A stretch of 64,000 bases of DNA. Origin: a virus. The position numbers were made by a program, and so were the translations under genes. Positions 1 to 64,000 of the stretch are shown here, piece by piece. Positions within the stretch are counted from its first letter, which is position 1. Each line of letters opens with the position of its first letter. Where the stretch lies: the IMG/VR virus record IMGVR_UViG_3300032898_000001, positions 1 through 64,000 of that record; one strand, given 5' to 3'. The notes under the pieces are model-generated. The model saw only the letters and a program-made list of their open reading frames with translations. It made no database searches and was not told where the DNA came from.

Positions 1-147
1 CCGCCTGATTCGTTCGACGGGAAGGTTCAGAGACTATGTACGGAGCTCCTCAAATGAGGATGAAGATATAGTCCGATCTGCATGGAAATATGCAGAACTG
101 AGCAGAAATGTCTCAGTCCATCGTATTACACGATGAGTAACAAAATG
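1..147 (+). mobile_element. Group I intron 1 (3' part) in the major capsid protein gene
   Basis: R motif TTCAGAGACTA (26-36), S motif AAGATATAGTCC (63-74), P8 hairpin CTCCTC-AAAT-GAGGA, P9/P9.1/P9.2 hairpins, terminal omega-G at 147 (GTAACAAAATG). Confidence 0.9.
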
Positions 148-163
148 ACCCCGTGTACACCGT
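148..163 (+). CDS. 16-nt micro-exon of major capsid protein
   Basis: ACCCCGTGTACACCGT joined to 1306 reads (T)AC CCC GTG TAC ACC GT|C TAC CGC AAC AAG = YPVYTVYRNKFPRPQGQG, in frame with ORF 1352..2632; ends in U paired to G174 in P1. Confidence 0.8.
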
Positions 164-1305
164 CAGTAACTAGGCGGCCTCAGAGGGTGACCTCTGAGTA
201 AACACCTCGCTGTATCGGTGAATCTCCTTCACGTACACAAGTAGTGATAAGATACCTCTTGTGACAGAGGACAATACCGAGGGAACCCCAGAGCCCGGGG
301 ACTCCGTAGAGACTACACGCGAGGCATCTGCTCCATACCAGGATCTCGATGAGGTCCTTCGTACCGTTCACCACGTTCGTGATCTAGCTAGGTACTACGA
401 CGTCACCGTTTCCGAGATGACGGCCTTGCTGAAACAACGAGGCATCATCCGGTTCACTCGTCGCAGTCAGGTCGACTGGTCTCACCTCAAGCAGCTCTAC
501 GAGGAGCTCCAGTCAATCCCCGCCGTAGCTCGACGACTCGGGACAACCGAGAAGATCACGTATGCGGAGCTAAAAGATCAAGGTATCCAACTGCGATCTC
601 GAGGCCATCTCAAGGGACAGAAAAAGTCCGCTAGCTGGCGAGAGGCCAGTGCCAAGAACTGGGATGATCCAGCTTGGCGAGAAGAACAACGAAGGAAGTG
701 GCTTGAGAAAAGTCAGTCCCGACGAAAGGGACCGGGCGTCTCACCTCTCGAGAAGTTCTTGCACACGGCTCTTCGACAGGCGCGGGTCTCGTTCAACGCG
801 AACGAGGTCGTGCTCGACGGTAGGTACGTGGTCGACGTTTTGCTCACTCAGCGGAACATCGTCATCGAGGTAGACGGAAGCTCTCACTGGCTTCCAGAAG
901 CTCAAAAGAACGACAAGGTCCGCCAAGCTGAACTTGAGCGAGCGGGTTTCATCGTTCGTCGAATCGACCACGTAGACGTCGTCAACAACGCACACGGTTT
1001 CGTTGCTGATCTGATGAATGAGTTTGATCTTCAACCCGAAGAGCATCCTCAATCGCGAGTTCGCAGCGACGCCGAGGCCTTTGGTGATCGAATGAACGCC
1101 CTTCGCTCCGACCCCGAAAAGAGTCGACGATGGCGGGAGAATCTCACTAAGGCACGTCGAGAACGAGCTGAACGAGAACGGCAGATGAAGATATAGTCCG
1201 GTCTGCATGGATCACGTGAAAACATGCAGAGTCAGGCAGAAATGACCTGACCACTCACCCACTCACTGAAAGTCAGTGAAACTCGTGGTGAGGGGTAACA
1301 GATCG
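164..1305 (+). mobile_element. Group I intron 2 with homing endonuclease in P8 loop
   Basis: P1 CCGU/GCGG, P2 CTCAGAGG..CCTCTGAG, P3 CCTCGC(205-210)/GCGAGG(319-324), R GTAGAGACTAC (306-316), P8 CATCTGC/GCAGATG, S AAGATATAGTCC (1188-1199), P9 region similar to intron 1, omega-G 1305. Confidence 0.9.
261..1196 (+). CDS. Intron-encoded Vsr-like/DUF559 (EDxHD family) homing endonuclease with N-terminal HTH/NUMOD-like DNA-binding segments
   Basis: SPLEK..YVVDV..IEVDGSSHW..DKVRQAELERAGFIVRRI motifs; lower GC than flanking capsid gene. Confidence 0.85.
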   Translation: MTEDNTEGTPEPGDSVETTREASAPYQDLDEVLRTVHHVRDLARYYDVTVSEMTALLKQRGIIRFTRRSQVDWSHLKQLYEELQSIPAVARRLGTTEKITYAELKDQGIQLRSRGHLKGQKKSASWREASAKNWDDPAWREEQRRKWLEKSQSRRKGPGVSPLEKFLHTALRQARVSFNANEVVLDGRYVVDVLLTQRNIVIEVDGSSHWLPEAQKNDKVRQAELERAGFIVRRIDHVDVVNNAHGFVADLMNEFDLQPEEHPQSRVRSDAEAFGDRMNALRSDPEKSRRWRENLTKARRERAERERQMKI

Positions 1306-2632
1306 CTACCGCAACAAGTTTCCCCGCCCGCAGGGTCAGGGCGTCAGCCGGATGGAGAAGGTGTTCACCGGCATCTCCGGTTCCCAGACCGGGGGCCAGA
1401 GCGTGCTCGACATCTCGATCGACGAGCTCGTCACCCAGACCAACAACAACGCCGGCTTCGGCACCTGGCCGCTCAACCTGCCGCAGGCGGGCAGCCAGAC
1501 CGAAGTCAACCTCAACGTCCCGTACCGGTTCTTCGGTCTGACCGAGCAGCTGTCCTGGCTCGCTCAGTTCGCTGGCCAGGGCTTCGAGGACATCTCGGCA
1601 CTCGCCAACCTCATCCTCCTGCAGGAGATGATGCTCGGCGAGGAATACCAGATGATCGCCGGCACCTCGGTGCCACTGGCCACCCCGGCCGCGCCGACCA
1701 TCACCCTGCGCACCGCCGGCTCCAACGAGACCGCCTTCACCACCGGCACGCTCACCGTGGAGGTCACGGGCGCGAACTACTGGGGTGAGACCGCGGCCTC
1801 CGCGGCCAGCAACAGCGTCACCGTCGGGGCCGGCCAGGTCGTCGACGTCACCATCTCCCCGGTGGCCGGCGCCCTGTTCTACAACCTGTACACCAACAAC
1901 GCCAGCGCCGGCTACAAGCAGCAGGTCACCAACGTCGGCGGCATCCGCTACACCCTGCAGGGCACCGCGTCGACCACCGGCACCGCGCCGGCCGCCGACA
2001 CCGGCACCAGCAAGGGCACCCGGATGGAGGGCGTCATCCCGACGCTCACCGGCCTGTCCGCCCAGGGCGGCATCTACCCGGCCGGCTGGCAGGGTGGCTA
2101 CGTCAACAACGCCGTCGGCTCGACCCTCAACTACAGCACCATCAACACCGTGCTGAAGGCCCTGTGGGCGACCAGCGGCAACAACCCGGGCTCGTTCAAG
2201 GCCGACCCGGCGGAGCTCATCTCCTCCGGCGTCGACATCGCGAACCTGTCCGACGACGTCATCGCCCAGGGCTCCGCTACCAACTACCGGTTGTTCATCC
2301 AGCAGTCGGAGACCGGCGGCGTCCAGACCGGTGCGGCCGTGGACGAGTTCCGCAACCCGCTCACCCGGTCCATCATGAAGCTGGTCGTGCACCCCTGGTA
2401 CCAGCAGGGCAACGCCGACCTGCTGACCTACCAGCTGCCGCAGACCTGGACCAACGTCGCCAACGCGTGGGAGATGACCTGCGTCCAGGACTACGTCTCC
2501 ATCGCCTGGCCAGTCATCGACGCGACCTTCCGCTACTCGATCTTCCTGTACGGTGCCATGGTCGCGCACGCCCCGCAGTACTCCGCCCACCTCGGCGGCC
2601 TGCAGTCCAGCAACACCACTCCGTACGCCTGA
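1306..2632 (+). CDS. Major capsid protein, final exon
   Basis: Open frame from 1307 (YRNKFPRPQGQG) into 426-aa ORF; LLQEMMLGEEYQMIAG helix typical of HK97-fold capsids; very high GC3; position before head-tail genes. Confidence 0.8.
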
Positions 2633-2645
2633 TCGACGACGTGAG

Positions 2646-2672
2646 GCCCGGTCCCACTTCCCCGGGACCGGG
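2646..2672 (+). terminator. GC-rich hairpin after capsid gene
   Basis: GCCCGGTCCC-7nt-GGGACCGGGC. Confidence 0.6.
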
Positions 2673-2701
2673 CTCTCATCTCACCTCAGAAAGGAAACAT
2701 C

Positions 2702-3037
2702 GTGGCCATCTTCGAAGGTGACGTTGGGGCGCGCCAGTCGACCAGCGTCAAGTCCACCACGGCCGTGGCGGTCTTCCTGCTGTCGCAGACCTCCACGGCT
2801 CCCAACAACTCGTGGACGATCCTCACCACCACCCAGAACTACACGGTCATCAACACGGGGGCCAACCCGTGCTGGGTGGGCACGTCCACCTCGGTCACCG
2901 CGGCCACCGGCTTCCGGCTCGGTTCCGGCGAGCAGCTGACCGTCAACGGCACCGTGCACAAGCTGGCTGCCTGCGCCAGCGCCGCGGCCCCGACCACGGT
3001 CATCGCCGGCCTGGCCACTCAGTCCCCGGTGGTGTGA
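2702..3037 (+). CDS. Small virion/decoration-type protein (paralog family NxGxNPxxxG)
   Basis: AGAAAGGA RBS; beta-rich; INTGANPCWVG..GFRL motif shared with 3039 and 4596 ORFs. Confidence 0.6.
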   Translation: MAIFEGDVGARQSTSVKSTTAVAVFLLSQTSTAPNNSWTILTTTQNYTVINTGANPCWVGTSTSVTAATGFRLGSGEQLTVNGTVHKLAACASAAAPTTVIAGLATQSPVV

Positions 3038-3038
3038 C

Positions 3039-3545
3039 GTGTCGACCCGGATCAACGTGGTACCCGTCGGCCTGGCGGCGGCCGCGGTCTTCACCCCTCC
3101 CGCCGGATCGGGTCGACCGCACGCCGTCATCCACAACTCGGGACCGGGAACCGTCTACCTGGGTCAGGCATCGGTCACGGCCCAGAACGGGCTGCCGTTG
3201 AGGGCGAAGGAGCAGATCGAGTTCCCCTTCGCTCTCGACACGATCTACGCCTGCTCGGGTGGGCTCACTCTCAGTGGCACGGTCACGACCACGACCACCG
3301 CGGCGGTGACGCACGGCGCGTCCACCGTCGTGGCGGTCACGGCGATCACCGGTTTCGCGGCCGGCCAGACCGTGCAGGTCGGGGCGGGCACGTCGGCCGA
3401 GACCCTGACGATCTCGGCGACCAGCACCGCGCCGTCTCTCAAGTTCACCACCAAGCCGGCGTACGACCACGCCTCCGGCGTGACCGTGGCCCAGGTGACC
3501 ACCGGCGCCGTCGGCACCCTCAAGGTCACCGGCGGTCTCAGCTGA
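3039..3545 (+). CDS. Small virion/decoration-type protein with Thr-rich insertion
   Basis: IHNSGPGTVYLG..NGLPL motif; inserted segment (GFAAGQTVQVGAGTSAE) resembles part of the major tail protein. Confidence 0.6.
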   Translation: MSTRINVVPVGLAAAAVFTPPAGSGRPHAVIHNSGPGTVYLGQASVTAQNGLPLRAKEQIEFPFALDTIYACSGGLTLSGTVTTTTTAAVTHGASTVVAVTAITGFAAGQTVQVGAGTSAETLTISATSTAPSLKFTTKPAYDHASGVTVAQVTTGAVGTLKVTGGLS

Positions 3546-3642
3546 CCTGAAGATCGCCGTCGCCCGTGGCTGTCTCAACGTGGTACGAGATATAGTGAGG
3601 CCAGGAGCAGAGCCGTCTTCTCCCGGAACCGAGCGAGGTCGA

Positions 3643-4296
3643 GTGCCAGAAGGACAGGCAGCCACGGGCGTCGAGACGCCGCCACCCGCTCCCCAGCAGA
3701 CCAGCATCAACCTGATCTGCATCAAGATCATCTGGATGGGAGCCAGCGAGGCGAAACGCAAGGTCGCCTCGATGAACGCCCCGTTCCACGACATCGCGAT
3801 CTTCCCCGAGCCCGACTATCCCAAGGGCCGCAAGGGACTCACGATCTCGCGGGCCTGGGAGCAGATGCACGGCCCGGACGACGCCGGCCTGCTCATCCTC
3901 GACGGGGACGTCGCGATCGACCCGGTCGATCTCAACACCATGGTCCAGCACGTCGCGTCCGACCGCGAGGCCGTCTGGGTCGCTCCCGTGAAGCTCTGGC
4001 CCAAGTCCACCCACCTGGCCGCCTGGGTGTGGGGACACCGCAAGGCACCGCCTCCCGGGATGACCCAGCAGGACGACGTCATGCGGTTCTGGCAGCAGGA
4101 CATCGACGACCCGCGGTGGTGGACTTTTAATTTCACATACATTCCGCGCAGTCTCGTTGTGAAGGCGCAAGAGGCCGGGCTCGAGACCTGGCACTACCCG
4201 AACGTGGACAAGAACTTTCACGAGCTGGCCACCGAGCTCAACTACCGCGTCAAGGTCGTCCGCGGTGACTGCCACCCGCGCCATATCAATTTTTAA
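3643..4296 (+). CDS. Putative GT-A fold glycosyltransferase
   Basis: Hydrophobic strand + DxD (LLILDGDVAID), later acidic motif NVDKNF and C-terminal H; start uncertain (GTG 3643 after GAGG). Confidence 0.5.
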   Translation: MPEGQAATGVETPPPAPQQTSINLICIKIIWMGASEAKRKVASMNAPFHDIAIFPEPDYPKGRKGLTISRAWEQMHGPDDAGLLILDGDVAIDPVDLNTMVQHVASDREAVWVAPVKLWPKSTHLAAWVWGHRKAPPPGMTQQDDVMRFWQQDIDDPRWWTFNFTYIPRSLVVKAQEAGLETWHYPNVDKNFHELATELNYRVKVVRGDCHPRHINF

Positions 4297-4311
4297 TCTT
4301 GGGAGGTCCCG

Positions 4312-4599
4312 ATGAGCAAGCGAGTCAACCTCCCGCCCGGCTGCGACGGCCTCAACATGGAGGACGGCACCCGGTACACGGCGAGTCAGGCCGGGGGCAC
4401 CGTCACGGTCGCCGACCGCCACGCCCGCGCCGTCACGAAGCTCGCGACCGGCGGCGACGGGGGCCTCGTCGACGGCCGGTTCAAGGGCTTCCTCGGCACG
4501 AAGAAGGGGCGCTGGTGCCCGACGTGCATCCGCGTCTGGAACGCCTGGAACACCACCTGCCCCAAGTGCGACGGTGAGACCGTGGAGGACACGCTGTGA
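4312..4599 (+). CDS. Hypothetical protein with C-terminal CxxC..CxxC zinc ribbon
   Basis: CPTC..CPKC; GGAGG RBS. Confidence 0.65.
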   Translation: MSKRVNLPPGCDGLNMEDGTRYTASQAGGTVTVADRHARAVTKLATGGDGGLVDGRFKGFLGTKKGRWCPTCIRVWNAWNTTCPKCDGETVEDTL

Positions 4600-4874
4600 T
4601 CGACATCAACCAGATCGCTCTGTCAACGGCCGCGTCGACTCGGATCACCCCAATTCCCGGTGGCACCGGCAGCGTCACGCTGGTCAACACGGGTACCAAC
4701 CCGGTCTATATCGGGCTCAGCTCGGCCGTGACCATCACCAACGGCTTCTCCCTGGCCGCCAGCTCCCCGCCGGTCGTCTTCCCCACCTTCGACAGCTCCA
4801 AGCCGCAGGTGCTGTGGGCGATCTCGAAGACCGGCGCGTCGAGCATCGGGTTCATCGTCTCCAACGCGCACTGA
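4596..4874 (+). CDS. Small virion/decoration-type protein (third paralog)
   Basis: VNTGTNPVYIG..NGFSL; GTGA coupling to the upstream gene. Confidence 0.6.
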   Translation: MIDINQIALSTAASTRITPIPGGTGSVTLVNTGTNPVYIGLSSAVTITNGFSLAASSPPVVFPTFDSSKPQVLWAISKTGASSIGFIVSNAH

Positions 4875-4876
4875 AA

Positions 4877-4913
4877 GAGCCCCGCCTCCTCATTGGGGAA
4901 GAAGGCGGGGCTC
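4877..4913. terminator. Hairpin between convergent genes
   Basis: GAGCCCCGCCT..AGGCGGGGCTC, preceded by AAA on + (short U-tail on -). Confidence 0.6.
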
Positions 4914-4962
4914 GGTAGGCGACCCGCGAGCGGTCTCGGCGGGACTCAAGCGGGTCGCGTGG

Positions 4963-5310
4963 TCAAGAGGTCTTGGCGTTGGCCGGCCAGAACGCGTCGA
5001 TCTCGGTCTCGGGAACGACGTACTCCGACCGCTTGAAGACCCGGCGAGACGCGACGGGCACCCCGTCGACCGTCGCGGTCTGAGCGGTCCCAATCAGGCG
5101 CCGCATCTGGTTGAGGGCCAGGGTCTTCTGATTCTTCCAGTACTCCTCGGCCATCAGCGCGTAGCGGTAGGCGTCCCTCAGCTCGGCCGGGACCTCCTGG
5201 CTGGTGCCCTTCACCACGTCGGGAAACTGGGCCTTGAGCTGGTTCTGCTCTTCCTCGGCCGTCAGGCCAACCGGAGCCTGCAGGATCAGCGGTTCGTGAG
5301 TCTGGGTCAT
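4963..5310 (-). CDS. Hypothetical protein, antisense within the virion operon
   Basis: ATG with GAGGGAG RBS, own promoter; coiled coil plus TVDG-V-A segment reminiscent of YqaJ C-terminal region. Confidence 0.6.
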   Translation of the reverse strand: MTQTHEPLILQAPVGLTAEEEQNQLKAQFPDVVKGTSQEVPAELRDAYRYALMAEEYWKNQKTLALNQMRRLIGTAQTATVDGVPVASRRVFKRSEYVVPETEIDAFWPANAKTS

Positions 5311-5341
5311 TCGGGATCTCCCTCTTCTCGTTCCTGAGACC

Positions 5342-5373
5342 ACCATACCACCGAGCCGTCAAAAAGTAAACAG
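5342..5373 (-). promoter_or_regulatory. Conserved phage promoter
   Basis: CTG-TTTACT-N17-TATGGT. Confidence 0.7.
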
Positions 5374-5385
5374 AGAGGATCAGTT

Positions 5386-5937
5386 ATGACCGTGTACGCG
5401 CGAAGCGACGTCATGAGCGTTTCGCTGTCCCACGAGCACGGGGGGTGTGGAGCCACGCACTCGCGTCCGGTGACCCACGGCGCCCCGGCACAGTCCTGGG
5501 GCCTGGACTGCCCCGCCTGCGAGAACCACCTCCGCTCCGACCCTCACTGGAGCATCAACCTCTCCGAGGTCCCGGAGACCCCCGACGAGGAGCGCACTCG
5601 CCTCGACCGGGAGAAGAAGGGCCAGACCAACCAGCAGGACCTGCTCGTGGCGGCCATCCTGGCCATCGCTCAGTCCCAGCAGGAGCTTCCGGACAACCTG
5701 GCCAAGGCCATCGCCGCCCTGAGCGAGGCCCGTGAGGCCCAGGAACCGGTCGTCACGCACGCCGAGTCAGCGAGCGACACCGCTCCCGACTCGGCCAACG
5801 AGCCCGATCCCGAGCCAGACCTCAACAAGCTGAAGGTCCCGGAACTGCGAGACCTGGCCGCGTCCCGGAACCTGGACACCGGCGGCACCCGAGCCGACCT
5901 GCTCGAGCGCCTACAGGCCGGCGACACCGAGGACTGA
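5386..5937 (+). CDS. Zn-binding N-terminus + C-terminal SAP/HeH DNA-binding domain protein
   Basis: C-GATH..CPAC; LNKLKVPELRDLAASRNLDTGGTRADLLERL matches SAP consensus. Confidence 0.7.
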   Translation: MTVYARSDVMSVSLSHEHGGCGATHSRPVTHGAPAQSWGLDCPACENHLRSDPHWSINLSEVPETPDEERTRLDREKKGQTNQQDLLVAAILAIAQSQQELPDNLAKAIAALSEAREAQEPVVTHAESASDTAPDSANEPDPEPDLNKLKVPELRDLAASRNLDTGGTRADLLERLQAGDTED

Positions 5938-5940
5938 TCC

Positions 5941-6126
5941 TTGAGTCGGCGCGGCATCTGCGGGCGCTGCGGCACCGTCCGCCGCGGCACGCGAGCCGCG
6001 CCGACTCAACCGATCACGAGTTGCCTCGACTGCGCCACCCCGCTCTGTCTCAAGCACGCCATCTGGCAGACCGACCGCGTCGGGTACATCTGCCGCAAGT
6101 GTCTTCAGTCTCAGGAAGGTCGGTGA
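5941..6126 (+). CDS. Small Cys-rich zinc-finger protein
   Basis: CGRC, CLDC, CLKH, CRKC. Confidence 0.5.
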   Translation: MSRRGICGRCGTVRRGTRAAPTQPITSCLDCATPLCLKHAIWQTDRVGYICRKCLQSQEGR

Positions 6127-6130
6127 CGAG

Positions 6131-7093
6131 GTGGTGATGCCCGCGACGCTTCCCGTGGGGCCGCTGACGCCGTACGTCACGCCCGACATCCTCATGAACG
6201 CTCCCACCGGTATCTCGTGGTCCACGATCCCTCCCGGCCGGAACGTCACGGACGAGCAGCGGTACGCCGAGGCCCTCAACATCTGCATGCGCGCGACCGG
6301 CATGGCCGACTCGTACTGCAACCAGCCACTGCGCGCCACCCTCGACACCGAGTACCAGTCGGGCCCGGACTTCCGCATCACGTACCAGCAGGCCACGGGC
6401 AACACGCGGGTCATCCTGCAGCGTTGGCCGGTCCTGGCCATCACCGGGGTCGCGGTCAGCCCCAACACGTTCCCTCGCAGCTGGACCACGGTGCCCAGCG
6501 GGTACTACGACGTGGAGCACCCCGTCATCGGCCTCTACGGCACCTCGGCCCCGTCCGCCGCCGGTGAGGGTGGTCAGTCCATCCTGATCGGTCCCGGGTT
6601 CGTCAACTGGGGCCTCGGTCGCAACGGCTTCTGGGTCAAGACCACGTACGTCAACGGCTGGCCGCACACCTCCCTGACCGCGGCCGCAAACGCCGGCGAC
6701 ACCACGCTGCAGGTCGACGACTGCACCGGCTGGGCCACGGTCTCCGAGTCCCTGGGCAGCACCGGGGTCACCGGCGTCATCTACGACTCGGGAAGCCAGG
6801 AGACCGCTCAGGCCATCTCCACCAGCGCCGTGGCCGGTCCCGGGGTCGTCACCCTGGCCAACCCCCTCACCTTCGACCACGACCAGGGAGTCCTGTTCAC
6901 CAGCCTTCCGGAGTCGGTCATGTGGGGCGTCATCCTCTTCGGGGCCAGCCAGGCCCTCACCCGCGGCGCCACGGCCACCACCGTGCAGCAGATCCCGGGA
7001 GGCGGCGGCTCCTCCGGGACGGGGCCGGCCAAGGCGAGCTCCCTGGCCGACCAGGCCCAGGGCTACCTCGCCCCTTTCCGGCGGGTGATCTGA
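6131..7093 (+). CDS. Head-tail adaptor/connector protein
   Basis: ATGMADSYCNQPL N-terminal helix, WPVLAIT, TYVNGW, C-terminal YLAPFRRV; position. Confidence 0.65.
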   Translation: MVMPATLPVGPLTPYVTPDILMNAPTGISWSTIPPGRNVTDEQRYAEALNICMRATGMADSYCNQPLRATLDTEYQSGPDFRITYQQATGNTRVILQRWPVLAITGVAVSPNTFPRSWTTVPSGYYDVEHPVIGLYGTSAPSAAGEGGQSILIGPGFVNWGLGRNGFWVKTTYVNGWPHTSLTAAANAGDTTLQVDDCTGWATVSESLGSTGVTGVIYDSGSQETAQAISTSAVAGPGVVTLANPLTFDHDQGVLFTSLPESVMWGVILFGASQALTRGATATTVQQIPGGGGSSGTGPAKASSLADQAQGYLAPFRRVI

Positions 7094-7617
7094 TGCCGAT
7101 CGTCACCGCGCAGGTCTACATCAACAACCTGCTCAACGGCCTCGTCTGGCCTCCCGCGATGACGAACGTGCCGGCACTCGAGTCCCAGATCACCCCGCTC
7201 GACCCGCAGGTCGAGGCCCAGGTCCCGCAGGCCTACGTCTGGCCCACCCGGGGCAAGGAATCACGGGACCCGAAGAAGGGCGGCACCGTTCCGCGAGCCG
7301 CGTCCTTCGGGGCCCCGTCCGGTCTCAAGTCCGAGGTGCACAACCTCGGGGTCTGGCTCGTCTGGTTCGGGGCCGACACGGACCAAGACGCCGACAACCT
7401 CTTCCCGGGCATGGTCGACTGGGTCATGGTCCAGCTCCGGTCCACCGAGGACCCGACCCCGATCCAGACCGACCCGTGGTCCGGCATCCAGAGCTACCTT
7501 CTCGACATCGGGGAGGACATGGACTACGAGATCACTCTTCGAAGCCTGCTCGAGCAGCGGTACGACCGCTACGACGCGCTGATCACGTTGACGGTCAGCG
7601 AGGTCTTTCCCGCCTAG
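7093..7617 (+). CDS. Putative tail terminator/neck protein
   Basis: TGATG coupling; PQAYVWP motif; directly upstream of tail tube. Confidence 0.5.
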   Translation: MPIVTAQVYINNLLNGLVWPPAMTNVPALESQITPLDPQVEAQVPQAYVWPTRGKESRDPKKGGTVPRAASFGAPSGLKSEVHNLGVWLVWFGADTDQDADNLFPGMVDWVMVQLRSTEDPTPIQTDPWSGIQSYLLDIGEDMDYEITLRSLLEQRYDRYDALITLTVSEVFPA

Positions 7618-7629
7618 TAAAGGAGCCGT

Positions 7630-7908
7630 GTGGCCGACACCTACGCCTACCTCGGAGAGGACGTACGAGCCTACCTCTCGTACGCCGACACCGAGACCGA
7701 TCTCACGCTGGTCGCGGAACCCGGGAAGTCGTACGGCATCCGCGCCATCGAGGGCCACGCGATCCCGCCGAATGACGGGCGCTGGGCCGAGGACCCCGAC
7801 CCGGTCACCGAGGTCGACGTTCCTTCTCCGCGGCGAGGCCGCTCCAGCCAGGCCGCTGAACCGACCGCTACCGACGACCCCTCCACCGAAACGGGAGCTG
7901 AGGAATGA
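7630..7908 (+). CDS. Hypothetical virion-region protein
   Basis: AAGGAG RBS, ATGA coupling to major tail gene. Confidence 0.55.
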   Translation: MADTYAYLGEDVRAYLSYADTETDLTLVAEPGKSYGIRAIEGHAIPPNDGRWAEDPDPVTEVDVPSPRRGRSSQAAEPTATDDPSTETGAEE

Positions 7909-9131
7909 GCAACATTCCCACCACGGTCGCGCCCTCCGTCAAGTCCTGGCTCGGAATCGCCCGGGAGCTCACGGTCGGCACGCCGGTCCTGCCAGTCGTC
8001 ACGATCCCCCTGGACAAGGGCTCCTATGAGCCCGAGGACACCCCAATGTTCCTCCCGGATGAAGCCATCCGGGGCGCCATGGCGCTGCTGTATGGGGAGA
8101 TCCTCGGTGTTGAGGATGCCACGTTCTCGTACGGTGGCCCGGTCTTCGGGGACGTGTACGGGTTCTTCCTCGACAACGTCTTCGGCGACCTGTCCAGCGT
8201 CGGCACCAACACGGCCGGCGGCAGCTCCACCACGCACGCCGCCCTGGCCGCGGGAGTCACGACCCTCAGTGCCGCGTCCGGCACCGGTTTCGCCATCGGT
8301 CAGAACGTTCAGATCGGCACCGGCACCACCGCCGAGATCATCAAGCTGACCGCCGTCACCGGCACGTCCCTGACCTTCACCAACAACCCGCTACGCTTCG
8401 CGCACAGCTCGGCGGCGACGCTGCACACGGTCATCGGTCCCTACACCCACACGTTCGCCGCGCTGAACTCGGGAAGCGGTCAGCCGCCCACGCACACGGT
8501 CACCGACTACACGGGTCTTACCCCGACCGTCGGGGCCCGAGCCTACCCGTCGACCTGCATCGCTCAGATCGACTTCACCGGCAACGCCGAGCAGCTGTTC
8601 ACGGCCAAGGTCTCCGGTAACTCGTGGGTGAGCGCCCCGTCCGCGTCGGCTCCTACCCTGTCCACCAACTTCGTGGTCCCGCTCCCCAACTGGCGAGCCT
8701 CGGTCAAGGTCGGCGGGGTTCAGATTTACAACGTGGGTGACTGGACCGTCAGCATCAAGCGTCAGCTGCAGGTCTACTTCACCAACCAGGGCTTCCAGAA
8801 CCCGTTCATCATCGCGCGCGGCCCCCTGGACGCCACCGGCACCCTGAACTACACGGTCGCCGAGGACGAGACTCCGCTCACCCAGATGCTGAGCAACACG
8901 CAGCCCATCCTACAGTTCATCGTCAATAACGGGCTCTCCACCACCAACCAGATCCAGTACACCTTCAACATCCAGAAGGCCGCGTTCATCAAGTCCAAGA
9001 TCAGCCGGTCCGCGGTCCTGGTCGGCTACGAGGACGACTGGCAGGCCATCGCCAACACCACCAACGTGGGTGGCTCCGGCGGCCTGAGCCCGATTCAGAT
9101 GGTCGTCGTCAACAACTACGCCCCGTACTAG
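7905..9131 (+). CDS. Major tail tube protein
   Basis: WLGIARE..GTP N-terminus, YTHTF, beta-rich; precedes tail chaperone and TMP. Confidence 0.8.
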   Translation: MSNIPTTVAPSVKSWLGIARELTVGTPVLPVVTIPLDKGSYEPEDTPMFLPDEAIRGAMALLYGEILGVEDATFSYGGPVFGDVYGFFLDNVFGDLSSVGTNTAGGSSTTHAALAAGVTTLSAASGTGFAIGQNVQIGTGTTAEIIKLTAVTGTSLTFTNNPLRFAHSSAATLHTVIGPYTHTFAALNSGSGQPPTHTVTDYTGLTPTVGARAYPSTCIAQIDFTGNAEQLFTAKVSGNSWVSAPSASAPTLSTNFVVPLPNWRASVKVGGVQIYNVGDWTVSIKRQLQVYFTNQGFQNPFIIARGPLDATGTLNYTVAEDETPLTQMLSNTQPILQFIVNNGLSTTNQIQYTFNIQKAAFIKSKISRSAVLVGYEDDWQAIANTTNVGGSGGLSPIQMVVVNNYAPY

Positions 9132-9173
9132 ACCGTCACTCCTACCTCATCGTCGCTCATCAGAGAGGTCGCT

Positions 9174-9512
9174 ATGCGAATTGAGCTTCCCAGTGGCAAC
9201 TGGGTCGAGATCCGAGAGGCCCTGAAGGCCAAGGACAAGTTCGCCGTTCAGAACGCCGTGAAGTTCACCATGACCGACGGCAAGCAGCAGGAGTTCAGCG
9301 CCGGCATCCAGAACGAGATGCGCGCCGCCTTGCTCGGTCAGGTCATCACGGCCTGGTCCTTCGAGGGGATCCCGATTCCCTCCACCGGTCTCGCCCCGGC
9401 CGCTGTCGTCCTCGGAGAGACCCTGGACATCGACGACTACAACGAGCTGGAAAAGCAGACCGACGACCTCTTCGAGAAGGTACGCCTGGCCGGGGGGCGG
9501 TCCCCAAACTAG
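9174..9512 (+). CDS. Tail assembly chaperone (gpG-like)
   Basis: Position; ITAWSF; ends ...RSPN* at slippery heptamer. Confidence 0.8.
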   Translation: MRIELPSGNWVEIREALKAKDKFAVQNAVKFTMTDGKQQEFSAGIQNEMRAALLGQVITAWSFEGIPIPSTGLAPAAVVLGETLDIDDYNELEKQTDDLFEKVRLAGGRSPN

Positions 9513-9772
9513 AAAAAGCGCACCACCGTCTCGTCGCGATCTTTCTCAGCCAGGGCTGGTCTCACAACCTCCCGTACCCGGACGACCTACCTCCGGACAT
9601 GATGACGAAGCGGTGGTTCGCGAAGAACTACGGGTGGGACCCCGATCAGGTCGACCGTCTCGGGATTGAGTACCTCACCTGGCTTCCCGTGATCGAGGAT
9701 GCCGTGATGGTGGCGCAGGATCGGTTGCAGAAGCAGGAGGCTCGTCACCAACGGCCTCAGTCCCGTCACTGA
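9174..9772 (+). CDS. Tail assembly chaperone -1 frameshift product (gpGT-like)
   Basis: C CCA AAC at 9503-9509; -1 frame open to TGA 9772 and encodes YGWDPDQVDRL. Confidence 0.75.
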
Positions 9773-9784
9773 CGAGGAGGCGAC

Positions 9785-10234
9785 GTGAGCGGTATCGAGC
9801 TAACCGGTTTTCCCGAGATGCTGAGGGCGCTCGATTCTCTCATCGCTCGGGCCGGTACCGAGACCCCTCGAAAAGCCGCCGAAGAGATGGGCCGTGTCGC
9901 CGGTGACGAGATCCAGCGTCAACTGGCACTGTCATCCCACCCACCTCGTACCAAGACCCCGTCGGCTCCCGGAGAGCCGCCGTCGATGATCACCGGGGCG
10001 CTGCGTGCCTCGGTCAACCAGACGCAGAGCTTCGGGGAGCTCGGGCACTGGGAGGTACACCGGGCACCTACCACGGTGTACGCCCGCATTCAGGAACTCG
10101 GTGGCTGGACCGGGGCCGGTCACCAGACCTACCTGCCGCCTCGTCCCTACGTCCGACCGGCTCTCGACATCGCGCGCGACAAGATCCAAGATGCCGCGAT
10201 CGACGTCTTCCGTGACCTGGTGGAAGGAGCCTGA
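9785..10234 (+). CDS. HK97 gp10-like tail completion protein
   Basis: SAPGEPP..TGALRAS..YARIQELGG..PPRPYVRPA. Confidence 0.75.
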   Translation: MSGIELTGFPEMLRALDSLIARAGTETPRKAAEEMGRVAGDEIQRQLALSSHPPRTKTPSAPGEPPSMITGALRASVNQTQSFGELGHWEVHRAPTTVYARIQELGGWTGAGHQTYLPPRPYVRPALDIARDKIQDAAIDVFRDLVEGA

Positions 10235-13200
10235 TGGCCGGCAACGAGCTGCCCCCGGTTATCGCGCAGCTGATCGCCGACACCGCGGACTTCATCGAGA
10301 AGTTCACCGAGGCCCGCGACCTCGCCGAGGAACTCGCGCCGGCCATCGAGCTCGCGTCGGACGCGGTCAAGCAGCTCAGCGACGCGTCTCTCGACGCGGC
10401 CATCGCTCTCGACGAGGTCTCAACGCGGTTCAACGACGTTCGTGACGCGGCCGTAGAGGCCGGGGCCGCGCTGGAGTTGAACCGCGACGCCCTGGTCGAG
10501 GTCGCGATCTCTGCCGATGAGGTCCGTGATCGAGTCCTTGAGGCGACGATCGGCTTCGATGACCTCGCGGTCTCGAGTCGCGCGGCCGCCGAAGAGATGC
10601 AGAAGGTCCGAGATGACTCGGTCGAGGCCGCGACGTCGATGGGTCACCTGAGAGACGACGCGGCTGAGGCCAGTGGGGCCCTGGACGCCCTGGCCGTCTC
10701 GGAGGACGCGGCCGGAGACGAGGCCAAGAAGTCCGCGATCGACGTATCGGCCCTGAGCGCCGCGATCAAGAGCAGCGGCGGTGCCGCGAGCACGGCCGCC
10801 GGTTTCATCGAAAAATGGGGCCTGATCATAACGGCCGCGTCCGGTCCCGCGGCCGGCCTGCTCCTGGCCGCGATCCCCCTGGCGTTCCTCGGTATCGGTA
10901 TCGCAGCCGAGAAGTCGAACTCGCAGGTCACCGCCGCCTTCGGCAAGATGAAAAACACGATCACGTCGACCTTCAAAGAGGCCTTCGCCCCGATCGTGCC
11001 GTACCTGGTTCAGGCCATGGGCATGATCGGTGACACGGTCAAGGGCCTCGAACCGATCTTCCATTCCATCGCTCAATCTCTCGGTCCGATCATCACGACG
11101 ATCGCCGGCGGCCTCGACGCCATGGCGCAGAACATCCTACCCGCGTTCGCGACCGTGATGTCCAACGTGCTTCCCGTTGTCAAGGCCCTGATGAACGGCC
11201 TCGATGAGCTGTCGGCCGGGCTCGGTCAGTTCTTTGCGAGCCTGAACATCGGTGAGGCCGCTCAGGGACTGAGCGCGCTGCTCGGTGGGGTCGCCCAGCT
11301 TCTTCCCGTACTCGGCAAGCTGCTTAACGCTCTCATGCCGGTCGGCAACATCATCCTGCGCACCTTGGTCCCGGCCATCGTGGAGTTCGCGAACATGGTC
11401 GCGGGCGCGTTCATCCCGGTCGTTCACCAGATCACGCCGGTCATGACCGAGATCGCGGACGTCGTCGTGGAGGTCATTCAGACCTTCGGTGAGCTGCTCA
11501 AGGCCGCGATGCCGCTGATCCCGGGCATCCTGCAGGTCATCGGTGCCGTCGCTCAACTCGACACCGTTTTCGAGGCCCTCGAACCTCTTTTCAACACGGT
11601 CGTCAAGGCCCTGATGCCGATCATCAGCATCATCGCTCAGATCGCGAACGTCATCGTCGGTGACCTGAACGGGGCGCTGCTGGCGGCCGCGAAGGACGTT
11701 CAGCCGCTGATCCCGTTCTTCGGCAAGGCCCTTCAGGGAGCCCTGCAGGCGGTTCTCGACGTCGTCAAGGCCCTGTCCCCCATCTTCATGGGGATCTTCA
11801 ACTGGATGGCCAGTCACGTCCAGGTCGTCGACGCGTTCGCGGTCGCGATCGTTTCCATCTGGGCGGCCATGAAGGCGTGGGCCATCATCATGGCGATCTG
11901 CGAAGGAGCCGCCGCGGCGCTCTCGGTCGCGATGGGCATCCTGGACGCGGTCATGGACGCCAACCCCATCATGCTGATCATTCTCGCCGTGATCGCTCTC
12001 GTCGCCGCGTTCATCTACCTGTGGCAGAACAGCGCCGCCTTCCGCAACTTCTGGGAGGGCCTGTGGAAGGGAATCAAGGACGCGGCCACCGCGGTCGTGA
12101 ACTGGTTCAAGGGACCGTTCGTCAACTTCTTCAAGGACGCCTGGAAGGACATCGTCGACGGGGCCAAGGCCTTCGTCAACTTCTTCAAGGACCTACCGCA
12201 AAACATCGGCAACGCGTTCAAGGCCCTTGGCAACCTCATCGCGAGCGGGGCCTCGGCTGCCTGGCACGGCCTCACGACCGGTCTCTCCGATGCCGGGAAA
12301 GCGATCCTTGACTTCTTCAAGAACCTGCCTCACGACATCGGGTTCGCGATCGGGTTCCTGCTCGGTCTCGGTGTCAAGATCATGCAGGGACTGATCAACG
12401 GCATCAAGAGCGGCGCGACCGCCGTCATCAACTTCTTCAAGGCCCTGCCCGGTGAGATCAAGAGCTTCTTCACGAGTGCCGGTAACTGGCTGCTGCACAC
12501 CGGTGAGACCATTCTCAAGGGACTGTGGAGCGGCATCACCACGGCGGCCAAGGACGTCTGGAACTTTTTCAAGAACCTCCCTCAGAACATCTGGAACTTC
12601 CTCGTCAACGCTCAAAACTGGCTCGACACGACGGGACACGACATCCTCAAGGGGTTGTGGAACGGCATCGTCGCTGGAGCTGAAGACGTCTGGAACTTCT
12701 TCAAGAACCTGCCGCAAAACATCTGGAAGTTCCTGGTCAACGCCCAGAACTGGCTCGACACCACCGGTCACGACATCTTGAAAGGCCTCTGGAACGGCAT
12801 CGTCAACGGGGCCGAGGCGGTCTGGAACTGGTTGAAGGGGCTTCCCGACGACATCCTCGGGTTCCTCAAGGACGCTGGTAACTGGCTCGTTCAGGTCGGC
12901 AAGGACATCATCAGCGGCCTGCTTCACGGTATCTCCGCCGCGGTCTCCGGCATCGGCAGCTTCATCAGCAAGATCGGTTCCGGCATCGTCAGCGGCTTCA
13001 AGGCAGCTCTCGGCATCGGGTCCCCGTCCAAGGTGATGGCCCAAGAGGTCGGCCAGTACATCACGCACGGCATCGCTCAGGGCATGCTACAGGGTGTCTC
13101 GTCCGTTCACAGCGCCATCAGCAGCATCGGCAACACGATCTCTCGCGGCAACTACGGCAGCCTGACCGGTACGAGCTCCTTCGGCTTGACCGCCTTGCCC

Positions 13201-13350
13201 GGAGGAAGCAGCGCGCAGTCTCAGCCCCTGCAGATCACGATCCAGATGAACACGAGCGACGTGCAGAAGTGGCTGCAGACCGGCACGCTGCGCTACAACC
13301 TGCGCAATCCCACCAACGGCCTCACTCTGTTCGGACGGGGGTCCTCGTGA
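10234..13350 (+). CDS. Tape measure protein
   Basis: 1038 aa helical, DANPIMLII motif, W/F 11-residue periodicity, LGIGSPSKV near C-terminus. Confidence 0.9.
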   Translation: MAGNELPPVIAQLIADTADFIEKFTEARDLAEELAPAIELASDAVKQLSDASLDAAIALDEVSTRFNDVRDAAVEAGAALELNRDALVEVAISADEVRDRVLEATIGFDDLAVSSRAAAEEMQKVRDDSVEAATSMGHLRDDAAEASGALDALAVSEDAAGDEAKKSAIDVSALSAAIKSSGGAASTAAGFIEKWGLIITAASGPAAGLLLAAIPLAFLGIGIAAEKSNSQVTAAFGKMKNTITSTFKEAFAPIVPYLVQAMGMIGDTVKGLEPIFHSIAQSLGPIITTIAGGLDAMAQNILPAFATVMSNVLPVVKALMNGLDELSAGLGQFFASLNIGEAAQGLSALLGGVAQLLPVLGKLLNALMPVGNIILRTLVPAIVEFANMVAGAFIPVVHQITPVMTEIADVVVEVIQTFGELLKAAMPLIPGILQVIGAVAQLDTVFEALEPLFNTVVKALMPIISIIAQIANVIVGDLNGALLAAAKDVQPLIPFFGKALQGALQAVLDVVKALSPIFMGIFNWMASHVQVVDAFAVAIVSIWAAMKAWAIIMAICEGAAAALSVAMGILDAVMDANPIMLIILAVIALVAAFIYLWQNSAAFRNFWEGLWKGIKDAATAVVNWFKGPFVNFFKDAWKDIVDGAKAFVNFFKDLPQNIGNAFKALGNLIASGASAAWHGLTTGLSDAGKAILDFFKNLPHDIGFAIGFLLGLGVKIMQGLINGIKSGATAVINFFKALPGEIKSFFTSAGNWLLHTGETILKGLWSGITTAAKDVWNFFKNLPQNIWNFLVNAQNWLDTTGHDILKGLWNGIVAGAEDVWNFFKNLPQNIWKFLVNAQNWLDTTGHDILKGLWNGIVNGAEAVWNWLKGLPDDILGFLKDAGNWLVQVGKDIISGLLHGISAAVSGIGSFISKIGSGIVSGFKAALGIGSPSKVMAQEVGQYITHGIAQGMLQGVSSVHSAISSIGNTISRGNYGSLTGTSSFGLTALPGGSSAQSQPLQITIQMNTSDVQKWLQTGTLRYNLRNPTNGLTLFGRGSS
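12553..12816 (+). repeat. 132-nt (44-aa) tandem duplication in TMP
   Basis: DVWNFFKNLPQNIW.FLVNAQNWLDTTGHDILKGLWNGIV.GAE occurs twice. Confidence 0.85.
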
Positions 13351-16300
13351 GCGTCACGTTCATCAACGGCTGGTTCGGTGGCTGGGCGGTAGCCGACGGC
13401 TACGTCACCACCGCTCCGGCCAACCACTCGGTCGACATCCCGGTCAGTGGGGTCACCAGCGGTCACTGGCTGATCGCCGCCGTGGGGTGGCACACCGTGC
13501 CGCAGATCGAGACCACGATCACCGTTGGCGACGACGCGGCCAATTACTGGGTCCCGATCGCGACCTCGTACACCGACGGCTCTAGCCTGGCCCTCAACCC
13601 GAACTGGGCGTTCAGTAGCGGCAGCTCTAGCTGGACCGTGGCGGATGGCACGCTCACTAGCGCCACGAACATCATGTACGGCTCACACGCGAAGTCGTTG
13701 AAGATCACTCCAGCCGGCAACGCGGCCATCGGGTTCGTCAACTTCAGTGGCGGGTACGTCGCGGTGACCGGCGGCAACCTGTACACGGTCACCTTCTGGA
13801 TGTTCTCACCGACCGGGTACCAGAGCGTTCAGGTCGGTATCGCACAAGAAAACTCGTCCCACACGTACTTTGGGTCACTGCTGGGATCCTACTCGTTCGT
13901 GCCTCCCAACACGTGGACCCCCGTCACGTACACGGTCGCCGTGTCGAGCACGTGTGCGTATGCCTCTCCTCAAGTGCTGATGCGCAACGGTCCTCAGCCG
14001 TGGGACATCATGTACGTGGGACAGGCGACCTTGTCTCCCGGTGGTGGTTTCTCGTCGGAAGCGCGAGTCGCGATCTGGGCCGCTCCCAACGTCTCACCAC
14101 CTACCAACGTCGCCATCTCACCGCTCGGCCAGGTCACCGGCTTGAACGCTCGTATCATGGAGTTCTCGGGATTCCCGACCTGGTTGGACACGGACGCCAT
14201 CTCGACGACGTTCGTCAACAACTCGTCAACCGCCAAGCTGTCGCTGACTCCCACTCAGAGCGACTTCATTCTTACCGCGGCCGTCGACAACAACGTCTCA
14301 TACCCGATCAGCCGTCTTGCCACGGGCTGGTCCGCCACCACGAAGTGGTCGTCGTTCACCAACGGCACCGACACCGTCGGTGACACGTACCTCCTGGCGT
14401 CGTGGACGACCTCCGGATCACCCACGTCCGTCACGTTCTACGCCACTAACCCGATCAACACCAACCCGTTGTTCGTGTCCAACACGACGGGCTGGCAGGC
14501 AGTCAACTCCACCATCGCGTTGTCGAGCACGCCGGTATACAGCACCGCGACCACGCACAACATGAAGATCACTCCCAACGGGACGAGCTCGGTCGTCGGC
14601 GCGTCGATCACCAACGCGACCGCTCCCGCCGTGACGCCGGGGCTGACCTACTTCGCCGAGGCGTATCTGCACGCCCCGTTCGCGAGCGGCAACGTCTCCG
14701 CGACGGTCACCATGACCTGGCAGACGTCCGGGCACGCCGCCATCTCGAGCCTCACCAGCGCTATCAGCACCGTCGTCGGTGCCACCAGTGCGACGTGGTA
14801 CAACGCGGTCGTTCAGGGGCAGGCACCGGCGACCGCCGCGTTCGCGACGATGACGATCAACCTTCGTGGTCATCTCGCGGCCACGCGCATCGTCAACGTC
14901 GGCAGGGCCAGCCTGAACAAGGCCAGCAACGCCAACGTCGGCATCGGGGCCGCGATGGTTGGGTTCCAGCTCACACCGACCATCCCGTCTCAGCCCAACA
15001 GCACCTGGCCGGACGTTCACTTCGAGGTCGCCTTCGGCCAGGCCTCCGGTACCGCCCCGGACCAGCTCGTGTGGACGGACATCTCCGACCGGCTCTTGTC
15101 GTGGTCTCTCGACCGCGGTCGCCAGTACGAGCTTAACTCCCTGGAGTCGGCTCAGCTCACCATGGCACTGCGCAACGACGACGGCAAGCTCACTCCGGGA
15201 AGCTCGGCCGCCGGTGCCTACCAGGTGGAGGTGTACTCCCCGGCGCGCATCACCGCCCGCTGGCAGGGAAAGATCTACGGGATCTACCGGGGCTACATCG
15301 AGCGCTGGCCCCAGTCCTGGGAAGACATCCACTTCGGCATCGTTCCCGCGATCGGCGTGGACGCGTGGGCCATGTTCGTGACCACGCTTCGGTCCATCCT
15401 GCAGAACGAGATCCTGCTCGACAACCCGTTCGGGTACTGGCCGTGCGGGGACGCCAAGGGACAGACCACGGCCATCAACCTCGGCACGTTCCCCGGCAAC
15501 GGTCAGTTCTCCCTGGCCTCCACGAAGTCCCTTATCGGCACCACGACCTCGGCGTCCGCGACGTTCGGGGCCGACACGATGCCGCTCGTGGGAGACGCGG
15601 GAACGTGCTGGAACATGAACGGCCTCACCTCGAGCCAGGCCAACCTCGGCTACAGCCTGCAGTACACCGGTCCCTACTTGCCGCCCCTGACCTTGAACCC
15701 CACCATCACCTGGCGTGCCTTCCCCATCTACACGGGACCGGCACCGGTTCCAGGCAACCGACTCGCCATCATGACCCTAAACGGGCAGAACAACAACCCG
15801 GTCATCTCGGTGTGGATGGACTCGGGAACCGGCATCCACGTCACCACCTGGAACGCGACCACCGGGGCGCAGACCGACCACACCCCCAGCAGCTCGTTCG
15901 GCTACAGCTTCAACACGATCTACTTCTTGCTTCTCACTCCCACCACGTTCACGCTCTACATCGGCGGCACGGACACGTTGACGGGCACGGAAAACTTCCA
16001 GGTCAACGTGTCCTCACTGACGATGAACGGCCGACGAGACAACCTCAACCACGGCCAGTTCGGCAACATCTCCATCTCTCACGTCGCGTACTTCCCGCGC
16101 CCCCTGGACTACTCCCGGTTCGTCACCTACTCGTTCAGCGCGACCAACGGGATGGCCGGTGACTTCGGGGACTGGCGCGTCAGCCGGCTCTTGTCCTACA
16201 TCGGCTGGTCACAGGCCGCCCGGATCTTCGGTGACGGAAGCGACCAACAGATGGCCGGTGCCACGGACATCGCCGGAAACGACGTGGCCACCGCGATCAA

Positions 16301-16994
16301 CAACATCGCGCAGACCGAGCAGGCGCTGAACTACGTCGACCGTAACGGCTACATCGTCTATCGAACTCGTCAACACGCCCTCGATCGGTCCTCTCAGGCC
16401 ACGTTTGGGCAGAACGTGACCGGCGGTGAGATCCCCTATCTCATCAGTCTTCAGCTCGACTACGACCCTCAGTACATCAGCAACGACATCCAGATGACGC
16501 ACCAGGGAACCCCGCCGTTCAGCGCGACCGGAGAGGCGCAGAGCGCGAGCACCTCGGTGTCGATCACTCTCACCAACCAGTCGTCGGTTAACCAGTACAG
16601 TGACCGTAGCCTGCAGCTCACGTCCTACTTCAGCGACGTGAGCCAGTCGATCAACCTCACGAACTGGCTGATCAACCAGTACAGCTACCCTCACATGCGA
16701 GTCGCTCAGGTCGAGGTCACTCCAGCCTCAAATCCGACCTTGTTCGCCAAGCTGCTGAGCCTGGACATCGGTGATTTCGTCACGCTGAAAATGACCCCCA
16801 TCGGGGCGAATAACACGATCAAGCTGCCAGTTATGATCATCGGCATGCACCACGACGTGGAGTGGAAGGCGGGTAAGTGGGTGATGCGATTCGACATCAT
16901 GCCCCAACAGATCGCCGCTCTGCAGAGCGTCACCCTGAAACTGAACGACGCCGTCCTCGGCAAGCTCGACTCCGGCAACGTGATTGGCTGGTAG
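13347..16994 (+). CDS. Large minor tail/tail-tip protein with carbohydrate-binding-like and LamG-like domains
   Basis: GTGA coupling to TMP; two CBM4/9-like units (NP.F..W..S/MKITP..VT.G..Y); WTDISDR..RGRQ..LRNDDG; P-GYWP. Confidence 0.75.
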   Translation: MSVTFINGWFGGWAVADGYVTTAPANHSVDIPVSGVTSGHWLIAAVGWHTVPQIETTITVGDDAANYWVPIATSYTDGSSLALNPNWAFSSGSSSWTVADGTLTSATNIMYGSHAKSLKITPAGNAAIGFVNFSGGYVAVTGGNLYTVTFWMFSPTGYQSVQVGIAQENSSHTYFGSLLGSYSFVPPNTWTPVTYTVAVSSTCAYASPQVLMRNGPQPWDIMYVGQATLSPGGGFSSEARVAIWAAPNVSPPTNVAISPLGQVTGLNARIMEFSGFPTWLDTDAISTTFVNNSSTAKLSLTPTQSDFILTAAVDNNVSYPISRLATGWSATTKWSSFTNGTDTVGDTYLLASWTTSGSPTSVTFYATNPINTNPLFVSNTTGWQAVNSTIALSSTPVYSTATTHNMKITPNGTSSVVGASITNATAPAVTPGLTYFAEAYLHAPFASGNVSATVTMTWQTSGHAAISSLTSAISTVVGATSATWYNAVVQGQAPATAAFATMTINLRGHLAATRIVNVGRASLNKASNANVGIGAAMVGFQLTPTIPSQPNSTWPDVHFEVAFGQASGTAPDQLVWTDISDRLLSWSLDRGRQYELNSLESAQLTMALRNDDGKLTPGSSAAGAYQVEVYSPARITARWQGKIYGIYRGYIERWPQSWEDIHFGIVPAIGVDAWAMFVTTLRSILQNEILLDNPFGYWPCGDAKGQTTAINLGTFPGNGQFSLASTKSLIGTTTSASATFGADTMPLVGDAGTCWNMNGLTSSQANLGYSLQYTGPYLPPLTLNPTITWRAFPIYTGPAPVPGNRLAIMTLNGQNNNPVISVWMDSGTGIHVTTWNATTGAQTDHTPSSSFGYSFNTIYFLLLTPTTFTLYIGGTDTLTGTENFQVNVSSLTMNGRRDNLNHGQFGNISISHVAYFPRPLDYSRFVTYSFSATNGMAGDFGDWRVSRLLSYIGWSQAARIFGDGSDQQMAGATDIAGNDVATAINNIAQTEQALNYVDRNGYIVYRTRQHALDRSSQATFGQNVTGGEIPYLISLQLDYDPQYISNDIQMTHQGTPPFSATGEAQSASTSVSITLTNQSSVNQYSDRSLQLTSYFSDVSQSINLTNWLINQYSYPHMRVAQVEVTPASNPTLFAKLLSLDIGDFVTLKMTPIGANNTIKLPVMIIGMHHDVEWKAGKWVMRFDIMPQQIAALQSVTLKLNDAVLGKLDSGNVIGW

Positions 16995-16997
16995 ACC

Positions 16998-17519
16998 ATG
17001 GCCTCGGTTCCCACCCCCCACCAGTTCGTCGTCGGCGAGGACGCCACCGCGACCAATATCAACACGTACTACTCGGGGATCTCGTTCCTGCAGAACCCAC
17101 CCGCGTTCAAGCTCATCACGACGTCGACCGTCACCATCCCGAACAACACGTTCACCGCGGTCACGTGGAACGACCCGGTCCTGGATAGCTACGGGGGCTG
17201 GAACAGCGGCGCCCCGACCCGGTACACGGCGCAGGTCGCGGGCTACTACTTCCTCGCGGGCAACACCGGATGGGCCCCGGCAGTCGACAACGGTCACACC
17301 TGTGTTTCCGTTATCGGGGTCAACGGCACCCAGTTCACGGAGACCGACTACCTGAACAACACGCCGAACAACACCGGCTTCACCGGTGGTGGCATGTTCG
17401 GTAGCACGATCATCTTTCTCAACGTCAACGACTACGTCGAGTACATCACTCTTCAGGACACCGGCGCCAGCCGGACCATCAGCCAGGGGCAGATGATCGG
17501 GTTCTGGCTGCATATCTAA
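16998..17519 (+). CDS. Tail fibre/C1q-like tail protein
   Basis: VTWN..DSYGGW..TRYTAQVAGYY..LNVNDYVE. Confidence 0.65.
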   Translation: MASVPTPHQFVVGEDATATNINTYYSGISFLQNPPAFKLITTSTVTIPNNTFTAVTWNDPVLDSYGGWNSGAPTRYTAQVAGYYFLAGNTGWAPAVDNGHTCVSVIGVNGTQFTETDYLNNTPNNTGFTGGGMFGSTIIFLNVNDYVEYITLQDTGASRTISQGQMIGFWLHI

Positions 17520-17532
17520 GAAAAGAGACAAC

Positions 17533-17841
17533 ATGACGACTTATGCTCAGTTCTCACAGAACACCCCCTCTTTCGTTGCCGTGCAGTGGTTGAACGGCAC
17601 CGACGGCGGACAGGACTTCGACACGTTCATCGCCAACTTCACGGGAAACGTGACCTTCTCAGTCAACGAGGACGGGTCAGTTCACTACGTTCAGGCAGGT
17701 GGTACGGGAGACATCCCGCTCGGAACGTGGCTCATCCACGGCCCGTACTGGGGTGAGCTGCCGGAGACCCTGTCGTTCAATGACTTCGGCAACCTCTGGC
17801 TCGACAACGACGACTTCACCGCTCAGTTCACAGCTCTGTAG
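17533..17841 (+). CDS. Hypothetical tail-associated protein
   Basis: Clean ORF with RBS following tail fibre. Confidence 0.55.
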   Translation: MTTYAQFSQNTPSFVAVQWLNGTDGGQDFDTFIANFTGNVTFSVNEDGSVHYVQAGGTGDIPLGTWLIHGPYWGELPETLSFNDFGNLWLDNDDFTAQFTAL

Positions 17842-17865
17842 TTCCACGAAAGGGGACCCCGCGAT

Positions 17866-18150
17866 ATGGACGCGATCTGGGCATCGGTTATCAGCGTCGT
17901 TGGTGTCGTTCTGCTCTCGCCTCTCGGTCTGTTTCTCGCGGGCCGGCTCGTCCCCGTTTCACGCGTCACGGATGCCGAGAAAACGGCAGCCACCTGGAAA
18001 GAGTCATACGATACGCTCAAGACGGCGTTCGACAAGCAGACCGAGCTCCTGACTCGCCAGCAGCAGACCGCCGAGATCACCGACAAGGTGATGTCGGCCG
18101 TGAACCAAAGAATCGACCGACTCGAGACGAATCGCGGGGTGGTCCCGTGA
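17866..18150 (+). CDS. Membrane protein with coiled coil (lysis region)
   Basis: N-terminal TM, GRLVP..W motif typical of actinophage lysis-adjacent genes. Confidence 0.6.
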   Translation: MDAIWASVISVVGVVLLSPLGLFLAGRLVPVSRVTDAEKTAATWKESYDTLKTAFDKQTELLTRQQQTAEITDKVMSAVNQRIDRLETNRGVVP

Positions 18151-18167
18151 GGAAAAAGCGGTGCGAT

Positions 18168-18329
18168 ATGACTGGTCAAGAAGCGGCCGAGGACGCGCTC
18201 GCTGAAGCTCAGCAGGCCCACGATCTGCTCGACCAGGCCGAACGAGAGATGCGACCGGTCCTGGACCGGATCGACAAGGCCGTGAAGGAAAACGCCATCT
18301 TCGCCAAGTTCATGGAGACACTGAGATGA
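18168..18329 (+). CDS. Small helical protein (lysis region)
   Basis: EN-x-F motif; ATGA coupling to the next gene. Confidence 0.5.
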   Translation: MTGQEAAEDALAEAQQAHDLLDQAEREMRPVLDRIDKAVKENAIFAKFMETLR

Positions 18330-18700
18330 CCGCACTGATCGATGACGCTCTCATCCTCCTGGGTCTCCTGTGCTCCTTGTTCGTCGTCGTGAGGTACTCG
18401 ACCCAAGGCTGGTACAAGAACCCGATCGGGCCGATCATCATGATCGCGTTCGTGATCATGACATTTCTCTACGGTAAATCGGCCCTGTCTATCTTCACCG
18501 GTCACGAGCCCATGACCGGCGTGGTCTATACGGTGACCAACGCGGTGTGTGCCGCCCTCTCCGTCTACGGCGCGGTCGTCGTCGACCGCCTGGTGCGGAT
18601 TCGGTCCCGGCAACGGCGTCTGGACCGGGACCGAAAGAGAGTCGACGAGCGCCTCAGCTTCCTGTCAAGCACCTCGTCCACGTCCCCGACCGATGAGTAG
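18326..18700 (+). CDS. Three-TM holin-like membrane protein
   Basis: 3 TM segments, WYKNPIG, basic C-tail. Confidence 0.6.
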   Translation: MTALIDDALILLGLLCSLFVVVRYSTQGWYKNPIGPIIMIAFVIMTFLYGKSALSIFTGHEPMTGVVYTVTNAVCAALSVYGAVVVDRLVRIRSRQRRLDRDRKRVDERLSFLSSTSSTSPTDE

Positions 18701-19067
18701 CCACGAGCACGTCCCACACCCGCGGGACTTCCTGCCGGCGGAACGAGCCGCCTGGGCGTGGGTCAACCGCTCCCTGACGACCACGCTCGGGTCCAACGTG
18801 GTCTTCCTGCTGTGCTTCATCGTGCCGCTCCTGGCCGTACCGGCCAGTGAGAGCGTCAAGCTCATCGTGGGAATCGTGTTCAGCAACTGGTTCCAGGCGT
18901 GGGCGCTTCCCGTGCTACAGAAGGGTCAGGCCGCCGGCGACCTCAAGCGGGACGCGAAGATGGACGCCGACCACCGGGCCCTCACCTACCTAGCGCAGCA
19001 GGTAGATGAGATCAACAAAAAACTCGGCGCTCTTCAGGTCCACAGTGGACCCAACGAGGTACGCTGA
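18693..19067 (+). CDS. Membrane protein (DUF1003-like)
   Basis: Two TM, SNWFQAWALPVLQKGQ..D..ADH. Confidence 0.5.
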   Translation: MSSHEHVPHPRDFLPAERAAWAWVNRSLTTTLGSNVVFLLCFIVPLLAVPASESVKLIVGIVFSNWFQAWALPVLQKGQAAGDLKRDAKMDADHRALTYLAQQVDEINKKLGALQVHSGPNEVR

Positions 19068-19099
19068 GACCGAGACGTATTCCCGTACCAGGAGGTCCC

Positions 19100-19927
19100 G
19101 TGTACCAGGGAACCACCCCCACCAAGTTCGGTCGCTACGCGGTCGCCGAACCGCTGCGCTTCGACCTCTTTCACCACCACGACCCGGCCACCGAGCTCAA
19201 GACCGTCGACCACGAGCCCCCCGTCCCGGTCCTCGACCAGGAGGACCTCATCGCGCAGGGCATCGACACCAGCGCCCTGATCCCCGGTGCTCAGAAGGTC
19301 GACGCGCTCGGATCCTGTACCTGCAACGCGGGCACCGTGCACCTGGCCGAGCGCCTGCACGCCGTCAAACCCGACACCGTGGCCGCGCTCAACGGGATCC
19401 AGCTCGGCCAGGACGCGGTCAACAACGAGAAGTTCGCGATCTCGCTGTACCACGAGGTCACCGACCAGACCGGGGACCCGAGCCAGGAGTGGCCGCCCAC
19501 CGACTGCGGCTCGACCGGCCTGTACGTGATGACTGAGCTGGTGAAGCTCGGTCTGGCCACGTCCTACAAGACCGCGGCCAACGTCACCGACGCGCTCTCC
19601 CTCCTGCAGGACGGCACGGTCATCATCGGCACCCCGTTCTTCAACGCGTGGATGGAACCCGGCCCGGACGCGTTCCTCGACGGGAACGGCAAGACGAGCG
19701 ACCTGCAGCGCGCCATCGACTCGGGGGTCGCCGGCGGCCACGAAACCTGCCTCACCGCGATCGAGAGCATCTCCTACAGTGGCTCTACCGTCGACCTCGA
19801 GCACACGATTCTGCGGGTGCGAAACTCCTGGTCGAGCTCGTGGGGCGACAACGGGTCGTTCCGGCTGCACGCGTCGACCCTGCACTACCTCGCCTCGTAC
19901 GTCGACTTCAAGCAAGCAGTCATCTGA
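19100..19927 (+). CDS. Papain-family (C1-like) cysteine peptidase
   Basis: LDQ..LGSCTCNA (Cys), GGHE (His), VRNSWSSSWGDNG (Asn). Confidence 0.85.
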   Translation: MYQGTTPTKFGRYAVAEPLRFDLFHHHDPATELKTVDHEPPVPVLDQEDLIAQGIDTSALIPGAQKVDALGSCTCNAGTVHLAERLHAVKPDTVAALNGIQLGQDAVNNEKFAISLYHEVTDQTGDPSQEWPPTDCGSTGLYVMTELVKLGLATSYKTAANVTDALSLLQDGTVIIGTPFFNAWMEPGPDAFLDGNGKTSDLQRAIDSGVAGGHETCLTAIESISYSGSTVDLEHTILRVRNSWSSSWGDNGSFRLHASTLHYLASYVDFKQAVI

Positions 19928-19937
19928 GGAGGTTCTC

Positions 19938-20417
19938 GTGTGGACTCGATTGAAGGCGCTCTTGGCCTATGAGCCGGCCGCGCTGGCCTGGGCGGTGAAC
20001 GGTGGCCTGGCAGCCGCGCTCGTGTTCTTGTTCCACCTCGACGGGACCCAGGCCGCCGCGGTCACCACCATCACGACCGCCCTGGCCGCCGCGTTCACCG
20101 CGGTCAAGGCCCGACCGGTCGCCGTGTCGGTCCTAGTTGGCTCGGCCGCGACGATCGCGACCGCCTGCGCCGCGTTCGGCCTGAACCTCACCCCGCAGGT
20201 GATCGCCACCGGCGTCGCGGTACTTTCGGCTGTCCTGGGACTGGTATTCCGTCAGAACCTGACTCCCGCGATGCGCGTTACGACCACGACGGTCACGATT
20301 TCACCCTCAACCAGTAGCGGCGTACTGTCTACCGGATTCCTGCAGTACGACCTTCACAACGACCCCGGCCCCGGTGGTACCGCGGTCGCTCCGGTCCCTC
20401 CCAAGGAGACGCCGTGA
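19938..20417 (+). CDS. Holin-like multi-TM protein
   Basis: GAGGAGG RBS; EPA start motif, four hydrophobic helices, RQNLTP. Confidence 0.7.
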   Translation: MWTRLKALLAYEPAALAWAVNGGLAAALVFLFHLDGTQAAAVTTITTALAAAFTAVKARPVAVSVLVGSAATIATACAAFGLNLTPQVIATGVAVLSAVLGLVFRQNLTPAMRVTTTTVTISPSTSSGVLSTGFLQYDLHNDPGPGGTAVAPVPPKETP

Positions 20418-20593
20418 ACACGTTCAAGCTCATCGTGTTGCCCCTGGCCATCCTGCTCATCGGCCTCGGCATCCTCATCGGCGCTACCCCGCTCGGGAAC
20501 CCGCCGCGGTTCAACGTCGGCTGGCTGCTCGTGCTCTTCGGCACGATCCTCGCCGGGGTCGCGATGGTCCTGGACCTCACCGCGACGTCCTGA
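20414..20593 (+). CDS. Small two-TM membrane protein (59 aa, not in ORF track)
   Basis: AAGGAG RBS, GTG; PPRFNVGWL loop between hydrophobic helices. Confidence 0.6.
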   Translation: MNTFKLIVLPLAILLIGLGILIGATPLGNPPRFNVGWLLVLFGTILAGVAMVLDLTATS

Positions 20594-20639
20594 TACGGTC
20601 CGGTTCACTATTCCCTCGACCCGATTTGGGGTGGGCGTG

Positions 20640-21005
20640 ATGCCACGAGAGATCATTCAAGCCGTGCCGTACCCGGACGGCGTGTCCCGGCGAGTCACCC
20701 TGTCGTGGGGCTGGAACCCCGACCAGAGTAGCGTCGTCGCGTTGCTCGACATCGACGAGCACGACCCTCAGAAGTTCGAGGACCGTCGTGAGATCGGTCC
20801 CACCGGGCAGACCCAGGCGGAGTTCTGGACGAGCGTGATCAATGTCCCGCTGTATACCAGCGAGATCGAGCAGCTGATCCGTGCCGCGCGCCGCGCCGAG
20901 AAGAGCTACTATAAGCTCGTAGAAGCCAGCATCGACCGCTCCAAGATCGTCACTTGCTCGTGCGGTCCCAAAGAGGGGTGCTCGAACTGCCACCCCGGTC
21001 TCTAA
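20640..21005 (+). CDS. Hypothetical protein
   Basis: EIEQLIRAARRA helix, Cys-rich end. Confidence 0.55.
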   Translation: MPREIIQAVPYPDGVSRRVTLSWGWNPDQSSVVALLDIDEHDPQKFEDRREIGPTGQTQAEFWTSVINVPLYTSEIEQLIRAARRAEKSYYKLVEASIDRSKIVTCSCGPKEGCSNCHPGL

Positions 21006-21017
21006 CTGATCACACGA

Positions 21018-21049
21018 GAGAGCCCCACTCCCGGCGGAGTGGGGCTCTC
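21018..21049. terminator. Bidirectional terminator hairpin between late and replication arms
   Basis: GAGAGCCCCACTCC-CGGC-GGAGTGGGGCTCTC. Confidence 0.75.
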
Positions 21050-21057
21050 GTGGGCTG

Positions 21058-21621
21058 TCAACCGAACATCTTGCTGGCGCAGACGGGACCGATGCCCTCG
21101 GCCACGCTCTTGGCCGCCTTCAGGTGACGGTGGCAGTTGATGCACCGCTCGAAGCGGATCAGCAGGCTCTCGGCCTGCAGCATCGTCAGGCGCTCGCTGA
21201 GGTCCAGCGCCTTCATCATGCCCGGGGCAAACACGAGCTCGAAGTCGACGACCTCACCCTTCTCGGTCAGTCGCGGGGCCGACTCCACGACGCGCATCGC
21301 GTAGAGACGAGTCTTGTCCTTGCGGGGCTTGACCACGAAGAGTTGCCCGTCGTGCTGGTAGACCCCCATCACGAGGGGCTGCTTGGCGGGCTGCTGCTTC
21401 GCGGCGGGCCGCAGCGGCAGTTTCTTCAACCAGTCGATGGTGTCACTGGCGAGCTTGCGCTCGAGGTGCTTGACCCCGACCTCGTGGTTTGAGAGCAGCT
21501 GAGCCAGGCGACCCGCGTGCTGCTCCGGGACGAGGCGGTCCTTGGCCAGGTCCTTGAGGTAGTTGACCTGGCTGGGGGTGGCGAGCTTGGCCGGCTGGTT
21601 GAGGGTCATGGCGTAGGTCAT
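21058..21621 (-). CDS. DUF6011-like zinc-finger protein
   Basis: ATPSQVNYL N-terminus; CINCHRHL..SVAEGIGPVC. Confidence 0.7.
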   Translation of the reverse strand: MTYAMTLNQPAKLATPSQVNYLKDLAKDRLVPEQHAGRLAQLLSNHEVGVKHLERKLASDTIDWLKKLPLRPAAKQQPAKQPLVMGVYQHDGQLFVVKPRKDKTRLYAMRVVESAPRLTEKGEVVDFELVFAPGMMKALDLSERLTMLQAESLLIRFERCINCHRHLKAAKSVAEGIGPVCASKMFG

Positions 21622-21661
21622 CGTGGTCTCCGTGAGCTCGGTTTTCCGTGCCGTTGAGACC

Positions 21662-21693
21662 ACTATACCACCACGCCGTCAACATGTAAACAG
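21662..21693 (-). promoter_or_regulatory. Conserved phage promoter
   Basis: CTG-TTTACA-N17-TATAGT. Confidence 0.8.
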
Positions 21694-21921
21694 CTACTCG
21701 ACGCCGTACTGGTCCCGGTACCAGGCGTGAACGGCCTTCCAGAGAAACCGCCGCGTGTCACCCCCGTTGGGAGTCGGCAGCATGCGGCCTCCGGGAAACC
21801 CGTTCCTCGCCCGCCGGCGCCACCAGGCGTACACGTTCTGGCGACTGATCTGACGGCCGTAGCGCTCGTTCAACCAGGCGGCGATCTGCGTGTAGCCGCC
21901 TTCGATGGGCTCGTCATCCAC
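21694..21921 (-). CDS. Small HTH DNA-binding protein
   Basis: GGAGGTG RBS; GYTQIAAWL..ISRQNVYAWW..FP (AlpA/Xis-like). Confidence 0.65.
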   Translation of the reverse strand: MDDEPIEGGYTQIAAWLNERYGRQISRQNVYAWWRRRARNGFPGGRMLPTPNGGDTRRFLWKAVHAWYRDQYGVE

Positions 21922-22050
21922 GCGGCTTTCACCTCCTTCAGGTCCTGTATTAAGGTGGATAGGCGCGCCCCTCTCGCCCGCTGTCATCGAGAGGGGCGCG
22001 TCCGTCTGTGGGTGCTTTTCCTGCTCATTCCAGGTCTAGCTCGTGTCACG

Positions 22051-22083
22051 ATCTTATCACTTCACGGGGGTAGATGTAAACAC
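22051..22083 (-). promoter_or_regulatory. Conserved phage promoter
   Basis: GTG-TTTACA-N18-TAAGAT. Confidence 0.7.
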
Positions 22084-22089
22084 CCGTGG

Positions 22090-23364
22090 TCACGCGGGCA
22101 GTGAGACCTCGGTCACCGGGCGCCGAACGGTCGACACGTCGATGAGACGGCTACCGTCCGCCTGCTCCTGGCCGATCAGAGATCCCGGGTTCCCGTCCAG
22201 GCTCTGTCGCAGCCAGGTCATGACCCAGCGAGCCGGGTGCACCGACGTGCCCTTTCCCCAGAACGAGCCGAGGGCCCGGACGTCCTTGCACGGCTCAATC
22301 AGGTAATCGTCCGGGAACCCCATCAGGCGCGCGACCTCCCGGTGGGTGGCGAACCGGTTGTGGGGGTGCCAGACCATGAATGGTCCCGCGCCGTTGATGA
22401 CCCGGCCAGGCTCGTCCCACGGCCAGTGGCGGGGTCGCGAGAAGCCACCGACCTTGAAGCCCTTCTCGATGAGCTGCTTGTCTCGAGTGAGGTGCCCGAG
22501 CCCGGACCGACTGGCCTTGCCATCGTAATGCCAGGACTCCGGTAGCTCCCCGTTCGTCTCGTAGTACCGTCGCAGGACCTCTTCCTCGCTGTCTCCGACC
22601 GGCCACGGTACGGCCCGGTCCCCCGTGACGAGGTCCATCACGCGCTTCTGGTAGTCCACGCCGCCGACCGGCAGATGGTGTCCGTCCACCTTGCCCGTGG
22701 ACGCCGATACCTGGCCGAGCGACCACCACGTAGGAGGGCTCTGGTAGAGCTGAGGCTCCCAGCTGAGCGACAGGTCGGTGAGGTCCCCGATCGCGTCCCC
22801 GACGGTGGCGAGCCGTGTCGGCGGCTCAAACTCCACGCCGAACGGGACCCGGCTGAGAACCAGGAAATACCGGCGGCGCTTGGTCGCCCCACCGAGCAGC
22901 CAGTTGTTCTGCAGGACGTGCGTGGCGTGGTACCGAAGACCGGTGCCGGCGTTCAAGGTCTCGTTGAGCTCTCGCATCAGGGTGATGCCCTGGCTGTACG
23001 CCTGGCCGACCGATTCCATGACGACTGCGAGAGGCCGGACCTTGACGGCGTAGCCGATGAGGTCCCGCATGCAGTTGTTGATCGAGGAGTGAACGCCGTG
23101 GGCGGCGGTCCCCACCGACATGCCGCTGAACGCGGCACACGGCGGGGTACCGACCACGACGTCGGCGGTCACGGGCTCCCAGTCGACCGGGTCCCCGATC
23201 TGGGCCTGCCAGCTGTCACCGAGAAAACGACGGTTCGCTTCCATCAGAGGGAGGCCGAAGCCACCGGGCTTCTCGGTCTTGCCAACGAGCTGGAAGCCGG
23301 CCTGCGTGGCCCCGACGGCCATACCACCGGCAAATCCCTGGCAGTCAGCGAACCGGTAGCTCAT
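22090..23364 (-). CDS. Divergent DNA cytosine-C5 methyltransferase
   Basis: GFAGG (I), GTPPCAAFS (IV), MESV (VI), KRRRYF (VIII), REVARLMGFPDD (IX), GKG (X). Confidence 0.8.
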   Translation of the reverse strand: MSYRFADCQGFAGGMAVGATQAGFQLVGKTEKPGGFGLPLMEANRRFLGDSWQAQIGDPVDWEPVTADVVVGTPPCAAFSGMSVGTAAHGVHSSINNCMRDLIGYAVKVRPLAVVMESVGQAYSQGITLMRELNETLNAGTGLRYHATHVLQNNWLLGGATKRRRYFLVLSRVPFGVEFEPPTRLATVGDAIGDLTDLSLSWEPQLYQSPPTWWSLGQVSASTGKVDGHHLPVGGVDYQKRVMDLVTGDRAVPWPVGDSEEEVLRRYYETNGELPESWHYDGKASRSGLGHLTRDKQLIEKGFKVGGFSRPRHWPWDEPGRVINGAGPFMVWHPHNRFATHREVARLMGFPDDYLIEPCKDVRALGSFWGKGTSVHPARWVMTWLRQSLDGNPGSLIGQEQADGSRLIDVSTVRRPVTEVSLPA

Positions 23365-23768
23365 ACCGGCATCGTATCAGGTTCACCGTCCACAGTGGAC
23401 CGCTTCAGGGCCCAGTTCCCGTCGTAGTTACTGGAAGCACGTCGTTGGTTGATCCGGTTCTTCTGGTCGTAAGCGTACTCCAGCGCGTTGCCCGAGATCC
23501 CGGCAACCAGAGCCAGGTTCAGCAGGAACGTGAAGATGTCCGCGAGCTCCTTCTCGAACTCCACGCCGTCGATCGCGTCTCCCCGGTACGCGGTGACCCA
23601 CGGCTTCCACTGCACCGTGTCAAGCAGCTCGTGGGCCTCGTGGGTGAGAGCCAGGACCATGTCCCGGATGTATTTGACCCGGTGCTCGTCGCTCATCGTG
23701 TCGAAGTCGTAACCGAGCTGCTCCTGCAGCTGGCGCTGCACGTGAATGAGATCGTCGAGAGTGCTCAC
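23361..23768 (-). CDS. Dimeric dUTPase/dCTPase-like NTP pyrophosphohydrolase
   Basis: EAHEL..WKPW..ELADIFTF..Y.QKNRIN.RR. Confidence 0.8.
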   Translation of the reverse strand: MSTLDDLIHVQRQLQEQLGYDFDTMSDEHRVKYIRDMVLALTHEAHELLDTVQWKPWVTAYRGDAIDGVEFEKELADIFTFLLNLALVAGISGNALEYAYDQKNRINQRRASSNYDGNWALKRSTVDGEPDTMPV

Positions 23769-24808
23769 TTCACCATCTCCTGGGCTCGTTGGATCGCCTG
23801 GTTCACCTGGATCTTGACGTCGATGAGCCCGGCCTGGTGCTTGAAGAACGCGTCCCGTTGAGCGTGAACCAGCTCCTCGAGCTGAGACACCGTCATCTTC
23901 TCGACGACGTGGGGGTCGAGCTGGTAGGGCTCTCCGAGCTGCGGGGCCTCGGCCGGGTCACAGAGCAGGAGGGCCCCGGCTCGCGCCGCGTAGACGAACC
24001 GGTTCCGCCACCAGCCCGTACCGAGGATCCGCTTGTACGGCGGGGACAGGACACCCCAGGCGAGGCCGTAGAGCCCCACGAGGTCCCTCTCCAGCATCTT
24101 CTGAGGTGCTCGACTGGCGCGGCCCCCGAGGTGGTTGAGGTCCCACGTGAGTCCCAGGGACTCGAGCCAGGTGAGCTGGTTGGAGACCGTGCCGAGCACC
24201 CACTCTCGCTTCCGGTACCACGGCAGCGCTCGCTCGATCTCGTACTCGCGGGCCAGGGGCGACACGTCCACGTAGGTCACGTCGCGCATCCACGGGACCC
24301 GGTCACCGAGCTCGTGGTGCTCGCCCCACGTGAACGCCGGGATGAGCACCGGGGGCCAGTAGCTCGGGTTGGTCAAGTTCTCCATGACCTGAAGCAGCAT
24401 CCTGGCGTGGATCGGCTCACTGGCCCACTCGTAGTCCCGACGGGACTTGAAGAACGGCTTGAGGAGCTGCGTCTCCCCGTAGCGCAGGTGGGTCTTGACG
24501 TTGGCCGTGAACTGCGGGAAGTTCCAGTCGTCGAAGTAGAAGATGAGTGGGATCCCGAGGACCTTGGCCTGATTGATCGCGGCGAGGGTCGGGTAGAGGT
24601 TGTTACTGGCGATGGAGAAGAACGGCACGAGCCCGATGAGCATCAGGTCGTACCCGGACAGGTCGGTGCCAGCGGGGTGCGCGCCGTGGTCGACCTCGTG
24701 GCCGAGCGCGGTGAGTGCCTTGACGAACAGGTCACTCACCGGCTCGTACCCGAGGGTCGTGCCGCCACCTCGCTGCTGCTTCGTGCAGCCGGTCGCGTAA
24801 ATCTTCAC
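23765..24808 (-). CDS. Putative GT-B glycosyltransferase (DNA base glycosylation)
   Basis: MKIY.TG, LTALGHEVD, DLSGYD, YFDDW, C-terminal GVLSPPY..WWRNRF..AGA; neighbourhood. Confidence 0.6.
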   Translation of the reverse strand: MKIYATGCTKQQRGGGTTLGYEPVSDLFVKALTALGHEVDHGAHPAGTDLSGYDLMLIGLVPFFSIASNNLYPTLAAINQAKVLGIPLIFYFDDWNFPQFTANVKTHLRYGETQLLKPFFKSRRDYEWASEPIHARMLLQVMENLTNPSYWPPVLIPAFTWGEHHELGDRVPWMRDVTYVDVSPLAREYEIERALPWYRKREWVLGTVSNQLTWLESLGLTWDLNHLGGRASRAPQKMLERDLVGLYGLAWGVLSPPYKRILGTGWWRNRFVYAARAGALLLCDPAEAPQLGEPYQLDPHVVEKMTVSQLEELVHAQRDAFFKHQAGLIDVKIQVNQAIQRAQEMVK

Positions 24809-24809
24809 G

Positions 24810-25418
24810 TCAGAACGGGAGCCCCGGAGCGGGCGGGACCTCGGTGATCGGCACGGTGGGAGCTGCGGCCGGGACCGGAGCGGATGCCGGAGCTGCCGGG
24901 GTGGGAGCGAGCGCCGCCACGGGAGCCGGAGCCGGGGCCGTCGGGGTGGGTGCCGCGACGGTCGGCATGGCCGGGGTACCGGCTGGTGCCGGGGCAGCGA
25001 CCGCGGCTCCCCCGTCGAGAGGCGGCATGACCGCGTCGACCTGGTTGCGGTCCTGCTCGTTCCACTGCCGGATGCTCACCTTCAGGCGAGCCCGGCGACC
25101 GACCAGGGCGGAGGCGACCTGGGCCATGGACGGGTTGGTGGCGAAGAACGCCTCGTTGAGACCGAGCGAGGCCATGTGACGGAAGAAGAACGCGAGAGCG
25201 ACCTCGTTGTCGGGGGTGACGACGAAGTTGTTGAAGATCTTCCGTCCCTGGTTGGGGCCGTTCTCGATCTTGAACACGGCGACGACCATGTCCTTGCCGT
25301 TGCCCGACTGCTTGGCCTCGGCGGAGTCGACGAAGACGTCGTAGATGGCCGGCTCGACCGGGTCGATGCTGGCCTCACCGGCGGCCTTCTGGAGCTCGCT
25401 CCAGTTCACGGAACCCAT
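24810..25418 (-). CDS. DUF669-like single-stranded DNA-binding protein
   Basis: AEAKQSGNGKDM..FKI.NGP.QGRKIF; Pro/Ala tail ending LPF. Confidence 0.75.
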   Translation of the reverse strand: MGSVNWSELQKAAGEASIDPVEPAIYDVFVDSAEAKQSGNGKDMVVAVFKIENGPNQGRKIFNNFVVTPDNEVALAFFFRHMASLGLNEAFFATNPSMAQVASALVGRRARLKVSIRQWNEQDRNQVDAVMPPLDGGAAVAAPAPAGTPAMPTVAAPTPTAPAPAPVAALAPTPAAPASAPVPAAAPTVPITEVPPAPGLPF

Positions 25419-25421
25419 GGA

Positions 25422-26207
25422 TCATCCTTCCTGAGAAACAACCGACACGTCCAGCTCCGACACGGATGCTGCGGACGATGTCACCGGTAGAACTCTGGTC
25501 TCCCCCCGCACCATCGAGAGGATCTCGCTGATGTTGGGGTCGTCGAGGTAGGCCGGGATGCGCCCGGCCAGGCGGTTCCCGGTCTCAAACCCCGGGAACG
25601 TGTCACAGAACAGGCGACGGATCTGGGTGCCGTCCTCCTGCGGGGCCTTGACCATGTAGGCGCAGAGGTCCACGTAGTACGGAAACGTGGTAGCCATGCT
25701 GCCCTGCATGTACGGGTACCAGGCCCCGTCACCGTTCTGCTTGGTCATCGCGATGAAGATCACCGCGTCGAGCGGGTTGGTCGGGTGCGTGACGAGGTCC
25801 CGGAACTTGCGGATGAGGTCACTGAGGACCCGAAGCAGCTGGCCCCAGTCCTGCTGCTTCATCTGGTTGGTTCCGGCGATGTCGTCAACGACCCGCTGCT
25901 GGATCTCCGAAATGGAGTCCATGACCACGGACCGGAACGGGTGCTTGCCGGAGGCCAGCCAGTCGAAGGCCTTCTGCACGTCCCGGAAGCTGCGGACCGC
26001 GACCGACGCGGTGTCCCAGGTCCCATCCGCCGCGGGAGGTGGTTGGCTTACCGGGTCCCAGCCGATCTTCCGGCTCGGGGTGAACCGGCTGCCCGCTTCG
26101 GCGTCGAGAACGAGCCGGGGCGCCGGAGTCGTGTCCCCGAGCCAGGACTTGCCGGCCTTGCTCGGGCCAAAGATGATGGCGTTGATCCCGTAGTGCGGTG
26201 TCGTCAC
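25422..26207 (-). CDS. AAA_24/Sak4-like recombination ATPase
   Basis: GPSKAGKS Walker A, LDAEAG, VVMDSISE, QDWG. Confidence 0.8.
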   Translation of the reverse strand: MTTPHYGINAIIFGPSKAGKSWLGDTTPAPRLVLDAEAGSRFTPSRKIGWDPVSQPPPAADGTWDTASVAVRSFRDVQKAFDWLASGKHPFRSVVMDSISEIQQRVVDDIAGTNQMKQQDWGQLLRVLSDLIRKFRDLVTHPTNPLDAVIFIAMTKQNGDGAWYPYMQGSMATTFPYYVDLCAYMVKAPQEDGTQIRRLFCDTFPGFETGNRLAGRIPAYLDDPNISEILSMVRGETRVLPVTSSAASVSELDVSVVSQEG

Positions 26208-27169
26208 TCGTTCCTCACTTCCGGCTGGCCGAACGCGGCCAGGACCTCGTTGATCGTACCGCGAGACAGATAGGCGTACGGATCACCGACGACGTAGTTG
26301 GCCTGCAACGCTCCCTCCACCCTACTGCCGTCGTCGAACAGGGGACACACCTTCAGGAACGGGCAGCCCCAGCTGCAGGTGTCCGTGTAGTTGGGGAACA
26401 CGACCTCGTGGTGGTCGTGACCGTGGTCGAGCAGCTTCCGGGTCTTCTCGATCTTGGACGCGACGAGGATGACCCGCTGGTAGGTGGCGTTGAGGTCGTG
26501 GCGGTTGTACCCGATCTCGAGCTGCTCATAGAACGGGGGCGTGGCCCGGGTGGTGCGCTTCGACCGTTTGATCATGAGGTAGAGGGCGCCGGCCACGAAC
26601 TCGTCCTCGTTCTTGTTGAGGCTCAGCAGCATCGCGTAGTGCCGCATCTGCTGGTTGAGAACGAGCAGGTCACCTCTCGCGAACCCGCCAACCGTCTTGA
26701 AGTCCCGGAGCAGCAGCGCCCCGTTGGAGATCCGGCGCACGAGCTGGTCGAGCTTGCCGCGGAGCAGGACCCGGGCCTGGCTGGGAAGCTGGATGACGTG
26801 ACTGACCTCATTCTCGGTGGCGAGCACCTCGAGGTCCACGTCCAGGCCGGTCTCCTCGGTCCACTGCAGGTAGCCCTCCAGCATGGCCAGGGCGTAGTCT
26901 CGTTCCTTGATGAGGTCCTTCTCCCAGGCCGGGTTCTCCGCCGCGGTCTGGTCGTAGTCCCAGCGCAGCACGGCCAGGGGGTCGAGCTGATAGCCGTGGT
27001 ACGCCTCGAGAGCGAGGTGCACGTGGTTGCCGAGGTTCGCGACGTTGGTAGGAGACACCGACACCGGGTTGACCTGCAGGCGCCGGTAGTAGGCCAGCCA
27101 CCACTTCCGGGGACAGGTCTGCATGGTCTGGATCTCGCTGTTCGACAGCGCGAACGCGTAGTCGGTCAC
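26204..27169 (-). CDS. PD-(D/E)xK (RecB/Cas4-like) exonuclease
   Basis: CPRKW, GNHVH..LE, GKLD, DFKT, Q.RHY, C-terminal CSWGCPF..C. Confidence 0.85.
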   Translation of the reverse strand: MTDYAFALSNSEIQTMQTCPRKWWLAYYRRLQVNPVSVSPTNVANLGNHVHLALEAYHGYQLDPLAVLRWDYDQTAAENPAWEKDLIKERDYALAMLEGYLQWTEETGLDVDLEVLATENEVSHVIQLPSQARVLLRGKLDQLVRRISNGALLLRDFKTVGGFARGDLLVLNQQMRHYAMLLSLNKNEDEFVAGALYLMIKRSKRTTRATPPFYEQLEIGYNRHDLNATYQRVILVASKIEKTRKLLDHGHDHHEVVFPNYTDTCSWGCPFLKVCPLFDDGSRVEGALQANYVVGDPYAYLSRGTINEVLAAFGQPEVRNE

Positions 27170-28993
27170 TCAACCTCCGAGCAGTCGTTTGAGGATCTCG
27201 CGGTCGCGGACGACCTCTTCGATCCGGTCTTCCTTACCCTGCAGGATCTCCGCTTTTCGTTCTTCCACCGTTCCGGGAGTCCGCTGCTCGATGATCTGCA
27301 CGAACTCGTGGATCTCACTGCCGATGCGATGGACCCGGTTCTCTCCCTGCTCGTTGACGAGCGGGCTGAAGTCCTTCTGCATGAACAAGAGGTGGTTGGC
27401 GCGGGTCAGGGTGATCCCCTCCGCGCCGGCCCCGAGCGTGAACAGGATCACGCGCTTCTTGCCCTGCTGGAACGCCTCGATGGCCTGGGCTCGCTCGAAC
27501 GGGGCCTGCGCCCCGGTGACCATGCCGTACGAGATCTTCTCCTTGTCGAGGCGCGCGGCCGCGAGCTCGAGCAGCTGGCGACTGACCGCAGTCACGGCCA
27601 GGGGCTCGTCCCCGAGCTCCTCGAGCAGGTCCACCAGGTCGTCGACCTTGCCGGACGGGGCCGTCAGCTCGATGATCGCGCTGCCGTCCTCCCGGCGCCC
27701 CGTGATCTCGGCACTGGCCGCGGCGAACTGAGACAGGCGAGTGAGCTGGCTCAACGGGTTGGGTGCGACCAGGAGCTCGTTCAGCATCGCGAGCAGGGTC
27801 GCCTCCATCTGCTTGTACGCCTTGGCTTGCTTCGGGGTGAGGGGTGTCTCACGGATCATCGGTGGCAGCTTCGGGGGCAGCTGCGGGAGCGACACCGCCT
27901 TCGGGATGCGGCGGTACAGCGGCTCGGTGACGGCCCGGAACTCGAGCTCGTTCTGGGCCTTGAGCCCGAGGATCTCCACGCCGCCCCAGAGCCCGAAGCT
28001 CTTCTCGGCGTACCGGTCCAGGTACTTGGTCTTGGCCGGGAACCACGTCGGCTCGATGGTGTGCAGGAGCCCGAACAGGTCCCCGACGTGGTTGTTGACC
28101 GGGGTGCCGGTGAGGACGTAGCGGAACTCGGCCTGGTGCGCGACGGCCCAGGCCGCGAGGACCTGCTGGCTCTGCGGGACGGTGTGAGTGGACCCGTCCT
28201 CCTCGGTGACCTGCTTGCTGCCGACGCTGCGCAGCCGGTGGGCCTCGTCGAGGATGACGGTTCGGGGACCGAGGGCGTTGAGTTCCTTGGGTTCCTTCTG
28301 TTTGTCGGTCAACCGCACCGACCCGTAGGGAGCCAGGCGAGAGTGAAGGCGCACCGAGTCCCAGTTGATGATCGTGACGTCCGCCGCGGCCGCCAGCTGC
28401 TTACGGCGCTGGCCGGCCGCACCGTCCACAACGGACACCGTTAGCTCCGGGGCCCACAGGGCGAGCTCTCGCTTCCAAACCGTGTGCTTGAGGCTGTTGG
28501 GACATATCACGACGGCCGGGTACGGGTCCTGCTTGAGCTTGGCCAGGAGCTGCAGGGTGCGAATGAGAGTGATCGTCTTGCCGGAACCCATCTCGTCGAA
28601 GATACCGGCGCGACGGTTCTCGTACAAGAACGCGACCGCGGCCCGCTGGAACGGGAGCAGGCGTCGCTCCCCGTCGGCCTCGATCTCGTCGATGAACGGG
28701 TCGAGCGCGTGGTACGGGTCGAGCTGGAGCGCCTCCCGCAGGTCGGTCACCGGCTCGATCCGCGACTGACGCTCGTTCCAGGCCCACTGCTTCAAGTTGT
28801 CGTGTAGGACCAGGTCGGGACCGAACACGCCGCGGAGCTGCAGGCACGCCGCCCAGGTAAGCGGTACCTTCCACAGGTTGTGGGTCTTGTCCCACCGGGA
28901 CCCCGGGACCTGGACCATGCGGTCCCGGTCGTTGTAGACGGTCTTGACCCCGATGAGGGGCTCGCCGATCGTGTAGATGGCCGCCTCAGCCAA
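27170..28993 (-). CDS. SNF2-family helicase
   Basis: DEMGSGKT, ILDEAH, LTGTP, GAEGITL, Q.ENRVHRIG. Confidence 0.9.
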   Translation of the reverse strand: MAEAAIYTIGEPLIGVKTVYNDRDRMVQVPGSRWDKTHNLWKVPLTWAACLQLRGVFGPDLVLHDNLKQWAWNERQSRIEPVTDLREALQLDPYHALDPFIDEIEADGERRLLPFQRAAVAFLYENRRAGIFDEMGSGKTITLIRTLQLLAKLKQDPYPAVVICPNSLKHTVWKRELALWAPELTVSVVDGAAGQRRKQLAAAADVTIINWDSVRLHSRLAPYGSVRLTDKQKEPKELNALGPRTVILDEAHRLRSVGSKQVTEEDGSTHTVPQSQQVLAAWAVAHQAEFRYVLTGTPVNNHVGDLFGLLHTIEPTWFPAKTKYLDRYAEKSFGLWGGVEILGLKAQNELEFRAVTEPLYRRIPKAVSLPQLPPKLPPMIRETPLTPKQAKAYKQMEATLLAMLNELLVAPNPLSQLTRLSQFAAASAEITGRREDGSAIIELTAPSGKVDDLVDLLEELGDEPLAVTAVSRQLLELAAARLDKEKISYGMVTGAQAPFERAQAIEAFQQGKKRVILFTLGAGAEGITLTRANHLLFMQKDFSPLVNEQGENRVHRIGSEIHEFVQIIEQRTPGTVEERKAEILQGKEDRIEEVVRDREILKRLLGG

Positions 28994-29447
28994 AGTCGGC
29001 CTCCAACCGGTCGATGATCTTCTGCTTCAGGTCGGCGGGAAGTCGGTCGTAGGTCAGGAGGTAGGAGAGGACATGGGCCGCGGCGTCGTTGGCGTGCACC
29101 TGGCCGCGCCGGTACCAGCCCACCACCTGCAGGGTACCGATGCCGACCTTCCTCGCCGAGGACGGCTTGGGTTTGATCAGTGAGTACGGGTGGTCGAACC
29201 GGATCTGCTCGAGCACCCCGATCATCTTGGTGGCGCTGCCGTCCTGCTTGACCGTGCTTCCCGGGAGAGTCAGGTACTTCTCCCAGCATACCGAGATCTG
29301 TGGGGAGCGCTTCGCGATTATCTTCTTCAGCTGGTCGCCGGCGATCAACCGCTGCCACTGTCCACTTTGGAACACGGTACCGTCCCACAGGGCCCACCCG
29401 GTGAAGGCACCGGGATCGACCCAGAGAACTGGTTGCTCTACAACCAT
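28986..29447 (-). CDS. RuvC-like Holliday junction resolvase
   Basis: VDPG.FTGWA, WE, HANDAAAH. Confidence 0.7.
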   Translation of the reverse strand: MVVEQPVLWVDPGAFTGWALWDGTVFQSGQWQRLIAGDQLKKIIAKRSPQISVCWEKYLTLPGSTVKQDGSATKMIGVLEQIRFDHPYSLIKPKPSSARKVGIGTLQVVGWYRRGQVHANDAAAHVLSYLLTYDRLPADLKQKIIDRLEADFG

Positions 29448-29486
29448 TTCTATTCCTACTCGTTCGGTCCTTATTGGACGATCATA

Positions 29487-31340
29487 TCACGTCTTCTTCC
29501 ACCGCTCGGTGAGAATCTTTCCCTCCCAAGGAATCGGGACCCGGTAGTGCGTGCAGTCGTTGAGCACCTGGGTCACGTCGTGCAGCACCGTCTCGGCGTC
29601 CTTGACGGGAGCCTCGAGAATGAGCTCGTCGTGCACGAGCAAGCGCAGCAGGTCACCGAACCCGGCCTGGTCGACCTCCACGGTGCCGACCTTCAGCACG
29701 TCCGCGGCCTCGGCCTGCAGGCGGTAGTTGATGAGAGCGAACTCGTGGCCCTCGTCCGCAGGCAGGTACCGGCCGTAGGACGTCCACTCGGCGGGGCGCT
29801 CCCCGCGGCGTTTCATGGCGTTGGCGTTGGCCAGGGTCGCGCGACTGCGGGTCTCGAGGCCCGGGAACCGCTCGTTGAACGCGTCGTGAATGACCTTGAC
29901 CTGGTCGACGGGCAGGCCGATGGACCGGGCCATGGTCGTGACGCTAGCCCCGTAGAGCTTGGCGTACGACATGGTCTTGACTGCCTGGCGGCGTGGGTCG
30001 CTCTTCGGGACGGGCTCCCCGAAGAGCTGGCCGGCGATCCCGGAGTAGAAGTCGACCCCGCCGTTGTCGGCCTCGTAGAACGCCTGGATCAGGCCCTCGT
30101 CCTCGGAGATCGCGGCAGCCAGGCGCATCTCGATCTGCGACGCGTCGATCGTGATCAGGGTGTGACCGGGCCGTGGGATGACGGCCCCGCGCACCACCTT
30201 GTCGTCCCGGTGCAGGGTCTGCCAGGCCGGGTCGGTGATGGACATGCGACCGGTCCGGGCCTGGATGGTGTTGATGCTGGCGTGCACGACGTCGTCCGGG
30301 TCGGCCAGGTCCAGGAACTTCTCGAGGTAGCTGCCGATGACCTTCTCGGCGTGGCGCGCGTCCGTGATCGTCTTAGCGAGCTGGCGGGCCTCCGGCGTGT
30401 TGCTCATGAGAGCCAGGCCCTCGAGCACCTCCTTGTCGATCTTCGGCAGGCCGGTCGGGGTCGTGTAGTGGACCTCGACCCCGCACCGCAGGAACGCCTG
30501 GTAGAGCTGCTTGGACGACAGCAGGCTCTTGATCCCGTAGTGCTCTTCCAGCCAGGGGCGGACCTGGCCGGTGTACTCTCGCAGCTTCGTGATCGCTCGG
30601 GAGATGTAGTCCCGGTCGATGAGAACGCCGGTGCTCGACATCTGGCCGCAGATCCGCGCGACCGCGAGCTCGATCTCGTAGATCTTCGGACTGGCCGCCT
30701 GCACGTGCGGGTAGAGCAGGTGGTGCAGGTGCGCCGTCAGGACCGGGTCCAGGGCCGAGTAGATCCAGTACGGCGGGAAGTTGTACGGGACCGTGGCCCA
30801 GGTCCAACCGTGCTGCTTCATGCCGTCGTGGAGCAGGGTCTCGCCGGCGGTCGCCTTCTTGTCGATGAGCCGGGCCGCGGCGGGCTTGAGCCCCTTCGGC
30901 CGGGTCGGGTCGACCAGGGCACACTGGATCATCGTGTCGTGGCCGTTGGCCCACGGGAGGTCGATGTCGGCGCGGTGCTTCAGGAACCCGTAGTCGAACT
31001 TGCGGTGGTGCGCGACCGTCGGTTCCCGGTAGTCCTTCAAGAGCTCCTGAGCCAGGCCGCCCCACAGCGGCCACGGGATCGCCCACCCCGTCTGCAGGTC
31101 CCCGATCTGGATGAGACGCAGGCCGTGGATGGCGTGCGTGAATCCCTCGGTCTCCGTGTCGAACGCGAGGACCTCGCGGCGCTCTCCGGCCCAGCGCTTG
31201 AGCTCGAGCGCGTCGTCCAGGCACTCCACGAGCTTCAGCTCCACGTGGTCCAGGGGGGACCCACTCGCTCGCGCCGGGGCGCGAGTCACTCGCTGCGGCT
31301 CGACGGCCGTTTCCGTGGTAGGAACCAGGTCAGCTCCCAT
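29487..31340 (-). CDS. polA: Family A DNA polymerase (3'-5' exonuclease + polymerase)
   Basis: FDTET, HDTM, TGRMS, DASQIEMR (A), RQAVKTMSYAKLYG (B), VHDEL (C). Confidence 0.92.
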   Translation of the reverse strand: MGADLVPTTETAVEPQRVTRAPARASGSPLDHVELKLVECLDDALELKRWAGERREVLAFDTETEGFTHAIHGLRLIQIGDLQTGWAIPWPLWGGLAQELLKDYREPTVAHHRKFDYGFLKHRADIDLPWANGHDTMIQCALVDPTRPKGLKPAAARLIDKKATAGETLLHDGMKQHGWTWATVPYNFPPYWIYSALDPVLTAHLHHLLYPHVQAASPKIYEIELAVARICGQMSSTGVLIDRDYISRAITKLREYTGQVRPWLEEHYGIKSLLSSKQLYQAFLRCGVEVHYTTPTGLPKIDKEVLEGLALMSNTPEARQLAKTITDARHAEKVIGSYLEKFLDLADPDDVVHASINTIQARTGRMSITDPAWQTLHRDDKVVRGAVIPRPGHTLITIDASQIEMRLAAAISEDEGLIQAFYEADNGGVDFYSGIAGQLFGEPVPKSDPRRQAVKTMSYAKLYGASVTTMARSIGLPVDQVKVIHDAFNERFPGLETRSRATLANANAMKRRGERPAEWTSYGRYLPADEGHEFALINYRLQAEAADVLKVGTVEVDQAGFGDLLRLLVHDELILEAPVKDAETVLHDVTQVLNDCTHYRVPIPWEGKILTERWKKT

Positions 31341-31857
31341 TCAGGGCCACCCTCACCGTCGTCAGGCCGCTGTCCTGCAGGAACTTCTCCACCTGGTCGG
31401 GGTGCCGGGGCGCGTCCGCGGCGGAGACGACGTGCACCACGCGGGTCAGCCCCGAGTTCGCGATGATCTTCGCGCAGTTGATGCACATCGCGGACGTGAC
31501 GTAGATCGTGCCGTCGGCGATGTCGTTGTAGTCGGCGCGGATGATGGCGTTGGCCTCGGCGTGCACGGCCGGGCAGCTGGAGTAGTCCGCAGATGAGGTC
31601 TCGGCCTGAGCCCGGGGGCACCAGTTCAGGCACGACCCCTCGACGCGCATGCCACTGGGCGGACCGTTGTAGCTGAAAGACGCGACCCGGTTGTCGTGGG
31701 TGACGATCACGGCTCCGACCTGGCGGCGGTCGCAGAGGCTGCGAAACGCGATGGCGCTGGCGGCGGACAGCCAGGTCTGGTCCCAGGTAGGCCGGTCGTC
31801 GGCTACGTCGTCATCAGGGAGAGCTTGGTGACGCCCTGCAGGTTCCACCGATGCCAC
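31330..31857 (-). CDS. dCMP deaminase-family protein
   Basis: RPTWD, RS.C.RRQVGAV, YNG, HAEANA, CINC; start uncertain (GTG 31857/31848). Confidence 0.85.
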   Translation of the reverse strand: MASVEPAGRHQALPDDDVADDRPTWDQTWLSAASAIAFRSLCDRRQVGAVIVTHDNRVASFSYNGPPSGMRVEGSCLNWCPRAQAETSSADYSSCPAVHAEANAIIRADYNDIADGTIYVTSAMCINCAKIIANSGLTRVVHVVSAADAPRHPDQVEKFLQDSGLTTVRVALNGS

Positions 31858-31973
31858 TGGTCGTCGGTTCCCACCTGGCGAGCGCTGAGGGAGGCCAGGC
31901 AGGCCCGCTCGTGAACCCGGTTCCACACGTACGCGATCAGCAGGGCCCAGACGTAGCTCAGGAACTGTTCCAT
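31803..31973 (-). CDS. 56-aa hydrophobic micro-ORF between TS homolog and deaminase
   Basis: TGATG-coupled to TS stop; MEQFLSYVWALLIAYVW... Confidence 0.4.
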   Translation of the reverse strand: MEQFLSYVWALLIAYVWNRVHERACLASLSARQVGTDDQWHRWNLQGVTKLSLMTT

Positions 31974-32905
31974 CACTCATTCGCATCCTTACACTCGTTG
32001 CAGGGAAGAGGAACGACGTACCGGCACCTCAGGCAGAGACCGTACCCCAAAGGGTGGGCCGGCAGCCGGTCGAGGACCCACTTCTGAGGCTCTTCAAAGA
32101 TGGTGTCGAGATCCGCGGTCTGCCGGGTCACGACCGCCTCGGCCCACTTCTGCCGCGCGATCCACTGGTTCGGGTAGCCGTGGGTCGGCAACGGGGCCGG
32201 GATCCCGTTCGACACGAGCGGGCTGCCCCACCGCGTGGTCAGGCCCTCCTCCACGGTCCTCAGGGCGTCGGCGTACTGCGGCTCGTAGAGGTGCAGGGAC
32301 CCGACGGTGTGGGTGTAGTGGCCCGGGAACACGCCGAGCGCCGCGGCCATGGTCCGGTGCAGCAACGAGAACTGCATGATGTCGATCGGGAACCCGAGCC
32401 AGGCGTCGTTGCTGCGCATCGTGACCCGGAGGTGCAGGAACGAGTCCCGGAGAAAGAACTGGAACCCGGTGGTGCACGGGACGTCGTGGCTGGCCTCGTT
32501 GTGCTCACTACCGTCCCAGACGCTGACGTAGGCCTGGCGCGTGGCCGGGTCCTCCCGGAGCTTCTGGAACGCGGCGATGAACTGGCCGAAGACCCGCGGG
32601 CCGTACGCACCGCGAAGCCGGCCGCGGTCCGTGTACGGCATGAACCGGTTGCCGCTGACCTCGTTCAGCTGCCACACCGAGCTCACGCCGGCGAGCAGCT
32701 GGTACCCCTCCACGGTCGCGATCTTCAGGTTGGGATGCCGCAGCGTGTCCAGGACGTGAACGCGCTGCGGGTTCTCGATGCGGACCGTGACGTCCCGGAG
32801 CTCCCGGGTGGGCTTACCGCGAGGCGCTTCCTCGGGGGCCTGCAGGAGCTCGTCCAGCAGGTCCAGGTAGAGCTCCGAGCCGGTTTCCGCGCTCAAGTGA
32901 AGCAA
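31973..32905 (-). CDS. Thymidylate synthase homolog, dCMP hydroxymethylase/methylase type
   Basis: AYGPR, TRQA, DVPCT, MRSNDAWLGFPIDI (Asp at the TS Asn177 position), SLHLY. Confidence 0.85.
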   Translation of the reverse strand: MLHLSAETGSELYLDLLDELLQAPEEAPRGKPTRELRDVTVRIENPQRVHVLDTLRHPNLKIATVEGYQLLAGVSSVWQLNEVSGNRFMPYTDRGRLRGAYGPRVFGQFIAAFQKLREDPATRQAYVSVWDGSEHNEASHDVPCTTGFQFFLRDSFLHLRVTMRSNDAWLGFPIDIMQFSLLHRTMAAALGVFPGHYTHTVGSLHLYEPQYADALRTVEEGLTTRWGSPLVSNGIPAPLPTHGYPNQWIARQKWAEAVVTRQTADLDTIFEEPQKWVLDRLPAHPLGYGLCLRCRYVVPLPCNECKDANE

Positions 32906-33875
32906 GTGCTACCGCCTTCTTGATCTGGGTCACGTACCCGTCGAAGTCGTGGTGCTTGAATCGCCTAGCGTATTGAGGATGTGAAATTTTTTCGTGAGGG
33001 ATCTCGGCCGCGGTCAGGCGCCTGCTGGCCAGGTTGCCGAGAGCGATCACGGCGGGCTGGCCGAGGCCCTGGTAGAGGTGCGGCAGGTCCACGCCGGGCT
33101 CCAAGGAGTTGATGATCCCAACCTCGTTGTGCAGCCTGGCCGCGCGGATCGCTCGCAGCAGCCAGGTCGACGCGTCGTACGGGTAGACCGGGGTGAACGG
33201 CCGCCGCAGGTCGTCCCGGGGCTTCTTGCCGCCGGGGCCGCGTTCATCTCCCACGAGCAGGACGGTCGGGCTCGGTTCCCCGATGTAGGTCCGGGCCCCC
33301 GAGATCTGAAGGCGATTCGCGCGCAGGATGTCGTCGCTGCTCGAATTCATGATCCAGTCGGGGATCTCGTCGAGGACCTTCCGGCCGTCGTACACAATCA
33401 GGTCGTTGGCCTGGGCGTAGCCCGTGTACCACGCGTGCAGGACGGGCAGGTAGTCGGCCTTGACCAGGTCGTCGCCGCGTTCCTCGTACCGTGCCTGAAG
33501 CACCTCGAGGGGCGGCAGGCAGACGACGTGGTAGGCGTTGAGCGCGGCCAGGGACAGCTCCACGTGCAGGAGGCCCTCGGTGGTGAGGCGAGAGTGGCCC
33601 CGGAGAAGGGGCCCGTAGGCCCCCTCTCCGGCGTGCCAGCGGTCCAGGATGACCAGGTTGATCGGGCTGAGGATGACGTCGAGCAGGTCGGGGTCGTCGA
33701 GCGCGGTCTCGTACTCCGTGAACGGGCACGTGTCCGGCTGCGGCGGTCCCTTGTGCAGTACCAGGACCTCGGGCTCAAAGCCGAGAGGCGCGTGGTACTC
33801 GATCCAGCGGTCACGCAGGGTCGCGGCCAGGGTCGACTTGCCGGCCAAGTCGGGGCCCTCGATGCAGAACAACAA
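32814..33875 (-). CDS. dNMP (thymidylate-like) kinase fused to a uracil-DNA-glycosylase-like domain
   Basis: IEGPDLAGKST, LDRWH..E..YG; C-terminal LLVGD..PF..N..VIALGN.A..HPQY. Confidence 0.75.
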   Translation of the reverse strand: MLFCIEGPDLAGKSTLAATLRDRWIEYHAPLGFEPEVLVLHKGPPQPDTCPFTEYETALDDPDLLDVILSPINLVILDRWHAGEGAYGPLLRGHSRLTTEGLLHVELSLAALNAYHVVCLPPLEVLQARYEERGDDLVKADYLPVLHAWYTGYAQANDLIVYDGRKVLDEIPDWIMNSSSDDILRANRLQISGARTYIGEPSPTVLLVGDERGPGGKKPRDDLRRPFTPVYPYDASTWLLRAIRAARLHNEVGIINSLEPGVDLPHLYQGLGQPAVIALGNLASRRLTAAEIPHEKISHPQYARRFKHHDFDGYVTQIKKAVALASLERGNRLGALPGPAGRAPAGPRGSASR

Positions 33876-33909
33876 CTCGATTCTCCTCAGCTCTCGTTCC
33901 TTCTCGACC

Positions 33910-34656
33910 CTACAGCTGCACGAGGCGGTAAACCACGTTCTCGTCGTTGCGAACGAGGATGTCCCCGTTCTGAGCGACGCCGATCTCCTCGTAGAGGTGA
34001 GAGCCCAGCTTGGTCGACTTCACGGCGACCTGGCCGGCCACGACGGTTGAGAGAGACGGGGCGGTGGTCACCACGGGACGCGGCGGGGCGGGCGGTGCCT
34101 GAACCGGGTGCCGCTCGTCCTCGACGTACGCGTTGACTTCCGCCTCCCGGGCCGCGATCTTGTCGGGATCGGCGAGAAGCGGTCGAAGTGAGGCCGGTAC
34201 CTCCACGACGGGCGCGGCGACGCTCTCGACCTGCTCCGCGGTTGGGACGTAGATGTACACGCCCTGCAGCGGGGAGTTGATCGTGAAGCCCTTCTTCCGC
34301 ATCTGGTAGACCACGGTCGAGATCTGCGGCTGGGTGAAGCCGAGCTTGCCGGTGATCTCGTCACTGGTCAGCTCCACGTACGGGTTGGAGCGGATGAAGT
34401 CCTCGAATCGCCGCTGCTGCGTGACCTGAGCGGTTCCCGCCGTGAGGGACACGCTCGGCCGGTAGACCGCGACGCCGTGGTGAGGCCGCGCGATGTCGTA
34501 ACCGTTGGCCTTGAGGGTGCTGACCGACCCCGACACGGACTTGACGTCGACGTGCAGAGCGGCCGCGATGTCGTCGATGTCGACGTTCTGGTTTGGGTAC
34601 TGCTTGAGGTACGCCAGGACCTGACGAGACAACCCGCGGTTTGCTTGAGATGCCAT
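33910..34656 (-). CDS. Tandem winged-HTH DNA-binding protein
   Basis: Two similar units: YL..YPN..V..DDIA..L..V..L...G..I..P..GV..Y. Confidence 0.6.
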   Translation of the reverse strand: MASQANRGLSRQVLAYLKQYPNQNVDIDDIAAALHVDVKSVSGSVSTLKANGYDIARPHHGVAVYRPSVSLTAGTAQVTQQRRFEDFIRSNPYVELTSDEITGKLGFTQPQISTVVYQMRKKGFTINSPLQGVYIYVPTAEQVESVAAPVVEVPASLRPLLADPDKIAAREAEVNAYVEDERHPVQAPPAPPRPVVTTAPSLSTVVAGQVAVKSTKLGSHLYEEIGVAQNGDILVRNDENVVYRLVQL

Positions 34657-34710
34657 GCGCTGATCTCTCTTTCCGTGAATTCCGAATTCCTGTTCCGGGG
34701 TGTTGCGGTC

Positions 34711-34742
34711 ACCGTATCAAATGGACGGTGACTTGTAAACAA
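34711..34742 (-). promoter_or_regulatory. Conserved promoter heading the replication/modification operon
   Basis: TTG-TTTACA-N17-TACGGT. Confidence 0.75.
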
Positions 34743-34749
34743 CGAGCTT

Positions 34750-35253
34750 TCAGAGCCGTTCCACGCCGCTCAGCAGGGCGTCGATGTCCCGGTCACACTG
34801 CCGAGCGGCCGCGAGCAGGCGCATCGCGGGGTTGCTGAACGGCCGGCTGGTCGCCCGGGACCCGGTCGACCGCAGCGCGACCAGGACGGCCGGGGCGTCG
34901 GCACAGACGTGGGCGCTGTGACGGTCGTCCTCGTAGTCGAAGGTCACGTCGTCGGGCAGGTCCCGACCGGGACGGCAGACCTGGCACGGCTCCGCGTCGT
35001 CGGGGATCTCCACGGCGGCGGTCGCGGTGCCCGAGTTGCACGGCCCGTCGTGCACGTGGTAGACCACGGAGCGGCCCACGACGTGAAGCACGTAGCGCCC
35101 GGTCCCGTCAGTCAGGTGGTAGAGCTCCATCTCGGTCCAGCGCGGTGAGTCCGGGACCTCGGTCGTGACGTCGGCCAGGAGCTCTCCCTCGAACTCGAGC
35201 ACCTTGTCCACGTCCGGGACCCGCACCAGTCGCGCGATGTCTTGATCTTCCAT
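34750..35253 (-). CDS. Hypothetical protein
   Basis: GAGGG RBS; FEGELL..RWTE..LY..GRYVL..VGRS motif. Confidence 0.65.
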   Translation of the reverse strand: MEDQDIARLVRVPDVDKVLEFEGELLADVTTEVPDSPRWTEMELYHLTDGTGRYVLHVVGRSVVYHVHDGPCNSGTATAAVEIPDDAEPCQVCRPGRDLPDDVTFDYEDDRHSAHVCADAPAVLVALRSTGSRATSRPFSNPAMRLLAAARQCDRDIDALLSGVERL

Positions 35254-35322
35254 GTTTCCCTCTCCACTCGTTCCTGGCCGGTATCTTAACCGCCTCGTCC
35301 CACCGATTGACACAGCCGCCTC

Positions 35323-35354
35323 GTGTTTACATCTTCACGGCGAGGTGGTAGGGT
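35323..35354 (+). promoter_or_regulatory. Conserved promoter for rightward operon
   Basis: GTG-TTTACA-N17-TAGGGT. Confidence 0.75.
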
Positions 35355-35381
35355 CAGGTCACCGGAACGAGGGAGGAACGA

Positions 35382-35714
35382 GTGACCGAGACCCGGGTCG
35401 CCACGACGGCCGACCTGAAGACCATCTACCACCACGAGGTGGAAAACCGCCTCAGTCGCCGGCTCAACACCTGGATGATCGAGCACCTCGATCCCGACGG
35501 CTCACACGTGCTCATCGCGCGAGAGCCGTACGCCCGTCAGGCGGCCTTCTCGCTCGTGGAGCACTACCGGGCCGAGGTCCTGATGAAGTACGCGGGAGAG
35601 AGCGACCCGTTCATCGCCTTCATCGACGTCCCGGTCGTGGACTGGGAGGCGCTGCGGACCTTCACGGAGCTCCTGACCGTGAGGCGACGCAACGAGGACG
35701 GTGACACGGACTGA
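35382..35714 (+). CDS. Hypothetical protein
   Basis: GGAGG RBS, good codon bias. Confidence 0.6.
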   Translation: MTETRVATTADLKTIYHHEVENRLSRRLNTWMIEHLDPDGSHVLIAREPYARQAAFSLVEHYRAEVLMKYAGESDPFIAFIDVPVVDWEALRTFTELLTVRRRNEDGDTD

Positions 35715-35752
35715 TCGGTTAGACCGAACCAGGAACAGGAAACGGAAGAGAC

Positions 35753-36034
35753 ATGTGGTTCACGATCAAGTTTGACATCGGCAAGAAGAGCGACATCCCC
35801 GTTGAGATCGAGGCCGACACCGAGGCCGAGGCCATCGCGGAATTCAAGGCGTTCTTGCTCAACCTCGACGAGAACGGGAACGAGCCCCGCGGCTGGGACG
35901 GCTGGATCGACGACTTCAAGATCTCGGTCGACGGGGAGGATATGCACCCGATCGTGTTCCAGCCGAAGTGGGTCAGCAGCTTCGAGATCTTCGAGGGTCG
36001 CAGCCAGAACTACGGTTGGAAGTACGGAAGGTAG
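35753..36034 (+). CDS. Hypothetical acidic protein
   Basis: RBS, codon bias. Confidence 0.6.
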   Translation: MWFTIKFDIGKKSDIPVEIEADTEAEAIAEFKAFLLNLDENGNEPRGWDGWIDDFKISVDGEDMHPIVFQPKWVSSFEIFEGRSQNYGWKYGR

Positions 36035-36044
36035 GGACAGCGAC

Positions 36045-36227
36045 GTGGCGGACGACAAGTTTCGCGTCCGAAAGCAGGACAAGGCCGTGTTCAAGGCGGC
36101 CAAGAAGTGGGCCAAGCAGCAGCGCCGGGCCCAGAGCAAGGCGGCCGGGAAGGGCTGCGCCGTGGTCCTGATCGGGGCCGCGGGAGCCGTCGCGGCAGGG
36201 ATCGCCGCGTGGAAGGGGATCGCGTAG
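36045..36227 (+). CDS. Basic KxGC-TM micro-protein, copy 1
   Basis: K/R-rich N-terminus, GKGC, TM, ends KGIA. Confidence 0.75.
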   Translation: MADDKFRVRKQDKAVFKAAKKWAKQQRRAQSKAAGKGCAVVLIGAAGAVAAGIAAWKGIA

Positions 36228-36463
36228 TGGCACGAAAGGTCGGGGGACCGAACGACAAGGGCATGAAGAAGGTCATCAAGCGAGATCGCAAGCTCGCCGA
36301 CGACCACTACCGGCGAGCGCGGTACAACCACCAGAGCCCGCGCACGGGCAAGTACCGGCGAGAACCCAAGAAGCAGGGCTGCATCACCATGACCGCGTTG
36401 CTGGTTCTCGCCGCCGGTAGCGGGGTCACGGCAGTCATCTTGACAGTGAGAGGTATCGCGTGA
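36227..36463 (+). CDS. Basic KxGC-TM micro-protein, copy 2
   Basis: YRRA..N.QSP.TG, KKQGC, TM, ends RGIA; TAGTG coupling. Confidence 0.8.
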   Translation: MARKVGGPNDKGMKKVIKRDRKLADDHYRRARYNHQSPRTGKYRREPKKQGCITMTALLVLAAGSGVTAVILTVRGIA

Positions 36464-36684
36464 GCGATAAGGACCGCAAGAGCATCCGGCGCGGCACGGA
36501 CAAGACGCAGAAGGCGCTGAAGGACCACTACCGTCGCGCGAAGGTCAACCGGCAGAGCCCCCTGACCGGGCACCCGACTCGGCCGCCGAAGAAGCAGGGG
36601 TGCCTCACCATGACGGCCGTGCTGGCGATGAGTGTAGGCGGTGCCGTCACCGGGATCGTTCTCGCCGCGAAGGGACTGGCATGA
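36460..36684 (+). CDS. Basic KxGC-TM micro-protein, copy 3
   Basis: KKQGC, TM, ends KGLA; GTGA coupling. Confidence 0.8.
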   Translation: MSDKDRKSIRRGTDKTQKALKDHYRRAKVNRQSPLTGHPTRPPKKQGCLTMTAVLAMSVGGAVTGIVLAAKGLA

Positions 36685-36911
36685 ACGCCAAGAAAAAGAA
36701 GCCATTCGACGTCAAGAAGGCGAACAAGGACGCCGCGAAGGCGACCCGCCAGTTTCGACGTCGCGCCCGGCTGAACCACCAGAACCCGCTCAGCGGAAAG
36801 CCGACGCGCCCGGCCAAGAAGCAGGGCTGCCTGTCCATATCTGCGGTCCTCGTCCTGAGTGCCGGCGGGGCGGTGACCGGGATCGTCCTGGCAGCGAGGG
36901 GACTGGCGTGA
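36681..36911 (+). CDS. Basic KxGC-TM micro-protein, copy 4
   Basis: KKQGC, TM, ends RGLA; ATGA coupling. Confidence 0.8.
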   Translation: MNAKKKKPFDVKKANKDAAKATRQFRRRARLNHQNPLSGKPTRPAKKQGCLSISAVLVLSAGGAVTGIVLAARGLA

Positions 36912-37072
36912 CCTTCGACACCGGCCCGAGGGCCGGGACCCGCATCCGCCAGCCGCGGAAGCGCAACGACAAGACCGGCAACATCCGACGGAAGGGCTGC
37001 GCGCTCACCGCTCTCGCCTTCGTGGCGGGAGCGGTGGGGGCCGCGGTCGCGATCAAGACGGGAGTGAGCTAG
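36908..37072 (+). CDS. Basic KxGC-TM micro-protein, copy 5
   Basis: RRKGC, TM, ends KTGVS. Confidence 0.75.
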   Translation: MTFDTGPRAGTRIRQPRKRNDKTGNIRRKGCALTALAFVAGAVGAAVAIKTGVS

Positions 37073-37076
37073 AGAC

Positions 37077-37307
37077 GTGGACAGCCCAGATGGTTTCCGC
37101 CGCAAGGACCCGAAGGGATACGCCCGCGGCAGGGAACTCAGTCGACAAATCAACCAGAAGCGCTCGAGTAGCTACCGGGTCACGAACATCAAGAAGGCCA
37201 AGGACAACCGCAGCGCGCCGGGCTGCGCCGTGATCGCTCTCTGCGTCGGCGTCGGCCTGCCGGGCGCGATCATCGGGACCGTGCTCGTGGCGAGGGGCCT
37301 AGCGTGA
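37077..37307 (+). CDS. Basic KxGC-TM micro-protein, copy 6
   Basis: APGC, TM, ends RGLA. Confidence 0.75.
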   Translation: MDSPDGFRRKDPKGYARGRELSRQINQKRSSSYRVTNIKKAKDNRSAPGCAVIALCVGVGLPGAIIGTVLVARGLA

Positions 37308-37528
37308 GCAACCGCTCACGGCGGCGCAAGATCCGGAAGGCCCAGCGAGAGTTCCGGGAGACGGGCCGGCGCTACGGCGGGGAGACCGTCTATCCGGCGG
37401 GAGCCCGTGAGGCCAAGAACAGGAAGATCCAGGACGCGATGAGCGGCCGGCGAAAGGGCTGCGTCGTCTCGGCCATCTGGCTGAGCGCCGCGGTGATCGG
37501 CGCGATCGCGACCGTGAAGGGAAGCTGA
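37304..37528 (+). CDS. Basic KxGC-TM micro-protein, copy 7
   Basis: RRKGC, TM, ends KGS. Confidence 0.75.
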   Translation: MSNRSRRRKIRKAQREFRETGRRYGGETVYPAGAREAKNRKIQDAMSGRRKGCVVSAIWLSAAVIGAIATVKGS

Positions 37529-37529
37529 C

Positions 37530-38981
37530 GTGGAGCTGAGCGCGGACCAGGACGCGGCACTGACGGCGATCCTGAACTGGTTCATCGAGGCCCCGAGCCC
37601 CGAGTTCTGCACCAAGAAGGAGTGCTGCCCGCGGGACCACTCCCACAACCTGACCTGCGCTCAGCCTCACACCCACGGCCGGGCCCGGGACTTTGAGCCG
37701 TTCGCGCTCGGGGGCCTGGCCGGCTCGGGCAAGACCACGATGGTGAGGCAGGTGGAGTGGGCCCTGGACGTGAAGGCCGCGTTTGGGACCCCCACCAACA
37801 AGGCCGCGGCCGTGCTCCGCGGGAAGCTCCATGACGACCAGAAGGAACGCGTCCGCACCTACCACTCCCTGCTGTACAAGCCGTTCTCGCGGTTCTGGTG
37901 CGGCCAGACGGGGCGAGACGTAGTGCCCGTCGAGAACGAGGACGCGAGCGAGGACGACCTGCACGAGTTCGTGCCGTGCTGGCAGGGCACGCACCTGCCG
38001 CGCCACGACTGCTCCATCCAGGAGGAGCTCAAGTTCACGCGCCGGGAGCACCTCGAGGGCCACCGGCACCTGCTCGTGCTCGACGAGGCGTCCATGGTCG
38101 GCCAGGAGCGCGTGGAGGAGATCCGCCAGTTCGGGATCCCGCTACTCCTGGTCGGGGACCACGGCCAGCTCCCGCCCGTCAAGGCCGTCGGGGGCGCGAA
38201 CCGCTGGATGCGGAAGCCGGACGTGGTCCTCACGCAGAACCACCGCCAGGGCGAGGCCAGCGGGATCGTCACGGCCGCGCTCTCGGTCCGGGAGCGCGGG
38301 GTCCTGGACCACGGGCGGTACGGCGACGGCTCCACGGTCTGCGCGTCGGCCAGGCGGCACCCCGAGATCCTGGCCGTCATGGACCCGGAGCGGTTCGCGC
38401 CCGGTCCCGAACGCGTGATCATCTGTCACACGAACGCGGTCCGCGCCCAGGTCAACAAGCAGTTTCACGCGTTCCTGACCGACCAGCCCGGCCCCGTAGC
38501 CGGGGACCGGGTGGTGAGCCTGGCCAACGTGGAGGGCGTGGTCGTGGACCGGGTCAACGAGAAGTGGGTGCCGCGCCGCGGCGCCCCGAAGGAGGGAGAC
38601 GCCGCGCCGTTGATCGCGATCGAGAACGTGTACAACGGCTGCACGGGCACGGTCCGAGAGGTCCTGGGCTCGTCGCGGCACACGGTGCGGCTCGTGGTGG
38701 AGCTGGACGCGGACAGCCAGGGACGGCCCGGCACTCACGTCAGCGTCGCGGCCCTGAGCGCGCAGTTCGGGCGAGAGACCCAGGTCCCGTACAACGAGCG
38801 GCCGCACGGCGCGCACCAGCTCTGGGACTTCGCCTACGCCCTGACCGCTCACAAGGCGCAGGGCAGCGAGTTCGACGACGTGATCGTGCTCGACACCCAC
38901 CCGCCGGAGTACCGGGCCTGGCTGTACACGGCCATGACCCGGGCCAAGAAGCGCTTGCTCGTGATCGACTGGCGGTCGTGA
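37530..38981 (+). CDS. RecD/Dda-like SF1B helicase
   Basis: GLAGSGKTT, PTNKAA, LDEASMV, GDHGQLPPV, HRQ, YALTAHKAQGSEF, LYTAMTRA. Confidence 0.9.
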   Translation: MELSADQDAALTAILNWFIEAPSPEFCTKKECCPRDHSHNLTCAQPHTHGRARDFEPFALGGLAGSGKTTMVRQVEWALDVKAAFGTPTNKAAAVLRGKLHDDQKERVRTYHSLLYKPFSRFWCGQTGRDVVPVENEDASEDDLHEFVPCWQGTHLPRHDCSIQEELKFTRREHLEGHRHLLVLDEASMVGQERVEEIRQFGIPLLLVGDHGQLPPVKAVGGANRWMRKPDVVLTQNHRQGEASGIVTAALSVRERGVLDHGRYGDGSTVCASARRHPEILAVMDPERFAPGPERVIICHTNAVRAQVNKQFHAFLTDQPGPVAGDRVVSLANVEGVVVDRVNEKWVPRRGAPKEGDAAPLIAIENVYNGCTGTVREVLGSSRHTVRLVVELDADSQGRPGTHVSVAALSAQFGRETQVPYNERPHGAHQLWDFAYALTAHKAQGSEFDDVIVLDTHPPEYRAWLYTAMTRAKKRLLVIDWRS

Positions 38982-39226
38982 TGGCCCCTCCTCTCGTGGT
39001 GAGGCGGTTCACGCCGGGCCGGTTCAGTGACCCGGCTCACTTCGTGCTCGGTGACCCGCGAGAGCACGGCTGGCGCTGGGAGTGCCAGCTGTGTGGCACG
39101 ACCGGTCAGTACCTCAACACGCGGTGGCGCCGGGACCCGACGCTGTGGGAGCGCTGCGTGGCCGGCGGGCTGAAACACCTGCGGAAGCACGTCCCGTTGG
39201 TGCTGTCCATTCACCTGTTTACATAG
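38981..39226 (+). CDS. Small zinc-binding hypothetical protein
   Basis: WRWECQLC..H...H; coupled start. Confidence 0.45.
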   Translation: MAPPLVVRRFTPGRFSDPAHFVLGDPREHGWRWECQLCGTTGQYLNTRWRRDPTLWERCVAGGLKHLRKHVPLVLSIHLFT

Positions 39227-39268
39227 TATGGTCGTACCAGGAACCGAAGACGGAAGAGAGGAACGAGG

Positions 39269-39559
39269 ATGACGATCTTTCTCCTGCTGGTCGTCGCCCT
39301 GAGCTGCTGGCTCGTGGGCTATGGCATCGGCCGGCGCCGGGCGAGGAAGCAGCTCGCGGCGCGGGCGCTACAACGAGAGCCGCTGACCTGCGACTGCGGC
39401 CACCTGTACACGTCTCACAAGGTCACGAAGCCCTACCGGTGCACCGCGGCCTTAAAGACGGGAAGCTCCCTGCCCTGTGCCTGCCAGCGCTACGTGGGAC
39501 CGGTCCCCGCGCCTACCCTGGCCGAGCTCAGGCCCGAGGCCCCGAAGGTCGGTGAGTGA
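39269..39559 (+). CDS. Membrane-anchored Cys/His-rich protein (paralog A)
   Basis: TM-LVGYG, CDCGH..H..C..CAC.RYVGP. Confidence 0.65.
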   Translation: MTIFLLLVVALSCWLVGYGIGRRRARKQLAARALQREPLTCDCGHLYTSHKVTKPYRCTAALKTGSSLPCACQRYVGPVPAPTLAELRPEAPKVGE

Positions 39560-39878
39560 CGTGGACGTCCCTACCGTGTTCGAGACGATCAGTCTGCTGC
39601 TCGTGGGCTACGGCGTCGGGAACCTGAGCGGGCGCCGTCACCGGAAGACAGCGCGACCCGCGGGACCGAAGTACACCTGCGGTTGCACCCACGACCTCTC
39701 GGTCCACGACCCGAAGACCGGCCGGTGCCACGCCGGGGTCAAGAGGCTCAAGTACGACTACGTCGGAGACGTGGTGGGCTACATCTATCCGCAGTGCCCC
39801 TGCAAGCAGTACGTGGGCCCGAAGCCGCCACCCGACCTGAAGGACCTGTGGCCCGAGGCACCGGGAGTGGGAGACTGA
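39552..39878 (+). CDS. Membrane-anchored Cys/His-rich protein (paralog B)
   Basis: TM-LVGYG, CGCTH..H..C..CPC.QYVGP. Confidence 0.65.
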   Translation: MSDVDVPTVFETISLLLVGYGVGNLSGRRHRKTARPAGPKYTCGCTHDLSVHDPKTGRCHAGVKRLKYDYVGDVVGYIYPQCPCKQYVGPKPPPDLKDLWPEAPGVGD

Positions 39879-39913
39879 TCTGTTCTTATGAGAAAGCAAA
39901 AGGAGCTACAGAC

Positions 39914-40294
39914 ATGACCGACTTGAAGTTTGTGCCGTTCACCGAGGAGAACGACTGGGAGGGTGAGACCTGGCGGTTCTGGCTGCAGCTCACCGGCAAC
40001 GAGGCCGAGATCGAGAAGCTCGGCAACCTGCTGATCAAGCAGGCGACCGGCGAGGACGGGGAGAAGCGCGAGATCCCGTACTCGATCGACCTCAGTGACG
40101 AGCTCACCGAGGCCGAGGTCGACCTGCTCGTGGACCACGCCCACGGCACCAGCTACATGAGCAGCGAGACCAAGGTCACGGGCACGTTCACGTGCCCCGA
40201 GGGCCCCGACGTGCACGCGGACCAGGACGACGGGGACGACGACCCGTTCTACAAGGGCGGCATCACCGAGCTCTTCACGACGGGAGACCGATGA
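39914..40294 (+). CDS. Hypothetical acidic protein
   Basis: AAGGAG RBS; E.NDWEGETW.FW..FYKGGI. Confidence 0.65.
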   Translation: MTDLKFVPFTEENDWEGETWRFWLQLTGNEAEIEKLGNLLIKQATGEDGEKREIPYSIDLSDELTEAEVDLLVDHAHGTSYMSSETKVTGTFTCPEGPDVHADQDDGDDDPFYKGGITELFTTGDR

Positions 40295-40569
40295 GCCACG
40301 GCCAGCACGTCGGGATCCTCGTCGCCGCGGTGGAGCGGCGCCTGCAGGACTTCGGCGCCGCGTACGAGGGCGCGAAGCGGTGGTACGTCGACGAGAACGT
40401 CGTCGACTGCGATCTCGATCTCTTCCTGGAGGTCGTGACCGCCGCCCTGGAGGGAGCGGTCGCGGACCTGTCGAAGGTCGAGTGCCCCGCCGCGGGCTGC
40501 GCCTTCTCGTTCGTGGGACCGGCCGCGAACCGAGACGTGGTGACTCACTACCTCGAGAGCCACCCGTGA
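40291..40569 (+). CDS. Hypothetical protein with C2H2-like end
   Basis: ATGA coupling; CP..GC..H...H. Confidence 0.5.
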   Translation: MSHGQHVGILVAAVERRLQDFGAAYEGAKRWYVDENVVDCDLDLFLEVVTAALEGAVADLSKVECPAAGCAFSFVGPAANRDVVTHYLESHP

Positions 40570-40910
40570 AGGGCCTTCCCGCGACGTGCCGGAGCTGCGG
40601 CCAGGGTCCGCTCGTGGCGGACCGCCGGGCCGCGGCGCGGGAGGGCCTCCTGTGTCACCGCGGCCGCGGCCTGTGCCGGCCCTGCTACGACCACGAGTGC
40701 CGGTTCGGGGACGTGACCCGGTGGGGGCGCCTGAGCTTCACCCGGGAGGAGGTCCTGGCCGAGTACGCGGTCCTGAGACCGCTCGGCTTGACGCACCGCG
40801 AGATCGCGCGGCGCCTGGGCATGAGCCTCGACGCCCTCGGGCAGGCCCTGACCCGGGCGCGGCGCGCCGAGAGACAACGAGAGCAACCGAAAGAGAGGGA
40901 GGCGGCCTGA
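40566..40910 (+). CDS. Zn-finger + HTH DNA-binding protein
   Basis: CRSC..HRGRGLCRPCY; GLTHREIARRLGMS. Confidence 0.65.
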   Translation: MKGLPATCRSCGQGPLVADRRAAAREGLLCHRGRGLCRPCYDHECRFGDVTRWGRLSFTREEVLAEYAVLRPLGLTHREIARRLGMSLDALGQALTRARRAERQREQPKEREAA

Positions 40911-41176
40911 TGCTGCTGTCGACCACGTACCAGATCCTCGAGAACCAGACCAAGTCGCTGAAGCGTGAGCTGAACGACCAGCTGGCCGCGGGGAGCCTGG
41001 AGGACGAGGACCGCGAGATGTTCGAGCGGGTCCTGAACGGCCTCACGGCCTTCACGCTCTGGACCGAGCGCCGAGCCCTCGAGGCCAACATCAAGGCCAG
41101 GGAGACCGCCCTGGCCGAGCTGAAGCTGCAGCTTCACGACCACCGAGAGCTCTTTGAAAGGAAGATGAACCCGTGA
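40910..41176 (+). CDS. Coiled-coil hypothetical protein
   Basis: GGAGG RBS, TGATG coupling. Confidence 0.55.
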   Translation: MLLSTTYQILENQTKSLKRELNDQLAAGSLEDEDREMFERVLNGLTAFTLWTERRALEANIKARETALAELKLQLHDHRELFERKMNP

Positions 41177-41703
41177 CCGAGACGTTCAACGTCCAGCGCA
41201 GCGCCGAGGCCCGTGACCTGGTGGACGAGATGCGCCGCCAGCTGGAACGCTGGGGGAAGCAGTCCTACCCGCCCGGCACCAGCGAGGTGTACCGGGAGGC
41301 CTGTGACCTGGCCCGCGCCGAGTGTGACCAGGCGGAACGAGACGGGCGACTGACCTGGTTCCACATCCTCAAAGAGGAGTTCTTCGAGGTCGCCAGTGAG
41401 GAGGACGACCGCCGGCTCGAGAAGGAGCTGATCCAGGTCATGGCCGTGTGCGGGTCGTGGCTGCGGGACCTGCGCGAGAAGCGAGGCCACCGGGGTGCTC
41501 GGGTGGGAGTTCGGAGCGGGGACCGCGTGACCGTGGACTCGGGCCTGAACCACGACGGTCCCGTGACGGGAACGGCCGAGTTCGTCGATGAGGTGACGCT
41601 GCACGTGCGGGACGAGGTGAAGAAGGGGCTGCTGCACGTCTACGCGTGGGAGGACGTGGCGAACCTGACCGTGACGCGAGGAAGGGAGCACCAGGATGAG
41701 TGA
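41173..41703 (+). CDS. MazG-like NTP pyrophosphohydrolase domain + beta-barrel C-terminus
   Basis: E..RQ..RWG.Q; W..IL.EE..E..KELIQV.AV. Confidence 0.6.
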   Translation: MTETFNVQRSAEARDLVDEMRRQLERWGKQSYPPGTSEVYREACDLARAECDQAERDGRLTWFHILKEEFFEVASEEDDRRLEKELIQVMAVCGSWLRDLREKRGHRGARVGVRSGDRVTVDSGLNHDGPVTGTAEFVDEVTLHVRDEVKKGLLHVYAWEDVANLTVTRGREHQDE

Positions 41704-42046
41704 CGGGAAGCAGAAGCTCGTGTCGGTGTCGGTCCACGACTGCGAGCTGCAGGTGTTCCGGGCCGGCGGGAAGGGCGGCCAGCACCAGAACAAGACGAGC
41801 TCCGGCGTGCGCCTGATCCACCACCCGTCGGGGGCCCGCGGCGAGTCCCGCGAGGAACGGAGCCAGCTGCAGAACAAGAAGAACGCGTTCCTGCGGCTGA
41901 TCGAGACGCCCGCGTTCCGGGTGTGGCTCGGGAAGATGCTGCTGCAGGGCCCGCCGGCCGAGGTGGTCGTGGCGGAGGAGATGCGAGAGGAGAACCTGGT
42001 CGTGGAGGGCAAGGAGAACGGGAAGTGGGTGAGGATCGATGAGTGA
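41696..42046 (+). CDS. RF-1 domain GGQ peptidyl-tRNA hydrolase (release-factor-like)
   Basis: FRAGGKGGQHQNKTSSGVRLIH.PSG..ERSQLQNK..A. Confidence 0.9.
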   Translation: MSDGKQKLVSVSVHDCELQVFRAGGKGGQHQNKTSSGVRLIHHPSGARGESREERSQLQNKKNAFLRLIETPAFRVWLGKMLLQGPPAEVVVAEEMREENLVVEGKENGKWVRIDE

Positions 42047-42545
42047 CGAGACACACCTCGACGCGGACGGCTGGTGCACGTGCGTCGGGCACCAGCGCCT
42101 GAAGCGAGAAGCGGCAGCGGCCGAGGACGAGCGAGAGCTCGTGGCCCGGGAGGCGCTGGGCCGCGCCCGGAGGCTGCTCGACGAGACCCGGGCGGCGCTC
42201 CGCGGTGACGTGGAGCGCCGGTTCGAGGCCCTGGCCCGAGAGATCCTGGGCGAGACGGCCGGTTCACCGGCCAGTGGGATCCGCAAGGTGCTGCTGTTCG
42301 CGCCGAGCTACTACACCGCGAGGGAGATGGCCCGGGAGGCGGGGCTGGGGCCGCACCAGGTGATGTACGTGCACACCCTCTCGCAGCTGTGGGGCCTGAC
42401 CGGCCAGCGGTACCGCTACCTGGCCTGGGAGGACCGTTACCACATCCCGCCGGAGATGCTACTGCAGCTTCTGCACCACGAGATCAAGAGGGTGACGCCG
42501 GAGGAGCTGGCGGACCTCACCAACCGAAACGGAGAGACGACATGA
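42039..42545 (+). CDS. Hypothetical protein
   Basis: Coupled ORF, codon bias. Confidence 0.5.
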   Translation: MSDETHLDADGWCTCVGHQRLKREAAAAEDERELVAREALGRARRLLDETRAALRGDVERRFEALAREILGETAGSPASGIRKVLLFAPSYYTAREMAREAGLGPHQVMYVHTLSQLWGLTGQRYRYLAWEDRYHIPPEMLLQLLHHEIKRVTPEELADLTNRNGETT

Positions 42546-42847
42546 AGATCACGATCACGGTGGAGCGCCAGATGGGCGACCACCAGGCGGTGACGCAGGA
42601 GCTGGAGTGGGGCGACTCCAACTTCGAGTGGCACGAGATCACCACTCGCGGGGCCACGCTGCTGCACGCGGTCGCCTGCAAGTTCGGTGACGTGAACCGC
42701 CGGCCGAGCACCTGGCCCGGCGAGCGAGGGATGGGAACCGGAGAGCGGGGCGTTCCCGTGGAGATCGGCGACGTGCAGGCGGAGCTCGAGCGGTTGCAGC
42801 GCCAGCAGCAACGGGGCGCGCGGCCGCAGGACCGGCCGGGCCGATGA
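42542..42847 (+). CDS. Hypothetical protein
   Basis: GGAG RBS, ATGA coupling. Confidence 0.5.
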   Translation: MKITITVERQMGDHQAVTQELEWGDSNFEWHEITTRGATLLHAVACKFGDVNRRPSTWPGERGMGTGERGVPVEIGDVQAELERLQRQQQRGARPQDRPGR

Positions 42848-43092
42848 GCGGGCGGCTCCGGCCGGGGCGCGAGAAAAAGAGCTACCGCGACGTGATCGAG
42901 CTCGGGAGGCGGTACGGCTACGAGCTCGTGGGCTACACGGGCGCCGGGCACCTCCGGCTCGTGCACCCCGTGGCCGGGACGGTCTTCGCCCCGTCGACGC
43001 CGTCGGACCGCCGCGGGCTACGGAACGTGGCGCAGAAGCTGCGGCAGCGACTCCGCGAGAGCGGGGTCACGGAACCAGAAACGAGGAACTGA
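42844..43092 (+). CDS. HicA-like dsRBD-fold protein
   Basis: G-Y..TGAGHLRLVHP..V..PSTPSD.R..N. Confidence 0.6.
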   Translation: MSGRLRPGREKKSYRDVIELGRRYGYELVGYTGAGHLRLVHPVAGTVFAPSTPSDRRGLRNVAQKLRQRLRESGVTEPETRN

Positions 43093-43094
43093 AC

Positions 43095-43304
43095 TTGGAG
43101 ATCATTCACGTCGTCATCGGCGGAGCTCAGACCCAGCTCGTGCTCCGAGAGGGCACCCAGCTGAGCGTCCTTCAGCTAGACCTCGCTGAGACGGAGGTAC
43201 TGATGAACGTGCTGCGGCTGGCGCTGAACAAGATGACCAACAAGGAGTTCCCGATGCCCGCTGACCTCGACGTGCGCTGGCCGATGACGCTCGACGTGAG
43301 GTGA
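43095..43304 (+). CDS. Hypothetical protein
   Basis: GAGG RBS, TTG start. Confidence 0.45.
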   Translation: MEIIHVVIGGAQTQLVLREGTQLSVLQLDLAETEVLMNVLRLALNKMTNKEFPMPADLDVRWPMTLDVR

Positions 43305-43415
43305 TGGCCATTCGAAACGAGGGAGGTAGAGTATCGCTACCTGAGGTGAACCGGAACGAGGGGAAAAGATCATGAACGCTCGTTTTGGTTGCCTCGCAAC
43401 AACTTCGTGATATAG

Positions 43416-43452
43416 AACGACCCGGAAGCGGGTAAGCTTCCGGGTCGTTTTT
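43416..43452 (+). terminator. Intrinsic terminator-like hairpin upstream of primase
   Basis: AACGACCCGGAAGC-6nt-GCTTCCGGGTCGTT+TTT. Confidence 0.7.
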
Positions 43453-43516
43453 GTCTGTGATACCGGGTAGGAGCCGGTATGAGATCGTACTTCCATCGAC
43501 GAGGTAGGACTATACC

Positions 43517-46087
43517 ATGACGGACGCCCAGACGGACAGCTCGCCGTACCTGGAGGCCGAGACGGCCGTCGCGCACATCCCCGACGACTTCCAGTTCACG
43601 TTCGGGTGGTGGCACAACGCCGAGATCAGCCGCAAGCAGGTGATCGGCGGCCAGAAGATCGACAAGACCGCGTACCACAAGCACCTCTCTCACGGCGGGT
43701 CGTACGACCAGTTCCAGTACGGGACCGAGAAGCCGATGCCGCAGGGGTTTGGTGGGAAGTGCGCCCACGAGGGCCACGACGAGCACGGTCACCAGCGCGC
43801 CGTCATCTGCGCGCGGCAGACGCACCTGTTCGTGGTCGACGTCGACGACCCGATCAACTACGCCCTGACCCAGACCGCGGAGCTGCTCGGCAAGGACCAG
43901 GCGATGACGACCCGCGGGGTCGGGTTCCACGTCTACGTCTACGTGCCCCCCGAGCTCATGGGGCAGTGGCCGACGCAGGGCCCGATCGCGGGCGGTGACA
44001 TCAAGGCGAACGGGTTCGTGCCCGCCCCGCTGACCGTGCACTACACCGGCCACAAGTACGAGCTGCGGCCCGGCGCCGCGGTCGTGGTCGCGACCTCGCA
44101 GCTCCTGGCCGCGGTGAACGCGGACCGCCAGGCCCGGCGGCTCGCGAACGGTCCCGGCGGGGAGCGCGGGGACGGCAACGACCCCGAGCTCTTCAGCTAC
44201 TGCGGGGCCCTGTACGCCGCGAACCCGGCGGACAAGGAGGGCGCCTGGGAGATGTGGCTGCGGAAGGCGATGAGCCTCCCGCTGTCGGACCCGACGTGGC
44301 CGTGGTCGGAGGCGGACCGGGACCGGTTCGAGCACCACTGGTCGTACTGCGAGCAGGCGCACGCCGTGAACCACCCGCCGGTGAGCTCGCCGTTTCTCCC
44401 GCCCGTCGTGACCGTGACGGCGCCCGTCCCGCACCTGCCGGTGCCGAGCGTCGCCGTGAAGCCGGGAGGGGGAGGGACGGCGGTGCCCGCCCCGCCGCAG
44501 CCCCCGGTGGTGAGCGCGGCGCCCGTGGCTCCCTCGCTCGCTCCCTCGCTGCCCGAGGTGGTGACGGTGGCCGACATCACGGAGGCGGCTCCCGTGACCG
44601 AGGGAGGGACTCAGGCCGCCAGGAAGGGCGACGACGCGGCGTCGGTCGCGGAACCGGACTGGACGGCGCTGGACGCGGCCGGGACGCCGGAGGACCCGCT
44701 GACCGCGGTCCGGCGGTTTGAGCCGTGCTGGCGAGACGACGAGGAGAACTTGACGCTGCGGGCGTGGCGCGGGGCGTGGGTCGGGTGGACGGGCACGCAC
44801 TGGGCGGAGGTGGAGGAGGCGGCGCTGCGGGCCTGGATCTACCCGCGAGTGGAGCACGCCCGGTGGTCGAAGAAGACCGCCAAGGGCGAGATCAAGATGC
44901 CGTGGGCGCCGACCCGGGCGAAGGTGACGAACGTCCTGGACGCGATGGCCGCGACCTGGCACCTCGACTCGGCGGTGGAGCAGCCGGCGTGGCTGGACGG
45001 GCGGCAGGAGATGGAGCTGATCTCGCTGCGGAACGCGCTGGTGAACCCGGTCACGCGACAAGAGCACCCGCACACGGCCGCGTACTTCACGGGCTACTCG
45101 CTCCCGTTCGACCACGACCCGGGGGCGGGCTGCCCGCGGTGGGACGCGTTCCTGGCGTCGGTGTTCCCGGGGGACGCGGAGAGCGCGGCTCTTCTTCAGG
45201 AGTGGTTCGGGTACGTGATCTCGGGACGGACGGACCTGCAGAAGATGCTCTTTCTCGTCGGCGCGAGCCGGTCGGGGAAGGGAACGGTCGCGCGGACCCT
45301 GACGTCGCTGATCGGGAAGGCGAACGTGGCGGCACCGACCATGCACAACCTGTCGACTAACTTCGGGCTGTCGTCGCTCATCGGAAAGTCACTCGCGGTA
45401 ATTGGAGACGCGCGGACGTCGGCGAAGACCGACACGCAGCTCATCATCGAGCGGCTGCTGATGATCACGGGTGAGGACAGCATCGACGTCGACCGGAAGA
45501 ACCGGGCGATCTGGACGGGGAAGCTGCCGACGCGGGTCACGATGCTCAGCAACGACCTGCCCTCGTTCCGGGACTCGAGCGGGGCGATCGTGAACCGCAT
45601 GCTCGTGCTCAAGTTCACGCAGTCGTTCCTGGGCCGGGAGGATCTGGACCTGGAACCGGAGCTGCAGGGAGAGCTGTCGGGAATCTTCAACTGGGCGCTG
45701 GTGGGACTGGAACGGATCAACCGGGTACGGCGGTTCACGACGCCGGCCGCGAGCCAAGAGATCATCAAGGAGATGGAGGAGTACGCGAGCCCGATCTCGG
45801 TGTTCCTCGCGGAGAAGTGTGAGGTCGGAGACGGGTACTGGGTGTCGCGGGATGACCTGTTCACGGCGTGGCTGCTGTGGAACGGGGACGCGGTGAAGGA
45901 CGGGCAGGCGGCGAGGACGTGGTTCGGTCGCTCGTTGCACGCCGCGGTGCCCAGTCTCGGAGACACGACGGGGCGGACGAGAGGGTACAACGGGGTGCGG
46001 TTGAGGCCGGGAAACGCCACGTTCATCGCGGGGCTGAGAGGGACCGGAGAGGTCGTCAGGGAGCTGCCGAAACGAGAGGGAATCTAG
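43517..46087 (+). CDS. Prim-pol primase fused to D5/P4-type SF3 helicase
   Basis: VVDVDD, T.RG.G.H.Y, DIK..GFV; Pro-rich linker; CPRW..FL, LQEWFGY, GASRSGKGT, ITGED. Confidence 0.9.
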   Translation: MTDAQTDSSPYLEAETAVAHIPDDFQFTFGWWHNAEISRKQVIGGQKIDKTAYHKHLSHGGSYDQFQYGTEKPMPQGFGGKCAHEGHDEHGHQRAVICARQTHLFVVDVDDPINYALTQTAELLGKDQAMTTRGVGFHVYVYVPPELMGQWPTQGPIAGGDIKANGFVPAPLTVHYTGHKYELRPGAAVVVATSQLLAAVNADRQARRLANGPGGERGDGNDPELFSYCGALYAANPADKEGAWEMWLRKAMSLPLSDPTWPWSEADRDRFEHHWSYCEQAHAVNHPPVSSPFLPPVVTVTAPVPHLPVPSVAVKPGGGGTAVPAPPQPPVVSAAPVAPSLAPSLPEVVTVADITEAAPVTEGGTQAARKGDDAASVAEPDWTALDAAGTPEDPLTAVRRFEPCWRDDEENLTLRAWRGAWVGWTGTHWAEVEEAALRAWIYPRVEHARWSKKTAKGEIKMPWAPTRAKVTNVLDAMAATWHLDSAVEQPAWLDGRQEMELISLRNALVNPVTRQEHPHTAAYFTGYSLPFDHDPGAGCPRWDAFLASVFPGDAESAALLQEWFGYVISGRTDLQKMLFLVGASRSGKGTVARTLTSLIGKANVAAPTMHNLSTNFGLSSLIGKSLAVIGDARTSAKTDTQLIIERLLMITGEDSIDVDRKNRAIWTGKLPTRVTMLSNDLPSFRDSSGAIVNRMLVLKFTQSFLGREDLDLEPELQGELSGIFNWALVGLERINRVRRFTTPAASQEIIKEMEEYASPISVFLAEKCEVGDGYWVSRDDLFTAWLLWNGDAVKDGQAARTWFGRSLHAAVPSLGDTTGRTRGYNGVRLRPGNATFIAGLRGTGEVVRELPKREGI

Positions 46088-46410
46088 GTGCTACATCGGG
46101 GGAGTTTAGGTGTTACCTGTGGGTAGATCGACATTGTTGAACGTTCAATCGGGTAACAGCTAAAATGTCCGATTGTAACAGCCTGTAGCAGCTAAGGTAG
46201 CAGCTAAAGTTTGATCAATACAGGCCCTGGGACCAGGCAAAACAGACCGATGTAGCAGCTTGTAGCAGCTAAAAGTACCGTATTCGCTCTAGTTTCAAAA
46301 AAGTGGGCATGATGTCTACAGAGAGTTACGAATAATTACAGAGAGTAGATAGAAAATCGAGAATGGCTCGTAATAGACTTTCAGGTGCTACAGGGTGCTA
46401 CACCTGATCT
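46088..46410. repeat. AT-rich putative replication origin with GTA(G/A)CAGC(T) iterons
   Basis: Six direct copies (46153, 46175, 46185, 46197, 46252, 46262) and inverted GGTG(C/T)TAC copies at about 46087, 46109, 46384, 46394; non-coding, AT-rich. Confidence 0.75.
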
Positions 46411-46454
46411 TGGAGTGATCAATAAGTGACCCGAGAAAGTGGTATGATCGTCAC

Positions 46455-46910
46455 ATGAACTGGAACGAGCGATGCCGAGCCGCGGGGGTGTCGGAGGACA
46501 GCGGCCCGTACGGCGCTACCGCTCAACGAGGACCCGGCGACGAGACATCGGCGCTGGAGCGCCTGGTCACGTGGGCCGAGAAAAACGACCTTCGCTGGGT
46601 TCCTCACGTCGGCGTGTGCCCGTGCTGGGTGCTCGGGAAGAACCCACACGCCGGCACGTGCAAGCGCCTGGGAGTCTCGGATGAGAAGGGAGCGTGGAAG
46701 GATCACGTCTCGACGTGGTGCTCACGTTCGCGAAAGGGACGCGGGGCTCGAGAGGTGTGAATCGCTCAGCCGTACGTCAACGAGGAGTGGGACCCGATGG
46801 CGGAGAAAGAGATCCAGCTCCTCATCGCTCGAGGGCTCAGGGTGACGGTGACGACAGGCTGGTACCTGCCGCCTCATACCCGATGCGTTGAGGTGAGGCG
46901 TGAGGCCTGA
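46455..46910 (+). pseudogene. Gene interrupted by in-frame TGA (46758-46760)
   Basis: Frame continues 49 codons after the stop (REV*IAQPY...GWYLP..T). Confidence 0.5.
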
Positions 46911-46961
46911 TAGAGGGGTGTGTGCGTATACGTACACGCGTGTCCATGAAATGAGGCAGAA

Positions 46962-47396
46962 GTGAGTGAGGCGCGAGACGTGCCCGGCGAGGTGACGCTG
47001 GAGGAGGTGGAGGCGAGCGTGTGGCGGCTGCTCGCGAGCGCGAGTGAGGGGCGAGATGGATCGGGCGTGAGCGCGCGATTGGACGCGGTGCTGGTGCTGG
47101 TGAGGCGGTACGGGGAGTGCGTGGCGAGGCAGCGAGAGGTCGAGATGAGGCGCCGAGAGAGCGCCGCGGGAAAGGAAAAGGAGGGCGTGAAGCGGTGCTC
47201 GACGTGCGGGCGCGAGCTGGCCATCGCGGAGTTTCACCGCAACACGAGCCGGCCCGACGGGCGCCAGAGCCGGTGCAAGGAGTGCGCGGGAGCGGCCCGG
47301 CGAGCGCGTACGCGGGTCGCGGCGAGGCAGCGAGAGGCGGTTTCGGTTACTCTCGGTGCTCGTTTTGAGGGCGCGGGGACGGCGAACGGGGCGTGA
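46962..47396 (+). CDS. Zinc-finger protein (endonuclease VII-associated finger type)
   Basis: KRCSTC..EFH..PDGRQSRCKEC. Confidence 0.6.
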   Translation: MSEARDVPGEVTLEEVEASVWRLLASASEGRDGSGVSARLDAVLVLVRRYGECVARQREVEMRRRESAAGKEKEGVKRCSTCGRELAIAEFHRNTSRPDGRQSRCKECAGAARRARTRVAARQREAVSVTLGARFEGAGTANGA

Positions 47397-47620
47397 GGCA
47401 CCCCTGGCTGGCCGACGGGGCCTATATCACGGTCTGTCCCGTGTGCGGGCTGGCCTGCGAGGGGGCGAGCGAGGACGAGCGGGGTACCTTATATACGCAC
47501 GCGCGGCGCGACTACCCGTGTCGCCTGGCCCACCGCCTCAACGAGTCAGGCGTCGGGTTCGACCCGGAGCTCTTTCTCGAGGCGCTGCGGCTCATCGAGA
47601 AAGGACCGTACGAGTGGTGA
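47393..47620 (+). CDS. Small zinc-binding hypothetical protein
   Basis: CPVC..H..C; coupled start. Confidence 0.45.
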   Translation: MRHPWLADGAYITVCPVCGLACEGASEDERGTLYTHARRDYPCRLAHRLNESGVGFDPELFLEALRLIEKGPYEW

Positions 47621-48036
47621 GGTTGCCGGCCTGGCTGCGGCGCTGGCTGAGGGTCGAGTCGCCGAGCGAGGTCTTCGCTCCGCGTCGCGGCCAGCAGCGT
47701 CACCCGGCCTGCGTGGTCGCGCCGCCCTTGGCCACGACGTCGATGACGAGCGGGACGGTCGATGAGAGCGATCTCGATCTGGCCGTGGCGGTTCGCGATG
47801 AGCGCCGCTGAGGAAGTCGACCTGTGGTGCACGACCCACGAGCGCTGGGCGATCGGCAGCGAGCGCCACGCGGCGGGTCCCGAGCACGTCTTGGAGTGGC
47901 GAGAGCGACCGCGTGAGGGCACCCAGCTGGCCTCGATTGGACAGGTCGGATAGGATCAGCGGAGAAACGAGTTCTCGTTTTCCGCTGAAATCTCGCGAAG
48001 ATCAAAGAACCAGGCCATCAGCCTGGCTTTTTTGGC

Positions 48037-48261
48037 TCATCGGGTCCGTCGAGCCAGCTCGTCGAGGACCGCGTCCGCCGCGGCGGGGGACAGGATCGGC
48101 AGCTCCCGCTTCAGCAGGTCCTGCACCACGGTGATCACGAGCTGGGTACGGGTGCGGCGCGAGGTGAAGGCGCCCGCGTGGCGCTTGACGAGGCGCGCGG
48201 CGTCGTTGAAGAGAGCGTCGACGACCTGGCGGGCGGCCTGGTTGAGAGTCTGGTCCGACAT
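48037..48261 (-). CDS. Hypothetical protein
   Basis: AGGAG RBS, own promoter. Confidence 0.6.
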   Translation of the reverse strand: MSDQTLNQAARQVVDALFNDAARLVKRHAGAFTSRRTRTQLVITVVQDLLKRELPILSPAAADAVLDELARRTR

Positions 48262-48291
48262 CGGAAGCTCCTGTTCTGCGGTGGTAGGATC

Positions 48292-48323
48292 ATTCTATGT
48301 CGTTTTTGCACAGAAGTACACAG
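48292..48323 (-). promoter_or_regulatory. Promoter variant
   Basis: TGTACT-N17-TAGAAT. Confidence 0.6.
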
Positions 48324-48401
48324 CTCTAGCACAGAAAAGAGGGCCCCTCGCTTTGCTGAGAGGCCCTCTCGTTCAGTTTGATCTTACGTGCACCTTCGCC
48401 G

Positions 48402-49013
48402 CTAGAGCTTCTTCGCCCAGCGCCAGACCTTCACCCACAGGCGAGTGAGAACCTCCTCGTTGAGGACCTCGTCGCTCTCGAGGAACGCGACGAGCTCCTG
48501 GCGGGTCGTGTCCTTCCCGATCACGAGCTTGGGCTTGTCCTGGCCGGCCAGGTGCCGGGCCTGGTCCTCGGTGAGCTTGACCGTGAGGGCCAGCCGACCG
48601 TCGAACGTGCGCCCCGCCTCGAGGTTGCCGGCGTTCACGTAGTGGTGGGGGAACGAGGCACTCGACACCGGGCCCTCCACGAGCACCTCCACGCTCTCGC
48701 GCGTGGGCTTGACGGGAGCCTGGCGAGGCAGCTTCTCCAGGTCGCGGTCCGCGAGCTCGACGTGCGCGTCCTCCGTAAGCGACGGGCCGCGGAACGTGCC
48801 CGTGAGGTGCGTCTCGACGACGGGATTGTGCCGGACGATGACGGGCAGGGCCTGGCCCTCCCGCAGGCACGTGATCGTCGCGTCGTCGAGCAGCTCCTCG
48901 ACGAGGTGAGCGGCGTGGCTGGCGCGAGCCCGCGGGTCGTGGTGACTCGGCACGTACGCGTCGAACTCGTTGTGGAGGAGCAGCTCGAGGCGCTGTTTCA
49001 GCTGGTCGTCCAT
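48402..49013 (-). CDS. Hypothetical protein
   Basis: TGATG coupling, codon bias. Confidence 0.6.
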   Translation of the reverse strand: MDDQLKQRLELLLHNEFDAYVPSHHDPRARASHAAHLVEELLDDATITCLREGQALPVIVRHNPVVETHLTGTFRGPSLTEDAHVELADRDLEKLPRQAPVKPTRESVEVLVEGPVSSASFPHHYVNAGNLEAGRTFDGRLALTVKLTEDQARHLAGQDKPKLVIGKDTTRQELVAFLESDEVLNEEVLTRLWVKVWRWAKKL

Positions 49014-49354
49014 CAGGAGAAGTCCCCCGCCTCGGCCTCGTCGCCGTAGCTGGGGTTGTCGTCGATCGCGGCGTCCTGCCAGGCGGCCGGTGCGGCGCTG
49101 AGGTACGCGGGAACGGGCTCGTCGGCGTCATGGTTCTTCTCGCGCCAGGTCTCCACGACCACGCTCACGACGTGGCGCGAGTTGAAGGCGCTGAAGTCGC
49201 CGTTCGGGAGCTCGAGGTTGATCCCCTGCACGCCCTCGTTGAGGATCTCGGCCATCCGCTGGGCCGTCTCGGCGGTCACCCCGTCGACCTCCTTCCAGGC
49301 GCTCTTCACGGCGTGGCCGGTGACGAGGTGCACGACGCTGCGCTGCTTGATCAT
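49013..49354 (-). CDS. Hypothetical protein
   Basis: AAGGA RBS; Sm-like beta pattern. Confidence 0.6.
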   Translation of the reverse strand: MIKQRSVVHLVTGHAVKSAWKEVDGVTAETAQRMAEILNEGVQGINLELPNGDFSAFNSRHVVSVVVETWREKNHDADEPVPAYLSAAPAAWQDAAIDDNPSYGDEAEAGDFS

Positions 49355-49401
49355 CTGGTTCCTTCTTCCGGTTCGGTCTGTCTTCCTGGCCTGGCTGAGC
49401 C

Positions 49402-49433
49402 AGTCTATCACAGAACTGTGCAAATGTACACAA
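49402..49433 (-). promoter_or_regulatory. Promoter variant
   Basis: TGTACA-N17-TAGACT. Confidence 0.6.
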
Positions 49434-50705
49434 AATCAGGCGGTGAAGTCGGCGCTCTCGTCCTCGAGGGTCGCGAGGATCTCCCAGCCCCGTGGCCAAC
49501 ACCGCCGGCACCGCTGAGCGCGCACGCGCCGCGTGTGGTCCGCCAGCAGGCGGCGAGCGAGCACCTGCGAGAAACCGCCGTAGGTGACGTAGTCGTTGCC
49601 GGCGCGCCGCTCCAGGCGAGAGGCGCGGCGGTCCAGGCGGATCAGCTTCTTCTCGTGGCCGCGGTTCTTGCGTCCCATGATCAATTTCCCGTCAGGGTCG
49701 AGAGCGAGGGCGTGGTCAAGACCAGGGACAGGATCACGATGGCCATGGCCACGCCGATGACGGCCAGGCGCGGGCCCGGCTTCTTCGGTGGGAGGGGCTC
49801 ACGCTCAACGTGGAGCTCCTCCCACCAGTGCGGGTAGGCGTTGTGGCGGTTGCGTGGGAGCACCCGTTGATCATATCGGGTGTGACGAGTGACACGATGG
49901 CCGGCCATCAGTCGTCTCCCAACACCGTGATCGAGATGGCCTCCTGCTCGAGCACCGTCGCGGTGCAGATCCGGTCCTGCGCCTCGGTCGACAGCTCACG
50001 CCACTCCTTCCGCGGGATGCCCGTGTCGAGCTCCACGCGGAACCGGACGGCGTGGAAGCTCGTCACGCGGAGCTTGATCGTCTCGTTCTCGTACGCCTCG
50101 TCCTGCTCGGCCTCCTCTTGCAGGGCGGCGTGCAGGGACGCGTTGAGCTCCGCGGCGGTGGGGCGGTTGACCTCGCGGATCGCCGCCCGCACCGCGGGGT
50201 CGCTGTACGTGTTCTCGTCGCTCATGCCGTCTCCACCACGTCGAGCTCGGTCACGGTCCCGCTCTCATCGACGCTCGCGGCACCCATCACGAAGGCGTAG
50301 AGCACCGTCCCCATCACGTTCTTGATGGTCACCTGGCCTTCCCCGTACACCTCGACCACGAGGCCCACGTCGGCCAGGTGCACGTCCGTGCTCTCGTTCT
50401 CGCGGAGCTCGTTGCTGTAGCTCATGATCAGTCCTCGTCTCGGGTCGGCTCGGTCGTGTAGAACTCGTCGGTGAGGGAGTCGAAGGGCTCGCTCTCGGTC
50501 TCGTCCTGGCTGGCCCACAGGGCCCGGCGGTACGCGGCGGCGCGGTCCACGGCTCAGCGCTCCTTCGCGTTGTGGATGAGGCCGATGACGATCAGAATCG
50601 CGATGAGGCTGGCGCCTACGATGAGCGCGACCGGCGAGAAGTAGAGGGTCTCGAGCAAGTGGATCATCGTGGGCCTCTTCCTGGTTCCGTGTTCCTGATA
50701 GCTTA

Positions 50706-50737
50706 ATTCTATGCCGAGCGCGGCAAAATGTAAACAC
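50706..50737 (-). promoter_or_regulatory. Conserved phage promoter
   Basis: GTG-TTTACA-N17-TAGAAT. Confidence 0.8.
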
Positions 50738-51109
50738 CCACGGCCGACTTCTCCACCACCTCGCTCGCCGCGACGGGCGGGTTCCCCAGTTCGCACGGCC
50801 GCCCGCCCCGCGCGTGCCACACCAGGCGCGCGTCCCGGTACACCTCCAGGCGCACGGCCTCCTGGCCGCACGCCGCGCACGGGCCCGCGAGAGGGACGTG
50901 CCAGACCTTCTCACTCACGTCACGCCTCCTGCAGGCAAAAGAGCAGGTATCTCTCCGACTCGGTCAAGATCAGGATGTTGCGCTCGTAGAGACTGAGCAC
51001 CCGCGAGGCGACGTCCTGCAGGTCCCCGAACTCGTTCGGGCTGAAGGTCAGGGTCACGTCCTGGTTGATCTTCACGGTGCCTCCTGGCTGGTTTTGTGTT
51101 GATACCTCA

Positions 51110-51141
51110 ATTCTATGTCGAACTCTCTCGTTTGTAAACAC
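51110..51141 (-). promoter_or_regulatory. Conserved phage promoter
   Basis: GTG-TTTACA-N17-TAGAAT. Confidence 0.8.
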
Positions 51142-54100
51142 CTGGCGGGCACTCCCGGTGAAACCCCGCGCCCAGCACCGCCTGCACCACGTCCCCCAGC
51201 GCGTCGTCCACGACCCCGTTGTACGTCATCGGCGCCAGGGCCGCCACGAGCGCTGCCTCATCCCGTTCCCGGGGCGTCAGCTTCTGGGCCGCGAAGTATA
51301 CCTCCAAGTCCGCCCGCAGCTCGTCCCATTTCCCGTCCACCATCAGCTGCAGCCGCGGCGGGCGCTCGTCGGCCGCGTACGGGAAGGAGTCCTGGCAGTC
51401 CGCGCACCAGTACTCCTGGCCGCCGCTCATCAGCTGATAGGTCGTGTTCTCGCCGCCGCAGCTCTCACACGTCACGTCGTCTCCTCGGGTTCGTACTTCG
51501 CCTTCAGCTCCGCGAGCTTCTCTCGCTCCCATTTTTCGCGCCGCGGCCGCGACTCCTCTTCCCGGGCCGCCACCCACGCCTTGTGCTCGTCGATCTCCGC
51601 CTGGCTGGCCACCTCGTCCCAACGCAGCGTCGCGAAGTTCACCTCCACGTCGAGCGGGTCACCCGCCCGCGGGTGCTCCGTCTCGAGCCACGCGATCAGG
51701 TCCCGCAGCGGGATCGTCCCGTCCATCGACGCGTAGACGTGGAACCGCCACGGCTCGTCCACGGGGGTTCGTGTGAAGCTGGCGGTGCACTTTCTTGATC
51801 TTCCAGCCCGTCACTCGCTTTCGCCCTCCTTCTCCTTGTCCCAGCCCGCCGGCGCTCGCCAGTCACACGCTCGGGCCAGCGCCGCGTACTCCTTCGGCCA
51901 CCACGTCCACACCCGGCTCTTCACGCCCGCCGCGGTCACGGTCTCATCCAGCAGTGCCCTGGCCGCGGCCACGAGTTCCTCGTACGGGGCGACCCGCGAT
52001 CGGCCCAGACTCTTCCGCTCGGCGCGGCGCCGCGCCATCTCTTCCGGCGCCGCGTACGGGTCCTCCTCCACCTCAAAGTGCAGCGGGTGCTCGTGATCGA
52101 ACGGCGGCAGGCACCGCGCGTGGTTGCGAACGTCCTCCGGCGGGTCGCACTCGTAGAAGCCGACCATCCCCGCGCCCGGCGGGACGTAATGCGGTTCGGT
52201 GCGCTGGCACACCTGGCCGGCCTTGTTCTGGTGGCTCACTGGCCCTCTCCTTCTCTCCTGGCGCTCACGACGCAGTCGTCGCGAGATCACTGCGGTCCCC
52301 AGTACACCGTGTCGACCGCTCTCTCGCACCCCTGGCACCACAGCGCCGAGTGTGAACCGCAGTCCTCGCAGCCGACCTCGGTCTCCTCGCGCGTCGTGTT
52401 GAGGTACTCGCAGTACGGGCAGTCCCAGGGCGCCACGGGAGGGAACAGGTCCGGGTCCTCACTCACGTCGTTCCCTGGCCTTTCTTCTCCTCGTGCCACG
52501 CGAGCACCTTCTCCACGAGCCAGTCGTCGTCCCCGGCGCTCTGCTCGATCAGCCAGCGCAGCTCGTCCGCGGGGGTCTTCTCGCACCGGTGGTCCCGGGC
52601 GAGCGTCGTGATGTCGTCCAGCGTGGCCGCGGCGCTCAGGCGGCTCACCACGCAGTTCTCTCGGCCGGCGCGGACGTGCTCGAGGCGGTTCCCGTTCTCT
52701 CGGCGAGCGACCACGAACTGGCCCGCGTGCGCGGCGTGGATCCAGGTCACGTCGTCACCTCAATCTCGTCAGCCAGCTCGACGGGAAACAGGGGGTCGTC
52801 GGTCTTGATCAAAACACCGAGAAGGTGATGTCGTCGCACGAGTGCGTAACCCTCATCATCCAGCACGCGAAGTGCGGCGGCGAGACCGGCTGCCTGCGCG
52901 GGACGGTCGCTCTCTTCGAGGTCAACGCCCCAGTAACCGGCGACCCCGTCCACGCTCGCCGCGATCAGCTTCTCGGTCAGGTCACTCACGTCAGCCTCCC
53001 GAGCTCGGTCAGGACTCGCAGCACGTCGTCCACGAGCGTGAACCCGATCTGGCCGGCCAGGTCGTCGCGGCGGTAGAACTTGCAGCTGGCCGGGTACGCG
53101 TCGCAGGCGCAGAGGTGCTGGTGCGTCTCGTCGGCGAGCTGGTACGCGATCCGCTCGCTCAGGTCCTCGCGGTCCAGGACGTCCTCGCTCGCCGGGCCCG
53201 GGAGGTCACTCCGGGTCAGGCGCAGCCGCGCGAACCCGTCCTCGTCGGTCAGCCACTGGCCGGCCGTCACGCTTCTCCCGTCGCGCTCCAGCTCCACGAA
53301 CACGGCCTCGTTTCCGGGGCCGGGCGGCGCCGTGAACACGACGTCGAGGTGCTCGCTCACGTCTTCTCCTCTCGTTCCTTCTCCAACAGGTCACTCAGCT
53401 CGCAGAGCAGGCACGCCCGCAGCGCCGGGTTGTGCGGTCCCGGGTGCAGGTGCTGGGTGTGGCCGCAGTTCGGGCAGGCCACGTCGATCAGCTGGCCGGC
53501 GATGACTCTCATCCGGCAAGCCTTGACCCAGCTCACGTCTCCTCGTCTCGCACGAACAGCTGAGCCGGGTGCGGCACCGGGTAGTACGCGTCGTCCTCGC
53601 CCTCGTACTCGTCGAGCAACCACCAGGTCACGCTCGACGCGTCCCCTGGCTGTCGGATGGTCAGGTCGTGCACCTCCACGACCCGGGGCAGCACCCCGTC
53701 GCGCCGCGACACGTACCGCTCCACGTCCCGGTCCTCGTACCGGAACGTCATCGGCACGAGCTCGACGACCTCTTCTTTCTTCGTCACTCGTCCGTCTCCC
53801 ACTCCACGGTCACCTTCGGTCGCCTGACCTTCCCGTTCTCGTCCCAGACGAGCCACGACGGGAGCGTGAGCAGGAGGCAGCGGTCGTCCTCGAGCAGCGC
53901 CGCGGCGCGGTCGTACGCCTCCGCCTCTCGTTCGAGCTCCTCCCACCCGTTCGAGCCCTTTGTCCAGTTGTCGCGGTACGCCCGTCGTCCCGCCGCGGCC
54001 AGGCGCAGCCGGGCCACCGGGTCGGCGGGTAGCCTCGGCTCGCTCATCTCGTCCACCTTTCCACGGCCCACAGGCCCACGCCCGTCGCAGCCCCGCACAG

Positions 54101-54627
54101 CACCGCGACGTACCCGAGCGGCGCCAGCACGAGGACGTTCCCGAGGGACAGAGCCGTTCTCAGCGTCACGCTCATCTCGTTCCTTCTCTCTTCTCTCTTC
54201 TCTCTTCCGAGGTGAGGCCCGAGCTCCGGGGAAGGGGAGCTCGGGCCTCGGTCTCAGCGCGGGCCGACCGACGGGCTGGCCTGGCGCGTGGGGTTGCTCG
54301 TCGATGGGCGGTCCGTGACCCGGAAGTCCGCCATCTTCGCGAACCGCGCGTACGCGAAGGTGTCGTGCAGGTCGGCCGCGACGGTCTTCTCCAGGCCGAG
54401 GTAGTGCATGGCCAGGTACTCGACGAGCAGGTGGACGGGACCGCTCACGCGGTAGGTGGGCCAGCCGTTGGCCTCTCCCGTCTGCAGGACGAGGATGCCG
54501 TTGACGGCCGGGGGAAGGCCGTCCTTGTCGCTCGCCCAGTCGAGCTCGACGGTGATCACGGGAACGCTGGTGTCGTCTGCCATGAGGGCTCCTTCTGGTT
54601 GCTGGTCGGTTTTTCCGACCTGAGGCA

Positions 54628-54659
54628 ACCATATCACCTGCCACGCCATTTGTAAACAC
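54628..54659 (-). promoter_or_regulatory. Conserved phage promoter
   Basis: GTG-TTTACA-N17-TATGGT. Confidence 0.8.
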
Positions 54660-54666
54660 CCTCACG

Positions 54667-54707
54667 TAAAAAGTGGGGCCGCCCTCCCCGAAGAAGAGCG
54701 GCCCCAC
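54667..54707 (-). terminator. Intrinsic terminator of the RNA operon
   Basis: GTGGGGCCGCTCTTC-TTCG-GGGAGGGCGGCCCCAC-TTTTT. Confidence 0.85.
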
Positions 54708-54709
54708 GC

Positions 54710-55020
54710 CGGCGTGCCCTTTCTAGTCGCGGTGACACGCCGTTTATCCCGGCTAACCGCTAAGGACGGCGTCGCCATCGGGCTCACCCCGGCGATGGCC
54801 ACCTCGCGTGACCGGGGGTCTTGCCTAAACGAGACGGGCGGGCTCAAACACCCGCGGCACCCCGTCGGGTCCGTCTCGTTTTGTGCGCTGGCCCGACTCG
54901 AACGGGCCGGCAACCTTCTCGGTCCGGTGCACCGGCCGATCTCGCGCAGCGCTCCATCTTTCTAGGACGGTGCTCGATTCAAGCCGTGCCCTGATTATCG
55001 ACACGGCTAACCGAGTAGAG
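54710..55020 (-). ncRNA. Unknown ~310-nt structured RNA(s) containing a T-arm element
   Basis: Stems AGCCGTGT/GCACGGCT, AAACGAGACGG/CCGTCTCGTTT, GCCATCG/CGATGGC, ACGCCGT/ACGGCGT; T-arm GCCCG-TTCGAGT-CGGGC; no credible ORF. Confidence 0.55.
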
Positions 55021-55025
55021 CGTCG

Positions 55026-55096
55026 CACCTGGTCGAGGGATCGAACCTCGTTCTGCGCTTTTGGAGAGCGCCGTGCTGCCACTGCACCAACCAGGC
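55026..55096 (-). tRNA. tRNA-Trp(CCA)
   Basis: Cloverleaf; anticodon arm GCGCT-CTCCAAA-AGCGC; no encoded CCA. Confidence 0.9.
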
Positions 55097-55215
55097 CCGA
55101 CCGATCGCTCCCACGTAAACCGGGACGCCGTGTACCAGGGGCCAGGCCCCCGGCATCGCGCTCGCCTCCCGGACCATCTTCTCCATACCCCATCCCGGCG
55201 GTGGTCCGAGCGCGA

Positions 55216-55353
55216 TCAGTCGTCTGTCTCTCGAGGCTCATCGCAGTCGACGCAAGAGTCGAACCGCTCGCTGTCGATGTTGAACCGGTGCCCGTGCACC
55301 TCACACGCGGTCCACTCCGAGAAGTCGATCTCGTCTCGTTCCTGGGTCTCCAC
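55216..55353 (-). CDS. 45-aa Cys/His micro-protein inside the RNA operon
   Basis: GAGGAGG RBS, GTG; CEVHGH..CVDC. Confidence 0.5.
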   Translation of the reverse strand: METQERDEIDFSEWTACEVHGHRFNIDSERFDSCVDCDEPRETDD

Positions 55354-55509
55354 GTTTTGCCTCCTCTCTACGAACCGCGACGAGCCCGAACCAAACCACG
55401 TCTCGTCTCGAGGCACCCTGCAACGAATGTCGCGTTGGGCCGTCCCACCAGGAGGCCGTTCCTCGTCCTCCACGGCATGAGACTGGTCTCGCCGTGCCTC
55501 TTCCCTACG

Positions 55510-55580
55510 AGCCGTACCGGGGAATCGAACCCCGTCCCGCTGGTTGGAAGCCAGATATGCAGCCACTACACCAGTACGGC
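55510..55580 (-). tRNA. tRNA-Gly(TCC)
   Basis: Cloverleaf; CTGG-CTTCCAA-CCAG; U discriminator. Confidence 0.88.
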
Positions 55581-55685
55581 ACACGGGACGGTTTCTACCT
55601 CCGACGCCTCGGCGTGCATACCCCCATCGAGCTCGTTACCGATCCCGAACGGTCTAGCTCCGACGTACGTCCCTCGGACCTCACG

Positions 55686-55756
55686 TGCCCCACGCCGGGA
55701 TCGAACCGGCGACCACTGGATGAAAGCCAGCGATGTTGCCACTACACCAGTGGGGC
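55686..55756 (-). tRNA. tRNA-Glu(TTC)
   Basis: Cloverleaf; GCTGG-CTTTCAT-CCAGT. Confidence 0.88.
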
Positions 55757-55758
55757 GA

Positions 55759-55869
55759 GAAGAGGGTGACGGGAGTCGAACCCGCCCAGCGGACCGTCGT
55801 CCTTTTGGCGTACGCCGTCAGCCCTGACGCTCCGGGAGTCGAACCCGGATACTGCCGGTTACCCTCTTC
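55759..55869 (-). ncRNA. Double-T-arm tRNA-like RNA (no anticodon)
   Basis: Closing stem GAAGAGGGT/ACCCTCTTC; T-arms CCGGG-TTCGACT-CCCGG and GCGGG-TTCGACT-CCCGT. Confidence 0.65.
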
Positions 55870-55871
55870 AG

Positions 55872-55943
55872 CTGACCCGGGAGGACTCGAACCTCCAACC
55901 ACCTGGTTAACAGCCAGGAGCTCTGCCGTTGAGCTACGGATCA
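55872..55943 (-). tRNA. tRNA-Asn(GTT)
   Basis: Cloverleaf; CCTGG-CTGTTAA-CCAGG. Confidence 0.92.
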
Positions 55944-55947
55944 TTGC

Positions 55948-56079
55948 GTGGGCCTCTGCCGCTGAGGTACCGATCGTGATCGTTCTCACCGTACCCGGTC
56001 TTCCGCCACGCGGTCCTTCGGGTCGTGCTCGAGCGACCTGCCAAACGATCGAGAGGGACTCGAACCCTCGTCTTCCCAC
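55948..56079 (-). ncRNA. Circularly permuted tRNA-like RNA (YrlA-like topology)
   Basis: 5' GTGGG-AAGAC-[GAGGG TTCGAGT CCCTC]-TCGATCG-insert-CGATCGG-TA-[CCTC AGCGGCA GAGG]-CCCAC 3'. Confidence 0.7.
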
Positions 56080-56081
56080 CG

Positions 56082-56153
56082 CGCCATCGACGGGAGTCGA
56101 ACCCGCTGCCACCTGGCTGACAACCAGGCACTCTACCGTTGAGTTACGACGGC
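56082..56153 (-). tRNA. tRNA-Asp(GTC)
   Basis: Cloverleaf; CCTGG-TTGTCAG-CCAGG. Confidence 0.92.
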
Positions 56154-56158
56154 CTAGC

Positions 56159-56227
56159 ACGGTAGGGCTGCAACCCGCTGGGGAATCGAACCCCACCCTA
56201 CCGCTGACGACCGTGGCCACGGTCGTT
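56159..56227 (-). ncRNA. Mini T-arm structured element
   Basis: Palindrome ACGACCGTG/CACGGTCGT; stem GCGGTAGGG/CCCTACCGT enclosing TGGGG-TTCGATT-CCCCA. Confidence 0.5.
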
Positions 56228-56229
56228 TG

Positions 56230-56301
56230 TACCCCACGCGGGGATCGAACCCGCGTCTCCTGGCTGAGAACCAGGTGTGACTGCCACTGCACCAGTGGGG
56301 C
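56230..56301 (-). tRNA. tRNA-Glu(CTC)
   Basis: Cloverleaf; CCTGG-TTCTCAG-CCAGG. Confidence 0.88.
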
Positions 56302-56305
56302 TTTC

Positions 56306-56396
56306 CCGAGGGCCTAGCACCTGCGAGGGCTCGAACCTCCCACCGGTTACCAGCCGGTCGCTCCTGCGCCGGGTGTCGAACCCGGTAGGTCCTCGG
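56306..56396 (-). ncRNA. Double-T-arm RNA flanking an anticodon-like hairpin
   Basis: CCGAGG..CCTA/TAGG..CCTCGG stem; CCGGG-TTCGACA-CCCGG; ACCGG-CTGGTAA-CCGGT; GAGG-TTCGAGC-CCTC. Confidence 0.6.
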
Positions 56397-56439
56397 TTCG
56401 GCGGTAAGGTTTGGTTTTCCTGACCGCCTGGTAGTACCT

Positions 56440-56471
56440 ACTATACCAGCCGCGGGGCAGCTTGTAAACAG
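56440..56471 (-). promoter_or_regulatory. Promoter of tRNA/ncRNA operon
   Basis: CTG-TTTACA-N17-TATAGT. Confidence 0.85.
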
Positions 56472-56487
56472 CTTTTGCCCCTCGTTT

Positions 56488-57012
56488 TCATGATTCTTTG
56501 CACAGTTCCTCGAGCCGCTGGCGGGTCCCGGGGTCGATCTTGTCGCGGATCAGCAGGTACGCGCCCCACCCGTCCCCCGGCCGACGATCCCGTTCTCGCC
56601 GGCCCCGTTCGCCTCTCAGCTCGTGGTTCACGTGCCGAACGTGCCAGTACCGGGCCAGCGTGAGCGGGTACCGGGGACACACCTGGCAGCGGTACGGCTC
56701 CAGGTCCCCGGCGCGGGTGTTCCGCTCCACCAGGCGAGCGAACGCCTCCGCGTCCCGGCGGTTGTACAGCCGCACCTTGACGCAGGGCTGGCCGGGAACC
56801 GTCGGTTCCAGGAGCCAGTCGACGGCGCTCAGCCGGTCCGCGGCCAGGGTCTCCGCGGCCTCGCGCTTCTCCCGGCAGTACGTCAGGTCCTCGTACGCGG
56901 CGGTGAGCTCGCGGTTGAGGTCGGCCACTCGAAGCTCCTTGACCTCGAGGGCCGACCTCAGCTCGCTCAGCTCCCGGCTCTCACCGAGCCGGTGCCGCAG
57001 CCACGCCAGCAT
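56488..57012 (-). CDS. Coiled-coil + Zn-binding hypothetical protein
   Basis: C.K..Y..R.DA..PYRC..C..WHV. Confidence 0.55.
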   Translation of the reverse strand: MLAWLRHRLGESRELSELRSALEVKELRVADLNRELTAAYEDLTYCREKREAAETLAADRLSAVDWLLEPTVPGQPCVKVRLYNRRDAEAFARLVERNTRAGDLEPYRCQVCPRYPLTLARYWHVRHVNHELRGERGRRERDRRPGDGWGAYLLIRDKIDPGTRQRLEELCKES

Positions 57013-57400
57013 CGCCGCGTCGCTCTCGGATCAGGGTCACCCACGCCTCGGTCAAGGCCTCCCATCGCGCGGTCCCCAGCTCGAAGAAGTCGAGGCTGAA
57101 ACCGTGGTTGATCTCGAACCGGCTGGCCAGGTAGCGTGAGACCTCGGACACGTCCAGGAGCCGTTTCACGAGCTCGTCGTACTGGTCGACGACGTAGAGC
57201 TTCTCGGAGTGGATCTCGGCCAGCTGGCCGACCACGCACCGGTCGAACTCCCGGAGGTCCAGCCGCTCGAGGTCAACCTCGTTCACCCAGGACGGGCCGA
57301 AGTGTCGGTCCAGAGCGGCCGCGCCCCGGGCCACCCGACCGGGCAGCTTGACCAGGACCTCATCCACGGTCTCGGTCACGTCGAGGCTCTCTTCATACAT
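56981..57400 (-). CDS. Hypothetical protein (paralog of 59636-59947)
   Basis: RGA..LD..W..VD...L..CV.GQ..GF..W.AL..AW. Confidence 0.65.
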   Translation of the reverse strand: MYEESLDVTETVDEVLVKLPGRVARGAAALDRHFGPSWVNEVDLERLDLREFDRCVVGQLAEIHSEKLYVVDQYDELVKRLLDVSEVSRYLASRFEINHGFSLDFFELGTARWEALTEAWVTLIRERRGDAGVAAAPAR

Positions 57401-57412
57401 CGTGATCTCCTC

Positions 57413-57922
57413 TCAGTCACACTGCTTCGGGTCGAGCGTCGGTGGCAGGTCGGCGCCTCGCCAATCCTCGGTGAGGAACGACTGCGCTGCCGTGTCGTAG
57501 TCCTGGATGTGGTTCAGGCAGTCGCGCTGGTCGCCCTGCAGGGTCACCTGCAGGTTCCCGTACTGCTGTGCGTCCGGGTCGTACGGGGTGCCGTTCCCGG
57601 ACCAGTCCGGGTGGGCCTGCTGGAACTGGGCCAGGTTCGCCTTGTCGGTCGCGATCTTCTGCACGTCAAGAGTGACCGCGTTCTGGTCGAGGTGGAACTC
57701 CTGCTGTGCGGCGAGGAAGTTCTGCGTCGAGTTCTTCTGCTGGACCGCGTTCCCCTGGCCCCACCAGTACGAGAACCCGGTGGTGATCCCGAACACGAGC
57801 GCGATAAGCACGAGAACGGTCAGGATCACGGCCACGACGGCCTTCGTCACCGTCCAGAACGGGCGGCGTTCCAGGTCCTTCTCCCAGCCCGCCGCGGACC
57901 GCCGCCACGGGTCCCGGGCCAT
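57413..57922 (-). CDS. Membrane-anchored coiled-coil protein
   Basis: N-terminal TM, coiled coil, Y..AA..W..ADLP..LD; TGATG-coupled to lipoprotein. Confidence 0.65.
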   Translation of the reverse strand: MARDPWRRSAAGWEKDLERRPFWTVTKAVVAVILTVLVLIALVFGITTGFSYWWGQGNAVQQKNSTQNFLAAQQEFHLDQNAVTLDVQKIATDKANLAQFQQAHPDWSGNGTPYDPDAQQYGNLQVTLQGDQRDCLNHIQDYDTAAQSFLTEDWRGADLPPTLDPKQCD

Positions 57923-58536
57923 CACTTGCCGCCGACCTTGGCCAGCCCGCCGTAGTTGATCGCCGGGGCCTGGCCGACGTTGTAGGTGACGATCGGCTGC
58001 TGGGTGATGTTCTGCGGCACGTCCGACTCGGAGATGATCACGCCGGCGAAGATGTGCTCCGCGCCCGACGTGTCGAAGAAGTCGGCGGTGCCGAACTCGG
58101 GGCCGTAGGTGCCGTTGTCGGTCGGGGAGTTGACCGTGCCGCAGGCGTAGCCGCCGTTCCCGCCGTCGTTGCAGACCACGTCCGTGGTCTCGGTCATCGA
58201 CGAGTTCGGGTCGAACACGAGCCCCTTGATCGACCCGTTCCACAGCACCTGGCCGTACGGGGTCATGACCGTGACGTAGCGGGTCTCGTTCGGGTCGTTC
58301 TCGCGGAGCTGGTGCTCCTTGATCTCCTGCTCCTCGGTGAAGCCGCCGTTGAGCACCTGGCTCTTCGGGAACGGCACCTTGGCGTTCGCGGCGGCCTCGA
58401 TCTGGCCGGTCAAGTTCTCGTTGTTGGTCTCGGCGGTCGACGCCGAGGTGTTGCCGTCGTTGCAGCCCACCAGGATCAACCCGACGCCCGCCAGGCCGGC
58501 CACGGCCAGGGCGACGCGCTTGGTCTTCGCTCTCAT
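57922..58536 (-). CDS. Lipoprotein
   Basis: Basic n-region, h-region, lipobox LVGC. Confidence 0.75.
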   Translation of the reverse strand: MRAKTKRVALAVAGLAGVGLILVGCNDGNTSASTAETNNENLTGQIEAAANAKVPFPKSQVLNGGFTEEQEIKEHQLRENDPNETRYVTVMTPYGQVLWNGSIKGLVFDPNSSMTETTDVVCNDGGNGGYACGTVNSPTDNGTYGPEFGTADFFDTSGAEHIFAGVIISESDVPQNITQQPIVTYNVGQAPAINYGGLAKVGGK

Positions 58537-58571
58537 TCGCTTCCTCGTTCTCTTCTCGTTGGTTGGGTTGG

Positions 58572-59018
58572 CTACAGGCTGGGGTCGGCGGCGATGACGT
58601 CACCGATCTGCGGGAGGGTCCGGTGCAGCTCGTCGTTCAGAAAAGACAAGCTCCTCACGGCGTTCGGGACATCCACGTTCGAGACATCCACGTGTGTGAG
58701 GCGCACGTCGGGGTTCGCCATCCTGAGTCCCGCCCACTCCTGGACGTCCCGTGGCAGGAACGACCCGTATATGGGGACCGCCGTGACGCCCGGTCCGACC
58801 CGGTAACGCTCGTTGTCGCTGCCGTACCACGCCCGGTTTTCCGGGTCCTCGCGGACCCACAGGTCCGTCAGCACGCCGAGGCAGCAGAAGGTCCCGCGAG
58901 GCACGCCCGGCGCCGGGTCCTTCACGAGCGTGCCGCAGAGCTGCCCGCGGGCCTGCTGGTACTCGGGGGAGCGGCAGGCGTCGGCCCAGCGCTGCTTGAT
59001 CTCGGGGTTCATGCTCAC
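58572..59018 (-). CDS. Hypothetical protein, CCLGVL family (paralog A)
   Basis: MNPEIK..W..Q..G.L..CCLGVL..LP.V..WAGL..LND..QI. Confidence 0.7.
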   Translation of the reverse strand: MSMNPEIKQRWADACRSPEYQQARGQLCGTLVKDPAPGVPRGTFCCLGVLTDLWVREDPENRAWYGSDNERYRVGPGVTAVPIYGSFLPRDVQEWAGLRMANPDVRLTHVDVSNVDVPNAVRSLSFLNDELHRTLPQIGDVIAADPSL

Positions 59019-59437
59019 AGGGACTCCCGGACGCACGCCGCGATCTGAGGGAAGGGGAACTTGAGGTCGTCGTTCAGACGAGTGAGCGGCGCCTCGCAGG
59101 GGTAGCCGTTGCTCTCGTACAGCACGTACGGGTCGGTGACGACCTGGGTCACGGCGCTCTCGTCGATCACGACCAGGCCCGCCCAGCGGGCGACTTCCAC
59201 GGGAAGGATCGAGCGCTCGTGCTTGGTCGCGTCCTGCCAGGTCGTGCCCGTGGCGCGGCAGTACAGCTCGGTGAGCACGCCGAGGCAGCAGTGCAACACG
59301 CGAGGCATCTCGAGCTGCCTGTCGTAGGTCACGCGCAGCGCGCCGGTGCCCTGCTGGAACTCGTCGCTCTCGAGGGCCGAGGCCCAGAGTTCCTTGATCT
59401 CGGGGTCCATCGTGACCGGGGGAAATGGGTTGGTCAC
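59015..59437 (-). CDS. Hypothetical protein, CCLGVL family (paralog B)
   Basis: MDPEIK..W..Q.TGAL..CCLGVL..WAGL..LND..QI. Confidence 0.7.
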   Translation of the reverse strand: MTNPFPPVTMDPEIKELWASALESDEFQQGTGALRVTYDRQLEMPRVLHCCLGVLTELYCRATGTTWQDATKHERSILPVEVARWAGLVVIDESAVTQVVTDPYVLYESNGYPCEAPLTRLNDDLKFPFPQIAACVRESL

Positions 59438-59438
59438 G

Positions 59439-59633
59439 TCACAGCTCCAGTCCCGTGTCGATGCCGCCGATGACCAGGTCACCGTCGGTCACGTCGATCG
59501 CGAGGCCGTTGCCGAGGCCGACGTCGAGGTGTCCCGACATGTCGATCCCGACCTGGCCGACGTCGTCGATCGGGTCGCACGAATAGCAACTGAGGCCGTA
59601 GTAGTTGTGCCGGTGAGTGGCGCACCAGGGCAT
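59439..59633 (-). CDS. Small Gly/Asp-repeat protein
   Basis: Repeated G-I-D..G.L beta hairpins. Confidence 0.5.
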   Translation of the reverse strand: MPWCATHRHNYYGLSCYSCDPIDDVGQVGIDMSGHLDVGLGNGLAIDVTDGDLVIGGIDTGLEL

Positions 59634-59635
59634 GG

Positions 59636-59947
59636 TCAGTCCTTCCGGGTGGTAGGGGTGACGCGTTTCTCGATCTCGGCGACCCAGGCCGCTTTCAGGG
59701 CGGCCCAGTTCTCGTTGTTGGCGCCGTCCCTCAGGGCGAGACCGTGCGCGACCTCGTTATAGGAGTCACTGTTGAACAGCTTCGTGAACAGGCCGTGGTA
59801 GTGAGTGCCCTCGGCCTGAGCGACCTGGCCGAGCACGCACCGGCTGGCCGACGCCATGTTGAGCTGGGCCACGTCGACCTTCTCGGCCCACCCCGGCCGC
59901 TTCTCGTCGAGCAGCCGGGCACCTCGTCGGACGTCGGTCTCAAGCAC
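59636..59947 (-). CDS. Hypothetical protein (paralog of 56981-57400)
   Basis: VRRGARLLD..PGW..CVLGQ..W.AL..AW. Confidence 0.65.
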   Translation of the reverse strand: MLETDVRRGARLLDEKRPGWAEKVDVAQLNMASASRCVLGQVAQAEGTHYHGLFTKLFNSDSYNEVAHGLALRDGANNENWAALKAAWVAEIEKRVTPTTRKD

Positions 59948-60110
59948 GCTGCTTCCTCTCGTAGTCGACCTCGGCGAGCAGCCCTACCGCGATCGCGGTC
60001 GCGAGCACGGCGACGAGGAACCCCGCCTCGGTAGCGGCGGTCAGCGCCAGGGCAGCGAGGCCCAGGCACGCGAACGCCCCGGCCCGCGTGATCTTGGTGA
60101 AGACGCTCAT
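59940..60110 (-). CDS. Small two-TM protein
   Basis: Hydrophobic; AAGGA RBS. Confidence 0.5.
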   Translation of the reverse strand: MSVFTKITRAGAFACLGLAALALTAATEAGFLVAVLATAIAVGLLAEVDYERKQRA

Positions 60111-60147
60111 CTCGGTTCCTTCCTGTTCCTGCTTCCGTGATGGTGCA

Positions 60148-60179
60148 ACCATATCATGACCACGGGATTTTGTAAACAG
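60148..60179 (-). promoter_or_regulatory. Conserved phage promoter
   Basis: CTG-TTTACA-N17-TATGGT. Confidence 0.8.
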
Positions 60180-60677
60180 CTACGGCAGCTCTTTCAGCTC
60201 GTTCTTCACGTCCCGCTCCAGGCGCCGCAGGGTCGCCTCTCGATCCACGGGCCGCCGCGCCAGGCGGTGCACCGGTTGGAAGACCGTCACCGCTCCCAGG
60301 ACGAGCAGGGCCGCGAGTCCCACCGGCGTCAGCAGAGGCCAGACCAGGCACAGCAGCGCCGAGTACCAGGTCGCCTTGAGCGTGGCCGAGTGATCGCGCT
60401 CCTTCTCCTGGTAGGCCGACCAGTCGGGGTGGTCCTCGACGCGGCCGTAGTCGTACTTGCCCCGGAAGCCAGGCCGCGTCGTGTCGGGCTCGAAGTGGCG
60501 CCCGTAGACGCAGTCGCAGTTCGGGGCCACGTCTCCGCGACAGTCCCGTCGCAGGTGACGGCGGTACTGGTACCGGTACACCCGCGACCAGAGGAGCAGG
60601 TACGCCCCGCTGGCCGCGGTCAGGTAGGCGCTCGGTACCACGAGCGCGAGCACCAGGGTAGGGATCACGGCCGCCAC
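60180..60677 (-). CDS. Membrane protein (paralog of 60966-61496)
   Basis: TM, YR..H..C..C.C, WP-TM, PVHRLA..VDR. Confidence 0.6.
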   Translation of the reverse strand: MAAVIPTLVLALVVPSAYLTAASGAYLLLWSRVYRYQYRRHLRRDCRGDVAPNCDCVYGRHFEPDTTRPGFRGKYDYGRVEDHPDWSAYQEKERDHSATLKATWYSALLCLVWPLLTPVGLAALLVLGAVTVFQPVHRLARRPVDREATLRRLERDVKNELKELP

Positions 60678-60988
60678 TCCGTCCGGTAGCCCGGGTGGTC
60701 CTCGTACTCACTGGCCAGCTGTCGCAAGGTCTGCTGGGCCAGGAAGTACGGGTTGAAGTCGTCCCCGGTGTAGCCGTCCAGCCAGGAGGACCACGCCTCC
60801 ACTATGCGACGGCGACCGAGCAGGGAACGGATCTTGCGCCGGGTCGTCGCCTTCCCGTTCCGGCGTGACGCCTGAGTGAGCTGTCGACGAAGCTCGATCA
60901 GCTCCTCGTCGTACCGGTTGAGCAGGAACGCGGCCAGGGCCGGGTACGGGTCGACCGCGACGTTCTCAGTCATCGAGATCAGCTGCAT
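60665..60988 (-). CDS. DUF6221-like protein
   Basis: LAAFL..R.DE..RRIV..LRQLASEY.DHPGYR.EWRP. Confidence 0.7.
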   Translation of the reverse strand: MQLISMTENVAVDPYPALAAFLLNRYDEELIELRRQLTQASRRNGKATTRRKIRSLLGRRRIVEAWSSWLDGYTGDDFNPYFLAQQTLRQLASEYEDHPGYRTEWRP

Positions 60989-61496
60989 CGACCACGCCTC
61001 CCGCCTTCAGCGCGGGAAGCCGCGGCACCACGGTCACGACCTTCTCCTGGGAGCGGCTCCGCTCCTCCGCGGCGATCTCCTGGGCGCGGTCCACCCGGAC
61101 GGTAGCCAGGCGGTGCACCGGGCGCAGCAGGCCGAGCCAGGTCAGCTTGCCGAGAGCCGTGGCCAGCCAGGCGATCCCGACCGCGGTCAGCGTGACCAGC
61201 AGCAGCGTCACGGTCACGGGCCAGATCCCGGCCAGCCACAGCGAGGACTCGATCGCCTCGTGACGGGCCAGGCCGGGGCGCAGCTCGGGCTTCTCGTTGC
61301 CCTTCTTGTGTCGCCACACCCTCGTTTGGCCGTAGCCGATGTCGACCCAGTCGTTGCACTTGCAGTACCTCGTGCAGCGCATCTCCTCGTGCTTCTTCAG
61401 CCGCACCCGGTAGCGGTGCGGCACGAGCAGGACGTACGCCGTGGCCCCGGTCAGCACGTACCCGGTGCTCAGGAACGCCCACTCCAGCCCGTCCAT
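60966..61496 (-). CDS. Membrane protein (paralog of 60180-60677)
   Basis: TM, YR..H..C..CKC, WP-TM, PVHRLA..VDR. Confidence 0.6.
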   Translation of the reverse strand: MDGLEWAFLSTGYVLTGATAYVLLVPHRYRVRLKKHEEMRCTRYCKCNDWVDIGYGQTRVWRHKKGNEKPELRPGLARHEAIESSLWLAGIWPVTVTLLLVTLTAVGIAWLATALGKLTWLGLLRPVHRLATVRVDRAQEIAAEERSRSQEKVVTVVPRLPALKAGGVVDAADLDD

Positions 61497-61507
61497 CACG
61501 TCTCCTT

Positions 61508-61853
61508 TCAATTGTTACGGTCATACCACGCGAGGTAGGTCTCGTACAGCCACTCTCTCAGTACGGTGACCAGGAAGATACCGATCATCACGGCGGCCTC
61601 CTCATCCCAGAGGTGCTCCGCGACGATCGCGAGATAGACGCTTCCCGCGATCGCCACGGTGTCGATCATCAGCTCGGTCTCGGCGTCCACGTCAGTCTCC
61701 CAGCGAGTAGATGAGAGCGGCCAGGACCAGCCCGACGATGCCGCCGATGACCTGGCCGATGAGGATGCCCCACTCTCCGAGAAGCAGGGCCCCTCCCACC
61801 AGGCCGGCCTCCATGAAGACGATCACGATGAGCCACGCGGCAACGGCCCTCAC
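61508..61853 (-). CDS. Two small membrane proteins (61508-61690, 61692-61853)
   Basis: Short hydrophobic coupled ORFs. Confidence 0.45.
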
Positions 61854-62773
61854 GACCGCTCCCGCAGCTCGGTCAAGGTGCGGGCCAGGTTCGCGATCTC
61901 GACCTGGGTCTCGAGCTTCCCGACCCAGCGCCACGGCCAGGCGCTGGCGCCCCAGCGGACCCCGAGCAGGCCGCCCGCGATCGCGCCGGTGGTGTCGGCG
62001 TCGTGGCCGCGGTTGACGAGCTGGACGAGGGTGTCCTCGGCGGGCTGGTCCTGCTGCAGGGCCCAGATCGCGCACTTCAGGGAGTCGATCACGTAGCCGT
62101 GGGTGTTGAGCTTCGTGATCTTCAGGTCGGGAGAGACCTGCAGGGCCTCCCGCACCTCGGGGTGCAGGTTCAGCGGGTCGTGCAGGACCCGGTTCAGTGC
62201 CGCCTTCACGGTCAGGCCCTCGATCAGCCAGGCCGCGACCTCGTTGTAGGCGAGGCAGGCGGTGGTGCAGCGCGAGTCGTAGTGGGTGACCGCGCTGATG
62301 TCGAGGGACTGGGCCTCCCGGTTCCAGCGGTCTCGCACCGCCAGGGCGGTGGGCAGGCAGCGCATCAGGGAGCCGTTGCCCGCGGAGCCCGGATCCTTCA
62401 GACTGGCGTTGCGGCCGCTCGTGACCGGGTCCCCGGTCCGCGCGAGCTCGGTCAGGGCCCGCTTCGTGAGGCCGCCCACGTCGTGCGGGTTGCCGGCGGC
62501 CCAGCGCAGGAAGTTGTTGGCTACCCGGTCGAGGGAGTATCCCGCGGCGTAGGCCCGGGCGACGGCCAGGGTCAGGTCGGTGTCGTCGGTCGGCTCCCCG
62601 CGCCGCCACTTCAGGATGCCGCCGCCGACGATCTCGCGGTGCACGCCGTACCGGGCCTGGATGGAGATGGGATTCAGGAACTCGGTGGTGGCTCCCAGGG
62701 CGTCGCCGACGGCGACCCCCAGGAGCCCGCCGAGAACGCGGTCGTGGGTGGTGAGAGTGGTGATGGTGCGCAC
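61850..62773 (-). CDS. ADP-ribosylglycohydrolase (DraG/ARH family)
   Basis: [45 protein letters not shown]. Confidence 0.92.
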
Positions 62774-62795
62774 GGTGCTTCCTTCCTGTTCCGGG

Positions 62796-63023
62796 TCAGA
62801 TCGTCTCAACGCCCGTGATGATCACGGAGCTGTGAGTGAACGTGGGCTGGGCGGGAGCCGGGTTCGCGGCACCGGAGATCAAGGCCAGGGCGAGTCCCGC
62901 CGCGACGAGGCCGAGGGCGCTCACGCCGAGGCCCCACCTCGCGTCGCCGCGGTAGTAGGTGACGGGGCCCGCGACCATCGCGATCGCGCCCACGATCAGG
63001 TCGAACCAGAGGGCCTGGCTCAT
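62796..63023 (-). CDS. Small two-TM protein
   Basis: Hydrophobic, ATGA coupling. Confidence 0.5.
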   Translation of the reverse strand: MSQALWFDLIVGAIAMVAGPVTYYRGDARWGLGVSALGLVAAGLALALISGAANPAPAQPTFTHSSVIITGVETI

Positions 63024-63202
63024 CGGGTCGCCTCCGCCCACGCGACGTCGAAGGCGTGGTTGGCCAGGCTCTCGGCCTCGGTCTCGCTCCGGCGAGTGAC
63101 GGCGACGGTGACCTCGATGCCGCTGGGCGTGGTGGCGGAGACCGTGACCCGGTAGTGGCGGTTGATGATGCCGATCGGCTGGGTCTCGATGCGAGCCTGC
63201 AT
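63020..63202 (-). CDS. Small hypothetical protein
   Basis: AGGGAG RBS downstream of promoter. Confidence 0.5.
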   Translation of the reverse strand: MQARIETQPIGIINRHYRVTVSATTPSGIEVTVAVTRRSETEAESLANHAFDVAWAEATR

Positions 63203-63235
63203 GGTAACTCCCTGGTCCGTTTTGCTGTTAGGACA

Positions 63236-63267
63236 ATCATAACACAAAAACAGCAACATGTAAACAG
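63236..63267 (-). promoter_or_regulatory. Conserved phage promoter
   Basis: CTG-TTTACA-N17-TATGAT. Confidence 0.8.
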
Positions 63268-63296
63268 CCAGCGGGACCTCGAGGTAGGATCCTCTC

Positions 63297-64000
63297 ATGG
63301 GATTCCTGCTCGACGCCTCCCACTACCAGGGGACCATCAACTGGCCCCGGGTGAGGGCGGACAACTGCCTCGGAGCCTATATCAAGGTCTCCGACGGTAG
63401 CACGGGCGTGGACCCCACCTGGCAGACCAACCACGCCGGGGCGCGAGGCGTCGGCCTGCCGGTCGGCCCCTACCACTTCGCCGAGGGCGGCAACTCCGGC
63501 ACCGAGGCGGCTCACTTCAGCGGCGCCTGGCCGGCCGGCTGGGACCTCGACCCCGTTCTCGACTACGAGATCGCCGGGGCCAACGCCGGCTGGCTGAGCT
63601 CGTTTCGCCTCAACTTCCGCACGATCACGGGCTTCCAGCCCTTCCGGGTCTACAGCGGCCTGTCCCTGCTCGAGGGGGCCCTCAACCCGGCCAACTGGAT
63701 CGACGCCGAGACCACGATCTGGGCGGCGCGGTACGCCGCCTCGCTCGGGTGGAACCACCCGGCGCTCGTGCTCTGGCAGAACACCAGCACCGCCACGCTC
63801 CCGGGAGTCCTCGGGGACGTCGACGAGGACCAGTTCATGAACGGCTGGACCCCAGCCACCGACCAGGGAGGCTCCGTGGCCCTCACTCAGACCGACGCTC
63901 AGCTTGTCGTCGACACCTTGCTGAACACGCTCCTGGACCAGTGGTTCACTCCCGCCCCGACCCCATCGGTTCACGTCGCCGACGCCCTCGCGGCGCAGTA
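63297..64000 (+). CDS. GH25 muramidase endolysin (runs off window; absent from ORF track)
   Basis: MGFLLDASHYQGTINW..YIKVSDG..GPYHF..VLDYE..VYS..WAARY..LWQ..VDED. Confidence 0.9.
   Translation, partial: MGFLLDASHYQGTINWPRVRADNCLGAYIKVSDGSTGVDPTWQTNHAGARGVGLPVGPYHFAEGGNSGTEAAHFSGAWPAGWDLDPVLDYEIAGANAGWLSSFRLNFRTITGFQPFRVYSGLSLLEGALNPANWIDAETTIWAARYAASLGWNHPALVLWQNTSTATLPGVLGDVDEDQFMNGWTPATDQGGSVALTQTDAQLVVDTLLNTLLDQWFTPAPTPSVHVADALAAQ

Follow-up and report, generated by a model that had tools for sequence, protein, structure and literature searches.

Group I introns in phage capsid genes, and very short exons between neighbouring group I introns, have each been described before. The capsid gene of LittleE, a Mycobacterium phage of cluster J, contains an intron whose splicing was proven by RT-PCR and N-terminal protein sequencing (Pope et al. 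2013), and Tuc2009 is cited in the same paper as a further phage with a capsid-gene intron (PMC3706429). These cases correct the original prediction for the DNA studied here, which had named DNA-metabolism, terminase and lysin genes as the usual targets of phage group I introns. The orf142 gene of Staphylococcus phage Twort (Landthaler and Shub 1999) has several group I introns and a 23-nt internal exon, for which exon skipping was observed, and the 23S rRNA gene of Coxiella burnetii has two group I introns of different subgroups separated by a 34-nt exon, with skipping documented there too (both as summarised in PMC10136302). Exon inclusion is favoured by differentiated splice-site recognition (PMC10136302). 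Finally, essential genes with two or three group I introns are described for the Bastillevirinae and for the gut jumbo 'Jug' phages (PMC11878797, PMC12880540).

We analysed a 64,000-nt window that corresponds to bases 1-64000 of a 95,531-bp virus contig from a soil phage. The first and last 127 bases of the contig are identical, indicating a circular assembly; terminal repeats are listed for it in IMG/VR and CheckV rates it as 100% complete. Because of this 127-bp end overlap the window opens inside an intron, the remainder of which lies at the far end of the contig, a circumstance that was invisible to the original prediction. Exon 1 (contig 94769-95252) begins with a GTG at 94769, with a good ribosome-binding site upstream, and ends in ...CGTCTGATCT. 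All the features that follow are on the + strand. Intron 1 occupies contig 95253-95404 (152 nt) together with window positions 1-147, 299 nt in total. It is followed by a 16-nt micro-exon, ACCCCGTGTACACCGT, at 148-163, by intron 2 at 164-1305 (1142 nt, with an ORF within its P8 loop) and by exon 3 at 1306-2632, which completes the Val168 codon with its third base and then encodes residues 169-608 as far as the stop. The window coordinates first proposed for these features (G147, 148-163, 164-1305 and 1306) all hold. With the exons joined in silico, the coding sequence is a single frame of 1827 nt and 608 aa, to which the micro-exon contributes bases 2 and 3 of the Tyr163 codon, Pro-Val-Tyr-Thr, and bases 1 and 2 of the Val168 codon. 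We consider it very probable that the capsid pre-mRNA carries two self-excising group I introns around the 16-nt exon, and that their removal yields the mRNA for the 608-aa protein.

The soil phage resembles LittleE in that both are actinobacterial and carry the interruption in an HK97-type capsid gene, close to where the mature protein begins. The LittleE intron also belongs to the same family as intron 2, has the same U↓...G↓ junctions (arrows mark the splice sites), fits the same P1-P6 structure and is accompanied by an endonuclease gene. LittleE has one intron without a micro-exon, whereas the soil phage has two introns and the 16-nt micro-exon; and the LittleE endonuclease, annotated as HNH, is encoded 3' of the core on the opposite strand, unlike the putative DUF559-type enzyme of the soil phage, which lies in the P8 loop on the same strand. 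Similarity between the two capsid proteins was undetectable in tblastn. Twort orf142 is likewise a phage gene that combines multiple group I introns with a very small exon between them, and in it, too, inclusion of the exon competes with skipping as the question at issue, but its neighbouring introns are near-identical IA2 elements around 23 nt, whereas those of the soil phage differ in their 5' halves and guides and flank 16 nt of a capsid gene. The Coxiella burnetii introns also flank a short exon; that exon belongs to a bacterial rRNA gene with no reading frame at stake, unlike the soil phage capsid. The Bastillevirinae and Jug phages share with the soil phage multi-intron essential genes and many homing endonucleases, some of them PD-(D/E)XK, but the targets given in the cited sections are DNA polymerase, terminase and nrd genes and no capsid hot spot is reported there. 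What is new at this locus and its relatives is an exon of only 16 nt, below the lengths in the cited bacterial and phage cases, the position of a micro-exon inside a capsid gene, the crowding of insertion sites within a single gene family, and a putative DUF559-type endonuclease whose frame crosses the ribozyme core.

The predicted spliced protein matches about 50 uninterrupted full-length homologues gap-free at both junctions, across ...APSRLIYPVYTVYRNKFPRP..., and the micro-exon is itself colinear with them. When the spliced product was aligned with 60 homologues, it read ...GLVPFDLLAPSRLIYPVYTVYRNKFPRPQGQGVSRMEKVF... column for column with about 50 full-length sequences; the peptide predicted to span the junctions, YPVYTVYRNKFPRPQGQG, proved colinear with the uninterrupted homologues and in frame with the capsid ORF. 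A DNA relative in a soil metagenome contig can be aligned with exon 3 as far as position 1307, beyond which its upstream sequence reads TCTCGGCTGATTTATCCGGTTTATACCGTT, with ...TATCCGGTTTATACCGTT abutting position 1307 directly. This contig is an intronless allele that abuts exactly at the predicted exon 3 junction. Both introns have U↓...G↓ junctions. Only one placement is possible for the intron 1 junction; that of intron 2 could be shifted by one base, C164 and C1306 being identical letters, and was set at 163/164 and 1305/1306 since this is the sole choice that obeys the group I U↓...G↓ rule. The U that had been expected before each 5' junction is present in both introns (GAUCU in exon 1, and U163), and so is a U.G pair in P1, which had been named for the second (U163.G174). 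In-frame stops occur at both 5' junctions (ATC-TGA across the first, and a TAG 9 nt into intron 2), so that unspliced RNA would be closed to ribosomes, which would halt at the TGA or the TAG.

The identity of the gene product was assessed from its predicted fold and its surroundings. For the exon 3 protein, over 1000 homologues were found, mostly 600-610 aa long and uninterrupted. Its AlphaFold model, built on a 76-sequence alignment, has a pLDDT of 90.3 and a pTM of 0.88 (a shallow alignment gave a pLDDT of 48 only). This model returned 83 Foldseek matches at E ≤ 0.001, and the best 50 of the 83 are nearly all phage capsid proteins, plus one encapsulin, which has the same fold. The named matches begin with SPO1 (3.6e-11), followed by Pa223, SU10, VP1, D3, HK97 and T5. 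Pfam has no family for the capsid protein or for ten distant homologues, sequence profiles run against the PDB gave no capsid match, and PHROG 13692, which emerged from the search with the capsid protein, is without an assigned function. Upstream of the gene are a portal-MuF-NUDIX fusion, an ADP-ribosyltransferase-bearing protein and a 937-aa zinc-ribbon protein, and downstream are the tail tube and tape measure genes. The HK97 fold and the position in the head module are the bases for the capsid identity: the split gene is predicted to encode an HK97-fold major capsid protein, and the original assignment is thereby upheld by the model (pLDDT 90), its Foldseek capsid matches and the gene order. 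The part encoded by exon 1 (160 aa) is probably a scaffold-like N-terminal domain.

Intron 1, joined across the contig ends, gave a full-length match to the Rfam group I model (Intron_gpI, RF00028; 69.2 bits, E 1.4e-15, cut-off 50 bits). It is without an ORF, and its elements within the window are the P7 5' strand (32-36), P8 (47-58), the P7 3' strand (69-73), P9 (77-94) and the terminal G (147). RNAalifold applied to seven members of the intron 1 family yielded 70 consensus pairs, 44 of them compensatory, covering P2, P4-P6, P7, P8, P9 and P9.1. The guide reads GGGG-AC-GGAUC, with a two-base spacer between its P10 and P1 portions that makes it less tidy than those of its relatives. GGAUC pairs with exon GAUCU to form P1, with U.G at the splice site, and the same pairing is found in the ortholog at locus L076; for P10, GGGG can pair with CCCC at 149-152 and, in L076, CGGA stands opposite UCCG, a compensatory change in a comparison between only two orthologs. 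Judged by sequence and covariation, intron 1 is a group I intron.

The Infernal scan that had been proposed as a check succeeded for intron 1 and failed for intron 2 as a whole. Rfam searches with intron 2, entire and as two halves, gave no whole-intron match and nothing usable for the 5' half, and the 3' part alone reached 15.9 bits (E 0.038). Rfam misses this intron because an 860-nt ORF insert fills the P8 loop and because the 5' half is divergent; an ORF-less relative at the same site scored 34 bits (E 4e-5). A P1-P2-P3-P4-P5-P6 structure was drawn up from the window's own sequence for an alignment of the 5' halves of 14 sequences, which include the LittleE intron alongside introns from six insertion sites in the capsid family. 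Paired cells amounted to 93.2%, as against 42-48% with slid partners, and both sides had changed in 24 of the 35 pairs, a result matched by none of 500 shuffles. All four exon-guide pairs of P1 covary within this family, and U.G is found at the splice site in 13 of the 14 sequences. Intron 2 itself has the U163.G174 pair and G1305 as its last base. Its elements are the P10/P1 guide UAG-GCGG (171-177), P2 (179-198), P3 (205-210 with 319-324), P4 (215-219 with 276-280), P5 (225-229 with 267-271), P6 (281-283 with 303-305), P7 (311-315 with 1194-1198) and P8 (325-331 with 1181-1187). Two of these helices pair across the ORF (CAUCUGC with GCAGAUG in P8, and GACUA with UAGUC in P7), and compensatory variants of both occur in relatives. 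Positions 1184-1252 (P7'-P9.1) are 87% identical to the LittleE capsid intron, and the 5' half gave no match in blastn against isolated phages. Intron 2 is thus assigned, from its pairing pattern, to the group I introns. Other classes of intervening element were considered for the two interruptions: no group II features were found, the junctions being U↓...G↓ and intron 1 fitting the group I model, and an intein is ruled out by stops in every frame and by the RNA-structured nature of the interruptions.

The ORF in intron 2 (261-1196, + strand) starts with the GTG at 261 and encodes 311 aa. Its nuclease domain belongs to DUF559 (Pfam PF04480, 44.5 bits, cut-off 20.6), which is Vsr-like and of the PD-(D/E)XK type; the motif IEVDGSSH aligns, in a weak match, with EADGGQH of the endonuclease-like protein in PDB 3hrl. 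The N-terminal parts are helix-turn-helix-like, and the stop codon lies inside the P7 3' strand. Related introns carry homologous ORFs. The product is a putative homing endonuclease of the DUF559 type, by means of which intron 2 may be mobile.

The two introns had been described as related, and this is true of their 3' module but not of their 5' halves. Core elements are present in duplicate: the 5' element occupies 28-36 in one copy and 304-315 in the other, and AAGATATAGTCC is found at 63-74 and again at 1188-1199. A P7'-P9 stretch is identical at 27/28 nt and is followed by similar P9 and P9.1 hairpins with an identical CAGAAATG loop. The 5' halves, by contrast, fall in two different families. 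The guides are correspondingly distinct in what they contact: in intron 2, GCGG pairs with CCGU at 160-163 and UAG with CUA at the start of exon 3, and in an ORF-less relative of this intron (L068) AAU stands opposite AUU. It had been foreseen that the 16-nt exon would serve both P10 of intron 1 and P1 of intron 2, and the pairings CCCC/GGGG and CCGU/GCGG can indeed form. The contacts of the two guides on the micro-exon do not overlap, and neither guide matches the exons of the other intron. A P10 complement beside the P1 complement, changing in step with the local exon, is seen in 13 introns at other sites.

These observations suggest how the transcript could be processed. A single pre-mRNA would contain exon 1, intron 1, the 16-nt exon, intron 2 and exon 3, and both ribozymes would excise themselves through two transesterifications, each locating its own splice sites by its own guide sequence. 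Because the guides contact separate bases of the micro-exon and neither suits the exons of the other intron, each intron should be able to splice on its own, whichever goes first, and products that lack the micro-exon, with their 16-nt frame shift, should be disfavoured. As a rule, few phage proteins are expressed more highly than the capsid subunit (PMC3706429), and both introns must therefore splice efficiently. Sixteen nucleotides is near the smallest exon that P10 of one ribozyme and P1 of the next can share, and the twin introns are a natural system for studying how group I introns in tandem escape exon skipping.

It is also conceivable, though we consider it unlikely, that splicing proceeds mainly by exon skipping or through a joint ribozyme, with the full-length capsid protein as a minor product and the element throttling capsid expression. 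The near-identical P7'-P9 module common to both introns could favour this, and skipping is documented for the 23-nt Twort orf142 and 34-nt Coxiella 23S exons (PMC10136302). However, loss of the 16 nt would shift the frame of an essential gene, the guides differ and are unfit for the exons of the other intron, and the 5' halves come from different families. Differentiated site recognition, which favours exon inclusion (PMC10136302), is the situation of the soil phage introns.

A quite different reading, to which we give very little credence, is that the introns have decayed and no longer splice, leaving a dead gene or a capsid assembled from separate pieces, namely a 161-aa N-terminal protein and a 426-aa protein initiated at ATG 1352. 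Gene callers return exactly these pieces, the second being the public call P0001, and two metatranscriptomes contained no contig joining the exons. The RNA contigs in these runs match only conserved intron cores and some segments of intron 2 including its ORF (192-342, one mismatch), and such matches neither show transcription of the soil phage nor speak against splicing. Against decay, the 16-nt exon and the 15 codons before ATG 1352 keep conserved protein sequence without a start codon of their own, both ribozyme cores and their guides are intact and covarying, and the genome is complete according to CheckV. ATG 1352 can be ruled out as the true start; its Met is not conserved, being I or Q in many homologues, and is an internal residue. 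Least probable of all is an assembly artefact, in which a chimeric contig would have fused intron-bearing alleles of co-occurring phages. The sample does contain several related phages and introns, as well as numerous diverged contigs and a relative of intron 2 that lacks the ORF. Nevertheless, contigs from Logan, an independent assembly of the probable source run, cover 1-1251, 1222-1594 and 1567-2700 with zero mismatches, so that junctions 147/148, 163/164 and 1305/1306 are all bridged, and the contig depth is even at 13.7. A split gene restored by two splicing events accounts best for the locus, in our judgement.

The original prediction had warned that automatic annotation would truncate this gene, and the public gene call for the contig is indeed the 426-aa ORF P0001 in place of 608 aa. 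Among the other truncated homologues, the nearest are P0002 (95% identity), P0003 and P0008. The capsid protein of this lineage is consequently on record as a truncated 426-aa protein of unknown function, and about a quarter of related contigs share the problem.

Introns in the related capsid loci were surveyed in 116 non-redundant loci drawn from IMG/VR, JGI metagenomes and two actinobacterial MAG contigs. The gene is uninterrupted in 86 of the 116 and interrupted in 30, by between one and four or more introns: 16 loci have one interruption, ten have two and four have at least three. All hand-mapped junctions can be placed so as to give U↓...G↓. The introns occupy about 14 insertion sites, near residues 143, 146, 153, 159, 163, 165, 168, 240, 259, 269, 279, 566 and 580; seven sites fall within 80 nt of the most conserved stretch, and each of the two intron families occurs at several sites. 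To judge from these loci, the capsid gene of related phages is an intron hot spot with about 14 sites. A strict pattern scan of IMG/VR found the 163 and 168 twin pair in no other contig, and site-163 introns in the L076 contig only. Further micro-exons in the capsid family measure 20-29 nt: 29 nt separate introns at 159 and 168 in L147, and about 28 nt separate those at 269 and 279 in L155; a tight pair in L016 is 75 nt apart. With two intron families and site-tuned guides in one gene, these sites form a data set on how introns move to new positions. Sites 165 (CCCGU↓CUAC) and 168 (ACCGU↓CUAC), for example, are quasi-repeats, and a single intron family uses both with a shared guide.

Interference competition has been shown for an intron endonuclease of PhiPA3 (PMC11620839). 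As a tentative suggestion, which we hold to be possible but on balance doubtful, the capsid family could be a battleground where introns invade one after another as soil actinophages co-infect, with endonuclease-bearing introns cutting the capsid gene of a competitor. If so, introns without an ORF would be carried over with the repair tract, and ribozymes lying 16-29 nt apart may need a set order of folding or acting. Neighbouring introns might then also rescue a crippled ribozyme; L076, for instance, carries a 53-nt insert that consists of P1 and P2 only.

The endonuclease ORFs of introns resembling intron 2 share an in-frame ATG or GTG immediately 5' of the P5 3' strand, as seen at positions 261–334 of the window and in the equivalent region of four related capsid loci (L016, L071, L147 and L151). 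The reading frames then remain open across P5', P4', P6, P7, P3' and P8, such that about 25 codons serve also as ribozyme core. The ORF-less intron of locus L068 lacks a corresponding ATG or GTG start.

A contig from the probable source sample joins position 326 directly to position 1186, with 327–1185 missing. It is a relative of intron 2 from the same community that lacks the endonuclease insert in P8. Two other studies of soil metatranscriptomes yielded contigs that match segments of intron 2 and its ORF at 192–342 and 443–817, among them a 151-nt piece with a single mismatch, and none of these contigs matches the capsid exons. Such RNA contigs could represent intron RNA after excision, a related intron of another phage, or DNA carry-over.

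At locus L076 (the same contig as L146 and L168), which carries the ortholog of intron 1, a 53-nt insert (L076:2345–2397) lies 22 nt 5' of that intron. Its boundaries fit the U|...G| rule, and it displays a 5-bp P1 formed between exon GACCU and GGGUC, together with a P2 hairpin capped by a GUAA loop. The catalytic core is absent. The insert contains an in-frame stop, and its removal from the reading frame restores FDLLAPSRLI. Either the gene is broken and the insert a dead remnant, or the insert is spliced with the aid of the neighbouring ribozyme.

In the capsid protein, residues 121–235 of the exon 3 product (window positions about 1667–2011) are confidently predicted to form an all-beta insertion domain, the sole folded part of a shallow-alignment model, with a weak Fn3-like sequence match (3mpc). 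Upstream of the capsid gene, contig positions 81402–91584 (L167:1403–11585) encode a 1739-aa protein in which portal, MuF-like and NUDIX domains are fused, followed by a 1292-aa protein containing an ADP-ribosyltransferase (Alt-like) domain. Elsewhere in the window, a cluster of six tRNA genes occupies the minus strand at 55026–56301.

Follow-up and report, generated by a model that had tools for sequence, protein, structure and literature searches.

Immediately upstream of a Dda/RecD-like helicase gene in the genome of an uncultured wetland phage is a translationally coupled tandem array of seven small genes, whose products belong to an undescribed, diversified protein family. Each protein is composed of three parts: a polybasic, mostly helical amino-terminal part (the N part), an invariant Gly-Cys dipeptide and a C-terminal helix rich in Ala, Val, Gly and Thr. 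We tentatively favour the reading that these proteins are self-packing tethers, anchored in the membrane by their tails and bearing arms that bind polyanions, and that they are expressed early alongside replication genes. The window analysed here is a stretch of 64,000 nucleotides (positions 1 to 64,000 of IMG/VR record IMGVR_UViG_3300032898_000001) of a 95.5-kb genome, and the host of the phage is probably an actinobacterium.

The array, its setting and its translational coupling

The array is situated between a leftward replication operon, which ends at 35313 and includes PolA, SNF2, a PD-(D/E)XK nuclease, a thymidylate-synthase-like gene and a C5 methylase, and the Dda helicase together with a D5 primase-helicase. 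Opening the rightward operon ahead of the array are two small genes, and downstream of the helicase are two more small membrane-anchored Cys/His proteins. The features of this region are as follows.

35382–36034, plus strand: two small genes of 110 and 93 aa, GC3 0.91 and 0.93, without a Pfam or PHROG match
36045–36227, plus strand: copy 1, 60 aa; basic N part followed by KGC and an Ala/Gly-rich helix of 18 residues, with WKGIA at the end; GC3 0.93
36227–36463, plus strand: copy 2, 78 aa; KKQGC subgroup; GC3 0.81
36460–36684, plus strand: copy 3, 74 aa; KKQGC subgroup; GTGA overlap; GC3 0.87; the member modelled with AF2
36681–36911, plus strand: copy 4, 76 aa; KKQGC subgroup; ATGA overlap; GC3 0.84
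36908–37072, plus strand: copy 5, 54 aa, the shortest; RKGC, KTGVS end; GTGA overlap; GC3 0.93
37077–37307, plus strand: copy 6, 76 aa; APGC variant; 4-nt gap from copy 5; GC3 0.84
37304–37528, plus strand: copy 7, 74 aa; RKGC, VKGS end; GTGA overlap with copy 6; GC3 0.89
37530–38981, plus strand: Dda/RecD-like SF1 helicase, 483 aa; phrog_325 (Dda-like helicase), E = 1.1e-56; AAA_30 and UvrD_C_2 domains

The first-pass annotation had called seven consecutive ORFs of 54–78 aa between 36045 and 37528, and all seven are found there, on the plus strand. In their own frames they have GC3 values of 0.81–0.93 in a genome of 65.8% GC, and this frame-specific composition indicates that all seven are coding. 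The G-C dipeptide, hydrophobic tail (here 18–22 hydrophobic or small residues) and (K/R)G(I/L)A-like end noted earlier are present in every copy, with variants in copy 5 (KTGVS), copy 6 (APGC) and copy 7 (KGS). The relationship proposed among copies 2–4 likewise holds: they have in common an RRA..N.Q.P..G motif and similarity at the DNA level, highest between copies 3 and 4 (74% identity over 153 nt). The same tail is found in no other ORF of the 95.5-kb genome. No RNA sequencing run containing the array DNA is listed, the only run with a match being a wetland DNA metagenome, from which the stretch may derive.

Joining the copies are one 1-nt overlap, four 4-nt overlaps (GTGA or ATGA) and one 4-nt gap, with a purine-rich site upstream at each junction. 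The 1-nt overlap (TAGTG) is formed by the stop of copy 1 and the GTG start of copy 2, with GGAAGGGGA upstream; copy 1 itself begins at a GTG preceded by AGGGA 7 nt upstream. The plus strand of the array is not interrupted by any site resembling a promoter or a terminator. As first described, the array runs directly into the helicase in this genome, with a 1-nt gap between the stop of copy 7 at 37528 and the helicase GTG at 37530. The last codons of copy 7 (GAAGGGAAG) constitute the ribosome-binding site of the helicase, which is translationally coupled to the array.

Missed in the first reading was that the conserved (K/R)-G end of each copy doubles as the Shine-Dalgarno site for the gene that follows. 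Terminal Arg is encoded by AGR in 6 of 11 cases, compared with 26 of 201 elsewhere (Fisher p = 0.002), and never by CGC or CGT; terminal Gly is encoded by GGA or GGG in 15 of 21 cases, compared with 37% genome-wide (p = 0.0015). From the (K/R)-G end to the stop is a constant 15 nt in most copies. The C-terminal residues are under two constraints, one on the protein and one on the ribosome-binding site that they provide for the following gene, a clear instance of dual coding, and of a kind able to mislead motif-based inference.

Protein architecture and selection

The N parts have a median length of 49 aa, are 33% Lys and Arg and carry a median net charge of +12, the one feature hinting that they may bind nucleic acid. 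Their best 19-residue hydropathy windows reach only −0.5 to −2.0 in all members, and no N-terminal signal or hydrophobic segment is present. Following the N part, the Gly and Cys are invariant in 32 of 32 sequences, as is the terminal Gly. The Cys codon varies (TGC in 16, TGT in 5), so selection acts on the Cys residue itself.

The C-terminal hydrophobic segment comprises 15–22 residues (median 18), ends 3–7 residues from the C terminus and is composed of 39–73% Gly, Ala, Ser, Thr and Cys (median about 55%), with a mean hydropathy of 1.5–2.4. A 19-residue window with a Kyte-Doolittle mean of at least 1.6 lies 3–7 residues from the C terminus in 28 of the 32 members. This combination, an N terminus devoid of hydrophobic segments and a single transmembrane-grade helix near the C terminus, is that of the tail-anchored class, and we infer that the proteins insert into the membrane in this manner. 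The abundance of basic residues in the N part (33% Lys and Arg, net +12) places it in the cytoplasm by the positive-inside rule. Owing to the short segments (median 18 residues) and their content of about 55% small residues, stable spanning of the membrane is uncertain.

The AF2 model of copy 3 consists of a helix at residues 3–29, a linker and a second helix at residues 47–70 (mean pLDDT 80.5). Both it and the model of a distant member (mean pLDDT 81.2) show, with confidence, a basic helix that a flexible linker joins to a terminal helix starting at Gly-Cys. Small residues form a conserved stripe along the terminal helix (A1, A4, G8, A10, G/S13, A16 and G20), with an occupancy of 80–100% at these positions. 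Two other readings of the tail were set aside. An internal start yielding a tail-only peptide (AAGGG followed by GTG or ATG) is not conserved, being ATA in copy 4. A WXG100/ESX-type signal was also rejected: the W-x-G is at the extreme end and not within a hairpin turn, and the Trp is missing in most of the seven copies.

Among copies 2–4, dN/dS is 0.10–0.37 for the tail versus 0.48–0.91 for the N part, and exceeds 1 in none of these comparisons; the tail is under purifying selection, and the N part drifts while staying basic. The duplicates are old, as dS among the same copies is about 0.8–3.7.

Occurrence of the family

An hmmsearch of 1.84 billion representatives, together with an index search, found about 13 members outside the window, all of them metagenomic and all with the same G-C...(K/R)-G tail. 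Among these are, for copy 1, a 46-aa relative (P0011) and, for copy 3, a protein with 74–76% identity (P0005). The larger contigs carrying outside members have lengths of 107 kb (P0013/P0017), 30.5 kb (P0019), 18.5 kb (P0016), 14 kb (P0011) and 9.4 kb (P0005). Coupled arrays of five, five and four copies are present on soil contigs L002, L003 and L004, respectively, and every array seen contains four to seven diverged copies. As independent metagenome sequences share the tail, and three contigs share coupled arrays, the tail is not a product of chance.

The HMM search suggested in the first-pass annotation was to look for arrays and for helicase synteny. It recovered the former on all three soil contigs; the latter fails as a family trait, the next recognisable gene after the L004 array being a Thg1-like gene within about 400 nt. 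Because the helicase is not a constant neighbour of the array, a replication role rests on the context of this single genome.

The description of the family as new and diversified stands. No family match was found in Pfam, NCBIfam or the PDB (profile and fold), and PHROGs gave no match for six of the seven copies and a marginal one for copy 7, to an unannotated family (E = 0.0096). Against 50,697 isolated phages, megablast of positions 35700–39000 returned nothing, nor did tblastn, up to E = 1, with P0016 and P0002 as queries. Scans of IMG/VR with A2, P0013, A6, P0019 and the helicase gave no confirmed relative; the sole match there to a strict DNA pattern (GCAVTA, 13 codons, W(K/R)GW), on L007, lies inside another gene without a tail ORF and is attributed to chance. 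Pattern scans of the genomes of 185,579 GTDB species with A7 and A2 did not detect the family, which we therefore consider phage-specific. A search for longer, fused forms was also blank, although a blank is weak evidence here. Other matches were discarded: those in the ESM Atlas (DUF3040, Asp4 and unnamed clusters) all scored below 0.9 and were taken as noise, the NCBIfam SecE match of copy 1 is insignificant (E = 0.1), and P0010, a 493-aa repeat protein from the search of representatives, is spurious.

With about ten metagenome contigs known to carry it, the family is rare, which restricts its wider significance for as long as no cultured carrier is at hand. Small membrane proteins belong to the least understood products of phage genomes, and often prove to control host takeover, exclusion or lysis timing.

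Candidate functions and known systems

According to the tether reading, each protein would leave the ribosome before its single C-terminal helix enters the cytoplasmic membrane, leaving three or four C-terminal residues outside, Gly-Cys at the inner membrane face and the basic helical N part in the cytoplasm. The small-residue stripe could let the copies pack into homo- or hetero-oligomers. Production proceeds as one coupled translation train, in which the terminal K/R-G codons provide the ribosome-binding site of each next gene and lastly of the helicase. Made early with the replication genes, the proteins may form a membrane-bound polycationic platform that keeps a polyanion at the membrane, be it phage DNA or RNA, replication complexes or anionic lipid. 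Neither the retention of four to seven diverged copies nor the invariant Cys is readily accounted for by a tether. The features that call for explanation are the coupled rows of diverged copies, Gly-Cys at the predicted inner face and the doubly constrained C terminus.

The same helices might instead form a viroporin- or pinholin-like channel, a depolarising pore serving takeover or superinfection exclusion, or act as a releasable anchor that a fall in proton-motive force would drive out of the membrane, freeing the polybasic arm. The latter would resemble SAR domains, which are weakly hydrophobic, Gly/Ala/Ser/Thr-rich segments after basic residues (PMC9239132), and the array tails share this composition in their small-residue content (39–73%), hydropathy (1.5–2.4) and preceding basic residues. 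Moreover, a conserved stripe of small residues with Thr and Ser is typical of the lining of small helical pores, and oligomer-forming peptides would gain from coupled, high-dose expression. We nonetheless consider this unlikely. Some 17 kb separate the array from the lysis genes, where the phage has its own holin (PF23778, 18326–18700, adjoining a peptidase at 19100–19927), and no Pfam or PHROGs holin model matches the array proteins. Replication genes are transcribed together with the array, and the phage itself would suffer from early depolarisation. Known SAR domains, furthermore, are N-terminal and accompany an enzyme, whereas the array segment is C-terminal and has no enzymatic cargo.

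To a reading of the proteins as transmembrane decoys or inhibitors we assign a similarly low probability. Their tails would dock on membrane helices of host or competitor-phage proteins, such as a transporter, a division or secretion component or a DNA-entry route, and paralogs would broaden the range of targets. In this they would be akin to superinfection-exclusion proteins and to small regulatory proteins of the membrane. The conserved packing face, the early-operon position and the restriction of the family to phages are consistent with this, as are the fast evolution of the N parts (dN/dS up to 0.91) and the keeping of diverged copies in every array, which fits a conflict system. The distribution of variation, however, is the opposite of that expected from target diversification: the conserved part is the tail, which would contact the target, and variation is found in the cytoplasmic part, where composition alone is constrained. 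Nor does dN/dS ever rise above 1.

A further reading is a new type of phage membrane switch, which we hold to be quite improbable. It would consist of a C-terminal SAR-like helix headed by Gly-Cys, with polycationic arms held at the inner face by a hetero-oligomer of four to seven paralogs. A change in membrane potential would cause the helix to exit or a pore to open, coupling membrane energisation to whether phage nucleic acid or replication complexes are released or captured, and a ring of juxtamembrane Cys residues could act as a metal or redox sensor.

Very unlikely is that the G-C junction is a site of cleavage or acylation (lipobox-, prepilin- or Cys-CTERM-like) yielding a Cys-headed hydrophobic or lipidated basic peptide; acylation or processing had been raised in the first-pass annotation, which pointed to Cys-containing C-terminal sorting signals and a prepilin-like K-x-G site. 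In its favour, Gly-Cys is at the helix start in 32 of 32 sequences, with the Cys residue selected over varying codons. The same annotation had rightly excluded a lipobox, as a polybasic stretch precedes the Cys and the hydrophobic region follows it. The array proteins have neither a signal peptide with the [LVI][ASTVI][GAS]C pattern nor any hydrophobic region ahead of the Cys, and positions −3 and −2 are mostly Lys, Arg or Gly, unlike the L-[AS] of a lipobox. A type IV prepilin-like leader would be 22–75 aa long, and the residue after Gly is Cys, with no Glu at +5. After the helix, a single Lys or Arg precedes G-x-x in place of the basic cluster that accompanies an N-terminal signal peptide in the sorting-signal layout. 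Ten members scanned against NCBIfam, up to E = 10, matched no sorting-signal (MYXO-CTERM/CGP-CTERM-type) or N-methyl model, and export of the N part is implausible at a net charge of about +15.

That the ORFs are not genes, but chance readings or a regulatory train of leader ORFs setting helicase translation, is almost certainly wrong: high-GC DNA does yield many long spurious ORFs, and the coupled junctions do bring ribosomes to the helicase, but GC3 is frame-specific, the tail is under purifying selection, the protein motif is kept with different codons across unrelated contigs, and the L004 array precedes a different gene.

Several known systems share single features with the array proteins. 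The MYXO-CTERM and CGP-CTERM signals have an invariant Cys beside a C-terminal helix, and lipoboxes also place such a Cys next to a terminal hydrophobic helix; the array proteins differ in lacking the signal peptide, a hydrophobic −3 residue and the post-helix basic cluster, and no sorting enzyme gene is seen in the vicinity. Influenza M2, coronavirus E and other class I viroporins have 60–100 residues, a single helix, an adjacent polybasic stretch and a juxtamembrane Cys, and oligomerise. They belong to eukaryotic viruses and have the reversed order, helix first and basic tail after, and their Cys is palmitoylated by host enzymes not known from bacteria; the similarity is one of resemblance only. 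The p16.7 protein of phi29 has an N-terminal anchor and a folded DNA-binding domain.

SAR endolysins and TMD1 of pinholin S21 (PMC9239132) have, like the array proteins, a segment of about 20 residues that is weakly hydrophobic, half Gly, Ala and Thr, and preceded by basic residues; their segment is N-terminal, exports an enzyme or forms part of a holin and is encoded in lysis cassettes, whereas the array segment is C-terminal and encoded far from the holin. Bacterial tail-anchored proteins, such as those examined in E. coli (PMC6794478), also lack an N-terminal signal and have one C-terminal helix followed by 3–7 residues, with the N part cytoplasmic by the positive-inside rule. They constitute a topological class and not a homologous family, and the array proteins are far smaller, polybasic and marked by the invariant Gly-Cys, and occur only in phage-like contigs, in coupled tandem arrays wherever arrays were seen. 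Closest in proposed function to the tether are p1 and p16.7 of phi29, early membrane proteins proposed to anchor the replication machinery or DNA to the membrane (PMC4974454). These are single-copy genes without the Gly-Cys motif and, by PHROGs, without sequence similarity to the array proteins, but they too are small, membrane-associated and early, and the array is set among replication genes. If the tether or the switch were correct, the array would provide, outside the phi29 group, a second and unrelated case of phage replication organised at the membrane.

The seven genes and their operon

Lying on the + strand between 36045 and 37528, the seven ORFs of the array are all present as the first-pass annotation described them, with confirmed coordinates:

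36045-36227, +, copy 1, 60 aa
36227-36463, +, copy 2, 78 aa
36460-36684, +, copy 3, 74 aa
36681-36911, +, copy 4, 76 aa
36908-37072, +, copy 5, 54 aa
37077-37307, +, copy 6, 76 aa
37304-37528, +, copy 7, 74 aa

GC3 is 0.81–0.93 in these frames and the highest-GC3 frame switches exactly at each junction, showing that the copies are coding; a longest-ORF rule draws longer ORFs across the array, and these are over-extensions. Neighbouring copies overlap by 1 nt once and by GTGA/ATGA four times, and are separated once by 4 nt; no promoter- or terminator-like site interrupts the array's + strand. Among all other ORFs of the genome, the tail (Gly-Cys, a hydrophobic helix and a (K/R)-G end) is absent.

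The array forms genes 3–9 of a rightward operon starting at 35382. Divergent from it is a leftward replication operon encoding PolA, an SNF2 ATPase, a PD-(D/E)XK nuclease, a thymidylate-synthase-like gene and a C5 methylase. Past the array, separated from copy 7 by 1 nt, the rightward operon continues with a Dda helicase, two N-terminally anchored Cys/His-rich paralogs, an RF-1-domain protein and a D5-type primase-helicase:

37530-38981, +, Dda/RecD-type SF1 helicase (phrog_325, E = 1.1e-56; AAA_30 and UvrD_C_2 domains)
39269-39559 and 39477-39878, +, small Cys/His paralog pair (mutual identity 37%, E = 3e-15)
41696-42046, +, RF-1-domain protein, 116 aa (PF00472, E = 1.1e-17)

Before its Walker A region, the helicase carries an N-terminal Cys/His-rich stretch (residues ~27–50, C-x4-CC-x3-H-x-H-x4-C-x4-H-x-H) that may bind metal. 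Both paralogs, for which no Pfam family was found, combine a hydrophobic anchor at the N-terminus with a basic stretch, a C-x-C-x-H ... C ... C-x-C pattern and a common YVGP.P.P.L..L.PEAP.VG end. Together with the array, they bring the small proteins with predicted membrane anchors encoded by the operon to at least nine. The RF-1-domain protein has the look of a phage-encoded ribosome-rescue factor or peptidyl-tRNA hydrolase of the ArfB type.

Architecture and the dual-coded tail end

Only three residues are invariant across 32 sequences: the Gly, the Cys and the Gly near the end. The N part, the polybasic stretch before Gly-Cys (median 49 aa, Lys+Arg 33%, median net charge +12), contains no hydrophobic window. 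Following the Cys is a segment of 15–22 residues (median 18; Ala 27%, Val 20%, Gly 12%, Leu 11%, Thr 11%), and in 28 of the 32 members the classical hydropathy threshold is reached over a 19-residue window that ends 3–7 residues before the C-terminus. AF2 models of two distant members, built with the family alignment, have the same architecture: in copy 3, helix 3–29 (pLDDT 85–94), a linker and helix 47–70 beginning at G47-C48; in the metagenomic protein P0016, a long helix 22–56 (pLDDT 95–97), a low-confidence linker and helix 72–90 beginning at C72. Small residues occupy post-Cys positions 1, 4, 8, 10, 13, 16 and 20 in 80–100% of members, forming a stripe along one helix face, the usual signature of tight helix–helix packing. 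This is a tail-anchored signature, from which we infer membrane insertion, with the basic part predicted to be cytoplasmic and the Cys to lie at the inner face of the membrane.

The Cys follows the polybasic stretch and precedes the hydrophobic region, in agreement with the first-pass exclusion of a lipobox. Two likenesses suggested there fail: a prepilin leader (no F/M after the Gly, no Glu at +5, no N-methyl model match) and a Cys-type C-terminal sorting signal (no signal peptide, no post-helix basic cluster, no model match at E up to 10). Both TGC (16) and TGT (5) encode the Cys, pointing to selection for the residue itself.

The conserved (K/R)-G-x-A end doubles as the Shine–Dalgarno site of the next cistron, an overlap missed when a (K/R)G(I/L)A-type end was correctly noted. 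In most copies the distance from the start of the K/R codon to the end of the stop codon is 15 nt, and the sequence there is AAGGGA, AGGGGA, AGAGGT, AAGGGC, CGGGGG and similar. AGR makes up 6 of the 11 terminal Arg codons, compared with 26 of 201 at other positions of these genes and 12% across the genome, and CGC/CGT are never used at the end (Fisher p = 0.002 for the Arg skew); the terminal Gly is GGA/GGG in 15 of 21, against 37% genome-wide (p = 0.0015). Owing to this translational coupling, part of the ‘invariant’ tail end reflects nucleotide-level constraint. A basic residue and a Trp beside a membrane helix are sensible at the protein level too, and both constraints probably act.

Among copies 2–4, dN/dS is 0.10–0.37 in the tail versus 0.48–0.91 in the N part: the tail is constrained, and the N part drifts almost freely with its composition kept, fitting a charge-based function (for example, polyanion binding) better than a specific fold. 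As dN/dS never exceeds 1, positive selection is not shown for these copies. Their dS of ~0.8–3.7 implies that the duplications are old and the copies maintained.

Relatives and phage genome

The family is real, undescribed and rare; its array architecture is distinctive and conserved, and its C-terminus is dual-coded. The proteins are not recognised by Pfam, PHROGs or NCBIfam, bearing out the earlier view of an undescribed family. Only ~13 outside members (P0005, P0009 and P0011–P0021; P0010 was left out as spurious) came out of a profile search of all 1.84 billion cluster representatives and an index search of 5.8 billion proteins, each an unnamed singleton in JGI, ENA or Logan metagenome data. 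None was found in 50,697 isolated phage records, in IMG/VR beyond the phage itself or in one genome per GTDB species; no longer, fused forms were found, a blank that is weak evidence by the search tool's own rating. The tail consensus is G-C-A-V-T-A-[IL]-x-V-G-x-A-x-x-[GS]-x-[IV]-A-T-W-[KR]-G-[WL]-[AT]. P0005 is 74–76% identical to copy 3, and the nearest window copy to P0011 is copy 1, so single paralogs have relatives of their own in other phages.

A metagenome scan recovered three short soil contigs, all with coupled tandem arrays (L002, n = 5; L003, n = 5; L004, n = 4) joined like the window's by GTGA overlaps or 0–4-nt gaps, so that array context holds in 4/4 readable loci. The search for arrays with helicase synteny that the first-pass annotation proposed yields the arrays, but the helicase linkage is not conserved: the junction it reported with the helicase stands in the window, and on L004 (Ga0307475_10099643) the next recognisable gene 3′ of the array is different, indicating that the downstream neighbour varies between phages:

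L004:1374-2258, +, Thg1-like tRNA-His guanylyltransferase gene (PF04446, E = 3.5e-22)

The IMG/VR virus record (95,531 bp, 65.8% GC, direct terminal repeats, rated complete), of which the window is the first 64 kb, belongs to a tailed phage, as it encodes a tape-measure protein, large terminase, holin (PF23778) and peptidase. No close relative was found among isolated phages. A wetland DNA metagenome is the sole public run containing the stretch and may be where it came from. A 241-aa protein (genome 77262-77987; L005:13262-13984) with an Rpf-type transglycosylase domain (PF06737) hints at an actinobacterial host. Also encoded are proteins of 862 aa (polysaccharide deacetylase domain; genome 68738-71326; L005:4738-7323) and 1,292 aa (ADP-ribosyltransferase exoenzyme domain, PF03496, E = 1.7e-22; genome 87706-91584; L006:3706-7581). 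A likely lysis cassette lies ~17 kb from the array:

18326-18700, +, holin (Phage_holin_2, PF23778, E = 7e-11)
19100-19927, +, peptidase (phrog_16701)

A holin reading of the array proteins is rejected: they match no holin model, and the phage has its own holin and peptidase at 18.3–19.9 kb.

Possible function

The first-pass description is right; its mechanistic guesses are mostly rejected or conjectural. The array's operon lies among replication genes, and for this reason we favour, tentatively, a set of tail-anchored, mutually packing tethers. The tail helix of each copy would insert in the membrane with its basic arm in the cytoplasm, tails would pack against one another, and the polycationic arms would keep nucleic acid, replication complexes or, alternatively, anionic lipid bound at the membrane. 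We hold this to be possible rather than probable, since the linkage to the helicase is not conserved and we infer everything past the architecture.

Unlikely, too, is a pore or releasable anchor of the viroporin, pinholin or SAR kind; the segment is weakly hydrophobic and Gly/Ala/Thr-rich, as SAR domains are (PMC9239132). Similarly doubtful are membrane-helix decoys aimed at a protein of the host or of a competitor, superinfection exclusion included. Processing or lipidation of the G-C junction is very improbable, and that the ORFs are non-genes or mere leader ORFs is barely credible. The tethers favoured here would work like p1 and p16.7 of phi29 (PMC4974454).

Follow-up and report, generated by a model that had tools for sequence, protein, structure and literature searches.

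tRNA mimics related to the YrlA class of Y RNAs interleaved with six tRNA genes in a phage RNA operon

YrlA (RF02553) is a Y RNA with a tRNA-like domain, which was described for bacteria and phages (Chen et al. 2014, PMC4201824). The YrlA of M. smegmatis is cleaved by RNase P and provided with CCA (PMC4201824), and the idea that the tRNA-like domain is a decoy was already proposed (PMC7790460). Further, a phage Ro60 was shown to bind phage Y-like RNAs and the host PNPase in vitro (PMC12135203). The role of the tRNA-like domain of bacterial Y RNAs is a question standing since 2014. Stable RNAs which do not decode are also found in the tRNA cluster of phage T4, where species 1 and 2 (rnaC and rnaD) are co-transcribed with the tRNAs and presumably freed by the tRNA-processing enzymes. 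The RNAs presented here are likened to them by description only, and T4 is not known to have a Ro60 system, unlike the phage analyzed in this work.

This phage is uncultured and has a high-GC genome of 95.5 kb, of which a stretch of 64 kb is the window. On the minus strand, a single transcription unit of approximately 1.8 kb extends from position 56468 to 54673, bounded by a predicted sigma-70-like promoter and an intrinsic terminator. ARAGORN and Rfam agree on six tRNAs in it, all on the minus strand, and inspection of the sequence revealed CCA after none of the six (0/6). Thus, the initial annotation, which had proposed one promoter-to-terminator unit with six CCA-less tRNAs from the nucleotide sequence and had recommended a check with such programs, was confirmed in this point. 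The corresponding features are:

56440..56468, minus strand: promoter of the RNA operon, sigma-70-like, TTTACA-17-TATAGT, with TG preceding the -10 region
56229..56301, minus strand: tRNA-Glu(CUC), ARAGORN and Rfam, CCA-less
56081..56153, minus strand: tRNA-Asp(GUC), ARAGORN and Rfam, CCA-less
55871..55943, minus strand: tRNA-Asn(GUU), ARAGORN and Rfam, CCA-less
55685..55756, minus strand: tRNA-Glu(UUC), ARAGORN and Rfam, CCA-less
55509..55580, minus strand: tRNA-Gly(UCC), ARAGORN and Rfam, CCA-less
55025..55096, minus strand: tRNA-Trp(CCA), ARAGORN and Rfam, CCA-less
54673..54707, minus strand: intrinsic terminator, stem of 16 bp with a U run downstream

The genes neighbouring the operon gave no functional hints, and neither an RtcB ligase nor a CCA-adding enzyme is encoded in the phage genome, which was also searched for tyrosine and serine recombinases with negative result. 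Relatives sought in viral contigs via the two flanking proteins P0001 and P0002 were not found; P0001 has two homologues with 74-76% identity.

The T-arm motif GTTCGANNC has 14 matches on the minus strand between positions 54895 and 56381, and 10 elsewhere in the 64-kb window on both strands. Six of the matches in the operon are inside tRNAs and eight are extra. Seven of these eight show a stem of 4-6 bp and a 7-nt loop and are true T-arms, with stem and T-loop consensus intact in each of them, while the eighth (55264) forms 2 bp only, i.e. no real stem, and is located within a 45-aa ORF. When the motif was required to have a stem of 4 bp or more, 13 matches were found in the operon, six in a second array adjoining the Ro60 gene and none elsewhere in the whole 95.5-kb genome. 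The tRNA model (Infernal, E up to 10) had no match in the spacers, ARAGORN and Infernal recognizing the six tRNAs only. The seven extra T-arms are genuine and not parts of tRNAs, in line with what had been claimed. It had also been stated that they lie outside any cloverleaf; this is wrong for the one at 56065, which is a part of the permuted cloverleaf described below. A phage attP tRNA fragment was considered and rejected because no integrase is encoded; the T-arms are inside a transcribed RNA operon and not beside an integrase.

The spacers, numbered S1 to S7 in the direction of transcription, contain the following elements:

56400..56428, minus strand: leader hairpin H0 of S1, GGCGGU/ACCGCC, close to where the primary transcript starts
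56307..56395, minus strand: S1, predicted twin-T-arm RNA, closing helix P1 (9/10 bp) around two T-arms and a mid hairpin
56369-56385, 56342-56358 and 56325-56339, minus strand: T-arm 1, mid hairpin and T-arm 2 of S1, which also has the G-rich strand CAGGUGCUA
56154..56228, minus strand: S2, hairpin H0 at 56207-56226 followed by a closing helix of 8 bp (56196-56203 paired with 56160-56167)
55944..56080, minus strand: S3, predicted permuted tRNA-like RNA without anticodon, according to its fold and a weak YrlA match
55757..55870, minus strand: S4, 9-bp closing helix GAAGAGGGU/ACCCUCUUC, two T-arms with G53 at 55844 and 55781
55581..55684, minus strand: S5, spacer without T-arm, z-score -0.07, fold no better than shuffles
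55216..55353, minus strand: ORF of 45 aa inside S6, Cys/His-rich, GAGGAGG ribosome-binding site, containing the stemless GTTCGANNC
54885..54952, minus strand: S7, part of the 3' trailer, tRNA-like, T-arm of 6 bp (54890-54908) directly next to a closing helix of 5 bp, inner hairpin

Terminal helices close S1 to S4, and the extra modules are 75-137 nt in size. In the cases with energy z-scores of -2.6 to -3.4, the closing helices comprise 8-10 bp. Like S5, both halves of S6 (z-scores -0.67 and -0.45) fold no better than shuffles, so that the description of nearly every spacer as a closed structure was overstated, although it applies to S1-S4. Moreover, the extra modules do not form one family of mimics as had been assumed: S3 is a predicted permuted cloverleaf and S1 a predicted twin-T-arm RNA.

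S3 and its orthologues share with YrlA the permuted order of T-arm, closed acceptor-like stem, D-arm and closing anticodon-like stem. From 5' to 3', S3 consists of the 3' strand of the anticodon stem, the variable loop, the T-arm, a 7-bp acceptor stem, U8-A9, the D-arm (CCUC / AGCGGCA / GAGG) and the 5' strand of the anticodon stem, and it matches all elements of a permuted cloverleaf, including U8, A14, G18-G19, C48 and U54-A58. Its ends fall at the position of the anticodon loop, and the acceptor stem is closed by a 68-nt insert. The energy z-score is just -1.0, yet the minimum-energy fold is the permuted cloverleaf. By its fold, S3 is a circularly permuted tRNA body with no anticodon. A covariance model of the permuted domain (R1) was dropped, since it is not discriminating and combines whichever T-arm a spacer contains with the D-arm of the tRNA that follows; an explicit descriptor scan used instead detected the permuted order in S3 alone (55947-56080), the T-arms of S1, S2, S4 and S7 failing the same scan. 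Orthologues of 76 nt are present between two tRNAs in each of three sister lineages (G1, G2 and G3). Among the lineages the closing stem changes in a paired manner between GUGG/CCAC and GCGG/CCGC, and the acceptor stem of S3 in the window has a wholly different sequence when compared to the orthologues but is still fully paired. In Ro60-linked arrays of other phages we found 24 permuted domains with two-sided changes in 15 of 16 pairs, in a set preselected for pairing; their matches to the Rfam YrlA model are sub-threshold (E 1e-5 to 1e-3).

The 7-bp acceptor stem, similar to that of M. smegmatis YrlA, makes cleavage of S3 by RNase P plausible. In contrast to YrlA, S3 has no Ro60-binding stem or motif, its ends at the anticodon-stem position directly abut tRNAs, its acceptor loop carries the insert, and it is located approximately 19 kb from the Ro60 gene and not within about 2 kb as the modules of G1-G3. 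The Rfam YrlA model gives 17.9 and 16.3 bits in the operon, below the gathering threshold of 69, and 27.8 and 25.5 bits for the orthologues in G1 and G2, respectively. The twin-T-arm RNA S1 as well as S2, S4 and S7 are entirely outside the YrlA plan. Like in the permuted tRNA genes of Cyanidioschyzon merolae and in two-piece tmRNA, the T-arm-containing 3' half comes before the D-arm-containing 5' half in the gene; the difference is that the joined ends of S3 give no anticodon loop and that there is no tag reading frame. The S3 copies of G1-G3 carry the alanine identity set, G3:U70 plus A73, on which tmRNA relies as well; S3 in the window lacks this set. As candidates, one-piece and permuted tmRNAs were rejected: the tmRNA mode of ARAGORN finds none, the modules having the sizes given above, and the Rfam model tmRNA_permuted yields sub-threshold, partial matches of T-arm size only.

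By its fold, S1 (energy z-score -2.6 vs shuffles) is a twin-T-arm RNA, an addition not present in Rfam. Twin-T elements with five helices in identical order exist in the four lineages in spite of differing sequences, with a T1-T2 spacing of 45-50 nt and a conserved GGUG[GC]UA after T2, and a hairpin equivalent to H0 is located upstream of the element in G1, G2 and G3. Within G1-G3, five positions of P1 are changed on both sides and none is disrupted. These pairs were counted on explicitly located strands, because MAFFT misaligned the helices of both S3 and the twin-T elements. A profile of the G1-G3 elements (nhmmer) had no significant match to S1 in the phage genome, and by blastn the similarity of S1 to the sister elements has an E value of 3e-4 only, in a small database. 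The resemblance is architectural.

S2, S4 and S7 appear to be lineage-specific, with folding energy as their one line of support. The closing helix of S2 (z-score -3.4) encloses one T-arm (56179-56195) and the D-loop-like strand AGCGGGUUGCAG. In S4 (z-score -2.7) the second T-arm directly adjoins the 3' strand, resembling an acceptor/T minihelix. The global alignment of S4 with a permuted element of G1 having a similar closing helix was not above shuffles, i.e. no orthologue is demonstrable, and none were found for S2 and S7 in the collections searched. The two parts of S7 have z-scores of about -2.5, the tRNA-like element -2.7. As for the trailer that follows tRNA-Trp, a Y RNA was rejected there, the look-alike GGUGCGACG...UACUC having no 3' partner strand.

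All four lineages encode a TROVE/Ro60 gene, which in the genome of the window starts near 74.27 kb, approximately 18-19 kb from the operon. The collections searched contained these four lineages; the identity between their DNA polymerases is only ~66%, G1-G3 being mutually close; a pattern scan of metagenomes found G2 and G3 again and nothing further. In G1-G3, modules of the S1 and S3 types are located beside tRNAs within a Y-RNA/tRNA array, and the Ro60 gene follows directly downstream of this array. The Ro60-stem signature of the clade (GGUGYG ... YACUUC with GRUCUC) occurs four times in the Ro60-adjacent array of our phage and not at all in the operon, from which the motif GNCGAAN(0-1)G is also absent. 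Canonical Ro60 binding is therefore unlikely for the operon modules. Our phage has the array in two separate parts: the stem-bearing RNAs are beside Ro60, and the stemless modules and six tRNAs are under an own promoter. The modules are tRNA mimics related to a described class, that of YrlA (Chen et al. 2014, PMC4201824).

Overall, the initial annotation is partly supported. Its view of an undescribed type of RNA does not wholly hold, since the YrlA tRNA-like domain and phage Y RNAs were published. The suggested link to Ro60 has grounds in the encoded TROVE protein and the position of the sister modules, not in the stem motif. The covariation it called for exists as paired changes in S1 and S3, while S2, S4 and S7 have no orthologues to compare, and the decay of tRNA pseudogenes, which it named as alternative, does not apply to S1 and S3, whose helices persist across four lineages, the changes in them being paired.

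With moderate confidence, we propose that the six decoding tRNAs are co-expressed with tRNA-derived, non-decoding RNAs, which are released by processing and act in trans on tRNA-binding proteins. This explanation is supported by the finding that T-arms occur nowhere in the genome but in its two RNA clusters. RNase P of the host, together with the enzymes trimming tRNA 3' ends, would cut at the flanking tRNAs and thereby free the modules as separate RNAs with an L shape or an elbow, which could occupy in trans proteins recognizing the tRNA body or elbow. Most likely they would serve as uncleavable competitors, directed at tRNA-targeting nucleases or at some other factor that binds tRNA, acting alongside the Ro60/Y-RNA system but not via the canonical Ro60 stem, and S2, S4 and S7 may be later additions of this kind, restricted to the lineage.

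It is tempting, even if rather unlikely, to go further and regard the stemless modules as free-standing, anticodon-less mimics of the tRNA body, which independently of Ro60 jam host immunity systems or toxins recognizing or cutting tRNAs. Putative targets would be anticodon nucleases and VapC-type or Schlafen-type enzymes, and the permuted S3 type may be cleaved by RNase P, giving a tRNA in two pieces that lacks an anticodon loop and can accept CCA.

That the modules instead belong to the Ro60 particle, tuning RNA degradation by direct binding to Ro60 (e.g. with the 3' end in the cavity) or by joining stem-bearing Y RNAs, is in our opinion unlikely. The position of the sister modules upstream of Ro60, the YrlA domain architecture of S3 and the in vitro binding of phage Y-like RNAs and PNPase by phage Ro60 (PMC12135203) are in favour of it. 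The distribution of the stem signature (none in the operon, four in the Ro60-adjacent array) argues against it, as do the 19 kb separating the stemless modules from Ro60 in this genome and the presence of a permuted tRNA-like RNA in a complete phage without TROVE. Furthermore, because S3 and its orthologues abut tRNAs on both sides, there is no room for a Ro60-type stem.

The modules could also be elements acting in cis, which guide the cuts of RNase P and RNase Z or shield precursor ends and are inert once released. We consider this improbable. tRNA-like punctuation occurs in mitochondria and provides a precedent, plant mitochondrial t-elements and the MALAT1 mascRNA being likewise T-arm-bearing tRNA-like folds in longer transcripts, which RNase P or RNase Z recognizes; it would also fit that S1 and S2 each open with an H0 hairpin and that S7 is part of the 3' trailer. 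However, cut sites are already supplied by the tRNAs or the transcript start flanking S1-S4, and the full set of tertiary interactions in S3 and the five helices of the twin-T element are conserved to a degree that a mere mark for cutting would not require.

That the modules as a whole are mere remnants without function, left by duplication and recombination of tRNA genes and tolerated in a non-coding operon, is quite doubtful. S4 and tRNA-Asp share 18 identical nt, in the second T-arm of the former and the T-arm region of the latter, and the S3 type aligns to tRNA-to-tRNA junctions in cultured phages, which suggests tandem duplication; orthologues are lacking for S2, S4 and S7, and the folds of S5 and S6 resemble shuffles. 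On the other hand, debris would not be expected to keep the S1 and S3 types with paired stem changes across four lineages as distant as their polymerases indicate, or intact stems and T-loops in seven of seven T-arms, or closing helices of 8-10 bp with z-scores down to -3.4. Finally, unrecognized decoding tRNAs (permuted, split or intron-bearing) maturing into adaptors are extremely improbable: the elements of S3 are ordered as in permuted tRNA genes and the mid-hairpin loop of S1 has the form CU-GGU-AA, but joining the S3 ends gives a non-conserved loop of 5-6 nt, the S1 loop is not conserved in the sister lineages (6 or 9 nt), the tRNA model has no matches, and RtcB ligase is not encoded.

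This phage clade is important for the question of the tRNA-like domain, which it offers naturally detached from the Ro60-binding stem and, in one genome, also away from the Ro60 gene. The detached domain is flanked by tRNAs, so that its ends would be set by tRNA processing. This allows a clean test of its function alone, be it as a decoy against defences that cleave tRNAs, as a scaffold or as a protective cap. Phage 'tRNA clusters' can contain mimics as numerous as the tRNAs themselves; in the ARAGORN annotation, every extra tRNA-like module was missed and some halves of Y RNAs were miscalled as tRNAs.

The genome (an IMG/VR virus record of 95.5 kb, direct terminal repeats, approximately 66% G+C, with the window as its first 64 kb) encodes in the window a family A DNA polymerase, a D5-type primase, an SNF2 helicase and a tail tube protein, and cultured Streptomyces phages are only distant relatives of it. 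ARAGORN and Rfam agree on six minus-strand tRNAs (Glu-CUC, Asp, Asn, Glu-UUC, Gly and Trp), and inspection of the sequence revealed no CCA after any of the six. One promoter and one terminator delimit a single unit that holds all of them, together with the leader, spacers and trailer, which were numbered S1 to S7 in transcript order:

56468-56440, minus strand: operon promoter TTTACA-17-TATAGT, start of the unit
56307-56428, minus strand: S1, a leader hairpin and then the twin-T-arm RNA
55944-56080, minus strand: S3, circularly permuted cloverleaf (minimum-energy fold and descriptor scan)
55216-55353, minus strand: 45-aa Cys/His-rich ORF (C-x2-H-x-H ... C-x2-C) between tRNA-Gly and tRNA-Trp
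54707-54673, minus strand: 16-bp operon terminator, end of the unit

On the minus strand, 14 copies of the motif GTTCGANNC fall within 1.5 kb, versus 10 on both strands of the other 62 kb. When a T-arm was defined as this motif with a stem of 4 bp or more, the operon contained 13 T-arms, six in tRNAs and seven extra; six more are clustered in an array at 73.4-74.2 kb, and none was found elsewhere in the whole genome. The initial annotation, a six-tRNA operon with seven extra T-arms, thus holds, and the clustering far exceeds what chance would give. Its reading of the extras as a single family was not borne out, since they are of several kinds: S3; S1; and S2, S4 and S7. An eighth extra motif match (55264) was rejected as a T-arm; its stem has just 2 bp and it lies inside the 45-aa ORF.

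S3 is the sole complete permuted cloverleaf in the operon according to an explicit descriptor scan, and its minimum-energy fold reproduces the permuted order exactly. It starts with the 3' strand of the anticodon stem, the variable loop, the T-arm and an acceptor stem of 7 bp that a 68-nt insert closes, and ends with U8-A9, the D-arm (CCUC / AGCGGCA / GAGG) and the 5' strand of the anticodon stem. The core and elbow nucleotides of tRNA (U8, A14, G15/C48, G18-G19, U54-A58) are present. Via DNA polymerases approximately 66% identical we located three sister lineages, G1, G2 and G3, giving four lineages with the window genome. Each sister has a 76-nt version of S3 between two tRNAs (Ile/Asp in G1, Phe/Asp in G2, Trp/Asp in G3):

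L013:1577-1652, plus strand; L012:2439-2514, minus strand; L066:1455-1529, plus strand: 76-nt permuted RNAs of G1-G3

The closing stem of this type changes from GUGG/CCAC to GCGG/CCGC, and paired changes occur in the T-stem. The acceptor stem of S3 in the window has almost no sequence in common with the sister copies, yet all seven positions are paired. Among 24 permuted domains from Ro60-linked phage arrays, both-side changes were found in 15 of 16 pairs, the set having been selected for pairing and the paired fraction thus being partly by construction. The S3 type aligns to tRNA-to-tRNA junctions, which suggests how such modules may have originated. The sister 76-nt RNAs carry G1-C72, G2-C71 (G2·U71 in the copy of lineage G3), G3·U70 and A73, the alanine identity set that tmRNA also has; S3 of the window is without it (C1-G72, A3-U70, U73).

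[quoted passage not shown] However, S3 reaches only 17.9 bits against an Rfam threshold of 69, and it is without the Ro60-binding stem, the signature of which was found 0 times in the operon and four times in the Ro60-adjacent array. There is also no space for this stem, because tRNAs abut S3.

In S1 a closing helix of 9-10 bp surrounds T-arm 1, a joiner that contains GGA, a mid hairpin, T-arm 2 and a strand GGUG[GC]UA. The identical order of five helices exists in G1, G2 and G3, with the T-arms 45-50 nt apart; all helices pair in each lineage despite differing sequences, and within G1-G3 the closing helix shows both-side changes at five positions without disruption. The likeness of S1 to these elements is architectural: a sequence profile of the G1-G3 elements did not retrieve S1, blastn gave an E-value of just 3e-4 in a small database, and no Rfam family matched the twin-T RNA. 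A T-arm followed by CCCGGTGGTA, equal to the twin-T motif, was also seen in an unrelated context, downstream of a glyoxalase-like ORF on two bacterial metagenome contigs (L065:780-845 and L068:2200-2265).

S2 consists of a hairpin and an 8-bp helix around one T-arm and the D-loop-like strand AGCGGG. S4 combines a 9-bp helix with two T-arms, of which the second abuts the 3' strand like an acceptor/T minihelix and shares 18 identical nt with the T-arm region of tRNA-Asp; in S7 a 5-bp helix abuts a 6-bp T-arm. Compared to shuffled sequences, their fold energies correspond to z-scores of -3.4 (S2), -2.7 (S4) and -2.7 (S7), while S5 and S6 have no special fold by this measure. These three modules are lineage-specific; no orthologues were found, and the match suspected between S4 and one G1 element was not significant. 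They may be duplication debris, an explanation which is excluded for S1 and S3.

All four lineages encode a TROVE (Ro60) protein. In the window genome its gene starts near 74.27 kb, and upstream of it are tRNA-Val, tRNA-Met and several Y-RNA-like units with the repeated stem signature GGUGYG ... YACUUC (5' side) and GRUCUC (3' side), which score 31-35 bits, below threshold, with Rfam YrlA. In G1-G3 tRNAs, stem-bearing Y RNAs and extra T-arm modules form a single array directly upstream of the Ro60 gene. In the window genome this array is split: tRNAs accompany the stemless modules, and the stem-bearing Y RNAs lie beside the Ro60 gene. Further Ro60-bearing phages, located with a Ro60 alignment, likewise interleave tRNAs and Y RNAs, and one complete phage of 45 kb that has no TROVE gene (L059:6480-6700, record G006) carries a permuted tRNA-like RNA.

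The extra T-arm modules are structured and tRNA-derived, two kinds of them being conserved. Their neighbours are always tRNAs or the transcript start, and they are genetically tied to the phage Ro60/Y-RNA system without having its binding stem. This linkage would fit direct Ro60 ligands, but the missing stem speaks against them; moreover, the split array and the permuted RNA in a phage without Ro60 favour a function not requiring canonical Ro60 binding. Pure processing or stability elements are less convincing, since the flanking tRNAs already supply cut sites and the conserved detail exceeds the needs of a cut mark. Cryptic decoding tRNAs would need an anticodon loop and a match to tRNA models, both absent, and attP fragments were dismissed because the genome encodes no integrase.

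Most likely, the modules would compete for proteins recognising the body or elbow of tRNA. Their release could come from cuts that host RNase P and 3'-end enzymes make at the flanking tRNAs, and RNase P possibly also cuts S3 at the 7-bp acceptor, as in M. smegmatis YrlA, to which CCA is then added (PMC4201824). RtcB and a CCA-adding enzyme are both absent from the phage's genes, and therefore that work would fall to host enzymes. A tRNA shape without an anticodon loop would be uncuttable by an anticodon nuclease. Such competition has been proposed in print for the YrlA domain (PMC7790460) and agrees with the idea that phage tRNAs counter tRNA-targeting defences (PMC10264068). While tRNA-mimicking Y RNAs, phage ones included, are already known, the following are new: a YrlA-type domain that is free-standing, flanked by tRNAs and devoid of the Ro60 stem; the twin-T-arm RNA; how many tRNA-mimic modules one tRNA operon holds; and the natural separation of modules from the Ro60 gene.

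Near-identical promoter-like sites (TTTACA, 17 nt, TG, TATRGT) at 54628-54656 and 56440-56468, both on the minus strand, serve the gene immediately downstream of the operon terminator and the RNA operon, respectively; the pair may represent the phage's own promoter consensus. The 45-aa ORF has a strong ribosome-binding site (GAGGAGG), and a different small Cys-rich ORF lies between array tRNAs of another Ro60 phage (L040, approximately 3584-3700, plus strand). Small zinc-binding-like proteins may be members of these RNA operons. After tRNA-Glu(CUC), the sister sequences L012, L013 and L014 share a conserved spacer of 115-120 nt that lacks a T-arm (G2 366-485 and equivalents). It starts with GGGGTG(C/T)CGGCACGACGGCGAACC and probably represents a further structured RNA, for which the window showed no recognisable counterpart.

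At L059:6480-6700 a promoter-like site precedes a tRNA-like RNA whose anticodon region is abnormal and then the permuted domain, closed by a stem of approximately 13 bp. At L047:3674-3950, tRNA-Arg(CCG) is followed by a tRNA-like RNA in which an acceptor-type helix of 11-12 bp abuts the T-arm, and then by a cloverleaf whose acceptor, D and T arms are normal but which has an insert of approximately 75 nt and no standard anticodon loop. Finally, in Y-RNA-like units (L042:3239-3316, L045:3313-3388 and L045:3619-3691) ARAGORN took the 5' half together with the T-arm for a tRNA (SeC-tca, Ile-gat and Gln-ttg), a misreading that probably gives rise to false tRNA annotations in phages with Ro60.

Follow-up and report, generated by a model that had tools for sequence, protein, structure and literature searches.

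A putative non-decoding tRNA mimic with two nested T-arms in the tRNA operon of a soil or wetland phage

What is the 111-nt element that fills the gap between two tRNA genes in the tRNA operon of a soil or wetland phage? Annotations of such operons in phages usually list tRNAs and "spacers"; here, four of the spacers are closed and T-arm-bearing, and the one at 55759-55869 carries two T-arms, in two tRNA top halves of which one is nested in the other. The DNA analyzed, referred to below as the window, is the first 64 kb of IMG/VR record IMGVR_UViG_3300032898_000001 (G000 designates the full record), a complete 95.5-kb phage genome with direct terminal repeats and ~66% G+C. The genome encodes a tape-measure protein, a family A DNA polymerase, a primase and a helicase, the polymerase being closest to those of actinobacterial phages (35-40% identity).

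The operon and the fold of the element

The element lies on the minus strand, within a 1.8-kb unit bracketed by a promoter and a terminator. The landmarks that define this unit and the borders of the element are as follows:

56440..56468, minus strand: operon promoter, sigma-70-like TTTACA-17-TATAGT, TG extended
55871..55943, minus strand: tRNA-Asn(GUU), CCA not encoded; its 3' processing would set the 5' end of the element
55685..55756, minus strand: tRNA-Glu(UUC), CCA not encoded; its RNase P cut would set the 3' end of the element
54673..54707, minus strand: strong intrinsic terminator of the operon, 16-bp stem followed by a T run

Reading from the promoter, the operon consists of spacer A (two T-arms), tRNA-Glu(CUC), spacer B (one T-arm), tRNA-Asp, spacer C (one T-arm), tRNA-Asn, the element, tRNA-Glu(UUC), a further spacer, tRNA-Gly, a 45-codon ORF and tRNA-Trp (i.e., six tRNAs, the element and three other T-arm-bearing spacers). 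All of its spacers are closed and structured, four of them, the element included, folding with T-arms. The exact GGTTCGANNCC motifs are strongly clustered: 12 of the 14 in the 64-kb window are on the minus strand within 55037-56382, six inside tRNAs and six as orphans. The element sits exactly where an initial sequence-only reading had placed it, between tRNA-Asn and tRNA-Glu(UUC), with gaps of 1 nt on its 5' side and 2 nt on its 3' side, and the flanking tRNAs score 55-67 bits.

Several other features of the operon are worth recording in their own right. Spacer A, at 56302-56440 (minus strand), is a second two-T-arm element, unrelated to the first. Its closing helix CCGAGG.CCUA/UAGG.CCUCGG surrounds a T-arm (CCGGG-UUCGACA-CCCGG), then a D-arm-like hairpin (CCGG-CUGGUAA-CCGG) and, directly after it, an imperfect T-arm (GGAGG-UUCGAGC-CCUCG). 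The motif GUGCUAGGCC is confined to spacer A and the end of spacer B (56320 and 56160). The 45-codon ORF between tRNA-Gly and tRNA-Trp, at 55216-55353 (minus strand), has a GTG start after GAGAGGAGG and, since it contains C-x-x-H and C-x-x-C pairs, may encode a small zinc-binding protein; the ORF list wrongly prolongs it through tRNA-Gly to 122 aa. A promoter-like site, TTTACA-17-TATGGT, is found directly past the operon terminator (54628-54656, minus strand). Just upstream of the operon, a 396-aa ORF at 57413-58603 (minus strand) may not be a real gene, with no PHROG or Pfam match and no homologue among 5.8 billion proteins. CCA-adding enzyme and RtcB, sought as possible partners, are both absent from the phage genome.

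Read on its transcribed strand (55869 to 55759), the element has a minimum free energy (MFE) fold of -52.5 kcal/mol in which every component named in the sequence-only reading is present, confirming that the observation described at 55759-55869 is real. The components, in transcribed order, are the following:

55861..55869, minus strand: 5' strand GAAGAGGGU of P1, the 9-bp terminal helix (MFE; pair probability 0.91-1.0; shuffles)
55859..55860, minus strand: AA junction between P1 and P2, common to the L222 mini element described below
55854..55858, minus strand: 5' strand CCGGC of P2, the inner helix (pair probability 0.58-0.75)
55849-55853, minus strand: 5-nt linker AGUAU, preceding T-arm 1
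55832..55848, minus strand: T-arm 1 (inner), CCGGG-UUCGACU-CCCGG, 5-bp stem (probability 1.0)
55817..55828, minus strand: hairpin GUCA-GGGC-UGAC, 2-3 nt past T-arm 1 (MFE, pair probabilities)
55807..55816, minus strand: hairpin GGC-GUAC-GCC (probability 0.72-0.74)
55803-55806, minus strand: AAAA preceding the next hairpin
55791..55802, minus strand: hairpin GGAC-GACG-GUCC (probability 0.98)
55786..55790, minus strand: 3' strand GCUGG of P2 (pair-probability calculation)
55769..55785, minus strand: T-arm 2 (outer, 3'), GCGGG-UUCGACU-CCCGU (probability 0.72-0.8)
55759..55767, minus strand: 3' strand ACCCUCUUC of P1 (MFE, pair probabilities, shuffles)

The two T-arms proposed within a nested 111-nt fold are both 17 nt long, perfect and canonical, with 5/5 stem pairs and the full UUCGA loop consensus. 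They are ~46 nt apart and belong to different helical stacks. The minihelix-like top drawn from the 9-bp terminal stem and the 3' T-arm is also seen in the MFE structure. The nine pairs of P1 (GAAGAGGGU/ACCCUCUUC) are all Watson-Crick, with a pair probability of ~1.0 for the helix, and T-arm 2, which lies outside the inner helix, stacks on P1 across a single unpaired C (55768). The outer stack is thus made of 9 bp, a 1-nt bulge and 5 bp, which amounts to 14 bp.

An inner stem enclosing a T-arm and a CGTCAG/CTGACG hairpin is likewise present in the MFE structure. For CGUCA/UGACG, the pair probability is 0.85 for three pairs, 0.69 for the loop-closing one and 0.16 for the outermost one. When GUCA-GGGC-UGAC is considered as a sealed acceptor-like stem, it comprises 5 bp plus 2 mismatches. 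A GG-containing D-like loop, which the sequence-only reading had placed in the inner part, is disfavored by the energy model: those Gs pair in the GGAC/GUCC hairpin with a probability of 0.98, and the D-stem has zero pair probability. An alternative fold with a tRNA-like D-stem can be written with U8, A14, G18G19 and an A15-U48 Levitt pair, but it is ~10 kcal/mol costlier (-42.9 versus -52.5).

The z-score of the whole fold is modest at -2.67 (2/200 shuffles as good), and -2.53 when the T-arms are fixed (17/1000 shuffles as good). When the T-arms were kept and the other 77 nt were shuffled, a terminal helix of at least 7 bp arose in 0/1000 shuffles, compared with 9 bp in the element. This shows that the terminal helix is not a chance feature.

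Comparison with tRNA, tmRNA and Y RNAs

The element is not a tRNA. As first read, it has no anticodon loop: ARAGORN in default, intron and mitochondrial modes returned nothing at 55759-55869, relaxed thresholds yielding only partial nonsense calls, and cmscan found no match in the element to tRNA (RF00005) or tRNA-Sec at E≤10. The T-arm of tRNAs (5-bp stem, G53-C61, UUCRANY loop) occurs twice, at 55832-55848 and 55769-55785, but a 7-bp acceptor continuous with the T-stem in a 12-bp stack is missing. Since the outer stack is bulged and 9+5 bp rather than tRNA-like 7+5, CCA addition or aminoacylation is doubtful, and recognition by RNase P or CCA-adding enzyme of a 14-bp stack instead of a 12-bp one is uncertain.

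Nor does the element correspond to a tmRNA, although it resembles the tRNA-like domain of tmRNA (RF00023) in having an acceptor helix and a T-arm without an anticodon arm. Its third pair is A-U, not the G3:U70 of tmRNA, it lacks an mRNA-like reading frame and pseudoknots, and ARAGORN -m found no tmRNA in the genome. Local T-arm matches to RF00023 (13.5 and 13.2 bits) are the sole Rfam matches on the element, and Rfam 15 has no family for it. A protein-coding role was rejected as well, the three overlapping ORFs crossing tRNA genes and having no Pfam match. The same is true of an attP core (i.e., a tRNA 3' fragment used for integration), since the genome, which is complete, encodes neither a tyrosine nor a serine recombinase.

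A closer comparison is offered by Y RNAs. The phage carries a TROVE/Ro60 (Rsr) gene on the plus strand (G000 74270-75940), and ahead of this gene lie tRNA-Val, tRNA-Met and YrlA-like RNAs (35.1 and 30.8 bits). The element might then be a divergent true Y RNA, binding the phage Ro60/Rsr and linking it, via two tRNA-like modules, to partners that bind tRNA. This would fit the double-T-arm elements in the rsr-linked arrays of relatives (see below) and the inner order of the element, where a closing stem, a 5-nt linker, a T-arm and a hairpin recall YrlA topology. It would also fit GGUCCGC at 55787-55793, which matches at 6/7 positions the Y RNA motif GGUCCGA contacted by Xenopus Ro60 (PMC4201824), a match that we estimate to occur by chance about once per seven such sequences. 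The location of the element argues against this identity, since it is 18 kb from rsr and on the opposite strand, whereas YrlA genes are no more than ~4 kb from rsr and share its strand (PMC4201824).

The putative Rsr-binding sequence of this phage group points in the same direction. A motif GGUGCG(A)-N10-13-UACUUC, whose GGUGCG(A) is one base away from the Xenopus Ro60 contact, has five copies in the genome, none of them outside 73.19-74.09 kb; they lie upstream of rsr on the plus strand (L025 390-1290), and each array in relatives G001-G003 has four or five copies. The motif is probably the Rsr-binding handle of the group. It has no copy in the window operon or beside the double-T elements of the relatives. 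Neither GNCGAAN0-1G nor a GGUCCGA-like motif is found near the 5' end of the element, whose only candidate, GGUCCGC, is in its 3' half. One unit of the rsr-linked array, L025 1114-1212, combines a D-arm, an Ile-like anticodon arm, a T-arm, a closed acceptor hairpin and a second D-arm.

Covariance models were equally unsupportive. The Rfam YrlA family (RF02553) had no match in the element at E≤10. We therefore also used R1, a group-specific model of 22 permuted YrlA cores from phage rsr arrays, which are regular: a 5-nt V, a T-arm, an abutting 6-7-bp hairpin, two nt and a 4-bp D-arm with GG. R1 recognized T-arm 1 only, as a local match of 12.9 bits, and no permuted core was found. Its best matches in the operon mostly join the T-arm of one unit to the D-arm of the next tRNA, a known artifact in Y-RNA searches (Chen et al. 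2014, PMC4201824). The element as a canonical YrlA was thus rejected by both models. Elements of similar topology are, moreover, found in phages without a TROVE gene (five whole records), and Rsr is present in 0/80 double-T loci outside this phage group.

In sum, the element shares with YrlA Y RNAs (RF02553; PMC4201824) a tRNA-derived, anticodon-less make-up, with a closing stem around a canonical T-arm and, after it, a closed acceptor-like hairpin, as well as its setting: a Ro60/Rsr phage, co-transcription with tRNAs and a sister spacer of YrlA type. It differs from them by the missing Rsr motif, its distance from rsr, an unrecognizable D-arm, an acceptor-like hairpin that is offset by 2 nt and only 5 bp long, and a second T-arm stacked on an open terminal helix. 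The failure of R1 and Rfam and the missing handle mean that, by these sequence comparisons, the element is not a Y RNA, even if ancestry and neighborhood are common to it and Y-RNA modules; the divergent version of this identity is accordingly improbable in our view.

Spacer C is different. At 55944-56080 (minus strand), it is a genuine YrlA-type permuted core without the Rsr handle, in which a closing GUGGG/CCCAC is followed by V (AAGAC), a T-arm, a 7-bp stem (UCGAUCG/CGAUCGG) with a ~70-nt insertion in the acceptor-like loop, UA and a D-arm (CCUC-AGCGGCA-GAGG). Its V/T and D arms are near-identical to those of cores in relatives G001 and G002 (L157:2901-2971 and L156:2877-2948).

G001-G003, which are relatives of this phage by polymerase, have a single tRNA/Y-RNA array immediately upstream of rsr. 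These arrays contain tRNA-Glu(CUC) and tRNA-Asp, as the window operon does, and this common content makes the operon look like the detached 5' part of an rsr-linked array. After tRNA-Asp, each relative has a double-T-arm element (G002 L156:3025-3149, G001 L157:3049-3196 and G003 L148:2832-2976) with a 9-10-bp closing helix. The three helices (GGUGAGAUCC, GUUGAGAUC and GUUGAUGUUG) differ in sequence and yet all pair perfectly (i.e., they covary). Their order is a leading GC hairpin, the closing helix, T-arm 1, UGGAYG, a 5-7-bp hairpin, T-arm 2 and CYGGUGGUA. This wiring is unlike that of the element under study, in that T-arm 1 abuts the closing helix and a conserved CYGGUGGUA follows T-arm 2.

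The outer shell and other double-T-arm RNAs

A homologue search, which the sequence-only reading had suggested as a check, gave a split answer: no full-length homologue was found, and the outer shell was matched in two metagenome contigs. Full-length homologues numbered zero in IMG/VR, JGI metagenomes, GTDB genomes and the relatives of the phage, in searches where records almost the same as this genome may have been masked. With R2, a single-sequence model of the element (the E-values of R1 and R2 are rough), we found no counterpart in G001-G003 and nothing convincing over the rsr-phage loci (best score 21.6 bits). No close relatives were found via a neighboring 174-aa ORF. Among DNA patterns, the only match in viral contigs was two adjacent tRNAs, and the 115 double-T matches in metagenomes included none homologous by blastn. 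With D-type and mini-type 5' patterns, most of the matches were real tRNAs in which AGGGNAACCGG is the D-loop sequence. Since there is no full-length homologue, the inner helices show no covariation, and selection on the element would be a presumption.

The partial match is to a 50-nt element in L180 and L222, two soil-type metagenome contigs, to which R2 aligns at 32.6 bits (E 3e-4) with the inner 67 positions skipped:

L222:2187-2241 and L180:226-280, plus strand: single-T-arm element, 50-55 nt, 11-bp closing helix

This mini element consists of helix strand GGAGAGGGG, AA, CCGGCGAGCGG, a T-arm (GAGGG-UUCGACU-CCCUC), CA and CCCCUCUCU, the alignment spanning 2189-2238 in L222. The outer shell (helix, AA, CCGGC stub, T-arm and CA) is thus common to it and to the element, with 14 of the first 16 nt identical. 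Two P1 pairs are compensatory between the two (A-U to G-C and U-A to G-C). Both the identity and the compensatory pairs were taken from the R2 alignment and the sequences, because MAFFT misplaced the 5' end. The mini element folds robustly, with a z-score of -3.84 (0/200 shuffles as good). In L222, a high-GC contig, it occupies an intergenic region without tRNAs, ~20 nt downstream of an orphan T-arm, and the contig has no protein similarity to this phage.

These comparisons suggest how the element might have arisen. To judge from the sequences, its inner 63 nt, which contain T-arm 1 and three hairpins, look like an insertion in the stub hairpin of a single-T-arm shell. The T-arm of tRNA-Asp is matched without a difference by an 18-nt run that covers T-arm 2 with a 1-nt shift, which fits recent recombination. 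Between T-arm 1 and one T-arm of spacer A, the difference is a single nt. The 5' GGGUAACCGG of the element resembles a D-loop plus D-stem remnant of real tRNAs and, like the tRNA-Asp identity, points to assembly from tRNA parts by recombination.

The outer half also has counterparts among known top-half mimics. Plant mitochondrial t-elements are tRNA-like signals for RNase P and RNase Z (Forner et al. 2007, PMC1920247). As in these, in mascRNA (RF01684) and in L180/L222, the ends of the element form an acceptor-like helix that stacks on a T-arm of consensus type, and only a stub stands in for the D and anticodon arms. Unlike in these mimics, the stub has 63 nt inserted in it, including a second T-arm. 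The stack measures 14 bp in the element and 17 bp in L222, as opposed to 12 in the top half of a tRNA. The element also differs from top-half processing signals in being part of a tRNA array, which has no need of a further cleavage signal, and any cleavage of the phage members would be putative.

Other double-T-arm RNAs came to light in the course of this work. The topological look-alikes L078, L123, L071 and L030, which R2 picked out among the double-T loci at 22-34 bits, were not counted as family members, because two T-arms bring ~26 bits by themselves and, in L078 and L030, the MFE fold does not bear out the topology. A conserved RNA of 103-104 nt (L173:4966-5060, minus strand, and >15 other marine metagenome contigs, including L191, L210, L214 and L233), with a variant in L183, L185 and L209, has no Rfam family. 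It combines a 7-8-bp acceptor-like helix (GACUGGU/ACCAGUC) with two T-arms of the GAGGG-UUCGACU-CCCUC type and has no anticodon arm. As its first T-arm occupies the place of the anticodon arm, relaxed finders call such RNAs tRNA-Ser(CGA). Three low-GC phage contigs (L053 at 1586, minus strand; L065 at 2410, plus strand; L075 at 429, minus strand) have in common a 91-93-nt two-T-arm RNA with ends UAGUCAG../..CUGACUA. The L075 copy passes the gathering score of Rfam tRNA (31.3 bits), read as a tRNA that contains a large insertion, and this contig has further over-long tRNA matches of 104 and 142 nt.

Possible roles of the element

We favor, with a probability of roughly 55%, the reading that the element is a released, non-decoding tRNA mimic composed of two top halves, of which the decoy or adaptor role is the least secure step. 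It would be a non-coding RNA made of two tRNA top halves, one inside the other. Its outer half is the 9-bp acceptor-like helix, which is open and stacks on T-arm 2. A 5-bp helix connects the three-way junction to the inner module, made of T-arm 1, the closed acceptor-like hairpin and two small hairpins. A single promoter would have the element co-transcribed with the six tRNAs and the three other T-arm spacers. The 3' end of a tRNA is made by RNase Z or trimming and its 5' end by RNase P. Since the element fills the spacer between two CCA-less tRNAs of one operon, processing of its neighbors by the host (at the 3' end of tRNA-Asn by RNase Z or trimming, at the 5' end of tRNA-Glu by RNase P) should free an RNA of ~115 nt. 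The ends of this RNA, locked in the terminal helix, should be protected from exonucleases.

As a stable RNA, such a mimic might display its T-arm/acceptor surfaces, of which it has two, to elbow-reading proteins, possibly RNase P, RNase Z, TruB, TrmA or some other partner. Its biology would resemble that of the tRNA-like modules of the phage's own Rsr Y RNAs minus the Rsr-binding handle, and it would perhaps serve as a free decoy or adaptor rather than as an Rsr tether. As for its origin, an element of the L180/L222 type with a single T-arm would have acquired, within its stub hairpin, a module with another T-arm.

The element could alternatively be evolutionary debris, left when near-identical T-arm repeats in the tRNA and Y-RNA-like genes of the array recombined, tolerated as a spacer, cut out and degraded, with no function beyond spacing the neighboring tRNAs. 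This possibility is a serious one, if clearly the less likely. The close kinship of both T-arms with others in the array and the D-loop-like 5' GGGUAACCGG count in its favor; the element is also a singleton, with no counterpart in G001-G003 or other rsr phages, and its inner module fails the YrlA-core model. Debris would not be expected, though, to have two T-arms intact in all stem pairs and loop consensus bases, nor a 9-bp Watson-Crick helix that never arose in 1000 shuffles and ends 1-2 nt from the tRNA borders. The other spacers of the operon are likewise closed and structured, and the outer shell recurs with compensatory changes in an unrelated contig.

A bolder version of the favored reading, to which we attach little credence, is that the element is a selected, stable, two-headed mimic, either a handle-less companion of Ro60/Y RNA or an anti-defense decoy, one of a broader class, as yet undescribed, of RNAs with several T-arms that phage tRNA operons would encode. 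Offering two acceptor/T-arm surfaces together, it would then titrate or bridge host factors acting on the top half of tRNAs. Candidate factors would be RNase P, RNase Z, CCA-adding enzyme and the MenT/AbiE-type toxins that modify tRNA acceptors in actinobacteria.

It is also unlikely that the element acts in cis, as a processing or insulating module that recruits RNase P/RNase Z or stops adjacent pre-tRNAs from misfolding with each other and whose excised RNA is waste: plant t-elements are such signals (PMC1920247), the L222 mini element, intergenic in an mRNA region without tRNAs, would suit a processing signal and all operon spacers are closed structures, but the two flanking tRNAs already provide both cleavage sites and make extra signals redundant, two T-arms and an elaborate inner module exceed what insulation needs, and the 14-bp stack is unlike the RNase P ruler. 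That ruler corresponds to the 12-bp acceptor/T-stem stack that RNase P measures.

Other RNAs offer further parallels. The tRNA cluster of T4 encodes RNAC and RNAD, which, to our knowledge, do not have two T-arms. Like these small stable RNAs "of yet unknown functions" (PMC9697503), the element would be a non-tRNA RNA made with phage tRNAs, a likeness by description. Two T-loops in one RNA also recall the interdigitated double T-loop motif that Lehmann and colleagues reportedly described in 2013 in RNase P, T-box stem I and the L1 stalk. In that motif, interlocking 5-nt T-loop motifs bind the tRNA elbow; unlike them, those of the element are complete tRNA-type T-arms. RNAs that look like tRNAs are thus already known, and what is new here is the nesting of two T-arm/helix units in one closed RNA.

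If the element is only debris, the lesson is one of caution in annotation, as such loci produce long false ORFs and, at low thresholds, false tRNA calls. If such RNAs accumulate, phages would have a repertoire of non-decoding tRNA mimics that extends beyond Y RNAs. This bears on how phages manipulate host tRNA processing, modification and tRNA-targeting defenses, on the binding partners of the tRNA-like modules of Y RNAs, a question open since 2014, and on the origin of new structured RNAs through the shuffling of tRNA parts.
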